64,000 nt of DNA, from contig CP075496.1 in the NCBI GenBank assembly GCA_021613535.1, positions 7,378,001-7,442,000 on the forward strand, read 5' to 3'. This stretch comes from Adineta vaga. Its lineage: Eukaryota; Animalia; Rotifera. The position numbers and the translations under genes are program-made. The notes beneath the pieces were generated by a model. It was not told the DNA's origin. It saw nothing but the letters and a program-made list of their open reading frames with translations, and did no database searches. Below, in pieces: positions 1 to 64,000 of this stretch; the first letter of the stretch is position 1; each line of letters begins with the position of its first letter.

Positions 1-37
1 TCAATCTAACGAGGAAAAAGAAAAGAACTCAACTTAC

Positions 38-82
38 AATTGTATTAGAAGGATAGCGAGTGGCATCAACATTCGGTGGCAT
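38..82 (-). CDS. Probable first coding exon (MPPNVDATRYPSNTI) of a gene running off the left edge
   Basis: Minus strand reads AG|ATG at 82, 15 codons, then a GTAAGT donor at 37-32. Product not identifiable. Confidence 0.35.
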
Positions 83-2035
83 CTTCGATAAAGAACAAAA
101 AAATTAACAATAAAAATGCAACTAGTTTTTTCGTTTCATATTTATATGCTATCAACCTTGGTGAATGTATGAATGACACGTTGCACAAACGACATTTCAT
201 CAGCTTGCTGAGAAGAGAAAAAAATGTATACACATCATTCCTTGAAACAATGTCAAAGAATAACAAAAAAAAGTGTAGGATATTGAGTTACAATTTCATG
301 CATGAAACAAAATTGTGGTTTCTCGAAATATTTTGTCGTAACTGTTCTCATTTGATGAAAAAGAAAACAAAATATTGCATTAAATATCCTCATCATTTTC
401 GACTCGGTGACGTTTTCTGTTTGTCTGCAGAGATGTTGACCGCCTACGTGCTTTTTTTTTTCTTGAGAAACAAATGTTTATCATCATCATTGTTGTTCTG
501 AATGTCATGAAAAATCTATTTACAACCTTTACTCTGTCTTTCTGTTTAATTTTATCATCTACTACGAGAATTGCGTTGTTCTATTCAACTTTATTAACCC
601 CTGGATGAATCACAGAGTTTATTTTGTATCATATTTTCATATACTTCAATATTTAATCAAATTGAATGACGTCTTTCTATCTCTAAAAACAACTAACAGC
701 TATTTTTAATTCTCATCATTGCAATTAGAATGACGCATCATCATCATCGCTCTTTCCCATCGAATGATTGATTTCTCTATGGAAAAATAAAACGCAAAAT
801 TGATTCATCAAATTTATAAATAACTTTGTCGGAATATGAACTCACATCGTCGGCGTTGCAATGATTTCTTAAACTTATTTTACTAAGAAACCATTGCCAT
901 AGATATGCTTGCTTTTCAAGTGCTTCTTAATTATATTTAATAAATATAGCCTTCGCCATCTAGTTTTTTCTTTACTATAAACAAATATAGAAAGAAGAAA
1001 ATGTATATATTTAGTCATCTCCAGGCATTTAAAAGAAGAAAAAAAAGGAATCTCAATAATCTATTGTTTTGTTTATGCTAATGAAAAACCTTAGATAAGC
1101 GTTTTAGTCTAATCTATGGATTATGTAAATGATTCGCATTTTGTTTTATTTTTATGTCTTAACTACTTTGCATCATGTCACATACACACATGTATATATA
1201 GATATTTTGAAAATAGACCCAAGTATGCATCTTTAATGATAAAATTTGTTCGAAGTCAAACTTCTTCGTTACTCATACTTATTGATTTATGCAAAGTGAA
1301 TGTATGTACTAGGTCAATACATTTGATGGGCTTTTTATGCGATAAAATTTCTAGTTACTCTTTGAATATCTCGATATATATATATAAGGTTTGAATGAAC
1401 AAATATACTTGTAGAGAACGAATAGTATTTCATAGAAAAAATTCAAGTACAGAATATCATGATTAACAAAAGATTTCTCGAATAAGAATGAAAATCATTT
1501 GAATAGTGCTTCACACTTTATTATTATTCAACGTCCACATCGACATCATTGGTCGTACAATTGTAAGTAAAGAACGAGAAAGTTTTTGACGATCATAATA
1601 TGTTCGTCTTCGAAACATTCAAGAACGAAAGCATAAGAAAGAAAGAAAAAGAAGAAGAAACATAGTTGTAATAACACCAAAAGAAATCAGAGGTAAATGA
1701 CAATAATGAAAAAAAAAGAAGTAAAGTAAAGAGAATATGAAGATGATTAATGCTAAAATCGTCTACAAAACTAATCATTCTCTGACGACCAGTTTTGTGT
1801 TTGAGACGATAGTATCATTATAAAAAAGAAAAAGTAAGAGAGAAAGAGAAATAATAGCACAAAAGAGAATAAGAACAAAGTAGATAGCACCAACAGTAAA
1901 GAAAAGGACGAAAATCGTGAACAAGTTCACATGAATTGATTTGCTTTCTTTGATTTTTCTTTTCTTCTGCATCTAATTGATTTTCAAGAGAGAGAAAATA
2001 TGAATTAAATGTGTGCAAAATATAGAAATATATCA

Positions 2036-2053
2036 TATATATATATATATATA
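2036..2053. repeat. (AT)n microsatellite
   Basis: Direct read. Confidence 0.8.
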
Positions 2054-2078
2054 AATATATACAAAAGACAGGGACCGG

Positions 2079-8939
<6,861 letters not shown>

Positions 8940-9857
8940 TCTATTTTGACATTTAAATAAAAATCATCATTCAGCACCCTTAAGGAGAAAAAATCATACA
9001 TATTCGACTTGAATTTTCTTTCTATACAAAAAATAACAACAATTACCTGCTCTTTTACATTCATTCATTTATGATAAAAACAGAAATCTGAAACAAAAAG
9101 AAAATTTTTACAAAGAACAAACAATGCATATGTCTGAAAACAACAACTCATCCCTTCCTACACTAAACAAACACGTATATACATAGAGAGATATATGTAT
9201 GGATGTAATATAATATGACTCAATTTAACAACAGCCTAAGCATCAAGTGGACAATTATAACCAACCAATAATTAAACGAGTTTATAAGAGATGTCGGTAC
9301 TATCGTAGAATGACATCTAGCTAGCTTGAAGATGAAAAGACGAGTTCGTAAGAAACTTTTGTTTGTGACATCTCATTCTTCTTTTCTTACATTATCTTCA
9401 ATCAATATCAAGAATGATTTATGTTAAAATAATAATATCACAGACATCTGTAATATATTTCAAGCAAATTGAGAAGTGTTTTTTCTTAAATATTAGAAAC
9501 TTAGGAAGGAAGTCATCAACTGAATGCCCACACTTATTTCTTATAAAAACAACGAATCATAGGGTATACTTATACAAAATCTAAATGATAAGTGAAGAAT
9601 ATACTATTATACATTTCTTTTTCATGAGAAACCTTAAGTCTCTAGACTACAGAGAAATATTGTTGATCGAAAACATGAAGTGTATCAGAAGTAGATGACT
9701 ACCAGATTGTGTTTTCTTGTCTATAATCAGCATGAATTTTGCAGATTCAGATGTTTGTAATTTGTAGTTCATAGAATTAAAATATACTCTTCTCCAACGA
9801 GTGTAAATAAGTATTAGAAAACTTAATTAATCAGATTATATTCTCAACTATGATCTA

Positions 9858-11856
9858 TTAAACAAAGTTTTCGTATTGTTTAGTATCTTTGATAAATCTT
9901 TCTATGTGATATTGTTTTGCTTTCATTGATAATAGAGGTAAACTTGATGAACGAGTAGAAATTGATTGTTTAAAATTTTCCATGTCTTCAATTTTTCTTT
10001 TTCCGTTCAATACACGTATCAAAAAGACGATAATATGGTGTTAAAATTCGATAATTATAAACATTTGTATTATTTATTTGTTCAATTAATTCATATTGAC
10101 TAGAGAGAGAATTTTGATCTTTAAAAATATTCTCCTTCTGATTTCTAATATCATATAAGATTTCATCTAAATATTTCATTTGATTTAAATCACCTAATTG
10201 ATCTTTGAGATTTTGAGCATAAATGATATATTCTTCTGCGCGTGGAAAATCTTTTAATTGAAAATAAATTTTACCTAAAAGAATATTTGCTTCAATACGT
10301 AAAAGTTCTTCGTTGGATAATGATGCATAATCAAGTGCTTCATAAGCATATTTTTTTGCTTGATCATAATCATTCATATTCAATGAACAAAAACTAAGAT
10401 ATTGATAAACAAATGCACGTTCATTATTTGAATTTGATTGATTTATCATCTGAAGAAATCTTTCAATAGCTTCCGGATATCTATTTGTTAACATTAAATT
10501 TCGTGCAATATCATATGTAGCTCGATAGAGACAACTTTGATCTTTTAATGGAAGTAAAATTTCATAAGCTTGATTATAATTGTCTAAACTTTGATCAAAT
10601 AATTGGATTTCATTATAGGATTGACCGACTAATCGAAATGCTTCAGCGAGCATTAATGGTATTCGAAGGTCGGGAGACGAGTTCTTATTATCAAAAGATT
10701 GAAGACAATTGATGATTTTCATCGATCGATAAAGAATCTACAATAGAGAGATAAGAAAATTACAAACATATTCGATAGATTTCACTATACCTCCATACTC
10801 TTTTCTTTCGAAGGTAATTTTTGTAAATGTATTAATTCTTCTTCGGCTATACGAATGAGCGTTGTTCGATCCGTATCTGATGTACAAAACAGATTTTTTT
10901 GCATCATTTCATTATTAATATGAAGACATTCAGCTTTATCAAGAAATTTTAATTGAGCTTCTACAATAGATATCGCTTGACGTGCTTCGATTTTCGCTTT
11001 ATCCAAGCCAGTAAAACCTTGATTAAAAACAAATACATATTCCAATAGTTTTAACTCATTCTCCTAACCAGCTGATGACTGCTTATCTGTATATAAATCT
11101 ATTAATAATTTTCGATCCTTTGCTACTTCTATTAAAAGTCTATTTGCTTCTTTATTGACATATTGAGTTAATGGTATTTCATTTGGAGGCACTTGTTTTC
11201 GTATTGGTGATCGATGAAGTAAATTGATTTTATTCGATGGTTTTTCTTTTACTTGAATTAAATGGTTCGTTATTGTTAAATGAATATTAGGATTACAAAT
11301 AGTACATTCGAGAATTTCCGTTGCTTTTTGAATACCTTCAAGACAAGTTTGTTGAGCGGGTTTGATTTTATTTGCACGATGAAAATACATCAATGCTATA
11401 ATGAAAAGCAAATCAATTAACTAGATTAGTTAATCAATGATATGATGATTCAACCTAATTCAAATTCTCCATCAGCATATAAAACTTCAGCTTTTTGTAA
11501 ACAAACATAATATAGTAGTAGATTAGAATTGTATGACGTATCATCGATTAAATTTAAAGCTAAATCTAGCAAAGAAAGAAGAAGAAGAAGAAGAAGATTG
11601 AATCTATGTCTATTTGTTTTTCTTCATTACCAGTATCTTCTTGAGCTTTATCAATACTACCCATTTTGAGAAAAACACGTGAACGATCAATATACGTAGC
11701 TGTATCATCCGGTTTTGACACTAAAGCTTTCGTATATTGATCAAGTGCACCATGTAATTGATGTCTTTTTTCATAGAAACGACCAATACTTGCTGTAGTC
11801 GTATTGTTTAATACTGATTTTGACGCACTTTGTGGACGAGAATTTTCCACTATCAT
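9858..11856 (-). CDS. TPR-repeat protein, TTC25/ODAD4-like (outer dynein arm docking), divergent
   Basis: Spliced ORFs 11566-11856, 11064-11411, 10785-11045 and 9988-10722. Motifs 'QKAEVLYADGEFELALMYFHRANKIKP...GIQKA' and 'LLIDLYTDK' resemble TTC25, followed by C-terminal TPRs. As written it stops at 9988; a shifted frame continues to 9858. Confidence 0.7.
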
Positions 11857-13893
11857 AATCTATTAATCAGATAAAATAAGTTATTAATTGTGATAAGCGC
11901 GTATTTAAATTCAAATGGTTATTTTAGTTAGATATCAATCAGTTAATTCGTACATATTATTCACCTTCATAATTACAATGCATGATTATTCCTCATTCTC
12001 TGCCAATTAGACAGTGGCTTAGTCAAGTGAGAGAGAAGCCAACAAGCGATCAATCCTGGCTAAGTCACTGCCTCAAATTGATGTCTTTGTTTATGTTCAC
12101 GTTAACAATAGTATGTATGTATTCGTCCATGAATTTTTAAATAATCAAGAAGAACTTTAATAAAGAAAAGAACGTGTATCGGATAATTAAAAAGTTAACA
12201 TTATAGAAAACGTTAAATATATCATGTTTATTTCAATGCATCTGGTGGATTGAGATAGTGTCAATCATTTGGATTTGCTCAAACTAAAATAAAAACTCAG
12301 ATCCGTTGAACAAACATTGTTTTCCGACTGAGAATGTGCAGCGAAAGTGATTGGAACGAGATTTTAGAGTAATTTATCAGATAAATTTGACATAAAGTGA
12401 ATGAATTTAGTAAAAATCACTGGTACAGTATAAAATAGTCTAATCGTACTGCAGCCGTAAAAGCATTGTCAAATTTGAAAAAGGTAAATTCAGTCTTTTT
12501 AGATGAAAGAGCAAAGTTGAGAATAAAAATAATTTCGTACTAGCTCTATTTATACAGATGCTATGACATGATGGGATAATATTCAAACCTAGATGGAAAA
12601 TTGAACAGATGAAAATGTTAGCAACTTTCTTTCGCTAATTCCAATGATTGTAGTAAGACTGCATGGATCTTTCAAGAAATGCCTAGAAAAATTGTCATGA
12701 CCTTTGTTTTGAGTTTCTCTTTAACAATGATTATGATGACGAGTGTATTTTACATACGTTTTTCGGATATTTCATGTATGGAGCTGTTGATCGAGAAAAA
12801 TTCCCGATTTTTCTGCTGATTTATGCTAGAACCTCATCGATTAAAAATGCAATTCTAGTAGAGAGCGACGATATCGAATGTTTTGTATACTATTCACAAA
12901 GATTTGCCAACGATTCTTTGATGTAAATAATACTTCACTTGAAAGACGTATTTATTTGTCTCGATTTTTGGTGAATTGTCAATAATTATCGTGTAATCAC
13001 GTGGTCAAATCGATTGTGAACTATGCATTCAGTTTTATTTCTAGCTGCCTCTGATGATTTCATATGCAGTAGAGTTTCGTGGTACGAGAGTAGTAGTTGG
13101 TCACTGAATTATATGCAATATCAGTTAGCTGTCACAAGTTAGTATACTTCCAATTAAATCATTATGAATAAAAAGATATTTAGAAAATCGCGTTATGCAA
13201 GTTCGGTTATTTAACCTCTAGATTGGTCTTTGTGATTTAGCTTTTATTAATATTATCAAATATTTATAGTTGATTGTTACAATATATTTTTGTTTCTAGA
13301 AGGAAGGCGTGTAGACAACGGATTGCAAGATGAATAGAGTGATATCCACTCAAGAATACCGTGCTGCAGATAAAGTTAATCGATCTATCTATGAGAAGTA
13401 TTCTTCGTTCATAGTTATATTCGAATACAATCATCTAAATTTGAAATCATGTGTTTTCTACTGTCACTCATAACATCAAATCATTCAAAGTTATTTTCAA
13501 AAAAATCTAGTTTTTCTATACATAGAAAACGACAATGATCTTCAATGAATACTAATCAATTCGATATGTTGACGTATGCGCACAGAAAAGGAATTTTACA
13601 TCTGTTTACAATTTTGTTTTGTTCTGAAAAATAGGACAAGACTAATTTATTGTATTTTTTCCTGAAATAAAATCAGAATGAATATACTCTTTTGAGAGAT
13701 GAAATGAAGAAAAAAACGGAAAAATACTGTGTTTAATTACAAATACATCAGTTACATAGAAAACAAAGTAATCACGTATGAATAGTTCGTTAACGCAATA
13801 AATAATTCTGTTTCTGTAATGTATCATGTTTTAATTTCAAACACTAATTTTCTCGTTGAATAATTCATGTATATATTTAGTTTTAGAATATTA

Positions 13894-16800
13894 ATGATTT
13901 ATTTACTTATTATATCAATTCTTCTGTTAGTTAATCTACAGCCGATTCTCATGTTACCTCCTGTGCATCTTCTATCTAATAGAACATTGAATGTTAAAGA
14001 GTATAGTACAGTAAAATTTGATTGTGAAAATCAACCAAATCAACAATTAATTGCATGGAGAATGAATTTACGTCCGGATAATAATCATCGGTAGAATGAA
14101 AAAGACATAATGATACTATTTTTGGTGTAATTTCTCATTTATTTTAGATATTATTATATCAATCCAAAACTGCGAGGAGATTTTTTACTCGACAATGAAA
14201 TTGAAGAAAAACCAAGAAATGTTAATTTTGAAAATGATCGTTATACAATAATATTTTCTAATGTAAAACAAACAAATTAATTGACATAAACAAAAAGAAT
14301 TCTCTTGTTATTTAAGGTACGACAATGGATTAATAGTGCTTTTGAAAGTATTGAATGTGTTATATATAATGATCAAAAAGTTCGATTTGAAAATATGCTA
14401 TTCTATTTACATATTTACGGTAAAGAAATTGATTTCGATGAAATTTTATTTATTGACATATTCTATTCTAGTTCTTCCATATTCATTTTCGTTGATTATT
14501 AACAATATTTCTATGGAAAATCAAGCAACATGTTGGTTTCATATTCAACAATATGTTAATATAACATGTGAAATATATTCTTATCCAAAATCTCAATTAG
14601 AACTTATATTAAACAATAAATTATTACTCAACAAGGAAAATATTGATTGTTTTAATGATGATCTTTCAACCATTGTATTGTCAAATGCATTATGTCTTTC
14701 ATATAATAATTGGCGTGTACGTGTACAAATAAGTACTAGTTTGTATCTAACAAAAGAATACAATGAACAGAGCATATCCTGTTCTCTTATTGATTTTCCT
14801 CATGACAATGCATGGAATTATTCAACAATAGTTCATTTACGTGAAAGAATAGGTAAGTAATAGAGAACTTACAACTTAATAATCATTGAATATTTCTCGT
14901 CTAGAAATGCTAGTCTGTAGGTTTGATTTTTTTATCAGATAAAACGTATTTGAGAAACTCTCTATCCATCATGTCTCCGAATGTAAATATGTTTGATGAC
15001 TTATATATTTAACTAAGAAGAATGACTTTTCAACAGGCACAAAAAAATTTTTAAATAGACTTATTATTAATCAGTAGCGATATATGAATCCGTCGATTTC
15101 ATTAATAAGTAAATATTCTTGCATGCACTTAGTTGAAACTAGTTTATTATGTAATTTTAAGGAATAAGAATCTCATATCTCATTTAGACTTTATTATCAT
15201 ATAATTAATCACATATAATTGCATAGATAGCTGACTACACTGCATAGCTTCATGTAAAATTTCATTGATCTCTATCGTTTTGCGGTTTTATATGTTTTTG
15301 AAAGAGACCTAAAAATGATCTATTTGACTGACTTCGCGCGTTGCTACAAAAATAACGAAGGCAGTAAGTAACCAAAAGAAATTAGAAATGGCAGCACTAG
15401 AAAACGCATATCAGTTTCTAGTAAATCTTATCAAGATCCAATGAAAAAAAAAAGAATTTGTCATATGTCAAACGATCATAACGCACATGTCATAGCAGAG
15501 ATATTACAGAACTTTTCTTGTTTCTTAACAAATGTTTCAGCTGTAACATCCACATTTTAACTGGAGAATGTACGTTGGAAAAGAAACTTATTATATCGGT
15601 CAATATGAATAGAACTAATACCCATCCCTAAAAAATAACTCAGATGATCCTCATGTATTTCGATTTTTTGGAAACTAGGCAATGACCAAAAATAGGTTCC
15701 TATTGACATGTATATTCTACGCGAAACTTTGATAGCTTTAGCAAAACATCTTGAGCAGTTCATTTTTAACTATCTTTGCAAAGTTTTTTAAAACTCAAAA
15801 TGACAAAACAGAGAAATCATATTACGTTTGTAATTAGGGATTGTAATAAGGCGCCTATATAATCATGTATATCTTACCATAGGATAATACGAGCTGAATA
15901 AAATATGAGACTTGTAATTTGTAGCGTTTTTTTGACCTCGTGAAAATGTCCGATCGAAAACGACTATAAGAAAAACAAAATCTTGTAGAATAGTTGGAGT
16001 TCATTGAGAATTTATCTTCTATGTAGTTTTATTCATGTGATAGACAATATAAAACGATCTTGACAACGATAATGTCATTTTCTATGTTATTAATAGTAAT
16101 CTTCGTTTATGCCCGTACGACAGCTCGAAGAATTGACAGCTAAAGTATTGTTCAGTGCTTTTCTTATACGTCTAATCGAAGTGTTGTGATATATTTAAAG
16201 GAAAAATGAGTACATTTTTATTTATTTATTTTATCTTCTTTCTTGGAGCTTTTAAGGTCAGACTCATTATATCTTATTAAGAAGATCATAAATAAGAATT
16301 CTTTTTATAGAAGATGTTCTTTTCTCAAGTTAAGGTATTTGAATATATTCCGACCTTTCTTATATAGTTTATATAATTATAAGTGTTCTCTTTATATGTG
16401 AATAGCTATTATTTTTCTGTTTTTTATTCTCTGAAAAGGGTTCTATTTAAAACTAATTATTGAATTATTTTGACGAATCTTATATTTGAGACTTAATTGA
16501 CGAACAATATCAATCGTTTGCATAGGTATTGTCTTGTACTATATAAAGTACTTTTTCGATCTTCAGTGAAAAGATACCTTGAATAATGATTACATGAAAG
16601 ATTGTCTGTTTAATATCTCCGATATATAGATATAAATATTTTCTTCTCATGTAGCACTACGATGACATTTTCAACTTGACAAACTTTTGAAAACAGACAT
16701 GGAATTGACACATCTATTTGCTATCATCTAGTGAGTTTTGAATTATAACACATGTCCAATACAACTTAAATTAAAGATTAAACATGAACTTTTACAATCT

Positions 16801-17866
16801 TTTTTCTTTATCAAGACTGATAATGACAGGTATCATTCTGTGTCTTTATATGATTGATTAACATATTTATAGTAAATGATAATGCCGAGATTCTGATATG
16901 AATACACAAGACTAGTTCTTAATTAATACAATAGATCAGTAACTCAATATACATATTCATTTGGTTGAAATCGAATTCATCAAATATATATATATATGAC
17001 TAATAGATGTTCTTTTCCCTTCTTATTCTTCTATGTTTTAATTATTTAGCATGCCTTTAGTGTATTTATATCTTGTAATATGCAAAAAGAGAAAAGAAAA
17101 TCATTTGTATATTTGCCTACATCTAAATACCCAAAGAAAACATCCGTCTAGATCACGAGCATCATCATCATCATCGTCAGCATCAACAGCAGCTAGAAAA
17201 AGAAAATTGATCGATTACATACTCTCTGTCATTTTCTTCTTTCTATTTGATGTAAAAAAATAGAGCGTAAGCTTTACTTATTTGATCCTTTGAGTCCTTC
17301 TTATATTGATCATATTACTTGTTATTATCGCATCATCTGCTTGAGATATATATATATTCATTGACTTTGTTCTTTCTTTTATTATTAGAACAAACTCACC
17401 AGCTAAATACATCATCAATAACATACTATAGGTAATTAAGTTTTCATTTGATTTAAAAAAAAAAGAAAATTTCTTTTATTGATAATAATAGACTTACTAA
17501 CCAAACATTGATTAGTAAGATCCGAGAAAATAATCAATATTTTCTATTTCAATGATGATTTCTTATAGAATTAGAATCGAAGACATTGTCAACGAACCAA
17601 TCAGCAATATTCAAACAATCGAATAGATTTCTTGAAGGTTTGTCTTTTTTGTTCTCTCAATAGACATTACGATAATTTTCCCTTATTCAATTATGAATTT
17701 CGATTGTTCTCGAACTATCGGATGATTTTCTTTTTTTTCTTTGTTATTCAAAGAACTAAATTGACTCTTTTTTTTCTTAGGATTTTCCTATAAACAAATT
17801 CTTTCAATTTTGATTGGTATTATTCTCTTATTAATTATATTAATCTATTTTATATATAAAAATTAA
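13894..17866 (+). CDS. Single-pass membrane protein with signal peptide and Ig-like domains
   Basis: Signal peptide MIYLLIISILLLV; 'VKEYSTVKFDC...IAW' and 'VNITCEIYSYP...ISC' Ig-like patterns in exons 13894-14852; downstream exons near 17570-17638 and from 17781 encode a TM helix (ILSILIGIILLLIILIYFIY). The linkage of the distal exons is inferred from phase. Confidence 0.55.
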
Positions 17867-18409
17867 GCAAAACAAAAAGTAACGTTTATTTTTCAGAAGA
17901 ATAAGTAATACGATATTTTTATAATCTTTTTTTAGTTTTCAACATTTCTAATACAATCAAATCTTTCAGACGGAATTATTTATATATCATTTACTTCTAT
18001 TTTCATAGGTAAATCCAGCATAGTGACGAAAAAAAGAATGAATCTAGTCCTCGTTCGATTCCCCATAGATTAGTTCTCTCTCTCTCTCTCTGTGTTTTAT
18101 AAAACTGTCACGCAAAGAAATAGAGCAAAATATTATCTTTGATGTTGATAGTGATCCCGATAAACTTCTGTTTTTTCCTAAATATCTTGTCAAAATATGC
18201 GTCCGAGTCAATTCATATAACAGATCACATCGGAGACGAAACAGCGTCATCGTCATTTATTCTCATTTCTTTTTTCTTCTCTCTTTCTTTTTTTTCCTTT
18301 AGTTTTTTTCTTTTTCACGATACACATGCGAATGGTTGCCTTTTATTTTCTCTATTCTATCAATTCATGTCTTCATTTCATCAATAACTAACCTATATTC
18401 AATATCAAC

Positions 18410-20154
18410 ATGAATCTAACAGATTCGGTAATATTAAATGATCAACCATCAGAATGGTTTCGTATTTCGTTAATTTCTATCTTTATTATTATTGTAATTG
18501 TTGGTTTAATTGGTAATACTCTTGTTTTATTATCTGTTTCGACGAATCATATTAAAATTCGTCGATCATCTACAAATCTTCTTCTTGTGAATATGTCTTG
18601 TGCTGATCTAATTATTCTTAGTTTTAATATACTTGATATAATTCAATTTTCCTATGATCGTTCATGGCCCACAGCTTGGTATCTTGGTTTATATCTATGT
18701 AAAATAGTTCGTTTTTTTCAAGTCCTTGGTTGTTATGTTAGTGTTCAAACATTACTTGTGATTAGTATTGAAAGGTAAGATTTAGTTTTCTTTCAATTAT
18801 ATCTATTGTATTCTTCTAGATATATTGCAATAGTTTATCCAGTGAAAATTTCATCTGTTAATCGACGTAAACGTCTTTCATTGATATTTGTTTCTATATG
18901 GTCGATAGGAATTATCATGGCTTTACCGAATCTATTCTTACTTATTCTACATCCACTTTATAATCGTCCCGATTATTTTATATGTGGTCTTTCAGATCGA
19001 CTAGAACATTCAAGTTGGATTTTATTATATAAATATATTGAATCAATTCTATTTTTTTTCGTACCAATTTTTGTACAAGTAAGTTAGACTATTTTTTACT
19101 TGAATGTAAAAGAAATTCCCCAATGAAAGAAAGAAAAATAACTTTTTTTGCCTGTGTACTTTTCTTAGCGTGCGTGCGGAAAATTTATCGAAGATATAAA
19201 ATTATTTAATGAATAACTATTTTATGTCAGACAACAACAATTTAATCAAAGAGCGAGTCATAAAAAAAAAGTGAATATGTCTAGAAAACTCATCCGATTT
19301 TTAACCAATATTATCTCATGATTATGATTGACTGAAAACACAGATGCAATGAAATAATGTTCCTTAAGAATAATATTCATACTTAAAGTAGCTATTTTTG
19401 TCTCAAGCTGCTAAAAGCTCTCAATATTTTACTTAAGAAAACAAAATAGATTACTCTTGAGATACTTTTATTACTCTCCAGAGAAGTATTAGATTCGTAA
19501 CTATATACAAATGTTCTGTTTATCAGACAAAAAACAATGTTTGCTACTAAAGTTTCTAGTAATTATTCAAACAATAGTATTATGTTTATCGTTTGTTTAT
19601 TTTAGGCAACACTTTATATAATTATTTGTCGAAATATCTTCATGGTTGATCGTGCTGTTCAAGCCAATTGTCGTAGTGAACAATTACAACAAAGTTCCGT
19701 TAGTGATTCTCATCGACAATATTCAGGAACAAAGATGAGTTCATTCAATCCAACGCCATTACCTGATCATCATATGAGTTTAATTCCAATGAGTTCACCA
19801 CGTTCACAAACACATCTTATGACAATAGCAAATTCTTCACATAAAAATGGTGATACAGCACGAAAAAATGCTATTATTATGTTACTTTTGGTTGCAATCC
19901 TATATTTTATTGCCTTCTCACCTGGACAAATTAATTTTGTATATGTGCAAATCAATCGTTTACATCATTTATATGAAAATCGTCTTTATTCGATTATATC
20001 GATTCTATTAGCATTATCATCAACCGCATTTAATCCAATTCTATTTTATATCTTTAGTAAATTTTTTCGACATAAATTCAATATCATACTGCGTAGTTTA
20101 TTTCCTATATGTCGTATTCATGCACGACGACAGAATAATTTCCCAATGATATAA
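18410..20154 (+). CDS. Class A (rhodopsin-like) GPCR, peptide-receptor-like; 3 coding exons
   Basis: TM1 GLIGN, TM2 NMSCADL, TM3 LCK...SIERY, TM4 W, TM5 FFVP, TM7 FNPILF. Confidence 0.9.
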
Positions 20155-21370
20155 AACGATGGGTTCTTTTTTCTTCTGTTGTTTTGTCAATGAATTCTAT
20201 TTGGAAGAATAAAATATATACACACTTGTTTTTTAGTTAGAAATAGTTTTCTCCATGAGTAGATGAGAAAATGAATTTCTAGATAACGATATTTAATTTG
20301 ATTCATGACGCTTGATAATGAAAAAACTGAAATTAATTTGTTAAGAATTAAAATAAATTCTTCATAGAACAATAATATGTTTTATTAAAGTATCAAGAGA
20401 TGTAGAGTAATGAAGTCCATATATAACATATAAACCAAATAAATAATAAACTCCATAAAACAATTGTTAAATTGAATACATAAGAAAATGTATTTTCATT
20501 CATTAAGGTTGATATTATTGAATTATCATTCTAAAAAATTGAATAAAATTCACTGAGTAAATAAAAGAAATGATTAGTTTCATGTATAAAATCAATTACA
20601 TCTTTTATTTCTAGATCGTGTAATTGTTCTAAAGCAATATGAAACATGTATTCGATGTTACAATGATATGTAAGCCATGGTACTTGTTCTTTAAGCATTT
20701 CAAAAGAAAAAAACCATCTTGAAATAGTAAAAGAACGCGCGAACATTAATTAAATAGTTCGTAAAATTTTAATGTTACATACTGTAAAGAAACTAATGTC
20801 AAAAGTGCTGCAAATGACAAAAATCAAGAATAATTAATTTGGAAAGTTTTTGATGTGATTTTTGCTCCACTTTTCGGGAGTTACTTCCCAATTCTTTCCA
20901 TTTATTTTTTTACTAAATTGTTAACTTAAGTGCATATTTTCTGCTCGTCATTAACCAATTCATGGTATGTATGCCGAGCGGTAGAAAACATCATTTATTA
21001 GAGAAAAGTTCAAGTAATCTTGCACTCAGTAAAACGTCATTAGTTGACATCATTATATTTAAATACATATTATTTTTTCAATTATCTAGAAAGAATGCTG
21101 TGCCAATCCGGAAGAGACCTTAGTATTAATGTATTATGGAATGTCAGACGTTCGATCACACATTTACATTTCTTGTATTTTGATATGTGAAGAATGGAAT
21201 GAAATGTTCTCTTCAATTCTAATGACTCTTTTTCAATTTTATCCTTAAACTAATATAGAAGATTGATTTGATTTACATTCTCGTGGTTGAATCTTTTTTG
21301 GTTGGTAAGAATTCAATTCTAGTCGAATGTTTCAAAAAATTTTATTTTAGAAAAAAATTATTTTTTCGAT

Positions 21371-22734
21371 TTATTTTGGTCGAAGTTGTCCATTAACACA
21401 TTGATACATGGTTTCTTTATAACATGCATGTGGATTAGAACCGCATGCTCTTTCACCTTTCAAACAAAGACGACCACCATCACACCAATACATATTAGAA
21501 TCAAAACCTTGTCCATTACAAACATTGCCTGTTGATGGTTGTGATGTAGTTGGATTAGGTCCACTAGTCGTTGGATTGCCCGACGGACAAAGAACAATTT
21601 CATAATTAGCCTTGTAACATTGATAAGTACCTTGACAAATAATTTTAATATAAAATCTAGAGAAAGCTCTGATTACTCACTAGCAAAATCATCGAATTGC
21701 CATGAATAAGCATCTGGACATTGTGATTTGAATACTTCATCATATCGTGTATTTTGAGTTGATCGTGGCCATTGTTCTACATAACATTTTCGACCAGGAG
21801 TGACATTATCATGTGGTGAAACCTTTCATTAGAATTAGAGAATTTGATGTATATTTCATTTTTGAATACAAAATATAATCTGTCAGTTTACTTACACAAT
21901 AGTTTCCATCGCATGAACAACAAACTAATGCACGTGTATCTGGATTATTGTAAATGTTTTGTAAATGACTGTGTTTAGCACGTTGTCCAGCATTATGAAT
22001 AGCAGCACAGATACTTGCACATACTTTATGACCAGTACCATCATCCATTTGTAATTCAGGTGGACATTTATTAGCATTAAATGTACATGTAGCCTGAAAT
22101 GAAGAAAATTCATCGACGTGTATAATATCATTGCTAATATACATACTGATCCACAATTATATTTTCCTAAAGATGGATTATTGACCATTGTAAATTGACC
22201 TGGGATAGGTTTGATTGTCATACCAATGGAATGACCATCGACATTGGATAGATCATAATAATCAGAACCACCCCAACCATCCAATGTAAATTCTGCAATA
22301 GTTGCTGGTGGTTGACCACCAATACCATTACATTGAACGCCGAAGCCATTGACTGGAGCTCCGCAATCACCTAAATCAAGATCTTATCCATGATTGTTAT
22401 CTGGATTTTAGATTAATTACTACCTGTAGCACATGTAAGTTTTCCATTGACCGATCGACATGCAGTACGTGGCCAAATTCGTCCACTCACCTAATCATTC
22501 TCTAATATCATATATCTATGAAATAGAGTAAAATCAACATACCCATCCATCTGGAACAGTAAGATCTTTAGATGAACGTGATTCCACTTCGAAACCACCA
22601 CCATAAATTAATGGTTGACCTTGTACACCAAACCATAATTTTTGATCACAGTTATTAGTGATACGAAATATACGTGCTGTGACTGTTGTCGAAACAGCAC
22701 ACACAAATATAATTGCTATCGATGCCAAACCCAT
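21371..22734 (-). CDS. Secreted thaumatin-like protein (GH152-like) with P/T linker and C-terminal CBM52-like module; 6 exons
   Basis: Signal peptide; 'ITNNC', 'SGRIWPRTAC', 'CATGDCG', 'PPATIAEFTL...DYYDLSNVDG', 'FKSQCPDAYSWQFDD', 'YEIVLCP'; C-terminal Cys-rich module at 21374-21520. Confidence 0.92.
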
Positions 22735-22786
22735 ATGAGGTATGTAAAAATAATAGTGTTGTTGTTATGCTGTTTTTCGAAACAGA

Positions 22787-22792
22787 TTTATA
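22787..22792 (-). promoter_or_regulatory. Candidate TATA box of the thaumatin-like gene
   Basis: TATAAA on the minus strand ~55 nt upstream of the ATG at 22734. The AT-rich background lowers specificity. Confidence 0.35.
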
Positions 22793-24420
22793 TGTAGTTC
22801 GTGATTAGATAATATTCTATCAAAAAAATTGCGACGGATGACTTGTGCTTTCTTTACATCGTAATTCCAGCTTCCAATCAATCAATAAAGGATTAAATTC
22901 GTTTTTTTCTCGTTTGAAAGATGAGAAAGTGAAAGATTGATCGATACACTCTGGAAATGGACTTTATCATACAAAGACACATCGATTCTTTATCTATAAA
23001 GTATATACTCTTTCAATAGTTTTAGTTGAATGCAATCCTGATCAGGTGGCAATATTAGAGCATTTTTAACAAAAAAAGAAGTCACGAGTGTCATACGGTT
23101 CGAGAAAATGTGGGGTGGGCAGGGTTACGACTCTAACAACACCCTATTGGAACACACTTGCGACAAGTAGTATGCACTTATTAATCGAAGAAATAATCCG
23201 AAATCAACTGTCACTGAAAATAACAAGAGATATTACGGCTTTTACTTATTGAATAGTATTCACTATATGGTATGCACACAATGATACTACTATTTACAGT
23301 CTATTAATTAATGACAAATTTCAAATAATCATTTTAGAGACGTTTATTTTTCGAATGTAGATGTGATCTGCTCTTGATTATATCAATTTGTTCTGTAATA
23401 GATTTACTATAGTAATGATAAATACATATATTAAAACGTATTCTATGTAACTTTTGTCAGAAAACCTAAAAGCGATTATATCGGTAATATCTCTCATTTA
23501 TTTATTCGTATGTGTAGCATTTCCAATTCGAAATGAAATATATCATTCGTATATATATACTTTATTGTTCAGTATTTATATTTGGTATGCATTGATTCTA
23601 GCGCCATCTATCTATTATTCATGCGAAATGTTTTAGTTTTAGTTTTTATTTTAATTAATAGATCTTTCAGATCGATATGTTAAAGACTTTTGACATATTT
23701 TTCTTTAATTAAGTTTGATAAAGGTATCTTTTCGTTTCCAATGGTTTCTTTTCTACCCATTTACTATTCCATATTTTACATCGAATGGATTCTAGATGTT
23801 TTCTCTAAATACGTCAAAAAACCAAAGTTCAGTCATATATTAGTAGTTGTCAGACATATTTCTACGGTTCTGATTGAGTAGTACTCATAGACAATGCAAT
23901 CTTTGAGATATTATAGATATGTACTACAAGCTTAGAACATGAGATTTTGAGAGAATATTCACCGCTCATGATGTTTCCAAGAAGAAAACATTCGTAGTTC
24001 GTAAGCAGTCACTTTCATCCTAGATAGGTTTTTATTTATATTTCAGGTTATCTGAACGATATAAATCTCGTCCTGCTGCTTTACAATCAAATGGTGAACA
24101 TTACTAATTTAACAGAATTTCCCTGATAAATAGATCTGTTTTTTGGGAAGAGAATATTCCATGCGAATCAAATAAATATAATTCTCTAATTGAATCGATT
24201 GCATTTCTCCAATGAGTACCCTCAATTAAAATGTTCACACATACATTGATTTATACAACTGTTCTATAGACAATTATCGTACTTGATCGTCTGTCCTTGG
24301 AAAGTCTGTTTTCGATATTTTTCTTCCAAAACATATCTGATAAATTAAGGATTTTATCTAGAGTACTTCTTTCGTCTGATATTATCGCAAATATATTCTT
24401 TTAGATCATCGTTTTATTTT

Positions 24421-26522
24421 ATGCCTAAACCAAGTCGATCCGCCTTTTATTTCTATGCTCTTGAATATCAACGTTGTTTTCATCGTAATAATGGTAATCG
24501 AATGAGTATTAATGATGCGATTGCTGCATGTTATGATGAATGGAAACTGTTATCCGATGAGGAAAAACAACCATATAAAATCTTATATGAAGAATGGCGT
24601 ATTCAATATCGCGTAGATCCGGAATCGACTACGAATGGTTATCAACGTAGTTCACAAACGAAAAAGGCTCTTAAACAAGAAATGAAAAATGAGAAAATTC
24701 TCAGTGAACGTGATATACCTTGTGAAGAATTAAAAATTCACTATGATCGATTTAGTTTAGAAAGAGATTATCTTGCATTTGAATACCTTCCATTAGATAT
24801 TAATGAATTATTATCTATGCCGATTTATATTATTAATTTTCAAGTTTTTTGTAAAGTTGATGAAGAAGACGGAACAATACGTGCCTGCTGAAATGTGTAT
24901 TCTTCGTGTAAGAAATAATATAGAATTCATCTATTTTATAATGTTATCTTCATTGAATCTCTTTTTTTCTTTCTTTAGTATACACTCGCTGAAGGTCCAA
25001 CAGTATTTCGGCAAACATTTATTAAACCAGATAAAATTCCACCGGGTTATATGTCAGCATGTTTAGAACATTTAAAATCCACTCATGAAATTCCATTGAA
25101 AGATTTTGCTGAAGCAACAGATAATTATAAACTGATATATCAACAATTAAAATCCATATTAATGCCAACAACAATTAATAAAACAACGAATGTTGTTGAT
25201 GATGATCGAACTCGTCGTCGATATTTACGATCAACTCAACCATGTGTCTTTTTTCCAGCTGTTGAATATGAACAAACACGTCGATTATTCGATTGGTTAC
25301 AAGAAAAAGCAGAAGGTTAAATCACAAATGTTTAAATAAATTTTTATTTCTCTTCTTCGTTTCGTTCACAGGAGTCAAACCCACTAAAGATACGCGCCTA
25401 GTTGGCTTAGCAAGTATTGAATCATTAATAATGCTCTTAGTTGAATTAAAAAAACAACGAGTTTCACGTGATGATATTCATAAAACTTTTGAAAATGCTG
25501 CTTACTCCTTTATGATCGAAGAACGTTGTAATTATCATACTAAATTAGGTATTAGTCATTGTTCAGTTGCACGATGTTATGCATCAGCCAAACTTATATC
25601 TGCATATTTAAATCAATTGTATGTACCAGAAAGACCAGCATCAATCATGATGACAGGCAAACAACCACAAAGTTCAGCTATGATCAATTCAGATACATCA
25701 TCGATTGTTTCAATTAATAGTCTGTCAAACCGATTACAACAACCAGCAATAGTTAGGTAAAAGATTCATTTGTTTGAGACACGACAGAGAATACTGCTGG
25801 GTTCGATTTATTCAATCAGTTTTATTTTGATAAACCCTCTAGCAATACTAACAGGCATTTTCTTGAATAATTAATTTACAATTCACTATTGCGCGGAATT
25901 AAGACGCACTGGAAAAGCAACTGAGAACTCATGAATCCTGTTTATCAATTTTATTTTCCTAAATCATAAACTTATCATATAAATGTTTAGACCTTCGATG
26001 GCATCTCAAATACTTTCAAGTCAATATTCTACAACTGGTACAAGTGATTCTATCGCTTCATCCTATCGTCCACCTGAACCAAAGAAAGTTCAACCTCAAA
26101 CACGACCGGTATTCATTCAATCAGCTAATCGATCATCTTCAACAAAATACCCATATCAATCTCAACAACAACAAGAATCTGATCAACAAGATATCCATGT
26201 CTCTGATGAACTGATTCATCACCCAACAATTATTAAATTACAGCAGCAAAATTTTCATCGTTTGATATCTAGTGCTGGATCGACAACTTCTTCTTCATCT
26301 GTTGCTAAACAACAACAACAACAACAACAACAGGTCCTTGATCTTAATTCAACAAGAGATGATCAATCAACATATTTTAGTTCGACTGCAGCAATGAATG
26401 ATCGTTCACAACCAATCAAACCAATGTCTGATAATCAACGAACTGTTTTACATCAACGTAAACAAGCTCTTATGAAAGCTATTCAAAGTATTAATAAACA
26501 AATGGAAGAATTAGATATGTAA
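24421..26522 (+). CDS. mael: Maelstrom (HMG box + MAEL domain, piRNA pathway); apparent frameshift at ~24872
   Basis: HMG box MPKPSRSAFYFYA...W...EKQPY; MAEL motifs IYIINFQVFCK, YVPAEMCI, YTLAEG, FIKPDKIPPGY, STHEIP and ERCNYH...HCS. Exons approx. 24421-24907, 24979-25315, 25372-25755, 25991-26522. Confidence 0.9.
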
Positions 26523-26731
26523 TAATACAAAAAAAAATATCTAGTCAGATAGATTTTGTTTTCGCTTATTTTTTGTTTCTTTTGTTGTTATTTTGAACAT
26601 ATCTATTTCTGTATGTGTTCTTTTTCTCTTTCGTATATGAATCAGTAAGTCTTTCGTTAGATATCTAGATAGTAAAGTTCAAGTCAATTATGAATAAAAG
26701 AGTATATAATGGTGTTTTTGTTTTCTTTTAG

Positions 26732-27426
26732 ATGGCTTTTCTATTACGTTCAACACTTATTCAATCATTAACAAAAGCATCGCGACCTATGTGGATGGCA
26801 GCGATGACATCAACAGGACGTCGAAATATGTCGTCACATAAGAAAGAAACTGATGAAGAATTCGATGAACGGTGGAAAGCTTATTTTGATCGACCAAATA
26901 TTGATGGTATGTTACTGAATGAGTTTGATTTAATTTCGAAATCTCTTGTTAGATTAGTGAATTAATCTGTGGGAGTAAAAGAAGATGAGTGCTATTCATA
27001 GGAAATTAAATAACCTTCTGGTCGGATATTTGTTAGAAAGTTATAGATACATCGATGAAGAACACTTTGTAATGATTAATTAATTAATCTTCAACATCTA
27101 CAGTAGTACAAATAGAAAGAATTTGATTTATATTTTTAGGTTGGGATATTCGTCAAGGTATAAATCATATGAATCGTCTCGATTTAATTCCTGAACCAGA
27201 AATCATATCTGCTTGTCTTCAAGCATGTCGTCGTGTCAATGATCATTCATTAGCTGTTCGTTATTTGGAAACAATTCGCTACAAATCCAATGCAGTTTCC
27301 CAACAAGTTTGGCCATGGATTCTTCAAGAAATTCGTCCAACATTAGATAAATTGGGCGTATCAACACCAGAAGATTTAGGTTACGATAAACCAGAATTAG
27401 CTTTGAAATCTGTTGATGATATGTAG
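26732..27426 (+). CDS. COX5A: Cytochrome c oxidase subunit 5A, mitochondrial; 2 exons
   Basis: Presequence, then [27 protein letters not shown]...DLIPEPEII...ACRRVND...AVRYLE...GVSTPEDLGYDKPEL. Confidence 0.96.
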
Positions 27427-27616
27427 ACAATACATCAAATAATGGACTATATTGCTCTCTTTTTTTCCGTATAGTTTACGATTATTGGTTGTACCTTTCT
27501 TCTTTCTCCTTATCAAACAAAAAAACATACACTGTATCCTGTCCTGATTCTTTAAAAAATAAAATTTAGATTAAAAAAAAACGATATTATTCATTCTCTC
27601 TTTCTCTCTAGATATT

Positions 27617-29005
27617 ATGCCTTGGTCATATGCAACTCAAATGATTTCAAGATTGATCTTACCATTTCAACGGATTATAATGTATTTTTTAACTGGAAAA
27701 TCTGAACTTGAACGAATTATTGCTAATCGTTCCTTACCATTTCCATCACGCGTTTATCAAATTGAACATTCCATTAATTTTACATCATCAAAATCTCTTG
27801 ATTCGGAAATTGAACAAGCAAAACTTGATCAGAAAAAATCTTTAGTACATGATCAATTGTATGTTGTCATACATAAATTAGAATTATATCAAAAATTAAT
27901 GAAACAAATTGAAGAAATAAGATTAACAAAAGTCACATCCACTGATGAAAAACATATTGAATTATTTGAAAAAATATGGACACGTTTAATTACTCAGAAC
28001 GATGATGATCATGAAGAAATGAAAATGTTTACTAAACGTTGGACTAAAATTGGTTTTCAGGTATGATAAAAATCAAGAATTGAATTTAAAAAACTATCTG
28101 CTTTTTCTTCTATATAGAGTGCAAATCCATTGACTGATTTTCGAGGTAATTGTTCATTGAAAGACAATACTAATCAAGATAACAAAGAAAATGTCAAATA
28201 TTGTATTGAATGAATATTAGAGTAAAGCACAACTAGTTTCTTTTTTTGGAAAAACAAAGCATCCTTTTTCTAAATGAAGAATTTGACATTCAAAATCCGA
28301 CGAGTGCCGAAAAAACACATGCTCTGAAGAAATTCATAATGCTGATAGATATACATAGCAAAATTACTGTCTTTTCTATTGCTTTCCAATCTATATACAT
28401 AGATAGTTTGAAGAAACTTTATAAATACGATTTGCTTCTAGAGAAATCAATATTTCAATTCCATTGAAAAGCGTCTCGGTAATACAAAATCTTGTAGCTT
28501 CATAGAATAACAGCAGTAGTCTTACTTACTAGTACACTCTCTACATCTATGATAGATTTCATTTGTCACTATATATAACTTATACAAAATCTATGATTAT
28601 GTCGTAGGTATGGGTTTACTTGGTCTTCAATGTATAGAATATTTATCACGTGATCGAACAGCTTGTCTAACATATGTGAATATTCCGCCACCGAATGATT
28701 ATTCTTTTGCAATCGGTGTTATCAATGTTATTTCATGGCTTGTTTATTTACTTGAAACTGATCCGTCCATGAAAGTCAATTCTCATCCATTATTAACACA
28801 TTTTTCTATTTATCCATGTAATTTAGACGAATTTTTTCGACTGTTTTTACTTATTTTTCAAGAATGGCACGAATTTTGGACAGATCAAGAGGCAAATATA
28901 ATGCAATTTGAACAATTATCCAAACGTTTTCGAGCTCAATTACTTGTGGAATGTCAACAATGGCGACCTATTCAACGAGGTTTTTCGAAAAGAGTTTCTA
29001 AATAA
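27617..29005 (+). CDS. ELMOD: ELMO-domain protein (ELMOD family Arf/Arl GAP)
   Basis: Spliced WTKIGFQ|SANPLTDFR|GMGLLGL (28-nt microexon 28118-28145 carries the GAP Arg), YSFAIGVIN, EFW...IMQF. Confidence 0.88.
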
Positions 29006-29409
29006 TTTTAGTCAATTATTTTCAAGTGACAAAAAATTGAACAGTAAAGTTCATTTTATTTCCATTCTTTCTTTCTTTATTTTTTTTTCATTGTTTTTCA
29101 AATCCGATAAAAAAAACGCAATATCTTCGATATGAGTTTAGTAAATTGTTTTCTTTCTTAAAACTTTTTCACGTTACTAAGAAATTTTACTAGATTTACG
29201 ATCTGACTCATAGATACTGACAAAAAAATTACACCATCAGTGTTTTACGTTTCTTCTTTGGTTTTTTTTCTTTTCTTCCGAACAGTCATCCTTGTTGATT
29301 CATAAAAAAAAATCATCAAAAGCAAAAACAAATATAAACACGATTGTTGCACAAGAAAACGCACACACACACACACATTCTCTTCTCATCCTGCTTTCAA
29401 AAAGATTTC

Positions 29410-31545
29410 ATGTCATCATTTACGATTGAAAATATTTTTGGTATTGGATCCTTTCGTTTATGTTCGGGTTTTCCATCATCTATTAAAACAACAAACGAAT
29501 CAAATGAACATATTTATGAATGTGCATTAAATGGTTGTATTCAAATCTATAATTATTCAACAAATGAACGTTTACATTTTGAACATGTTTATGATGATAT
29601 TATTGTTGTTATGCTTTATAATGAATATATCAATGAAATTTTAACATGTTCATATTCGGGTAGAATTATACTATGGTCAAAAGATTATCAAAAACGTTTT
29701 GTCGAACAACAAACACGAATTAATCATGTACATTATGGTTGTTGGAGTAGAGATGGTTCAACAATTTATCTTTGTTCAAGATTTGATGGTACATTTCATT
29801 TTGTTTTGTTTTTCGTCTTCTTTAAAGATCTTCTTTTCTAATTAGGCACTCTTCTGTCACTTTCCTATGATTCTAATCATCATTCATTAACTGAAAACTG
29901 GTTACGACATTGGGCAACGCCAAGAATAGGTGTTGAAAATGTTCATCCACCACCTGAAGAATCAATTTCTTCAGTAAATATAGCAGAAAAAATTGAAACA
30001 TCAAACACTTATGTAGCTGGTTCGATTGGTTATGAATTTGTTATATGTACAAATTTACGTGGACATCTATTTGCAGTACTTCAACGACCGCATGAACATG
30101 TACATATTCATGAATTAAATCTACGTGATGGCCATTTAACTATTGATCTAAAACTAAAAGATGCAAAACTGAATCAAACATTTCTATGTGCTACAGCAAC
30201 AGCATTTTATGATAAATCTAATAGTAAAGAATATTTTGCTGTTGGACTTCAATCAGGTTTAATTTTTATTATTGATACAAATCCGTTACAAGTTCATTCA
30301 ATAATAAATGGTAAGAATCTTCTTTCTTATTGATAAAATCTCATGAAAACACCTGTCTTTCGAATAGCTGCTGGTAGTCCACAAGCAATTATTTGGTGGC
30401 ATTCCTCTTTATTGACGTTTGGTTATATCTCTACGACAGTTAATGTCTATTCATTAGATGGTACATTAATTGCGTCAGGTAAAGATGCACCAGCAACAGC
30501 TATCTGTCATTTACAATGGAATTCTGACGAACAAGATCTATTATGGATTGGTGGTTATATGGGCTTGACATTGATACGTTTAGAATTATTTCAACAACGT
30601 TCACCGTCACCAGTTGAAACAGTTATGTTTACAATATTGAATTCAATTGTCGATGAAACGTATTCATCATCTGCAACACTTTATTTAACAACATTGATAC
30701 ATAAGAGATTACATGAAACAGCTGGTTGTGGTTTGTATGTGGATAATGATGAGATATTATCAGGCGATTTATCAGGAAATATATTTCGTTGGAATGTAAA
30801 TGATACGAAACCAATAGAACATATTAATATTCCTGATAGTATTCGATGTTTTGTATCGAAAAATCTTGTTGGAACATTATCCGGTAGTCTTTATAATCTT
30901 GATAATCAAGAAATAGTTGAAGATTTTTCTACAGCAATTATATGTTCAGCATGGAATAATGATCAAACATCATGTTTAATCGGTCTCGGCGATGGTTCAT
31001 TGATAAATTTACAAACAAAACGAATCATTGGTTTACATGAAAATAATGCCGAAATTTGGGGTGTTTGTTGGAGTCCAAATGAAGAATTATGTGCAACAGC
31101 TTCTGAAGATCAAACAACGTGTATATGGCAAGTTGATTATGAACGAAAATTAATCGCTACACTTACAGGACATACAACAGCAGTAACAGCTGTTCAATGG
31201 AAATATGAACGAATTTATACTTGTGCTGATGATAGAACAGTACGAGTCTATAGTACAGAATCGAATACATATAATTGTCTTTATGTTCTTCGTACACCAC
31301 AATCATTATTTGGATGGTTTACATTGACATATCTGAAAGTGGATGAAGAACAAAAATTAATTATTAGTACAACACAAAATGGTTACTTAGTAATATGGCG
31401 TGATGAAGAAAATGATCGTCCTATTTTATGTCAGAAAATTCATTTTGGAAGTTTAGAAGGTTTATCATATGATCCGAAAACATATCGTATTGTAACTACT
31501 AGTAGTGATTGTACAGTGACAGCACTTCGTTTACATCTTCATTAA
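29410..31545 (+). CDS. WD40-repeat protein; 3 exons
   Basis: EIWGVCWSP..CATASEDQTTCIW, LTGHTTAVTAVQW, TCADDRTVRVY, TTSSDCTV; the middle exon (~29846-30310) is open and in phase. Confidence 0.85.
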
Positions 31546-31602
31546 CTTCTTTTCTTTCTATCGATTTGTTTGTTTTTGTTTCTCAATCATGAAAACGATA
31601 AA

Positions 31603-31626
31603 TCTTCTTCTTCTTCTTCTTCTTCT
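31603..31626. repeat. (TCT)n microsatellite forming a polypyrimidine tract upstream of DCN1
   Basis: Direct read; followed by ACTTCAG. Confidence 0.8.
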
Positions 31627-31664
31627 ACTTCAGATAGAAAAAAGAACTTCACTAGAAGAACAAA

Positions 31665-33598
31665 ATGTCTGGACGGAACAAAACTACAGATCGTGAGAAA
31701 AACGAAAAAATCCGTCAACTACGAGAAGTCATGGGTGTTACAGAACAACAAGCACGACAAGCACTACAATCCAATGATTGGGTTGTTGAACGTGCGATAG
31801 GTGCTTTTTGTGAGGAAACATCTTCATCTGGCGGTAGTTTTCATCATCCATCATATCATAGTCAAACATCATCATCATCATCATCATCGACAAAATTTGA
31901 TCGTAAAAAGATCGATCAACTATGGGCTAATTATACAGACTCACGTGATACAACTAAAATGAATTTAGACCAATTATTACATTTTATAAACGATTTACAA
32001 TTTGATCCAAGTGAAAGAGAAATTCTTATTCTTTGTTGGAAAATGAATGCATCCAAACAAGGAGAATTACAACGGGCTGAATTTGCCAATGGTTGTCAAG
32101 AATTGCAATGTGATACATTAGAAAAATTACGAGATAGACTAAAACAACTTAATAAAGATGTGGAAAATGACAATGAAAAATTTAAACAATTATATGGTTA
32201 TACATTTAATTTTGCACGTTCATCGACATCAATGAAAAACCTCGATGTACAACCAGGTATGAAAATTCACATGCTCTATACAATTAACCTAATTGTCAAT
32301 TCAGACAGAGAATAAGTCTGACAGTCTTCAAAAGTGCATAGTAAAAAAAAAAGAGAAAAGGAAATCATTTTCTTTAGACATGTTTGCAGATGTTCCTTTT
32401 GACATGACCGATATTTAAAATGTTCTCATATTTAACTTAAAATCAATCAAACTAGAAAAGATAGTAGTCACTGATAGCACATCAAACAAACAAATAATGT
32501 TTTGCATTTTTTTCTGTTCATTGTGATAAATGTATATAGACAATTCTATTTAAGAAAAAAACTTCCGATCTATGGAATAATAATGATTGTTTTCAAACAT
32601 TAAATGCTTCGTTGAATGATGTCGCGTTCTTCTTGAATGAATTTTAGATTTTTTCAGCGATATCATAGCACTCGCGGGAATAAAACTAATCTGAAACACG
32701 TTTAATATATATATATATATATATGAATTCCCTGTGTGACAATGATTTCTCGATGAATGACTCAGTATTTGTCAGGATTTTTTTCTTTTCCAATGATTTA
32801 ATTATCTTTCAAAGTTGAAAAAGATGCACTTTCTGATATTATTTTAGCCCATTTCTAAATTTGAAAAAAAAATATATGTAATGTTTATGAGTTACTATAT
32901 TCACGGAGATAATTGATTACAATGTTAGATTGGTTAAAAGAAGTCATATACGTTGTTAACCTACATATTTATCGAAGTGTAACCTTGTACTTTACTTTAA
33001 AAGTTTAAGACACAGTTCTACTGAATGATCTTGGTAATATCTTAATTAATAATTTTAATCGAAATTGTTATAAATTAACTAACGCATTCATAAGATTTGT
33101 TCTTTTTTGTAATGATAATTTATAATTAGTTTTTTTTCTGAAGCTATTATTACACTGCTGATAGACAAAAATAAAACTAGTAAAAATAAATATAAATATC
33201 ATTTTATATATAGTCACATTTTCCTGTCTTTCTACAAGAATTTTCAACTTAGAAGATTTTTATTTAGCTGTGGCCTATTGGAAAATGTTATTCAGTGGAA
33301 ATAATAAACAATCACAAAGATTTAAATTACTTGATTTATGGCTGAAATTTCTTGAAGATCGTTCGAACCAACGATCAATTACAAAAGACACATGGGATTT
33401 GTTGCTTGATTTTTCCACAACAATAAAGCCTGATTTTTCAAATTATGATCATGATGGTGCTTGGCCAACGTAAGTTCATAGAAGAGAAAAACGATACATG
33501 TGTTCTAATCGATTTCTCTCTATTATTTTAGGTTAATCGATGATTTTGTTGAATACGCTAAAACAGCCCAAACTCAGTCGTCTTCTTTCAATGTTTAA
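31665..33598 (+). CDS. DCUN1D: DCN1-like neddylation co-E3 (UBA-like + PONY domain); 3 exons
   Basis: UBA-like '[19 protein letters not shown]', '[12 protein letters not shown]', 'AVAYWKMLF', '[12 protein letters not shown]', '[14 protein letters not shown]'. Confidence 0.93.
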
Positions 33599-34374
33599 TT
33601 TTCTATTTTAAATAAAACAAAGAAAAAAACCTAAACCAGTGCTTTCCTCATAGCTACTTTTCTACAAAGATTCATCATTGATTCTTTGTTATTCAACCTC
33701 TTTTTTTTCTTTTCTTTTTTGTCTACTAAATCTTCTGTTGGCTAAAACTAAACTTTTTCTTGTTCAACAGTTGATACGTATATATGTAATTTTTTATACT
33801 CAAGATGGAAGAATAACAAAACACATTCAAGTCGCTTGTATTTCGATTACTTTTACAGAAACTATATTTTAGATATTTTTAATGCATGTACGTCATTAAA
33901 CAGTTGTATTACTTCCAAGGAAATTGTTTGCAGAAAAGCGTATGTTGTTCAAATAATTGCTGTGTGTATGTTTGAGAGTACCAATGATAATTTCCTCTTG
34001 TTGTGCTTTTACGTCTTAGGAAAATAGGAAATCCTTTTTCTTTTTCTTTTCTAAACAAAATGGAACGTTTAATGATCATTGTTTGTGTAGATAAAATCGC
34101 CAATTTTATTGTATTTTTTTTGTGAAAAAAAATGATAGACAATCACTTAGGCAGTAGAGAAAGCGATGATAAACAATGAAATAAAGAAACAGGGAAACAA
34201 GTATATGATGTTTGCAGAAAAAATTGTTATTTCTGGAGTAACATTGATCGTCATTGGACTGAGAACAAGCTCGTCTACATATAAGAAAAAAAAAGGCATC
34301 TAATAAGAAAAGTTATGTTAGAATAGAGATGAAAACAAAAAAGATTTAATTTGGAAATAGAAACACGTACACAA

Positions 34375-34823
34375 CTATTTATTTTCCAATCGTTGATAAA
34401 ATTCGTCGAATCCTATGGATTTATCGCCATTGACATCGAAGAAATCAAACAGCTGTCTATCATTTGGTTCAGAAATTTTTTCAGTTTGAGAACGACCAAA
34501 ACGGGGTCGACCAATAATTGCGTAGTATTCATGAACCTTTTCAAAACAAAAGATGTAAAACATATTCGCAATTCCATAGAATTATTTGTTTTACTTACGA
34601 GTTGTAAATATCGTTTCAATTCTTCACGAGAGTGAAACCGTTCTGGTCGAGTTGGTGGAGCTATAAAATAGTTGCGATAGATTTTTCTTCTTTTTTTTTC
34701 AAGACAATTTTGTTACTTACGAGGAACGTCAGTATATGCCGATAATGTTTGAGCGATTTGGATAGCAACTACAGTAAAGATAATCCATGATATACGACTG
34801 GTGGTATTTCTGGTGAATAACAT
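34375..34823 (-). CDS. NPF: Neuropeptide F/Y precursor with a C-terminal EF-hand-like motif; exons 34823-34721, 34660-34599, 34536-34375
   Basis: Signal-like N-terminus, then YTDVPPPPTRPERFHSREELKRYLQLVHEYYAIIGRPRF-G-R (39-aa NPF with amidation Gly and basic cleavage site). All introns are GT-AG and in phase. Confidence 0.93.
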
Positions 34824-35848
34824 TATGTTTATTGAGATAGAGTTGTTCTTTTTTCTGAATTAAATAGATGCAGTTTAAGTTTTCAAGGAAGTTTATCTTC
34901 ACGTCAGAAACTGAAAGAGAATGAGTTCAAAATATAAAACGTTATCTTATATATAAGAGAAAGAGAAGCAGTTAGCGTCAGCAACAGTTAATTTTTGACA
35001 TTTATATAAAGGAGAGAAAAAGAAAATAATACTTTGTCATGCACAAATAAGTTATTTCTTGTTGAGCACTACCAAATTCGTTTGTTATTTTGTATTTAAT
35101 TAATGACTTTGCGTGATGGATAAAACGATCAGAATGATCCGCAAGACAAAAGCGAACATACGCTTAATTAAACGAGATATTTAAAAGAAAACATTCATAC
35201 ATACTATATACGAAATAGTTGCCTCAAAGAAACAATTAAACCTACTAGAATGGTAAGATTTTTTTCTTGAACCGTTCAATATGAAAAAAGTAAATGTTAT
35301 TTTTCTATATTTGAGATCATTTTGACGTATCTAATATGTTGAACTAAAGAGAAAAAAGACAAATCTGTTTGTCTAATTAATGGTTCACTAAGTAAACTAA
35401 TTTATATTATAACTGAACACGACAGCATGGGTGTGGAAATCACGATGTTTATTAAATCTTTCTTCATATGCATGACTTTTCCACTAATGAGCAAATACTT
35501 AAATATGAAACGGACATATGATTTCCGTGCGGAATGGTTTATTTTTGTTCTCTCCGGTTGATAATTTCACTTATCCGAATTTTATATATGATTGTGGGTG
35601 CTGTTTTATGCAACAGAGATAGATTTCATTTTTAATATAAACTTCTTGAATTTGTACACAAATGAATAAAAATAAAAACAGTCCTTGTTTCTTCCTTCTC
35701 ACTAACGTCTGCGTGCAATTTTTATTTGAAAATAATTCTTCCGAGAATACATTAATCAAATTAAATAAATGAGCGAGAAAAACAAGACATTTGATGTAAT
35801 GATAAATCTCAATGTACATGTATCAATAGATAGTTTTCAGATAGCAAA

Positions 35849-39079
<3,231 letters not shown>

Positions 39080-39809
39080 TTCAATCAAACGAGTTTATTT
39101 TCTTTTTTTAGCATCCTATTCTTCTTTTTCCTCATGTAAAAAGACAGAAAATGTAATGAATTTGTCGTCTTCGTAGTGCAATTTATTTATTTTTCTTATT
39201 GAAGATCTACGAATAATTTTAACTAAATATAATAAGCATGCATACAAAAAAAACACCATATATGTGGTGTTATGAATTCATCTAGAAAATCGAATCATTC
39301 TATCGCTTTGAATTTTTGTTTTATTCTTATCTGTAAAGGTTACGATTATTTAGTGTCTAATGACATTTTAACACAAAATCGAAATTCGAGTATCTAATTG
39401 AAATCTTAATATGCATTGCACACTTGTTTCGTTTATTTTATTATTGTTCTTGAATAGTTTAAACAATGGAGAATAGAAAGATAAGAGGAGATTATTATTA
39501 AATGAAACAAACTACTGAAGCTAAAGATAAATCATCAATAACTGATGATTCATTCTATTTCTCGTTCAAAAACACTAATTATAAACGAAAAACATTTGAT
39601 ATTCATATGTATATCATTCTCGTTAAATAATCGGAAAGAAAAACACAATGTTGAAACTCTAATTATCACAAAGAAAAGGAGCAAAAATCAATTATAAATA
39701 CATACATATTCATTAGAAATCAAGTTCTTATTTCATGTTCGCTTCTGGCCAATGAAACATTATTTAATCTGACCAAATTGATGAGATCAATTGAGCAAAA
39801 CAAACAAAA

Positions 39810-41303
39810 TTAAAATTCAGTTATTGTTTGTGTTATCTGTGAACATAATCGTTGCAAATCTTGCGTTTTAGCCGCAAGTGTTTGATTGAAATCATTCGTT
39901 TTTGATTCAAATAAATCTCGAAGACGAACTAATTGTTCAGCATTTCGATTAGGTGAACGTGATAGTGTTCCATGAGTACTTGAGGGTGTACGTCTGTGAA
40001 TAGTAGAAATTTCAGTTCGAAGTCTTTGATTATCTTCTTCGCTAGACTGTGAAAAGAAATACATTAGAAGAAAATACAAACGAAGAATAAGCATACAGCT
40101 AGACGATCTTCGAGAGTATTGACTTGAATCATATAACGGTGAAGTTGATTATCAAGTTGGAGAATTTTCTGAAAGAATTTAGTTTCAGATATGAATTTGA
40201 AAAGCATCACATACTTGTTCTTGTTCCTGATTACGTTGATCAGCATTATCAAGAAGACTTTTCAATTCTTGTGCTTCACTTATTTGTCCTTCGTTTGATG
40301 GATGATGATTTGAAACCTTTGAAAAAATTCAAAGAAAATATTCATTTTGTCTTTTGTTCATAGAAAAATGTTGATTTTTACCAATTGTCGAAGACGTGTA
40401 CATTCATCTCGATAGAATTGTAATTGTCGTTTCCATTCTTCAACATTAGCATGACTTTCTTGTAAAGCTGTTGTTAATTTGGCATTATTATTCCGTAAGA
40501 CTTCTAATTCTTCTTGCCATTTTTTTGCATTAGTTGAACTAAAATTAATTCTATTATCATTTATCGAAGATTATCAATATCTACCTTTGAGCAAGCGCAA
40601 TTTTAAGGTGAGCATTTTCTTGCTTTAATTGACTATGTACGAAAGGATCTAATCCACCGGAATGAATAGACCAATCGCCTTCAGACTTGAAAAGAAAAGA
40701 AAAATGATCTTATTCAGATACAAATTAAATCAATCATACACGAGGCGTTTGTCGAGCATCGACACTGCTACTTCGATGTTCATTATGTTTAAGTGCTTGA
40801 CGTGTTGCATCTTTCACTTCAATAAATTTCTCCATGAACTAAATTAAATACTTATTTAGTGAAAAGAGAATTTTCTTTGAGAAAAAAAACGAATTTACTC
40901 GTGTTAAATCATTTTCATTAGAAAAACCTAAACCGTAGACATGATTAGCACGTGAATCAACCCATTGACAGAATTTTTGTGATGTCTTCGTAAAACTCAT
41001 TCGTGCCGTTACTATTGTATTAATCAGTACTTTCGAACCATCAACAGATAAAATTCGATAAACATTCTTGACTGAATCATGAAATATTTGTACATTTACT
41101 AAAGGAAAAATGTCAACTATGTTCTTTAGAAAATAAATGCATCGTTTTTACATACCAGCACTAGTCGATAATGGTAGCCAAAATTTTCGAGTATCAGGAT
41201 CAACTTGAAATATATGTGCTTTACATGAAAATAATGGCAATTGTTCACTATTGAAGACAAAAAAATCAAGGATTTACATTTTATTTCAACTTTTTTACCC
41301 CAT
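39810..41303 (-). CDS. Homer: Homer scaffold protein (EVH1 + coiled coil)
   Basis: 5-nt first coding exon ATGGG (41303-41299); [75 protein letters not shown]. Confidence 0.95.
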
Positions 41304-42105
41304 ATTTGTATCGAGATGCATGTTGTCTTTATGAGCAGCAAAAAAAACGAAAGATTAGTATAATAAAGAAGAAAAAAAGGTAATATATATATATATATAG
41401 GTTATAGGGCAGCCTTTTCTTTTGTAACGTATTCGATACAAAAATAAACAATACTTAAAGTAAGTAAAGAACAGAAAGAAGAAAAAAACGGACAAGAAAG
41501 GAAGAGAGAGAGAGAGAAATTCAATCTCGAGTAAACTGAACTGTACAAGCATTTCATCCATAGTTTATTGTTGACACATCGTTTCGTTTTGGAAGATTAC
41601 TGAACGAAGAAATAAATGCTAAAACTAACGACATCTAGTTAAAGAATGATTTCGAATTTCTTATCGATGAACATATAGGCATATATAAGAAAATTGAAAT
41701 GAAATACTTGTTCTCTCTACGATTTTTTCTTCGTTTGCTTTTTGAATAGGAGTCATTGATTTTTATTTATTTATTTATCATTTTAATATGAAAAAGCTAT
41801 TCTTCGTGTCGATGATAAACTAAACGAAGAATACATAAATACAGACAATTTAAAAATAAAGAGTGAAATTCAATTGAATACTAACGCCCTCTATATTTTA
41901 CATTTTTTATCATTCGTTCTATTGTCTTTCACCAACCGAAATTCATTTAAGAGTGGACAGTGAAAAAAGAAAAAATTTGTCAATTCTACTGAAACAGATT
42001 CGTTCATATCTTGTTTCTCTGAATTTATCTACAAAACTTCTCTGGTTGTAGATCGTCGACTCAAGAACGGCCATAAGATAGTGTTAATTTCCTTCTTTAT
42101 TCAAT

Positions 42106-43352
42106 ATGTCCTCGGTACCGGTCGCTGAAAGAAATCAAGATGCAACAATCTATGTTGGTGGTCTTGATGAACGCGTTAATGAAACTATTCTTTGGGAATT
42201 ATTTGTTCAAGCTGGTCCTGTTGGTAGGTTTCGTTGCATCCAATCGATAAACTTTCGATTCTAACTACTGTTTTTCTTTTACAGTGAACGTGCATCAGCC
42301 CAAAGATCGCGTCACAATTAACCATCAGGGTTATGGTTTTGTGGAATTTTTAACAGAAGAAGATGCAGATTATGCAATTAAAATAATGAATATGATTAAA
42401 CTCTATGGAAAACCAATACGTGTTAATAAAGTAAAAGAGATATTTTATATCAATACCTATTTAATGTAAAAACGTTTTTAGGCATCAGCACATCAAAAGA
42501 ATCTCGATGTTGGTGCAAATCTGTTTATTGGAAATCTTGATCCTGAAGTTGATGAAAAACTATTATATGACACATTTTCTGCCTTTGGTGTTATTTTACA
42601 GACACCTAAGGTAAGTGTGAAATGATTTTATTTAATAAAGAAATGATCGTTCTTGATTTTAGATTATGCGTGATCCTGATTCAGGCAATTCAAAAGGATA
42701 TGCTTTTATTAATTTTGCTAATTTCGATGGTTCAGATACAGCATTAGAAGCAATGAATGGTCAATATTTATGTAATCGACCAATTACTGTTTCATATGCA
42801 TTTAAGAAAGAATCCAAAGGTGAACGACATGGTTCAGCAGCTGAACGTTTACTCGCTGCTCAAAATCCATTATCACATTCAGACAAACCACATACATTGT
42901 ATGTCATTATATTTTCTTAAAAACAATTCTCTTAATATATTATATTCTTCAATCTTTCTAGATTTGCAGATCAACCACAATTTGCACCAGCACCACCAGT
43001 GCCTCCACCAATAAATCCCTTCCCAATGGCATCATGGTTACCATATGGTGCACTTGGAGGTTTACCTCTACCACCTGGTCTACCCGGTCTTCCACCTCCA
43101 CCACCACCATTTGCCATGGTATGTTGATAACTAAAGGATTTCTCTCATTTTATAACAAGTTTTCTTTAATTTTTTTTTCCTTTAGCAAATGCCTCGACCA
43201 CCGATGGTACCAGCACCAACATCAGCAACAACATTTGTAAGTCAGCCGAAATTTGGATTGATTCAAATATCATTATTTTCTCTTTTTCTAGCGACCACCT
43301 CCAACCGCCACCAAATCGGCCACCACCACCTCCTCCACCTATGATCCAATAA
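42106..43352 (+). CDS. SF3B4: Splicing factor 3B subunit 4 (two RRMs + Pro-rich tail)
   Basis: [84 protein letters not shown]. The stop at 43352 assumes a 1-nt indel in the tail; the uncorrected stop is 43413. Confidence 0.96.
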
Positions 43353-43483
43353 ACATTCTTTCATTTCTTCTTTCGTTATGTACTCAAATAAATGTTCTTT
43401 TTGTTTTTGTCTGAAATAAAAAAAACGAATGATCTGTGTTTATTTCTCTTAGACAAAGAATATATCTTCTATTCTTGAAGATA

Positions 43484-45969
43484 ATGATTTCGAATCGATT
43501 TCGTTCATTGCTAACATTCAACAAAGTATTTTCCTATTCTAAACGATGGACAAATGCAACAGCACATAAACTATCTGATATTCGTATTAGTAAAAAACCG
43601 ATAAAAAAATCTATTTATGCATATAAACGTTCCCAAACAACATATTATGATTGGATGGAAGCAGTAAATCGTGTTGATATTCGACATTCTGACTTTCATC
43701 GTCCATTAATTGTTCGGACAACTGTCAGACAAATTCTTCGTTTTATGCAAGATGGTTATATTGATAAAGAAGAATGGACAACATTTCGTGATTATCTTGT
43801 TAAAAAAGATATCGGTGTTTCACGTTTATTCGATGGAATATTTCTTCATGAATGTATTAGTTATCAACGTCTTCTTATGGCATTATCGTATATAAGTTAT
43901 TTACAATATGAAAATATTCCATTAACACCAACAGGTTTAGGCATGTTACTTTTATTAGCAAGAGAAATTGATGTTCGAAAAGATTTCAATGAATATCGTT
44001 TAGATGAAAAGATTTTATTAAATGCTTATCAAGAATTTCTTTCTTATAATATTGTTCCTGATACAACACTTGCTTTACCAATTATAGCTGGTCTAACATT
44101 AACAACACAATGGAAAGAAGCATTGAAATATTTACCAATATTAGATAATGATCTTGATGGTCTGCAACAAGCATTAGGTTTTGTTTTAACAGCAGCAGCG
44201 AAATTTCATGATTATACATTTTTCTTTTCTCTTCTTGATACTATTTCACAAACCGAAGCTATTCGTTTACCTGAAGAACGTCAACGAATACGATTAGATA
44301 ACAATCAACAAAGTACTTTCGATAGTAAGCCGAAAGTTCCTGTTGATCTCGGAATAAAACGACCAGTGGCACCAGCAAGAATTAAAGAAAGTGATTATTA
44401 TTTAATAGCAAAAACATCTCAAGCTTATGAAACATTTACTGAATATTTAACTGGTGAAACAGATAAACAAATTGAAATATTAGTCAAATTATTAGAAAAA
44501 ACTGCCAAGAATGGTTATATACCACCAATATCATTTGTTAAAGCATTAGACAAAAAATTAAAAGAGTACGTATAAAAATATAGAAATATTGTAGATTATT
44601 TTTAATCGTCGTATTCGAATCTGATTGCCCATCGGACTAGATTGATTATAATTAAATAGGGAAATAGAATATTTGTTGTTCGAATAGTTTCTATTTTATT
44701 ATAGACTTGATCCAAATCGATATCAATGCGAACATATCTGTTTCTATCCAAAGTACGTATCTTCATTCAGTTCTTAATATCAATCTACATCAATTCATAT
44801 TTCTAGTGGAACATCTCTAGATAATAAATCAGTTTTACCATCAATTGAACCAACAGATCAAGAATGTCAACTTATACATTCATCGATACAAACAAATTTT
44901 CAATCATTACTTGAAACTCATTGTCCAAAAGTAAGTTTTTTTGCAATAATTTTCTATTAATTTATGTAATTCGTTAATGATTCTTTTGTTTTCTGTAGCT
45001 TGCAATAGATCCATCGAAATTGCTACATCAACTGTCTGAACCATTCGATGTTCTTTTGGATTGTTATCATTATCCACCACTTGAACTTGATTGGCATGTG
45101 CGACATCCATTATATGTATATTATGAAAAAAAATTCTATGTTTTTATGTTTAAATAAGAAACTATTCTTTAGATTAAACGTATTCTCTATCAAATAGCTG
45201 ATGAAAAAGGAAAACGATGTTTGGTTACTGCTAAAATTGATCTAGCTGATTATATTGATTCACTTCGCATGCCAACTGATCTTGTATCTGTTATTCGTGT
45301 ACCTTACGAGTAAGAAGAATACATTTATTCATATATTTATGCTATTATCTCTTACGTCTAAGATCAATCAAAAGTCCATTACCATTATTATCAGCATTAT
45401 ATCATAATCCAACAACATTACTTGCTAGTCCAGTTGATCAACGTATCTATAAAACATTATTAGGTTTAGATAATATTGATATATTTGATCGATGGATACA
45501 AACTCATCAATTGATACCAGTTGCAAAACCAGATCTCGTCTATCTACAGGTAAGAATAAGAATGAGCACAGATCAAACGAAACTACAATAAAAAAATACA
45601 CTAAAATATAGGATTAGAATTTGAATGATTTTTAACAAATGAGTGTTTAAATCTTTGTGTACCGTATCGAAAAATTTGTTCTCTATCGAAATCGTATGGA
45701 TTTCATTTGTATTTCTAAAGTTTGAAGTAATATGAAGAATTCTAGATCGATGATCGAATTCTTTATTTATCTAATTGTTTATATCTAAATAATTTCTCTC
45801 TCTCTCTCTTATTTATATAAATATTTATATTTCATAGGCTCCATGTTCATATACAACACGTGTTCATGTCGATGCACATGAATGGCTTATACCATATTTT
45901 GATGGATCACCGTTGACTGAAGCTGAATATGTTCAAACATGGTTTCGTGTTCAAATAAATAATAATTAA
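43484..45969 (+). CDS. PRORP/MRPP3-like paralog A, catalytically degenerate
   Basis: Mitochondrial presequence-like N-terminus, helical PPR-like region, 'EPFDVLLD', 'IFDRWIQTHQL', 'WLIPY...TWF'. Architecture and several intron positions are shared with the adjacent PRORP-like gene. Confidence 0.7.
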
Positions 45970-46029
45970 ACGATCTTTTCCGAGATCATTTTTGTTATGG
46001 ATATCTGTTTTTGTTTCGTTTCTTTTCAG

Positions 46030-48439
46030 ATGTTATTTTCTCATTCTCGTCGTTTATGTCCCACTCTATATCGACAAATAATTCCTATTATAAATCATAA
46101 TCCATCAATCCATTCGATTCAATCGAAAGATATCATCCAAATTCGTCATTCAAGTATTAGTGAACAAATGAAACGAAAAATTCTACTAAAAATTAACACA
46201 GTTCTCAAAGAAACTGATAAGATTGATGGAAATATAACTGATACAGATATAGCAAATATCGCTTGTTTAAATAATGAACTTATTCTCTCCGAACGTATGA
46301 TAAAATTTCCATTTCATTATCGTTGTGTATTAGAACAACAACTATCTATCTGTCCAGATCGTTGGGTATCAATAGATGAATGGAAAAATCTATATGATGT
46401 TGTTGGTGAAACAGTTAAACCATTATTTGGTTCAGTCACAATGCTTGTTTGTGTACAATTGAAACATATTGAACGTGGTCGATCATTATTTCAATTTATT
46501 CAAGAACATCATTCACATTTATTAACATCAACAGCAACAATCTATTCGGCGTATATGAATTTATTAGCGCTTGACTTTTTTACTTTAAAAGGCAAGAAAC
46601 ATGGACAAGATTATTCATTATACGAAAAAGAAATATATGAAATCTATCAAAAATATGTTAAAGATAAAAAACAGGTAAACTATTAAAACTAGTCCAAACA
46701 ATCTTGAATTCCGATTGAGATCTACTGTATATAATCGATAAGTAAACATTCTATTGTTATCTTTTTTCTAGGCGATTATCGCATCAGCATCTGCATTGAG
46801 TATTATCAAAGGTTTATGTGTTACTCGTCATTGGCGTGAAGGATATTCCTATATACCTTTCGTTAATGATGATGATCAAATACAAGTAATTAGAGAGTAT
46901 GTTATCATGAACGATATTTATTCCTTTTAAGAATGAATATATTGAAAAAAAGAATAGTATTGTGTTTTTTAATTTAAAGTCTTATTCTTGCTGCTGTACA
47001 TAATGATGATATTCAAGCAGCAACTAAATTGTTGAAGAATTTTAAACATCCACTTCCGAATGATAGTGCAGCAGCAACAATGTCAAGTTCATTAACTGAA
47101 ATGATACGAGATATCTTTAGAAATCTGAATGAAAATAATACAAATGCTTATGAATTTATTGAACATTTATTTCAATATCTATCAACATTAGATTATTTTA
47201 TGGAAAAACCAGCTATAGATGAAATGCAAACATTTTTTGATAAGTTGGTTTGATGAATTATTCTGTTTTTCTGTTCAATTCAGAATTATTTCGTGTAGAT
47301 TAAAACCAAAGATGTTACAATATGGTACAACATTGGTGTTTCCAAAGTAAAATCAATTGAATGAGTAATCTATTTTATGTGAATTGAATCTTTCATTGGA
47401 TTTAGTGGTGCTTGTAAACAATTACCTGGTGTAAATTTATCGAATGGTGAATTAAGTGATGATGATTTTAAATTTTTGCAAAATTATCTGATGGAGAGTG
47501 CTTATACAGATAAAGAAGTTTTCAATGTAAGTATGATTTGCAATGTCTTTTACTAAAGAATCTTATTCATTTAAATAGACTACAACACCAGATGAATTTA
47601 AGAGATTTCAAAAATTTCTTAGTCAACATCAATTCTCAATGATCGTCGATGGTTTAAATCTACTCTATGGTATCGATCGATTTGCTACTGATCCTGTTAA
47701 TTCAATGATCAAAGTTTGACATTATAAGATTGATTGAACAAAGAAAATCTCTCTTCTCTATTCTGTGTAGACAATCAATTTTTTAAAGAACTTACGTATA
47801 CCTCGAAAAAAATTATTATTTATTGCACGTAAACATGCACTATCTCGTATACCTTATCAAATTCAGGAAAATTTACGTTCCATCTGTGAAATCTTTCTTG
47901 TTGATAATACGTAAATATCAATAGTGCTTGACATATACGAACACACGAAAATGTCAATTATTTTCGTTGTTTTCTAGTTCTCGTGATGATTGGTTTGTTT
48001 TATATGCTGCATTACAGTCGAAAGCATATGTTTTAACATCAGATATTTTAAGAAAAGAACGTGGCATAGCAAATAAATCTACTCCAGCAAAAAATGCTGA
48101 AGTTAATGAAAGATTACAAAAATGGCTCTATCGATATCAATATTTGTTTATTCGACAGGATAAACGCGTTTTTTTCAAAGTAAATATATCCATTCACATA
48201 TATTGTCTTACAGTTATTATATTTTCTTCAAAACTTTCTTCTAGCAACCATTAGCATATAAATTAAGAGCTCAATATATTCAAAATATCTGGTTAATTCC
48301 ATACTTTAATGAAAAACCATTAACATTGGCTCAACGACCAGATAATTGGTTTTATATTTATAAAAATTCCGATAAACCACTGACAAGAAAACTTACAAAA
48401 AAATCAACTATAATTGAAAATGAAAAGGAATCTATCTAA
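46030..48439 (+). CDS. PRORP: Protein-only RNase P (PRORP/MRPP3)-like paralog B
   Basis: Presequence ending QIRHSS; 'TTPDEFKRFQKFL...IVDGLN', 'LFIARKH', 'SRDDWFVLYAAL', 'LTSDILR', 'LQKWLYRYQ', 'WLIPYF' match the NYN metallonuclease domain of PRORP. Confidence 0.88.
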
Positions 48440-49665
48440 TTGGTTTTCTTTTCTGAATCACTAATAAACGTTTATGAAAAGGAATTTTTAGAGATGCATA
48501 AGACAAGTAAAAATAGATCGATTACAAAGTAAATATAATACTAAGCTATCTCGTATGTATATATGACATGGATCTGATGATTAAAAAGTTTAGCAGCAAG
48601 GAAAAAGTGATTTATTTTATTGCTCAAATTTCTAAGTGATCAATAGAAAAACTAATTCTTTTGTAAGCATATGTTCCGGAAGAAAGTTTTTCTAATTTTT
48701 TATCGATGATAGATAAATCAAATCGATAACTACATCAAAAACTCTATTCTTTATTTGGTCTAAAGTAATTTTTATTCTATTCGAACAATGGCTCAAGGAA
48801 CTAACCTCCAAGGTTATCAAAAGAATAGTTTCTTAAGAGGTTTTCTTTCACACTATAACGAGAGAGAAAGAAAAAACTTCTCTTTCACCGTCTTGTCTTG
48901 TTATATTAATGTCAATGAAAAAGATTAGTATCAGGTAGTCTATACCAGACATTTGGAAACTGATAAGTTCAAATCACTTCAGCTTATATAATTCATGAAT
49001 TATTCAAATTCATTCTCATCAATCAAATGTGATTCTTTTTATGAGATTCATACCGAAACAATTCAAATATACATATATATGTAATTAATCATACAAAAGA
49101 AAAGGGAGAATTCTGTCATCAATGTAAGAGTTCATTTAACCTTGTCAGCTGATCTATTTTTGGTATGAGGCAAAAAATAACACATTGTGATTGTGCTTGT
49201 ATGAATAGCAAGTAGAACAAGAAGGACATTGCAATCACTTCACAGAGTCCTTCATTTACTACTACTGCTACGAACATCGCCTCGAAAAAAAAATATTGTG
49301 TATTCTTCGTTCCTGCTCACTCGAACTTTTTTTTTCTCTTCTTCTACTCTTTACCTCTACGTTTCGCAAAACATGTCATTGTATGAAGATTCTCTCTCGT
49401 TAGTACGCAAAGAGTAATATAGAAAAAAACTTGTTATCGATCAAAATATTCCTATTTCTCCAGGTTGATTGTTAATTAAACAGAAGTAAAGAGAAAAAGA
49501 CGTACGTATTACTTAACAAGAACTGTCTCGACTGGTTATGTCCTTCTGCAATTATAATGAACCTTGAGGTGAGTTAATAGGGTGAAAAAAATATTTTTGT
49601 TCCATGTATATAAAGCTCTTTACTTTTCAGGTATAGCTTTGTCTATGTAAAAAAAAACGGCTCTC

Positions 49666-50472
49666 ATGGATAGTTCCTGGTATTTCTTCTATGTTGTTTT
49701 ATTAATCTTTTCAATTGTACCATTATATCGTAGTCAAACAGATGTGTCTATTACCGAACCAAGATTAACAAGCACTGTTGCCGTCAATTCGACAGCTTTG
49801 ACAGTTAATTGGCAATTTGCAAATTCTAGTATTGATCAATCGGACTTAATTCGGGTTTATATAACCATTTTAGAATATTTTACTAAATATACTACGACTG
49901 TTTATTCAACAAATTATACATATACAACAAATAAAACGATTACTAGTTGGACACAAAATTTCCCACTTGTTAATGCTTTTTATTCTGTCTGTTTTTCAAC
50001 GAATTCAACGATAACGAATTATACTTATTTCGTCAGCACGACACAATGTCAATTAGCTCGAACATGTTCACGACAAAATTCTTCTGTATGTCCAAATGCA
50101 TCTGCAGTAACTATCATATCAAGTGATATAACATCGAATTCATTTCTTATTACTATTAATTGGTATAATGTATTACCAATAATACGAAATTCTACTGTCG
50201 TACAAATTTTAAGCGAGAATTTAAATGCAACATTTGTGAGTATACTAACCAATGATACATATATTATTGAATCCTATCGATTTTCTAATCGACAATCACT
50301 AACAACGTATGCGATCAATACATTGATTAGTTATACACTTTTAAATCAAATCAAAACAGAAAGTTATGTTCTCTCAGTAACAACATCTCGTTCATCCAAA
50401 AACTTTTTAACCAGTGACATATTGATTTTCGGTGCTTCTATTCTTTCTATTTTCTTAATAAAATTTCACTGA
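49666..50472 (+). CDS. Orphan Ser/Thr-rich surface glycoprotein (signal peptide, FN3-like character, hydrophobic C-terminus)
   Basis: 268-aa intronless ORF; N-terminal hydrophobic signal, many N-x-S/T sequons, 'NSTALTVNW' and 'SNSFLITINW' strands, C-terminal hydrophobic tail. Confidence 0.7.
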   Translation: MDSSWYFFYVVLLIFSIVPLYRSQTDVSITEPRLTSTVAVNSTALTVNWQFANSSIDQSDLIRVYITILEYFTKYTTTVYSTNYTYTTNKTITSWTQNFPLVNAFYSVCFSTNSTITNYTYFVSTTQCQLARTCSRQNSSVCPNASAVTIISSDITSNSFLITINWYNVLPIIRNSTVVQILSENLNATFVSILTNDTYIIESYRFSNRQSLTTYAINTLISYTLLNQIKTESYVLSVTTSRSSKNFLTSDILIFGASILSIFLIKFH

Positions 50473-52088
50473 TATTTCAATGTGTAGTATCAAAAATGAA
50501 TTCGTCTATTTTTATTTGCTAATAAATAATTCATTCCATTCATTTTTTTTTCTCTTCAAATATTACAATGATTGTTCATTTGTTGTTTTTGGTATACAAA
50601 TATTATTCATGTTTCATTTCTTTTTTATACACACATTTTTGAATACAAGTCTTTACGCTTTGTATATATATATATATATTGAAAAAGCGGTATCAAGGAG
50701 ATTTTCAAGGTTTATCAAAGATTATTATGTCTTTTTACTTGATTTACAAAATTGCTATAGAGGAAAATGATTGTATGAAATTATGCTAATCAAACTTGTG
50801 CTTTATTAACGATACATAAGTTTGTTTATTTTTGCACACATAAAGAAAAAGGTTGACCTTAGTGTGTGATTCACTGTAAGAATAACAAAGTCGAATATTT
50901 AAGTTCCTTCTATAATAAGGACAAAGACTTGTTTTTAAGGAGAAAATAAACATTACTAACGAAATAACCTCCTGTTTTATTTAATAATTTTGAAATAATT
51001 GAATGTTCTAAGCCATTTCTTATGTCAATATTGTTTATACACACAAGAGTGCAAAAATAATTGCCGATAAACTTTTCAAGATTCTTCTGATAGAAGTATC
51101 AGATATTAAGACATTTTAATACTGTTGATTTACATGAGTAATGTACTCTACAGATACAGTAATCATTAATATTTTGGAACTCTCGATGAGTTTACACGAG
51201 ACGAGAACTTTACGCTCATGGAAGCTGTTAAAAGATCTATAAGTTACGCATGAGTTTCACTCCATTTCTTATGTCAGAATCTTTTCGATTCATCGATATC
51301 TCGAAGTTTATGATTGATATCAATTTGATTTGAATGATCTGGTAGAATGACACAACTAAATTGAGACTTCCGCTATCGAGTAGTCAAACAGTTATTTCAC
51401 CCATATAGGGCTGATGAATTATCTTGTCAGCCTCAATACAACACAGTGATATGCTCCTCGGTCTTGAAAATTTTGTTGTAACTAATATTGTTAAAGATCT
51501 TTGTTATACATTAGTTTCAAACCAACTTCCATTAATCATCGTTACAATAATGTAATATGATTGTTTGGTCAGATCGTATCTACCATTTGCAAATAATCTG
51601 AAAGTAATCGCTTGAAAAACTTACGAAACAGTTCTAAAGAAAGTCTATGCACTAAATGGCAATTGTTTTTGCACCTTAATGTATATACAGAAACAAATCA
51701 AAACAACACTTGATTAGAACTTATTTGAATGAAAGTACCATCACTATAACTTTAACATGTCACCTGACTTTTGATCTATCTGAATACAAATGTAGAGATA
51801 AAGAGAGAATTGAAGAAACTCAATATATTACTTTTGATAGCATTGAAATAAATATAATCATTGAAGCTATTCGATGAACTGTTAATATAAACCGATAAAA
51901 TAACAAGGTATGTTCGAATCTTCCAATAGATTTTAGTGAATGGTAATACATAATTTTCTGTAGAACTCTACAATTGTTTTGTGCATGATCAAGACATCTT
52001 AAATGATTCAGAACAAAAATTTCTGTGTTATAACTAATGCAAAAAAACTAAGCTTTTTCCAGAATAGTATCACATGATATTTGATTTA

Positions 52089-52838
52089 TTATTTTCTAAG
52101 AGGTAAAGCTAATTTCAATGCAAAATAAATAATAAGTATTAAAAGTATACAAGCACTAATCACAATTGTGATAAAAATCCATTTCGTGCATCTTGTACGT
52201 TTTCTTACATTGACCACTGTTTGTATATCTTCTTTTGTTTTACAGACCATTTCATCTGCTGTAGTCAAGGATTGTTCAATCGTTGTGATTGCCGCTCCTT
52301 GTTGATGTACGAGATTGTTCATATCAATAAATGTTTCTCGTAAACCAGTTAAATCATGTTCTAAAGTCGAAATAGTCACTGAACGTTGATGTATAAGATC
52401 TAATTCGAATTGTGCATCTAATGGATCTTTTTCGATTAATTTCATCAATTGTTCTTGTTGTTCAGTTGGAATCGATTCGAAATGACTTTGTTTATATTCA
52501 TAACCAAATGTAATTCGAGAATATTGTTGAATTCGTTCGAATTTATTTCGATTTTTTTCTAGAGTTGTTTTCATAACATCTAAACGTTTTTTACAATTGA
52601 GAGCAAATGATGATTGATCTAAGATTGCAATAGATGAATAAAGATATTCAATTTGAGAAGTAATATTATTTAATTCTTGAAAATAGATTATTTGGTCAGA
52701 TGAAATTGGATTTATTAATAATTTTTGAGCAACTTTTTCAACCACTTGCAGAGATTTACTTAAATCATTTATAAGACGTTCGCAACCATTTAAATTTCGT
52801 TGAAAATCAACTTTATCAATAATAATCTTACTTGTCAT
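52089..52838 (-). CDS. Syntaxin-like Qa-SNARE (STX7/12-like), intronless
   Basis: SNARE motif 'ISTLEHDLTGLRETFIDMNNLVHQQGAAITTIE' with zero-layer Gln, basic linker and C-terminal TM anchor. Confidence 0.85.
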   Translation of the reverse strand: MTSKIIIDKVDFQRNLNGCERLINDLSKSLQVVEKVAQKLLINPISSDQIIYFQELNNITSQIEYLYSSIAILDQSSFALNCKKRLDVMKTTLEKNRNKFERIQQYSRITFGYEYKQSHFESIPTEQQEQLMKLIEKDPLDAQFELDLIHQRSVTISTLEHDLTGLRETFIDMNNLVHQQGAAITTIEQSLTTADEMVCKTKEDIQTVVNVRKRTRCTKWIFITIVISACILLILIIYFALKLALPLRK

Positions 52839-53263
52839 TTTCGATGAGAAAACGATGGATTTCGTTTTTCTCTCTCAATAGAAGAATAATGCCAATGATG
52901 CACAAAGAAACAAAACAGAAAGTCAGAGAGAATAAATAAATCATCAACGTGCGGGTATGCCTCATGTCGACATTTCAACGTGTTCTCAGATTTTGTTTTA
53001 TCAAACAAACATAGCTACCATTAGATGTTGTCTATGTGAGAAATTTGCTTTGTTCTCACATTTAATGTAATATGTGGATGAATCATAATGGGAAGAGAAG
53101 AGAAAGCGTTTTGTCTTTCGTTTTTCGGATTATATGTAAACTGAATCATAGATAACGTTGTTTTTGCTTATTTTTGAGTCAATAAAAAGAGAATCTATAT
53201 GAAAATAGTTTCATGATCAGTCATAAAATCTTGATAAGATCGTTTAAATTGCTTTTTATTTTT

Positions 53264-53711
53264 TTATTTATCAAAAAAATCATTAATATCTAATGTACTA
53301 TTTGTGCTTTGTTGGGAATTTGCCGTAGTTTGAGTATTATTTTCCATTGTCGTATTTAATAATGTTTGTGTAAGTAATTCACTTGTGAGTGTTTTTGATG
53401 GAGTATTATTTTCTCTATTTACACGAGCACAATCGGCAATAAGTGAACGAATCTAAAACATTTGTATGAGTAAATTAAAATAATCAAAGTAAAAATCTTT
53501 TTACCATTGTTTCAAATGATAAGGAAAGTAATTTGACAAGACGTTCATCATGAGAAGATATCCCTAAGCGTCTAAGATGATGTTGAATTAATGATACACG
53601 AAAACATGGTTCATATTTATATAAATGAGTACATAATTGTTCGATATCTTCAACAGTAGCAAGATCTTCTTCATCGGTACTCGCAGGTGTATTAACCGTA
53701 CGCGAAGCCAT
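53264..53711 (-). CDS. Divergent TAF10-like histone-fold protein; exons 53711-53505 and 53452-53264
   Basis: 'LYKYEPCF..SLIQHHLRRLGISSHDERLVKLLSL..ETMIRSLIADC...TLTSELL' parallels the TAF10 pattern 'LEDYTPTIP...YYLNRAGFEASDPRIIRLISL...TLTMEDL'. Confidence 0.65.
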
Positions 53712-55025
53712 TTAGAGTTTCTTTTCTATCGAAATGATGACAAATTAATTCTTCTCCTCAACAATATAAATTTGTTCAGCTTTTGCTGACTGGGTGGAGT
53801 ATTTAGCCAATAGGATAAGAGCATTAGAGGAATGTCGCTGAATTTCAATTGGAATTTTAGTAGAGAAATTTTTAAACGAAACGAAGAAAATATGCCAGTA
53901 GTAGGTTAAAATAATACAATAATAACAATTATGTAAACTAATTGAGCAATTTAGCATTGATAAGTTTGTCTGGAAAGATAATTTGCGTTACTTGAAAATA
54001 TTCTTGCTTTGATATGAATCAATTTGTATGAAAAATAATTATAGTAATATATTCTCATTTTAATATATTGTTATTTGTTTTCACTTGAATAAATATTCAT
54101 TAATGAAATGTATTCAAGGTTGTCATTGTATTGTTGTTTGTATCAAAAAGTTGGAAAATATAGCAAATCATTGAAAGATACAAGAAGAAACAACCTTGAT
54201 TTATTGTCATACCGATGATGATCTGAAAATATATAGAATCCAAATCTTTGGAATTTAAGCAGCTGAGATGTATGATTACTATGAACATGATAGAATTTCT
54301 TCAAATTTCATTTAGTTCTTTTTATTGACAGTTTGTTTGCATTGCTACGATGCGACCTTGTTGTGCAAAGATGTTGTGAAAGACCTTAATTGTATTGTGG
54401 GACTGAAAAATCGTTTATTTGCACGGATATCAATGAATTCGAAAATATGTATCAACCTTGTAGTGAAATTATCATAATAGAAAATGCATTGAAGACGTCA
54501 ATTATAATCTGATGACGTTAATAAACAACTTTTGAAATGAATTATCAATTCGCATAGGGTTGATCAGTATACAGCACATATTCATGATACGTGATTAGCA
54601 GTAAAAATACAATGCGTTTGTTTCTGAATGAATGGACTATTGTCCATGAAAAGCTATTGATGAAAAAGCAATTTTATTTTGATGTGACGTTTGAATTGAT
54701 ATCTTCGTTTTGTCTATGTCTATTTCTGTCCTTGAAGTTTGAAATGATGATTAAGAGTAAAATGTAATACTTTGTCAGATTGTTTACAACCTCTCTTTTG
54801 AGTATAAACAGAATTAATAATGAGAGATAAAACAGTTCTACGTGAATAAAATGAGAGACCTCAAGGATTTTTTAGAACAATAGGAAAAGTATAGATTTGA
54901 CAGATGAAAATGTACAAAGTTGTTTTTTTGTTGTACTAGAACAATGTATTATATGATTCAGAGAAATGAGAAACAAAAGGAGTAAGTGGTTAATGCGGTT
55001 GAATGCTTCTAATCGAATCAAAGAG

Positions 55026-55031
55026 TATAAA
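55026..55031 (+). promoter_or_regulatory. Candidate TATA box of EF-hand/Gly-Ser/Pro paralog A
   Basis: TATAAA ~90 nt upstream of the ATG at 55119. Confidence 0.35.
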
Positions 55032-55118
55032 TATGAATGTAATTAAATGGTTTTATCACACATCTTTATCACAATATTAATACATTATTGTTCATATTAC
55101 TAGTTTAATTAAAATAAA

Positions 55119-56783
55119 ATGGCTGCTGATGCTTTATTCGCTCAAGCTGATGTTAATCACGATCAACGACTTGATATCAATGAATTTCGAAATCTTGCTG
55201 GTGCTGGCGGTGTTGGTGGCGGTTATGGTTCATCCTCGTATCAATCATCATCTTACGGATCATCCGCAACGGATGGTGCCAGTGGCGCTTTCGGTGGTGA
55301 TCTAGCTTATGGTGCAGCTGGAGCTTCACTTGGTGGTGCTGGTTATGGTTCATCATCGTATGAATCCTCATCGTATAATTCATCAGTTGGTAATGCAGGT
55401 GGTGAATATGGAGCCGTTGGTGGTGCTTATGGAGCTACCGGTGGTGCTTATGGAGGAGCAGCAGGATCTGATTATTCATCATCATCACAAACAACATCTG
55501 TTCAACGTTATGAGACTGATGCTCAAGGTCTCTTCAAAGATCCCAATCCACAAATTATTCGTCGTCCTGCACCAGGTGGTGTTCAAACTTATACACAAAA
55601 TATTCGAGTTCGATTTCTTCAACCACCACCTATTCCACCACCAGGCGTATGTTTATTTTCTGACTGCGAATAATCTCCTATTCCTTTCTCTTGTATATTA
55701 TAGCCACTCATCATCAAAGAAGTACGACCACCTCAACCACCACCTCAACCACCTCTCCGTATCCGCCAACAAGCTCCTTCCCTTCCTCAACCACCCCCGC
55801 TTGTTTTACGTGAACGACCACCAGTTCCACCCTCATCAGTTGCCTCCCAAACCGGTAAAAACTCACGATAATATCTTATGCATTCTATTCTTTTTTTTTT
55901 TTTTAAACTGAAATGTTTCTTTCAGTTGTTCGACGATTGGCTGCTCTTCCTGTTCCACCTCGTTCGGTCATCATTGAACGTTTACCAGCACAACCAGCTC
56001 GACCACGTTAGTTTTTAACATTTCTTTTTTTCCTATACATGCATCTAATGTAATATCTATTTCCAGGCGACATCATCATTGAACGTTGGGTTCCATATGG
56101 AGCACAAGCTAAACGAAAAACCATCGTTCAACGTGCAGCAGCAGCTCAACAATATGCTCGACCACGTAATGTTGTCATTCAATATGAACCAGTACAAGTA
56201 CGTGTTGTTCGACAATTTCAACGTCTTGGTGTTACTCAAGAAAATCCATCCGCATACGTACAACGTTATGGTGCATCACTTTTAGATGCTCAAACTTTGG
56301 TACAACAAGCACGTGCTGCTGGTGTTGTTGAAGATATTGTAAGTTATATCATTTTCTAAATTCAATAAAAATTTATCGAATTCATTATCTTTATAGACAG
56401 CACCTGCTGTTGGAGGTGCAATAGCCGGTGGTTTTTCTGCCAGTGCTGGTAGTTTTGATAGTGGACTTGTTGGTAGTGGATCATCTTATGAATCATCATC
56501 ATATTCAGCAACTAATTCTGGTGCTGGTTATGATGCTGGCTTTAATGGTGGATCATCGTTTGAATCATCATCATATTCAGCAACCGGTGATGCATCAGGA
56601 TTTGGTGCTGGTGTCGTAGCTGATGGTGGGTTTGGTGGTGCTAGTTCATATGAAGCCTCATCATCATACAGTTCATCAACTGGTGGTGCTTTTGGTGGCT
56701 CAAGTGACGCTGCATTTGCTTCTGCTGATACAAATCAAGATGGTGTTTTATCACGTGGTGAATTTCATAATGCTGGATATTAA
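55119..56783 (+). CDS. Uncharacterised protein: terminal EF-hands, Gly/Ser/Tyr low-complexity arms, Pro-rich 'IIERW' core (paralog A); 5 exons
   Basis: N-terminal DVNHDQRLDINEF, C-terminal DTNQDGVLSRGEF, core QNIRVRFLQPPP...RSVIIERLP...RDIIIERWVPY...RNVVIQYEP; in-phase GT-AG introns. Confidence 0.85.
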
Positions 56784-58379
56784 AGTATAACATTTCTTTA
56801 ATTATTTTCTATTTTATTTTCTATTTTTTATAATTTTGTTTAGATCAACACAACTGATATCAAAAAAATGAATGGAATGTATTAATCTTCCGCATAAACA
56901 ACAAACTTTCATTCATATTAGATAGTTATTTTTCTTTTAATTTTCTCTACTTTTCAAATTAGTCTTGAAAATTTTTTCTCGTTTATATATTAATCTTTTC
57001 TAAACAAATTTTTAATTACATCTAGGTAAAATTTAAAATAAAAAATAGGGTGACATATGTGTGATGGTGAATTAATATTGGTCAATATTGTTGTAAACAT
57101 CATAAAATTAAAATTTTAATTAGCTTGCTGTTTTATTTATTGAAATAGAATAAAAGCGAGACAGAAACTGAATAATGACAACTGAATAAGTATTAGTCTA
57201 TCTATATATCAAAGTAATAGAAAGGAAAATGAATGAATAAATAATGAAGAGAAAAAATATAATCAATCAGAATGACAAAAAGAAGCAGAACGAATGCGTA
57301 TCATATTAAAGAAATGGTGGAAAAAAACGAAAAGAGAAGGAGGTATTCTTGTCCTTGTCCGTATCACAAGAATTTATACGAATCAATAGCTTCTTTTTTC
57401 GTTTTGACGATTTGTGAAAAGCAATTCAACTTGATCAGATATTTTAGGTGCTAAAATGAATATATGAATCGTAGAGGAAAAAAATGTTTTTTTTTCTTGA
57501 TATTTACCGATTTTGAAACTGTGAACTGAGAAATTGACGAAATTCATTGGGATCAAGTGTACCATCTTTATTCAAATCTGCTTCATTAAAGGCAATAGTT
57601 GCTGGATCATTATCATCCAAACTAACACCACCAGTTGTTGCATTATAACTTTCATACCCAGATGCACTAGCACCAACAAAATCTGCTCCCGGTGATGCCA
57701 TGCGAGCACCTTGTGAGGCAAACGAAGCTCTTTCATATGATGTTGCTCCGTAACCGTTTCCACCAATTGTACTACCTTGTGTTGGATCAAAAGCTGAGAA
57801 GCTAGCATTTCTATGTTGACTACCACTACGACTACGATTCAATGAGTGAGCAGGTGATGCTGCTGTACCAATATCACCGGTTGCTGAAAAATCAGCACCA
57901 CCAGTTGCATAATCCACACCTTCACCTGTATATTCAGCAGCACTAGCTGAAAAATCAATACTACCGTTTGAATGATCAATACCTCCGTTTAGATCAATAC
58001 CTCCGCTTGTGAGATCGGCAGTGCCACTGGCAAGATCAATACCACTAGTTGCTCCAACAGCAGAACTTGCACTGTTAAATTCACCATTGAGTGATGTTGA
58101 ACTTCCTGTAGGACTAGGACCAGTTTTTGGTGGCGACTGAAGATTATTGAAAGAAAGAAAGAAACAGATATATGAATACATAGGTATGATAATACGTTCT
58201 AGAATTGTTACTTACAATATCTTCAACAACACCAGCAGCACGTGCTTGTTGTACTAGAGTTTGAGCTTCTAAAAGTGATGCACCATAACGTTGTACGTAT
58301 GCAGATGGATTTTCTTGAGTAACACCAAGACGTTGAAATTGTCGAACAACACGTACTTGTACTGGTTCATATTGAATGA
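56175..58379. repeat. Inverted repeat, arms 56175-56344 and 58210-58379 (170 nt, 4 mismatches)
   Basis: Manual alignment of one arm with the reverse complement of the other. The arms lie in homologous exons of the two paralogs. Confidence 0.9.
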
Positions 58380-59608
58380 TGATATTACGTGGTTTTGGAT
58401 AGTCTTTAGGTGCTTCCGCTCGTTGAACGATAGTTTTTCGTTTGGCTGACGATGTGTATGGAACCCATCGTTCGATGATAATATCACCTAATTGCAATTA
58501 TTCACCTTATCGTTGTAATATGCGAAACAAAATAAAATGAAATAACTTACGTGGTTTCGGTGGCAATGCTGGTAGGCGTTCGATAATTACTGATCGAGGT
58601 GGAACAGGAATAGCAGGTAAACGACGAACAACTAACGAGAAAATTTCGTAAAAAATATAGTTCAAATAAGTGTTTTCTCGGTTTTACCAGTTTGAGAACC
58701 CATATTCGTTGGTGGCGCTGGTGGTTTTTCACGTAAAATAAGTGGAGGTGGTTGAGGAGGAGCTGGTGCTTGTTGACGCACACGAAGAGGTGGTGGTGGT
58801 GGTGGTTGAGGTGGTCGTACTTCTTTGATAATAAGTGGCTAAAAATTGTGAAATATAAACAAAACGTAGTGTTTGATTCAAAAGAATTTTTACGCCAGGT
58901 GGTGCAATAGGTGGTGGTTGAAGAAATCGAATTTTCACATTTTGTGTATATGTTACAGGTCCACCTTGGGCTGGTCGTCGAATAATTTGTGGATTAGGAT
59001 CTTGATAGAGATTTTGTCCATTAGCACCATTGACCTGTAGTTGATTTTGTGAGCCAGTTGTTTCGAATGTTGATGCAGAAGCACCCGTTGCTTCACCGTT
59101 GAAACCTACAGCAGATGCTGAGCTTGTTTCAATACCGCCGGCTGCATAGCTAGTCGCTGAACTAAGATCAAACCCACCAACACCTGTTGATGTGTTGGCA
59201 TCAAAGCCATTCACATCAATACCAGATGTTGGTGTGAAAGATGATCGTTCATACGAACTATAGCTTCCCTCGCAACCGACATTACCTGCTTCATTCAAAC
59301 CAGTTCCTCCTAATGCGCCGTTGCTACCGAAACTTCCACTGGCAGCATTTACTTCACCATAGCCGGCATGTGCAGACGATTCATATGAACTTGAAGAATA
59401 TTGATTCACTCCAGTCGTACTTCCTGAAAAATTATTTGCTGATCCTGCTCCCAAACTTTGTGCAATAAGATTACGAAATTCATTGAAATCAAGTCGTTGA
59501 TCTTTATTAAGATCTGTTTAAGAAAGAAAAAGAAAATCATATAAGACATACTTAAATAAGAGAAAACAATTCATCAGTACCAGCTTGGTTAAACACGGCG
59601 TCAACCAT
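57504..59608 (-). CDS. Paralog B of the EF-hand/Gly-Ser/Pro-rich 'IIERW' protein, tail-to-tail with paralog A; 6 exons
   Basis: MVDAVFNQAD|LNKDQRLDFNEF, same core and core intron positions, C-terminal DLNKDGTLDPNEF. Confidence 0.85.
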
Positions 59609-60255
59609 AATTATACGAATATGCCACCAAGAGTACTAGTCAACAAGAAACGTATATGTAACACTTGTTTGCTTGTCATTTTAAATACTATCATTAAAAT
59701 CAATGAAGCAAACCGCATACTACAAGGTCATTTTTTGGCCACATTTGCCGTTTCACATACAAAGCTATTTTGATGGCAACTTTCTTGCATTCATATTTTC
59801 ACTTCCTCTCGTTCTTCATACACTCTCCTTTTACCGCAACTATCATTTCTACGAACAAAAAAAAGTTAATTACTTGTCAATATCTCTTTTTCTCCTGTGT
59901 CGATGATAATCATCAACTACTTTCAACACTGTGAAACCATCATTAACAGATAGGTAAGTAATTATGAAGTAAATTGTAAAACGTCTTCCTTCCGATTAGT
60001 TACAGACGTGCAACAACGATAAATATATATATATACATATACATGTAGTGTGAGACGTCGATTTATCAGGGTTTTTATGCTTATTAGACTCTGTTTATTT
60101 TGATGGTTGCCATTTTATACGTACGGTATTCTAATGTAAAATTAGTTAATTATCATACCGATGTACAACAAATAACAAGTCGAAAAATGCGCCTATTTAA
60201 AAATATTCAACTAGTAAATGAATCGAATTCATTTGGATTTTTTCAATTAATTATC

Positions 60256-61394
60256 ATGTCGTATCAAATAGAAGATCGGCAACATATTCTACGTACACAA
60301 CCGCAATCATTGATTGTGAATCATACAGATGGAAATGGAGTAGGAATAAATATGAAAACGACGACATTGACAGTCGAAGATTTTATTTATCGTGCACGTT
60401 TAGCAGAAAAAGCTTTACGATATGAAGATATGCTAATTCAAATGAGACATGTACTCGATTTAAAAAAGAAATTAACTCCCGATGAAAGAAATCTACTTGT
60501 TGTTGCTTATAAAAATGCGGTGACAACACGACGAACAGGTGTGTGTGTGTGTGTTTGTTTGTGTGTATGTGTGTGTATGTTCGATACTATCGGTAGATGA
60601 TATCTTGTTCTTGTTTTCGTCTTGATAGCAATTCGTCATCTGTCAACTTATTGTAAAAAACTTGATGAAGTCAAATTAATACAGGTGATAATTGAGAAAA
60701 ATATATTAGATATTGAAGAAAAAATGTGATTTATATTAGATTTGTGAACAATATCGAGACGAAATTGCTAATGAATTATGGAATCTATGTCAAGAATTAT
60801 TAAGTAAAAACAAAAAAAGAAAAAGAGACGATTGAATTGAAATTCATTTTTTTTTCTCAATAATTTAATTGATTCTTTTCTTTTATGATCGAAGCAATTG
60901 TTAAAGACGTTCTAACACCAAATGCACGAAATGATGCAGAACAAATCGCTTTTTATGAACGTATGAAAGGTGATTTTATTCGATATGAAATTGAAATAGC
61001 TTCAACAAATCTCCGTGAATCATTACAAAATGAAGCCAATGTTTGTTATTTAAATGCAAAAGAATTAGCAGAAAATCATCTACCTGCATATCATCCTGTT
61101 CGTGTGGGTATTATGCTTAATTATTCGGTTTTTTGTTTCAATTCAAAATCGAAAGCTGATAATGCTTTAAAAATAGCTAAACAAGCGTATGAAGTAAAAT
61201 CAATTTGATTTACAAAAACAACATAAAAAAATAAAACATACAATACATTTTTGTTTTTTCAGGAAGCATTAGCTGATTATGATCAATTACATAATGAAGA
61301 AATGCGTCGTGATGCACATGCATTGATGAAATCACTTCAAAATAATATGAAACATTTTGCCAAAGGTCCGGGTAGTGATGTTGAAGAAATCTAA
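60256..61394 (+). CDS. Divergent 14-3-3-like protein; 5 exons
   Basis: RARLAEKALRYEDM, LTPDERNLLVVAYKN, MKGDFIRY, LPAYHPVRVGIMLNYSVF, AKQAYEEA. Confidence 0.9.
60539..60579. repeat. Imperfect (GT)n microsatellite at the 5' end of a 14-3-3 intron
   Basis: Direct read. Confidence 0.8.
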
Positions 61395-64000
61395 TGTTTG
61401 ATTGAAAATTCGATTAGATCATAACGAGATTTTTTTACATCTACATATCATTCATCTTGTTAGACATTCGATCTAATCTTTCAGTGTTTTACTTCGATTC
61501 TGTTTCTCTCTCTTTCTCACTTTTTTTCGTACAAAAATAAGTAATTTGAACTCGATAATGAACAAACGATTGAGTAAGAATGTTATAAAAATAGAGAAGT
61601 GTTTTAACGGCCTTCAATAACATGTTGTTAGGTAGACGTAATGCAAATTTTGAGGACTTCTTTTTCTATGATGTCGATTCAATGATTTAAAAGCAGTTCT
61701 AGACACCTGTGTTGCCTTTTATTAATATTTTTTTCTCATTCAGCTACTTTATATGAGAATATTGCTTTTATGGATATATCAAGCGTACATTTCTATATAA
61801 AAGAAGAAAAAAATTGTCAATGTGTTCTTTTAATTCAGTCGAGAAACTGGTTAGTGACGATAATTTCTACTAAAATTAAATCAAGATAAAAAAAAGTTCG
61901 AAAGTACCTTTACGTAATATTAGATAGGAGAAGAAATTCAATATCGTTGATTTTCTTTTCTATTTCTCATCAAAATAAACGACATCAATCAAAGATTTAC
62001 TTTGGTAAGTAATTTCAAGAAATACCATTGTAATTATCTCAGTATGACATACTATACGTAATCTATATATGAATACAAGCATGTCGACTTAGTTTTCAGT
62101 CGGAAACCAAATAAGAAACGTTCAGGTTAGAGATAAGGTGTGCTTCAATGTTCACAATGTTGAAGGTCAAGAAGACTAGATCTTGACTATCACTTGAACA
62201 GAATAGAAAAAGAATATAGCTAAGTACTATTCGTAGAATGATGAGAAACCAAGCAAAATGCTAATGCAATCAGAGTACAAATGAATACGTGTGAGAAAAA
62301 AAGAATTCCTTCTCTTTTTCTCAAGATACCTGTTCAATGCTCGATTACACGCAATGATGATGAGACGAAGAAGACATTGAAAAAGTGTATGAAGTATTCA
62401 ATACAAAGGTTAACCTTTCAAATACTTGTTCATTCTACTAAATTATTTCTTAGAAATATGTCTCTCTCTCTCTCTCCATCTCTCTCTTTGCTATAATTTA
62501 TCCTTCGATCTCCTATTAGTTTCATTAGAGTTAAGTATGGACTGATTTTTCTTCTCTGTCTAGCTTGTGTCATACTAATGGTAGATTTCATCTAATGCAT
62601 GTTTAGTTTCAAATCAGAAGGTCGAAATAAGAAACTATTATAGTATTAATCATAACAATATGATCGATTTTTGCTTGTTGTCGATTCTATTCGTGTTAAT
62701 TGACTTATTAGTATTCTACATTTATCGAGCACTAAAGACAGACGTATATGTTTATTTTTCGCATGTCATTTGTCTTCATTAACAAGCACGCGATTGTACT
62801 AACGACATGTTTGTTCACTATACCGGTTCATACAATCAATGAACATCGATTAAAAATCAACAATGAATAGGTACTTGTTAATAAAATGTTTTTTGTTCTA
62901 TTAGTGAGTAGTAGACATGCTTCACATTTAAACAATTGGTGTCTTAATTTTAATTACTCATATACATATGCATGCATGTGCAATGAAAGATATATCTATA
63001 AAAAAAAGACGGAAGCATGTGTATACGCCTTCTTTCAGCTCTAACTTTCCGGTTGCTTGATTGAACAATTACAGTCAACAGAGTTAACCGATGAAAAAGA
63101 ATCAAGTGGCTTCGTTTTTCTTCTTCTTCTTCTTCTTCTTCTTGGACTTTCTCTTTTTTCTTTCTCTTGTCTTTACTGATAGTCAACGACGAAGATCTTT
63201 CTTTCTTCGTCTTCTTCTTCTTCTTTTTGTTGAAGAAATAAAGTCAAAAAGTGGCTACTCGAATTTTAATAGAATTGATAAGTATCACTAAGTTATGTAT
63301 GGATAGCGTTCAAATTGAATTTGTACTCATTGAGCAGAAAAACTGCCAAGATGAAAATCCGATCAGTTCTGAGGTAAATTGATTATCTTTTTTTTCCTCT
63401 GTCTATTTCTCATTCTTTTTTTCTGTTCTGATTGTCGATCACCTGTCTGAAGATGACCTCGTTTGTATTATTACGTACTTCTTCTTTATCTTTTTTTCTC
63501 TTTTATTCTATTTCTATAATCGATGACTACTACTAGTTCCAATAAACGTAAAAAGCAAGTTTCACTCGTTCAGATCATCGGCAATTGTCTCATGATGATT
63601 TATTCCCTGAGGAGGGTGAGAAAATGAAAGAAAGAACAAAAAGAAGAAGAAGAAGAAGAGAAACACCAAAACGGACATAAGAAAAAGAAAATTTATTTAG
63701 TACGCCGAAAATCTCTTGAGCGTTCTTTCCTCTTATTGATCAAACTCTTTGTTCTACATCATCTTTCTTCAATCGATTGGCTTGCTATCCATTGTAATTG
63801 TTTTTTTTTCGGAGGTAAGTGATATAGGTCTCGACAATCATTTCAACAGAGACAGAATCAGATAGACAGACATGAGGAAAAAGAAAATAACACTAGATAT
63901 ACATATATTTATACATATATCTGTATCTATGTGTCCCGAGGTAATCGATGCATACTGTGTTGACCTTGTTACAGTATCTCGTGTTTCATTTGTAAGAATC

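Follow-up and report, generated by a model that had tools for sequence, protein, structure and literature searches.

The main finding obtained in this work is that the bdelloid rotifer Adineta vaga carries, in tandem, two genes of the protein-only RNase P (PRORP) family, here called A and B, of which B appears to be a competent nuclease, whereas A has in all appearance lost its active site and is nevertheless maintained under purifying selection. Both genes lie in a window of 64,000 nucleotides (contig CP075496.1 of GenBank assembly GCA_021613535.1, positions 7,378,001 to 7,442,000 of the forward strand), and all coordinates are counted from the first letter of this window. As the best overall explanation, we lean towards A being a pseudo-nuclease that most likely acts in mitochondrial tRNA 5' processing together with B, possibly as a partner or regulator.

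A tandem pair of diverged PRORP genes

When rebuilt from the sequence, the plus strand was found to carry two complete GT-AG spliced genes (Table 1). The original prediction had described two co-oriented genes with a 60-bp gap, intron positions common to both, a spliced frame of A without stop codons and a set of motifs in each gene, and all of this was reproduced: the spacer has the expected length, the last six exons of A and B (the 48-nt exon and the five that follow) match in position and entry phase, the frame of A is intact, and the motifs stand where they had been placed. The model of gene B is identical, residue for residue, to P0046, 'hypothetical protein I4U23_019356 [Adineta vaga]'. 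In composition, the N-termini of A and B are basic and hydroxyl-rich with acidic residues nearly absent, which fits a mitochondrial presequence.

Table 1. Genes, exons and spacer of the A-B pair in the A. vaga window
Feature	Coordinates (strand)	Description	Comparison
Gene A	43484-45969 (+)	7 exons, 608 aa; all introns GT-AG; spliced frame without stop	
A exon 1	43484..44565 (+)	360 codons + 2 nt; presequence-like N-terminus, PPR-like helical domain, A-specific insert; open frame, GT donor	74-81% identity to bdelloid orthologs; residues 74-235 28% identical to PPR region of B, E 6e-10
A exon 2	44705..44752 (+)	48 nt; AG/GT boundaries	Counterpart of B exon 4, with the same entry phase 2
A exon 3	44807..44930 (+)	Central-domain strand at the PRORP CxxC site; no Cys in A	
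A exon 4	44999..45115 (+)	First NYN motif, PFDVLLDCYH; sole retained catalytic Asp	Human D409 equivalent
A exon 5	45173..45309 (+)		76-91% identity to orthologs
A exon 6	45363..45549 (+)	Degenerate pocket; KSPLP replaces xDDxF, ASPVD replaces TSD/TRD	Weak Pfam PRORP match, profile positions 149-192
A exon 7	45838..45969 (+)	Includes stop codon; WLIPYF at the PRORP WHIP site (zinc-ligand His lost)	34-44% identity to B exon 9
A-B spacer	45970..46029 (+)	60 nt; ATTAAA overlapping the A stop, then U-rich tract and CAG acceptor abutting the B ATG	
Gene B	46030-48439 (+)	9 exons, 624 aa	
B exon 1	46030..46674 (+)	Presequence-like N-terminus, first PPR-like helices	Matches P0046
B exon 2	46772..46896 (+)		Matches P0046
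B exon 3	46980..47243 (+)		Matches P0046
B exon 4	47299..47346 (+)	48 nt	Counterpart of A exon 2; matches P0046
B exon 5	47406..47526 (+)	Central domain; CxxC reduced to its first Cys (GACKQL)	
B exon 6	47579..47713 (+)	IVDGLN, Asp codon 47648	Human D409 equivalent; exon alone Pfam PRORP 25.2 bits
B exon 7	47771..47910 (+)		Matches P0046
B exon 8	47978..48179 (+)	SRDDWF (47985), TSD (48042)	Human D478/D479 and D499 equivalents; exon alone Pfam PRORP 26.3 bits
B exon 9	48245..48439 (+)	Includes stop codon; WLIPYF (zinc-ligand His lost)	

The assignment of B to the PRORP family is direct, with a score of 118.3 bits (E 5.4e-34) against the Pfam PRORP model PF16953, whose gathering threshold is 39.1 bits, and with human MRPP3 as its best solved relative (E 5e-19). 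B is well diverged, as its 118 Pfam bits compare with 280 for insect PRORP. Full-length B-type protein was located by way of the cluster to which a Didymodactylos fragment belongs, the 527-aa Didymodactylos protein obtained there then serving as query. The assignment of A is more indirect. Full-length A orthologs scored 24.9-29.0 bits (E 1e-6 to 2e-5), below the same threshold, one A ortholog gave no match to Pfam PRORP, and A of A. vaga, searched exon by exon, reached at most 11.5 bits. For searches and folding, A was represented by its A. steineri ortholog P0003, which is 82% identical. A search of solved structures with a single A ortholog found no PRORP, whereas a profile of four A sequences did find human MRPP3 (HMMER, E 5e-6), and hhalign aligned A with B over 488 columns at 98.5% probability (E 1.4e-15). 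The pair of PRORP paralogs originally proposed was thus recovered, and on these profile comparisons A can be considered a diverged PRORP whose homology over the full length is secure despite the sub-threshold Pfam score.

Structure prediction pointed in the same direction. The AF2 model of the A. steineri ortholog of A (pLDDT 71.5) had human PRORP 7onu_E as its best match (E 1.5e-18, 546 columns), followed by plant PRORPs, although its input alignment included B and insect PRORP, which favours a PRORP fold; the model of B also had 7onu_E as its best match (E 5.7e-22, 514 columns), the confidence of the models of both proteins being moderate (pLDDT about 72). PPR, split central and NYN domains occur in one chain in both models, so that A, as the earlier proposal implied, is predicted to keep the PRORP fold. 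A and B are each other's closest relatives, since they have derived states in common (WLIPYF for WHIP, PNG for KSG, loss of CxxC) as well as six intron positions.

Conservation of the pair and its genomic setting

Synteny of the A-B pair is conserved at five other bdelloid loci. WH1, RRM, A and B follow one another in this order in A. steineri, R. sordida and R. magnacalcarata, and in an ENA environmental assembly A and B also adjoin on two contigs of bdelloid type; the spacer of the five other loci has the same layout as in A. vaga, with 64-94 nt from stop to ATG and an acceptor directly at the ATG. The exon structure and intact frame of A recur in the five other loci, and A proteins of 602-611 aa have been annotated independently in three species. 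The pN/pS of A was 0.24-0.43 with 95% bootstrap upper limits of no more than 0.53, values that are uncorrected and given as a conservative upper bound, dS estimates being unreliable. Between genera pS was just 0.28-0.6, and above 0.75 for one contig, probably as a result of strong AT bias and saturation. The dN of A was lower than that of B in all five comparisons. Both genes are under purifying selection, and A is neither neutrally evolving nor decaying. The tandem duplication of a mitochondrial-type PRORP gene took place before Adineta, Rotaria and Didymodactylos diverged and left two full-length copies. The adjacency of A and B is mostly explained by this tandem origin and by itself says little on a common function.

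No PRORP-like sequence was found beyond the A-B locus in the 100.8-Mb A. vaga genome. A weak PRORP match on contig 6 (L003) was rejected as low-complexity, non-coding-looking DNA, and another match (L004) as a B-box-like zinc-finger ORF. The genome also contains a gene for nuclear RNase P RNA (139 bits) and, since the nuclear enzyme would be of the RNA type, the A and B proteins are expected to be mitochondrial. TRMT10C, whose possible absence had been raised in the original prediction, is represented by TRMT10C-like genes at no fewer than six loci (L019-L024), for which it is the best solved relative (E 1e-14 to 1e-17) and in which the match extends into its N-terminal part; a separate TRMT10A-like gene (L018) was also found.

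Catalytic pocket, charge and possible roles of A

In the alignment to human MRPP3, B keeps the equivalents of all four catalytic Asp (D409, D478, D479 and D499), and the Asp residues of its IVDGLN, SRDDWF and TSD motifs are invariant across four B orthologs. Such a four-Asp pocket is the defining trait of the PRORP subtype (PMC10941002). A keeps only one of the four, the equivalent of D409, which is aligned to human FDVVIDGLN and is invariant in all ten aligned A, B and insect sequences. At the DD positions A reads K/S-P (S-A in Didymodactylos), and at the D499 position it has Pro (Ala in Didymodactylos); three independent alignments (HMMER profile against human MRPP3, MAFFT and hhalign) concur that no acidic residue occupies the DD and TSD/TRD positions of A, residue equivalences being taken from sequence and profile alignments only. 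In human MRPP3, the D479N and D499N mutations inactivate the enzyme, and D409N leaves partial activity (PMC4477676). Both pockets correspond to what had been anticipated, complete in B and degenerate in A. From its four Asp and its basic nuclease half, B is predicted to be a catalytically competent protein-only RNase P nuclease, and the active site of A appears to be lost. None of the findings that were to speak against A as a retained dead paralog was obtained, A having a PRORP fold in the model, no acidic residues at DD and D499, and an evolution that is not neutral.

The zinc site (CxxC with C-terminal His and Cys), whose ligands we take to be those of PRORP1, is missing in both copies, B keeping one Cys and A none. 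Where the human and insect proteins have GxCxxC, WHIP and WLC, B has GACKQL, WLIPYF and WFYIY, and A has GTSLDN, WLIPYF and WFRVQ.

The two proteins also differ in charge. For the half comprising the central and NYN domains, the four A orthologs compared have a pI of 5.6-6.1, whereas that of the four B orthologs is 8.9-9.7 and that of insect PRORP 9.3. This acidic character argues against binding of pre-tRNA by A in the manner of a PRORP nuclease domain, and it counts against the plain version of the proposal in which A is an RNA-binding subunit. It is also one of the observations in favour of a somewhat unlikely reading, that A has acquired a new function independent of B. It would then be a mitochondrial PPR-like protein whose NYN-like module is structural, serving protein assembly or some other part of the RNA metabolism of the organelle, and would lie beside B only because the duplication was a tandem one and the genome is compact and rich in operons. 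The insert that distinguishes A between its PPR and central parts, conserved and with an invariant KESDYYLI...YETF...YLTG, would agree with such a function, as would the very long branch of A (25-29 Pfam bits versus 118 for B). Prediction of a complex between A. steineri A (residues 52-611) and B (160-597) returned a score of 0.00, which neither supports nor opposes binding, so that it lends no support to an A-B association while giving no evidence against it. This reading is weakened by the lack of any positive pointer to another pathway, by the full PRORP architecture that A keeps and conserves, down to its central domain and C-terminal strands, and by the short stop-to-ATG interval that joins A to B in all six loci.

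It is very unlikely that A has remained a nuclease through remodelling of its acidic site, perhaps acting on another substrate. Such a site would be formed by three acidic residues close to the former pocket, namely the Asp that A retains, the Glu of PYE and an Asp two residues past the lost D499. All three are invariant in the four A orthologs, that of Didymodactylos among them, and PIN/NYN-type nucleases can function with three to four carboxylates. Nevertheless, the positions of D479 and D499, the replacement of which is lethal to the activity of human MRPP3 (PMC4477676), are occupied in A by Ser, Lys, Pro or Ala, with Pro at D499, and the positive charge of the domain is gone. Finally, the idea of A as a pseudogene in decay, or as a product of a faulty exon model, to which its score under the Pfam gathering threshold could give rise, is effectively refuted already by the intact 608-codon frame in seven canonical GT-AG exons, by the recurrence of this structure in the five other bdelloid loci, by the independent annotation of proteins of similar length in three species, and by a pN/pS far below 1 together with a divergence smaller than that of B.

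The explanation that we prefer, of A as a pseudo-nuclease associated with the pathway of B, agrees with the combination of lost catalytic residues and purifying selection found in A, as would be the case for a pseudoenzyme partner. A would work without cutting RNA, most likely within the mitochondrial tRNA 5'-processing pathway of B, where it might regulate B or a TRMT10C-type subcomplex, or join either of them as a protein partner, and its PPR part may hold RNA; as regards B itself, A may be its partner or scaffold. Both genes would be expressed from one transcription unit, and the mRNA of B would begin by spliced-leader addition at the acceptor abutting its ATG, which we infer from the sequence to be a trans-splice site. 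A more specific hypothesis, which we consider unlikely, is that the mitochondrial RNase P of bdelloids is a heteromeric PRORP in which B cleaves and the dead, acidic A is obligatory, positioning or activating B or bridging it to a TRMT10C-like protein, with a stoichiometry fixed by the spliced-leader operon.

Comparison with known systems and significance

In sequence as well as in fold, A and B both find their best match in human mitochondrial PRORP (MRPP3; 7onu_E, 4xgl), which is the nuclease subunit of mtRNase P, and the rotifer system resembles it in the PPR, central and NYN architecture of both proteins, in the four Asp kept by B and in the TRMT10C-like genes of the genome. Human has one PRORP gene, whereas there are two at the rotifer locus, the zinc ligands are missing save for a single Cys in B, A is acidic and without three of the four Asp, and B is strongly diverged. 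Among other enzymes, the catalytically degenerate ADAT3 is retained beside its active paralog ADAT2, and PIN and NYN are structurally related nuclease folds. In the SMG5-SMG6 composite PIN domain and in the trypanosome AdoMetDC prozyme, selection likewise keeps a degenerate paralog alongside an active one (PMC12923823, PMC5201418). The rotifer genes resemble these pairs in that A is degenerate and under selection with the active paralog B alongside, and differ from them in that physical association and activation have been demonstrated for the known pairs and are hypothesized for A and B.

Duplicated PRORPs are also retained within one organism in the case of Arabidopsis PRORP1, 2 and 3 and of trypanosome PRORP1/2 (PMC10941002), in which respect they are similar to A and B. 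These plant and trypanosome paralogs are all active single-polypeptide enzymes split by compartment, whereas in the rotifer the pocket of A is degenerate, both proteins look mitochondrial and the nuclear enzyme appears to be RNA-based.

PRORP is a much-studied replacement of a ribozyme by a protein enzyme, and animal mitochondrial PRORP is unusual in requiring two recruited subunits, TRMT10C and SDR5C1 (HSD17B10). The PRORP paralogs covered in a 2024 review are all active isoenzymes (PMC10941002), and a literature search for PRORP together with rotifers found no paper. The loss of the zinc site and the multiplication of TRMT10C-like genes distinguish the bdelloid lineage from other animals, and the zinc-site loss in both copies, taken with this multiplication, suggests that the whole mitochondrial tRNA-processing machine was rebuilt in this lineage. 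Since both the pocket and the charge have apparently been lost from A, whose conservation across bdelloids nevertheless equals or exceeds that of B, the PRORP scaffold would have a selectable non-catalytic use, and the A-B pair may offer a natural system for the study of how PRORP recruits, or comes to depend on, protein partners. If true, the heteromeric A-B enzyme would be the first PRORP dependent on its own dead copy.

Gene models and PRORP homology of the pair

Translation of positions 43000-49000 gave two co-oriented genes with only canonical GT-AG introns (table): A, with seven exons and 608 uninterrupted codons in the spliced frame, and B, with nine exons and 624 codons. The model of B is identical in 624/624 residues to P0046, the A. 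vaga entry "hypothetical protein I4U23_019356 [Adineta vaga]", and so matches an annotation made independently. The final six exons of each gene pair one to one, in the same order and with the same entry phase, which bears out the original prediction of a tandem pair sharing intron positions, the 48-nt exons included; the predicted interval of 60 nt between the A stop and the B ATG also held. Annotation elsewhere is less regular. The annotated A-type protein of Rotaria sp. Silwood1 (P0041, 690 aa) contains everything between SIKSPLP and the C-terminal strands twice, which stems either from a mistake in the annotation or from exons duplicated at that place. In R. magnacalcarata GCA_965140935.1 (L015 10382-15229), B is annotated as 902 aa, running into the next gene, probably an annotation fusion; in the other assembly (L014 10385-12836) it has 630 aa.

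Whole B matched the Pfam PRORP profile at 118 bits (E 5e-34, profile positions 4-240 of 242), its exons 6 and 8 matched colinear profile positions in an exon-by-exon search, and human MRPP3 is the closest to it among solved structures (E 5e-19). The motifs that B had been said to retain align to the human catalytic residues, IVDGLN to D409, SRDDWF to D478/D479 and TSD to D499, and their catalytic residues are unchanged in four bdelloid B orthologs. At the level of sequence, B has every feature expected of a catalytic PRORP.

The exons of A in the window barely register with the same profile (exon 6, 11.5 bits), and the full-length orthologs of Adineta steineri, Rotaria sordida and R. magnacalcarata reach 25-29 bits (E about 1e-6), below the Pfam threshold of 39.1 bits. 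A profile built from the A proteins of four species recovered human MRPP3 (E 5e-6), the match spanning central and nuclease domains, and hhalign aligned the A and B families with 98.5% probability (E 1.4e-15, 488 columns), the helical N-terminal half included. The A. steineri ortholog (P0003, 82% identical) stood in for A in AF2 modelling, for which the input alignments were shallow (nine sequences, with A, B and an insect PRORP mixed). For its model (pLDDT 71.5) the PRORP chain of the human mtRNase P complex came first among fold matches (7onu_E, E 1.5e-18, 546 columns), followed by plant PRORPs; the B model behaved likewise. Both the homology and, as a prediction, the fold foreseen for A were recovered.

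Positions of the genes and loci discussed (exons and spacer in window coordinates, other loci on A. vaga genome G000)
Feature	Position	Strand	Basis
Gene A exon 1	43484-44565	+	open frame, GT-AG model
Gene A exon 2 (48 nt)	44705-44752	+	GT-AG model
Gene A exon 3	44807-44930	+	GT-AG model
Gene A exon 4	44999-45115	+	GT-AG model
Gene A exon 5	45173-45309	+	GT-AG model
Gene A exon 6	45363-45549	+	GT-AG model
Gene A exon 7	45838-45969	+	GT-AG model
A-B spacer, operon intercistronic-like	45970-46029	+	layout kept in six bdelloid loci
Gene B exon 1	46030-46674	+	GT-AG model
Gene B exon 2	46772-46896	+	GT-AG model
Gene B exon 3	46980-47243	+	GT-AG model
Gene B exon 4 (48 nt)	47299-47346	+	GT-AG model
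Gene B exon 5	47406-47526	+	GT-AG model
Gene B exon 6	47579-47713	+	GT-AG model
Gene B exon 7	47771-47910	+	GT-AG model
Gene B exon 8	47978-48179	+	GT-AG model
Gene B exon 9	48245-48439	+	GT-AG model
TRMT10C-like L019	C3:3984569-3984796		best solved relative TRMT10C
TRMT10C-like L023	C3:4018144-4018341		best solved relative TRMT10C
TRMT10C-like L020	C4:4520579-4520884		best solved relative TRMT10C
TRMT10C-like L022	C1:8117882-8118196		best solved relative TRMT10C
TRMT10C-like L021	C6:8479688-8479975		best solved relative TRMT10C
TRMT10C-like L024	C2:4001587-4001706		best solved relative TRMT10C
L025	C3:8578415-8578767		possibly further TRMT10C-like locus
Nuclear RNase P RNA, L026	G000:C3:9934531-9934851	-	Rfam RF00009, 139 bits, E 2e-40

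Active site, zinc site and charge of A

By residue equivalences between A, B and human PRORP that come from sequence and profile alignments rather than coordinates, A retains the first Asp (PFDVLLD, equivalent to D409; unchanged in 10/10 aligned sequences). The Asp pair is replaced by K/S-P (S-A in Didymodactylos) and the D499 equivalent by Pro (Ala in Didymodactylos); three alignment methods were concordant here, confirming that only the PFDVLLD aspartate is kept. Human MRPP3 is inactive as D479N or D499N, almost inactive as D478N and partially active as D409N (PMC4477676). A thus appears to lack a defining feature of an active PRORP, yet keeps the architecture. That it is instead a nuclease whose active site was remodelled from three invariant acidic residues seems to us unlikely.

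Charge differs as well. In the half made up of the central and nuclease domains, 4/4 B orthologs are basic (pI 8.9-9.7, net +5 to +16), like insect PRORP (pI 9.3), and 4/4 A orthologs are acidic (pI 5.6-6.1, net -3 to -8), which fits a domain that no longer grips the pre-tRNA acceptor stem and leader. The earlier suggestion that A may serve as an RNA-binding subunit becomes less likely for this half. An insert peculiar to A (residues about 266-330, in exon 1) separates its PPR-like part from the central part; B and insect PRORP lack it. It comprises a long helix and a linker modelled at low confidence, partly predicted disordered, and then the stretch KESDYYLI.KTSQ.YETF.NYLTG, identical across A orthologs.

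Where human and insect PRORPs read GxCxxC, WHIP and WLC, B reads GACKQL, WLIPYF and WFYIY, and A reads GTSLDN, WLIPYF and WFRVQ. Both proteins have lost the zinc ligands of the central domain, as these are placed in PRORP1; B retains the first Cys of CxxC. A and B also share PNG where other animals read KSG, together with six intron positions, and are by these characters sisters. Most simply, the zinc site would have been lost first, the gene would then have been duplicated in tandem within the rotifers, and the copies would have diverged unequally; Pfam PRORP scores are 280 bits for insect PRORP, 118 for B and 25-29 for A.

Conservation of the pair in bdelloids

All exons of A and B were recovered, with the same structure, in the syntenic bdelloid loci. 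The order WH1 (minus strand), RRM/SF3B4-like, A, B is common to the three annotated genomes of A. steineri, R. sordida and R. magnacalcarata, and an environmental assembly from ENA has two long, bdelloid-like contigs on which A also adjoins B. Since Didymodactylos carnosus has both protein types too, the duplication is older than the split of the sampled bdelloid genera; with a rotifer sample made up of bdelloids, its age is bounded on one side only. The stretch from A stop codon to B ATG is 64-94 nt in 6/6 loci (the window, L013, L005, L014, L016 and L017). It is U-rich, with ATTAAA overlapping the A stop in 4/6, and closes with a CAG or TAG acceptor immediately before the B ATG. A similar AG lies 3 nt before the A ATG, 131 nt past the stop of the RRM/SF3B4-like gene, whose proline-rich C-terminal exons occupy 42999-43352 on the same strand. 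The phase of the exon 6 donor of A (45549) fits that of the acceptor at 46029, so that a hypothetical cis-spliced A-B fusion would keep frame. The adjacency is explained by tandem origin and predicts co-expression; by itself it does not demonstrate a common function.

Codon comparisons of the window with four to five syntenic bdelloid loci gave Nei-Gojobori dN/dS of 0.13-0.37 for A and 0.15-0.38 for B, and uncorrected pN/pS of 0.24-0.43 for A (95% bootstrap upper limits <=0.53), all upper bounds, since synonymous distances look compressed or saturated. The dN of A was below that of B in all comparisons. Between Adineta and Rotaria, pS was 0.28-0.43 (window against L013, L005 and L014), surprisingly low for different families, likely because strong AT-biased codon usage compresses attainable pS; simple-count dN/dS is thereby inflated in the A. 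vaga genome. Searches of this genome (100.8 Mb, six contigs, the window on contig 4) with the A protein and the PRORP profile found no second A-type or PRORP locus, leaving A single-copy; two other weak profile matches were judged not to be PRORPs. A, intact and syntenic, is maintained by selection, which answers the question of neutral decay and effectively excludes a pseudogene.

Pathway context and proposed role of A

A. vaga has a full-length nuclear RNase P RNA gene (table), so its nuclear enzyme should be of the ribonucleoprotein type, as is usual in other animals. The N-termini of A and B are both basic and acid-poor, and with an RNA-type nuclear enzyme both proteins are expected to be mitochondrial. 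TRMT10C, whose absence had been considered, is not missing: the human protein is the best solved relative of at least six A. vaga loci (E 1e-14 to 1e-17), with matches that extend into its N-terminal region. The loci split into four divergent groups (34-48% identity between groups), L020/L022 being 73% and L019/L023 96% identical and L021 and L024 each standing alone; one TRMT10A-like gene is also present. Other animals are thought to carry one TRMT10C, and the methyltransferase subunit of mtRNase P may therefore have diversified alongside PRORP.

A, by its sequence, is a full-length, conserved paralog that lacks both the essential carboxylates and a basic surface, and we infer that it acts non-catalytically. 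We lean, by a little, towards the reading that A stays in mitochondrial tRNA 5' processing, where B or a TRMT10C-like subcomplex would have it as protein partner or regulator. The main competing reading, a clearly less probable one, is that A gained a new, independent role of its own. The partner or regulator role would resemble that of known dead-paralog partners, among them the SMG5-SMG6 composite PIN domain and the AdoMetDC prozyme (PMC12923823, PMC5201418). Our literature search found no paper joining PRORP and rotifers, and the paralogs treated in a 2024 review of protein-only RNase P are all active (PMC10941002). To our awareness, A is the first conserved pseudo-PRORP, and the zinc site, too, is gone from both copies in this lineage.
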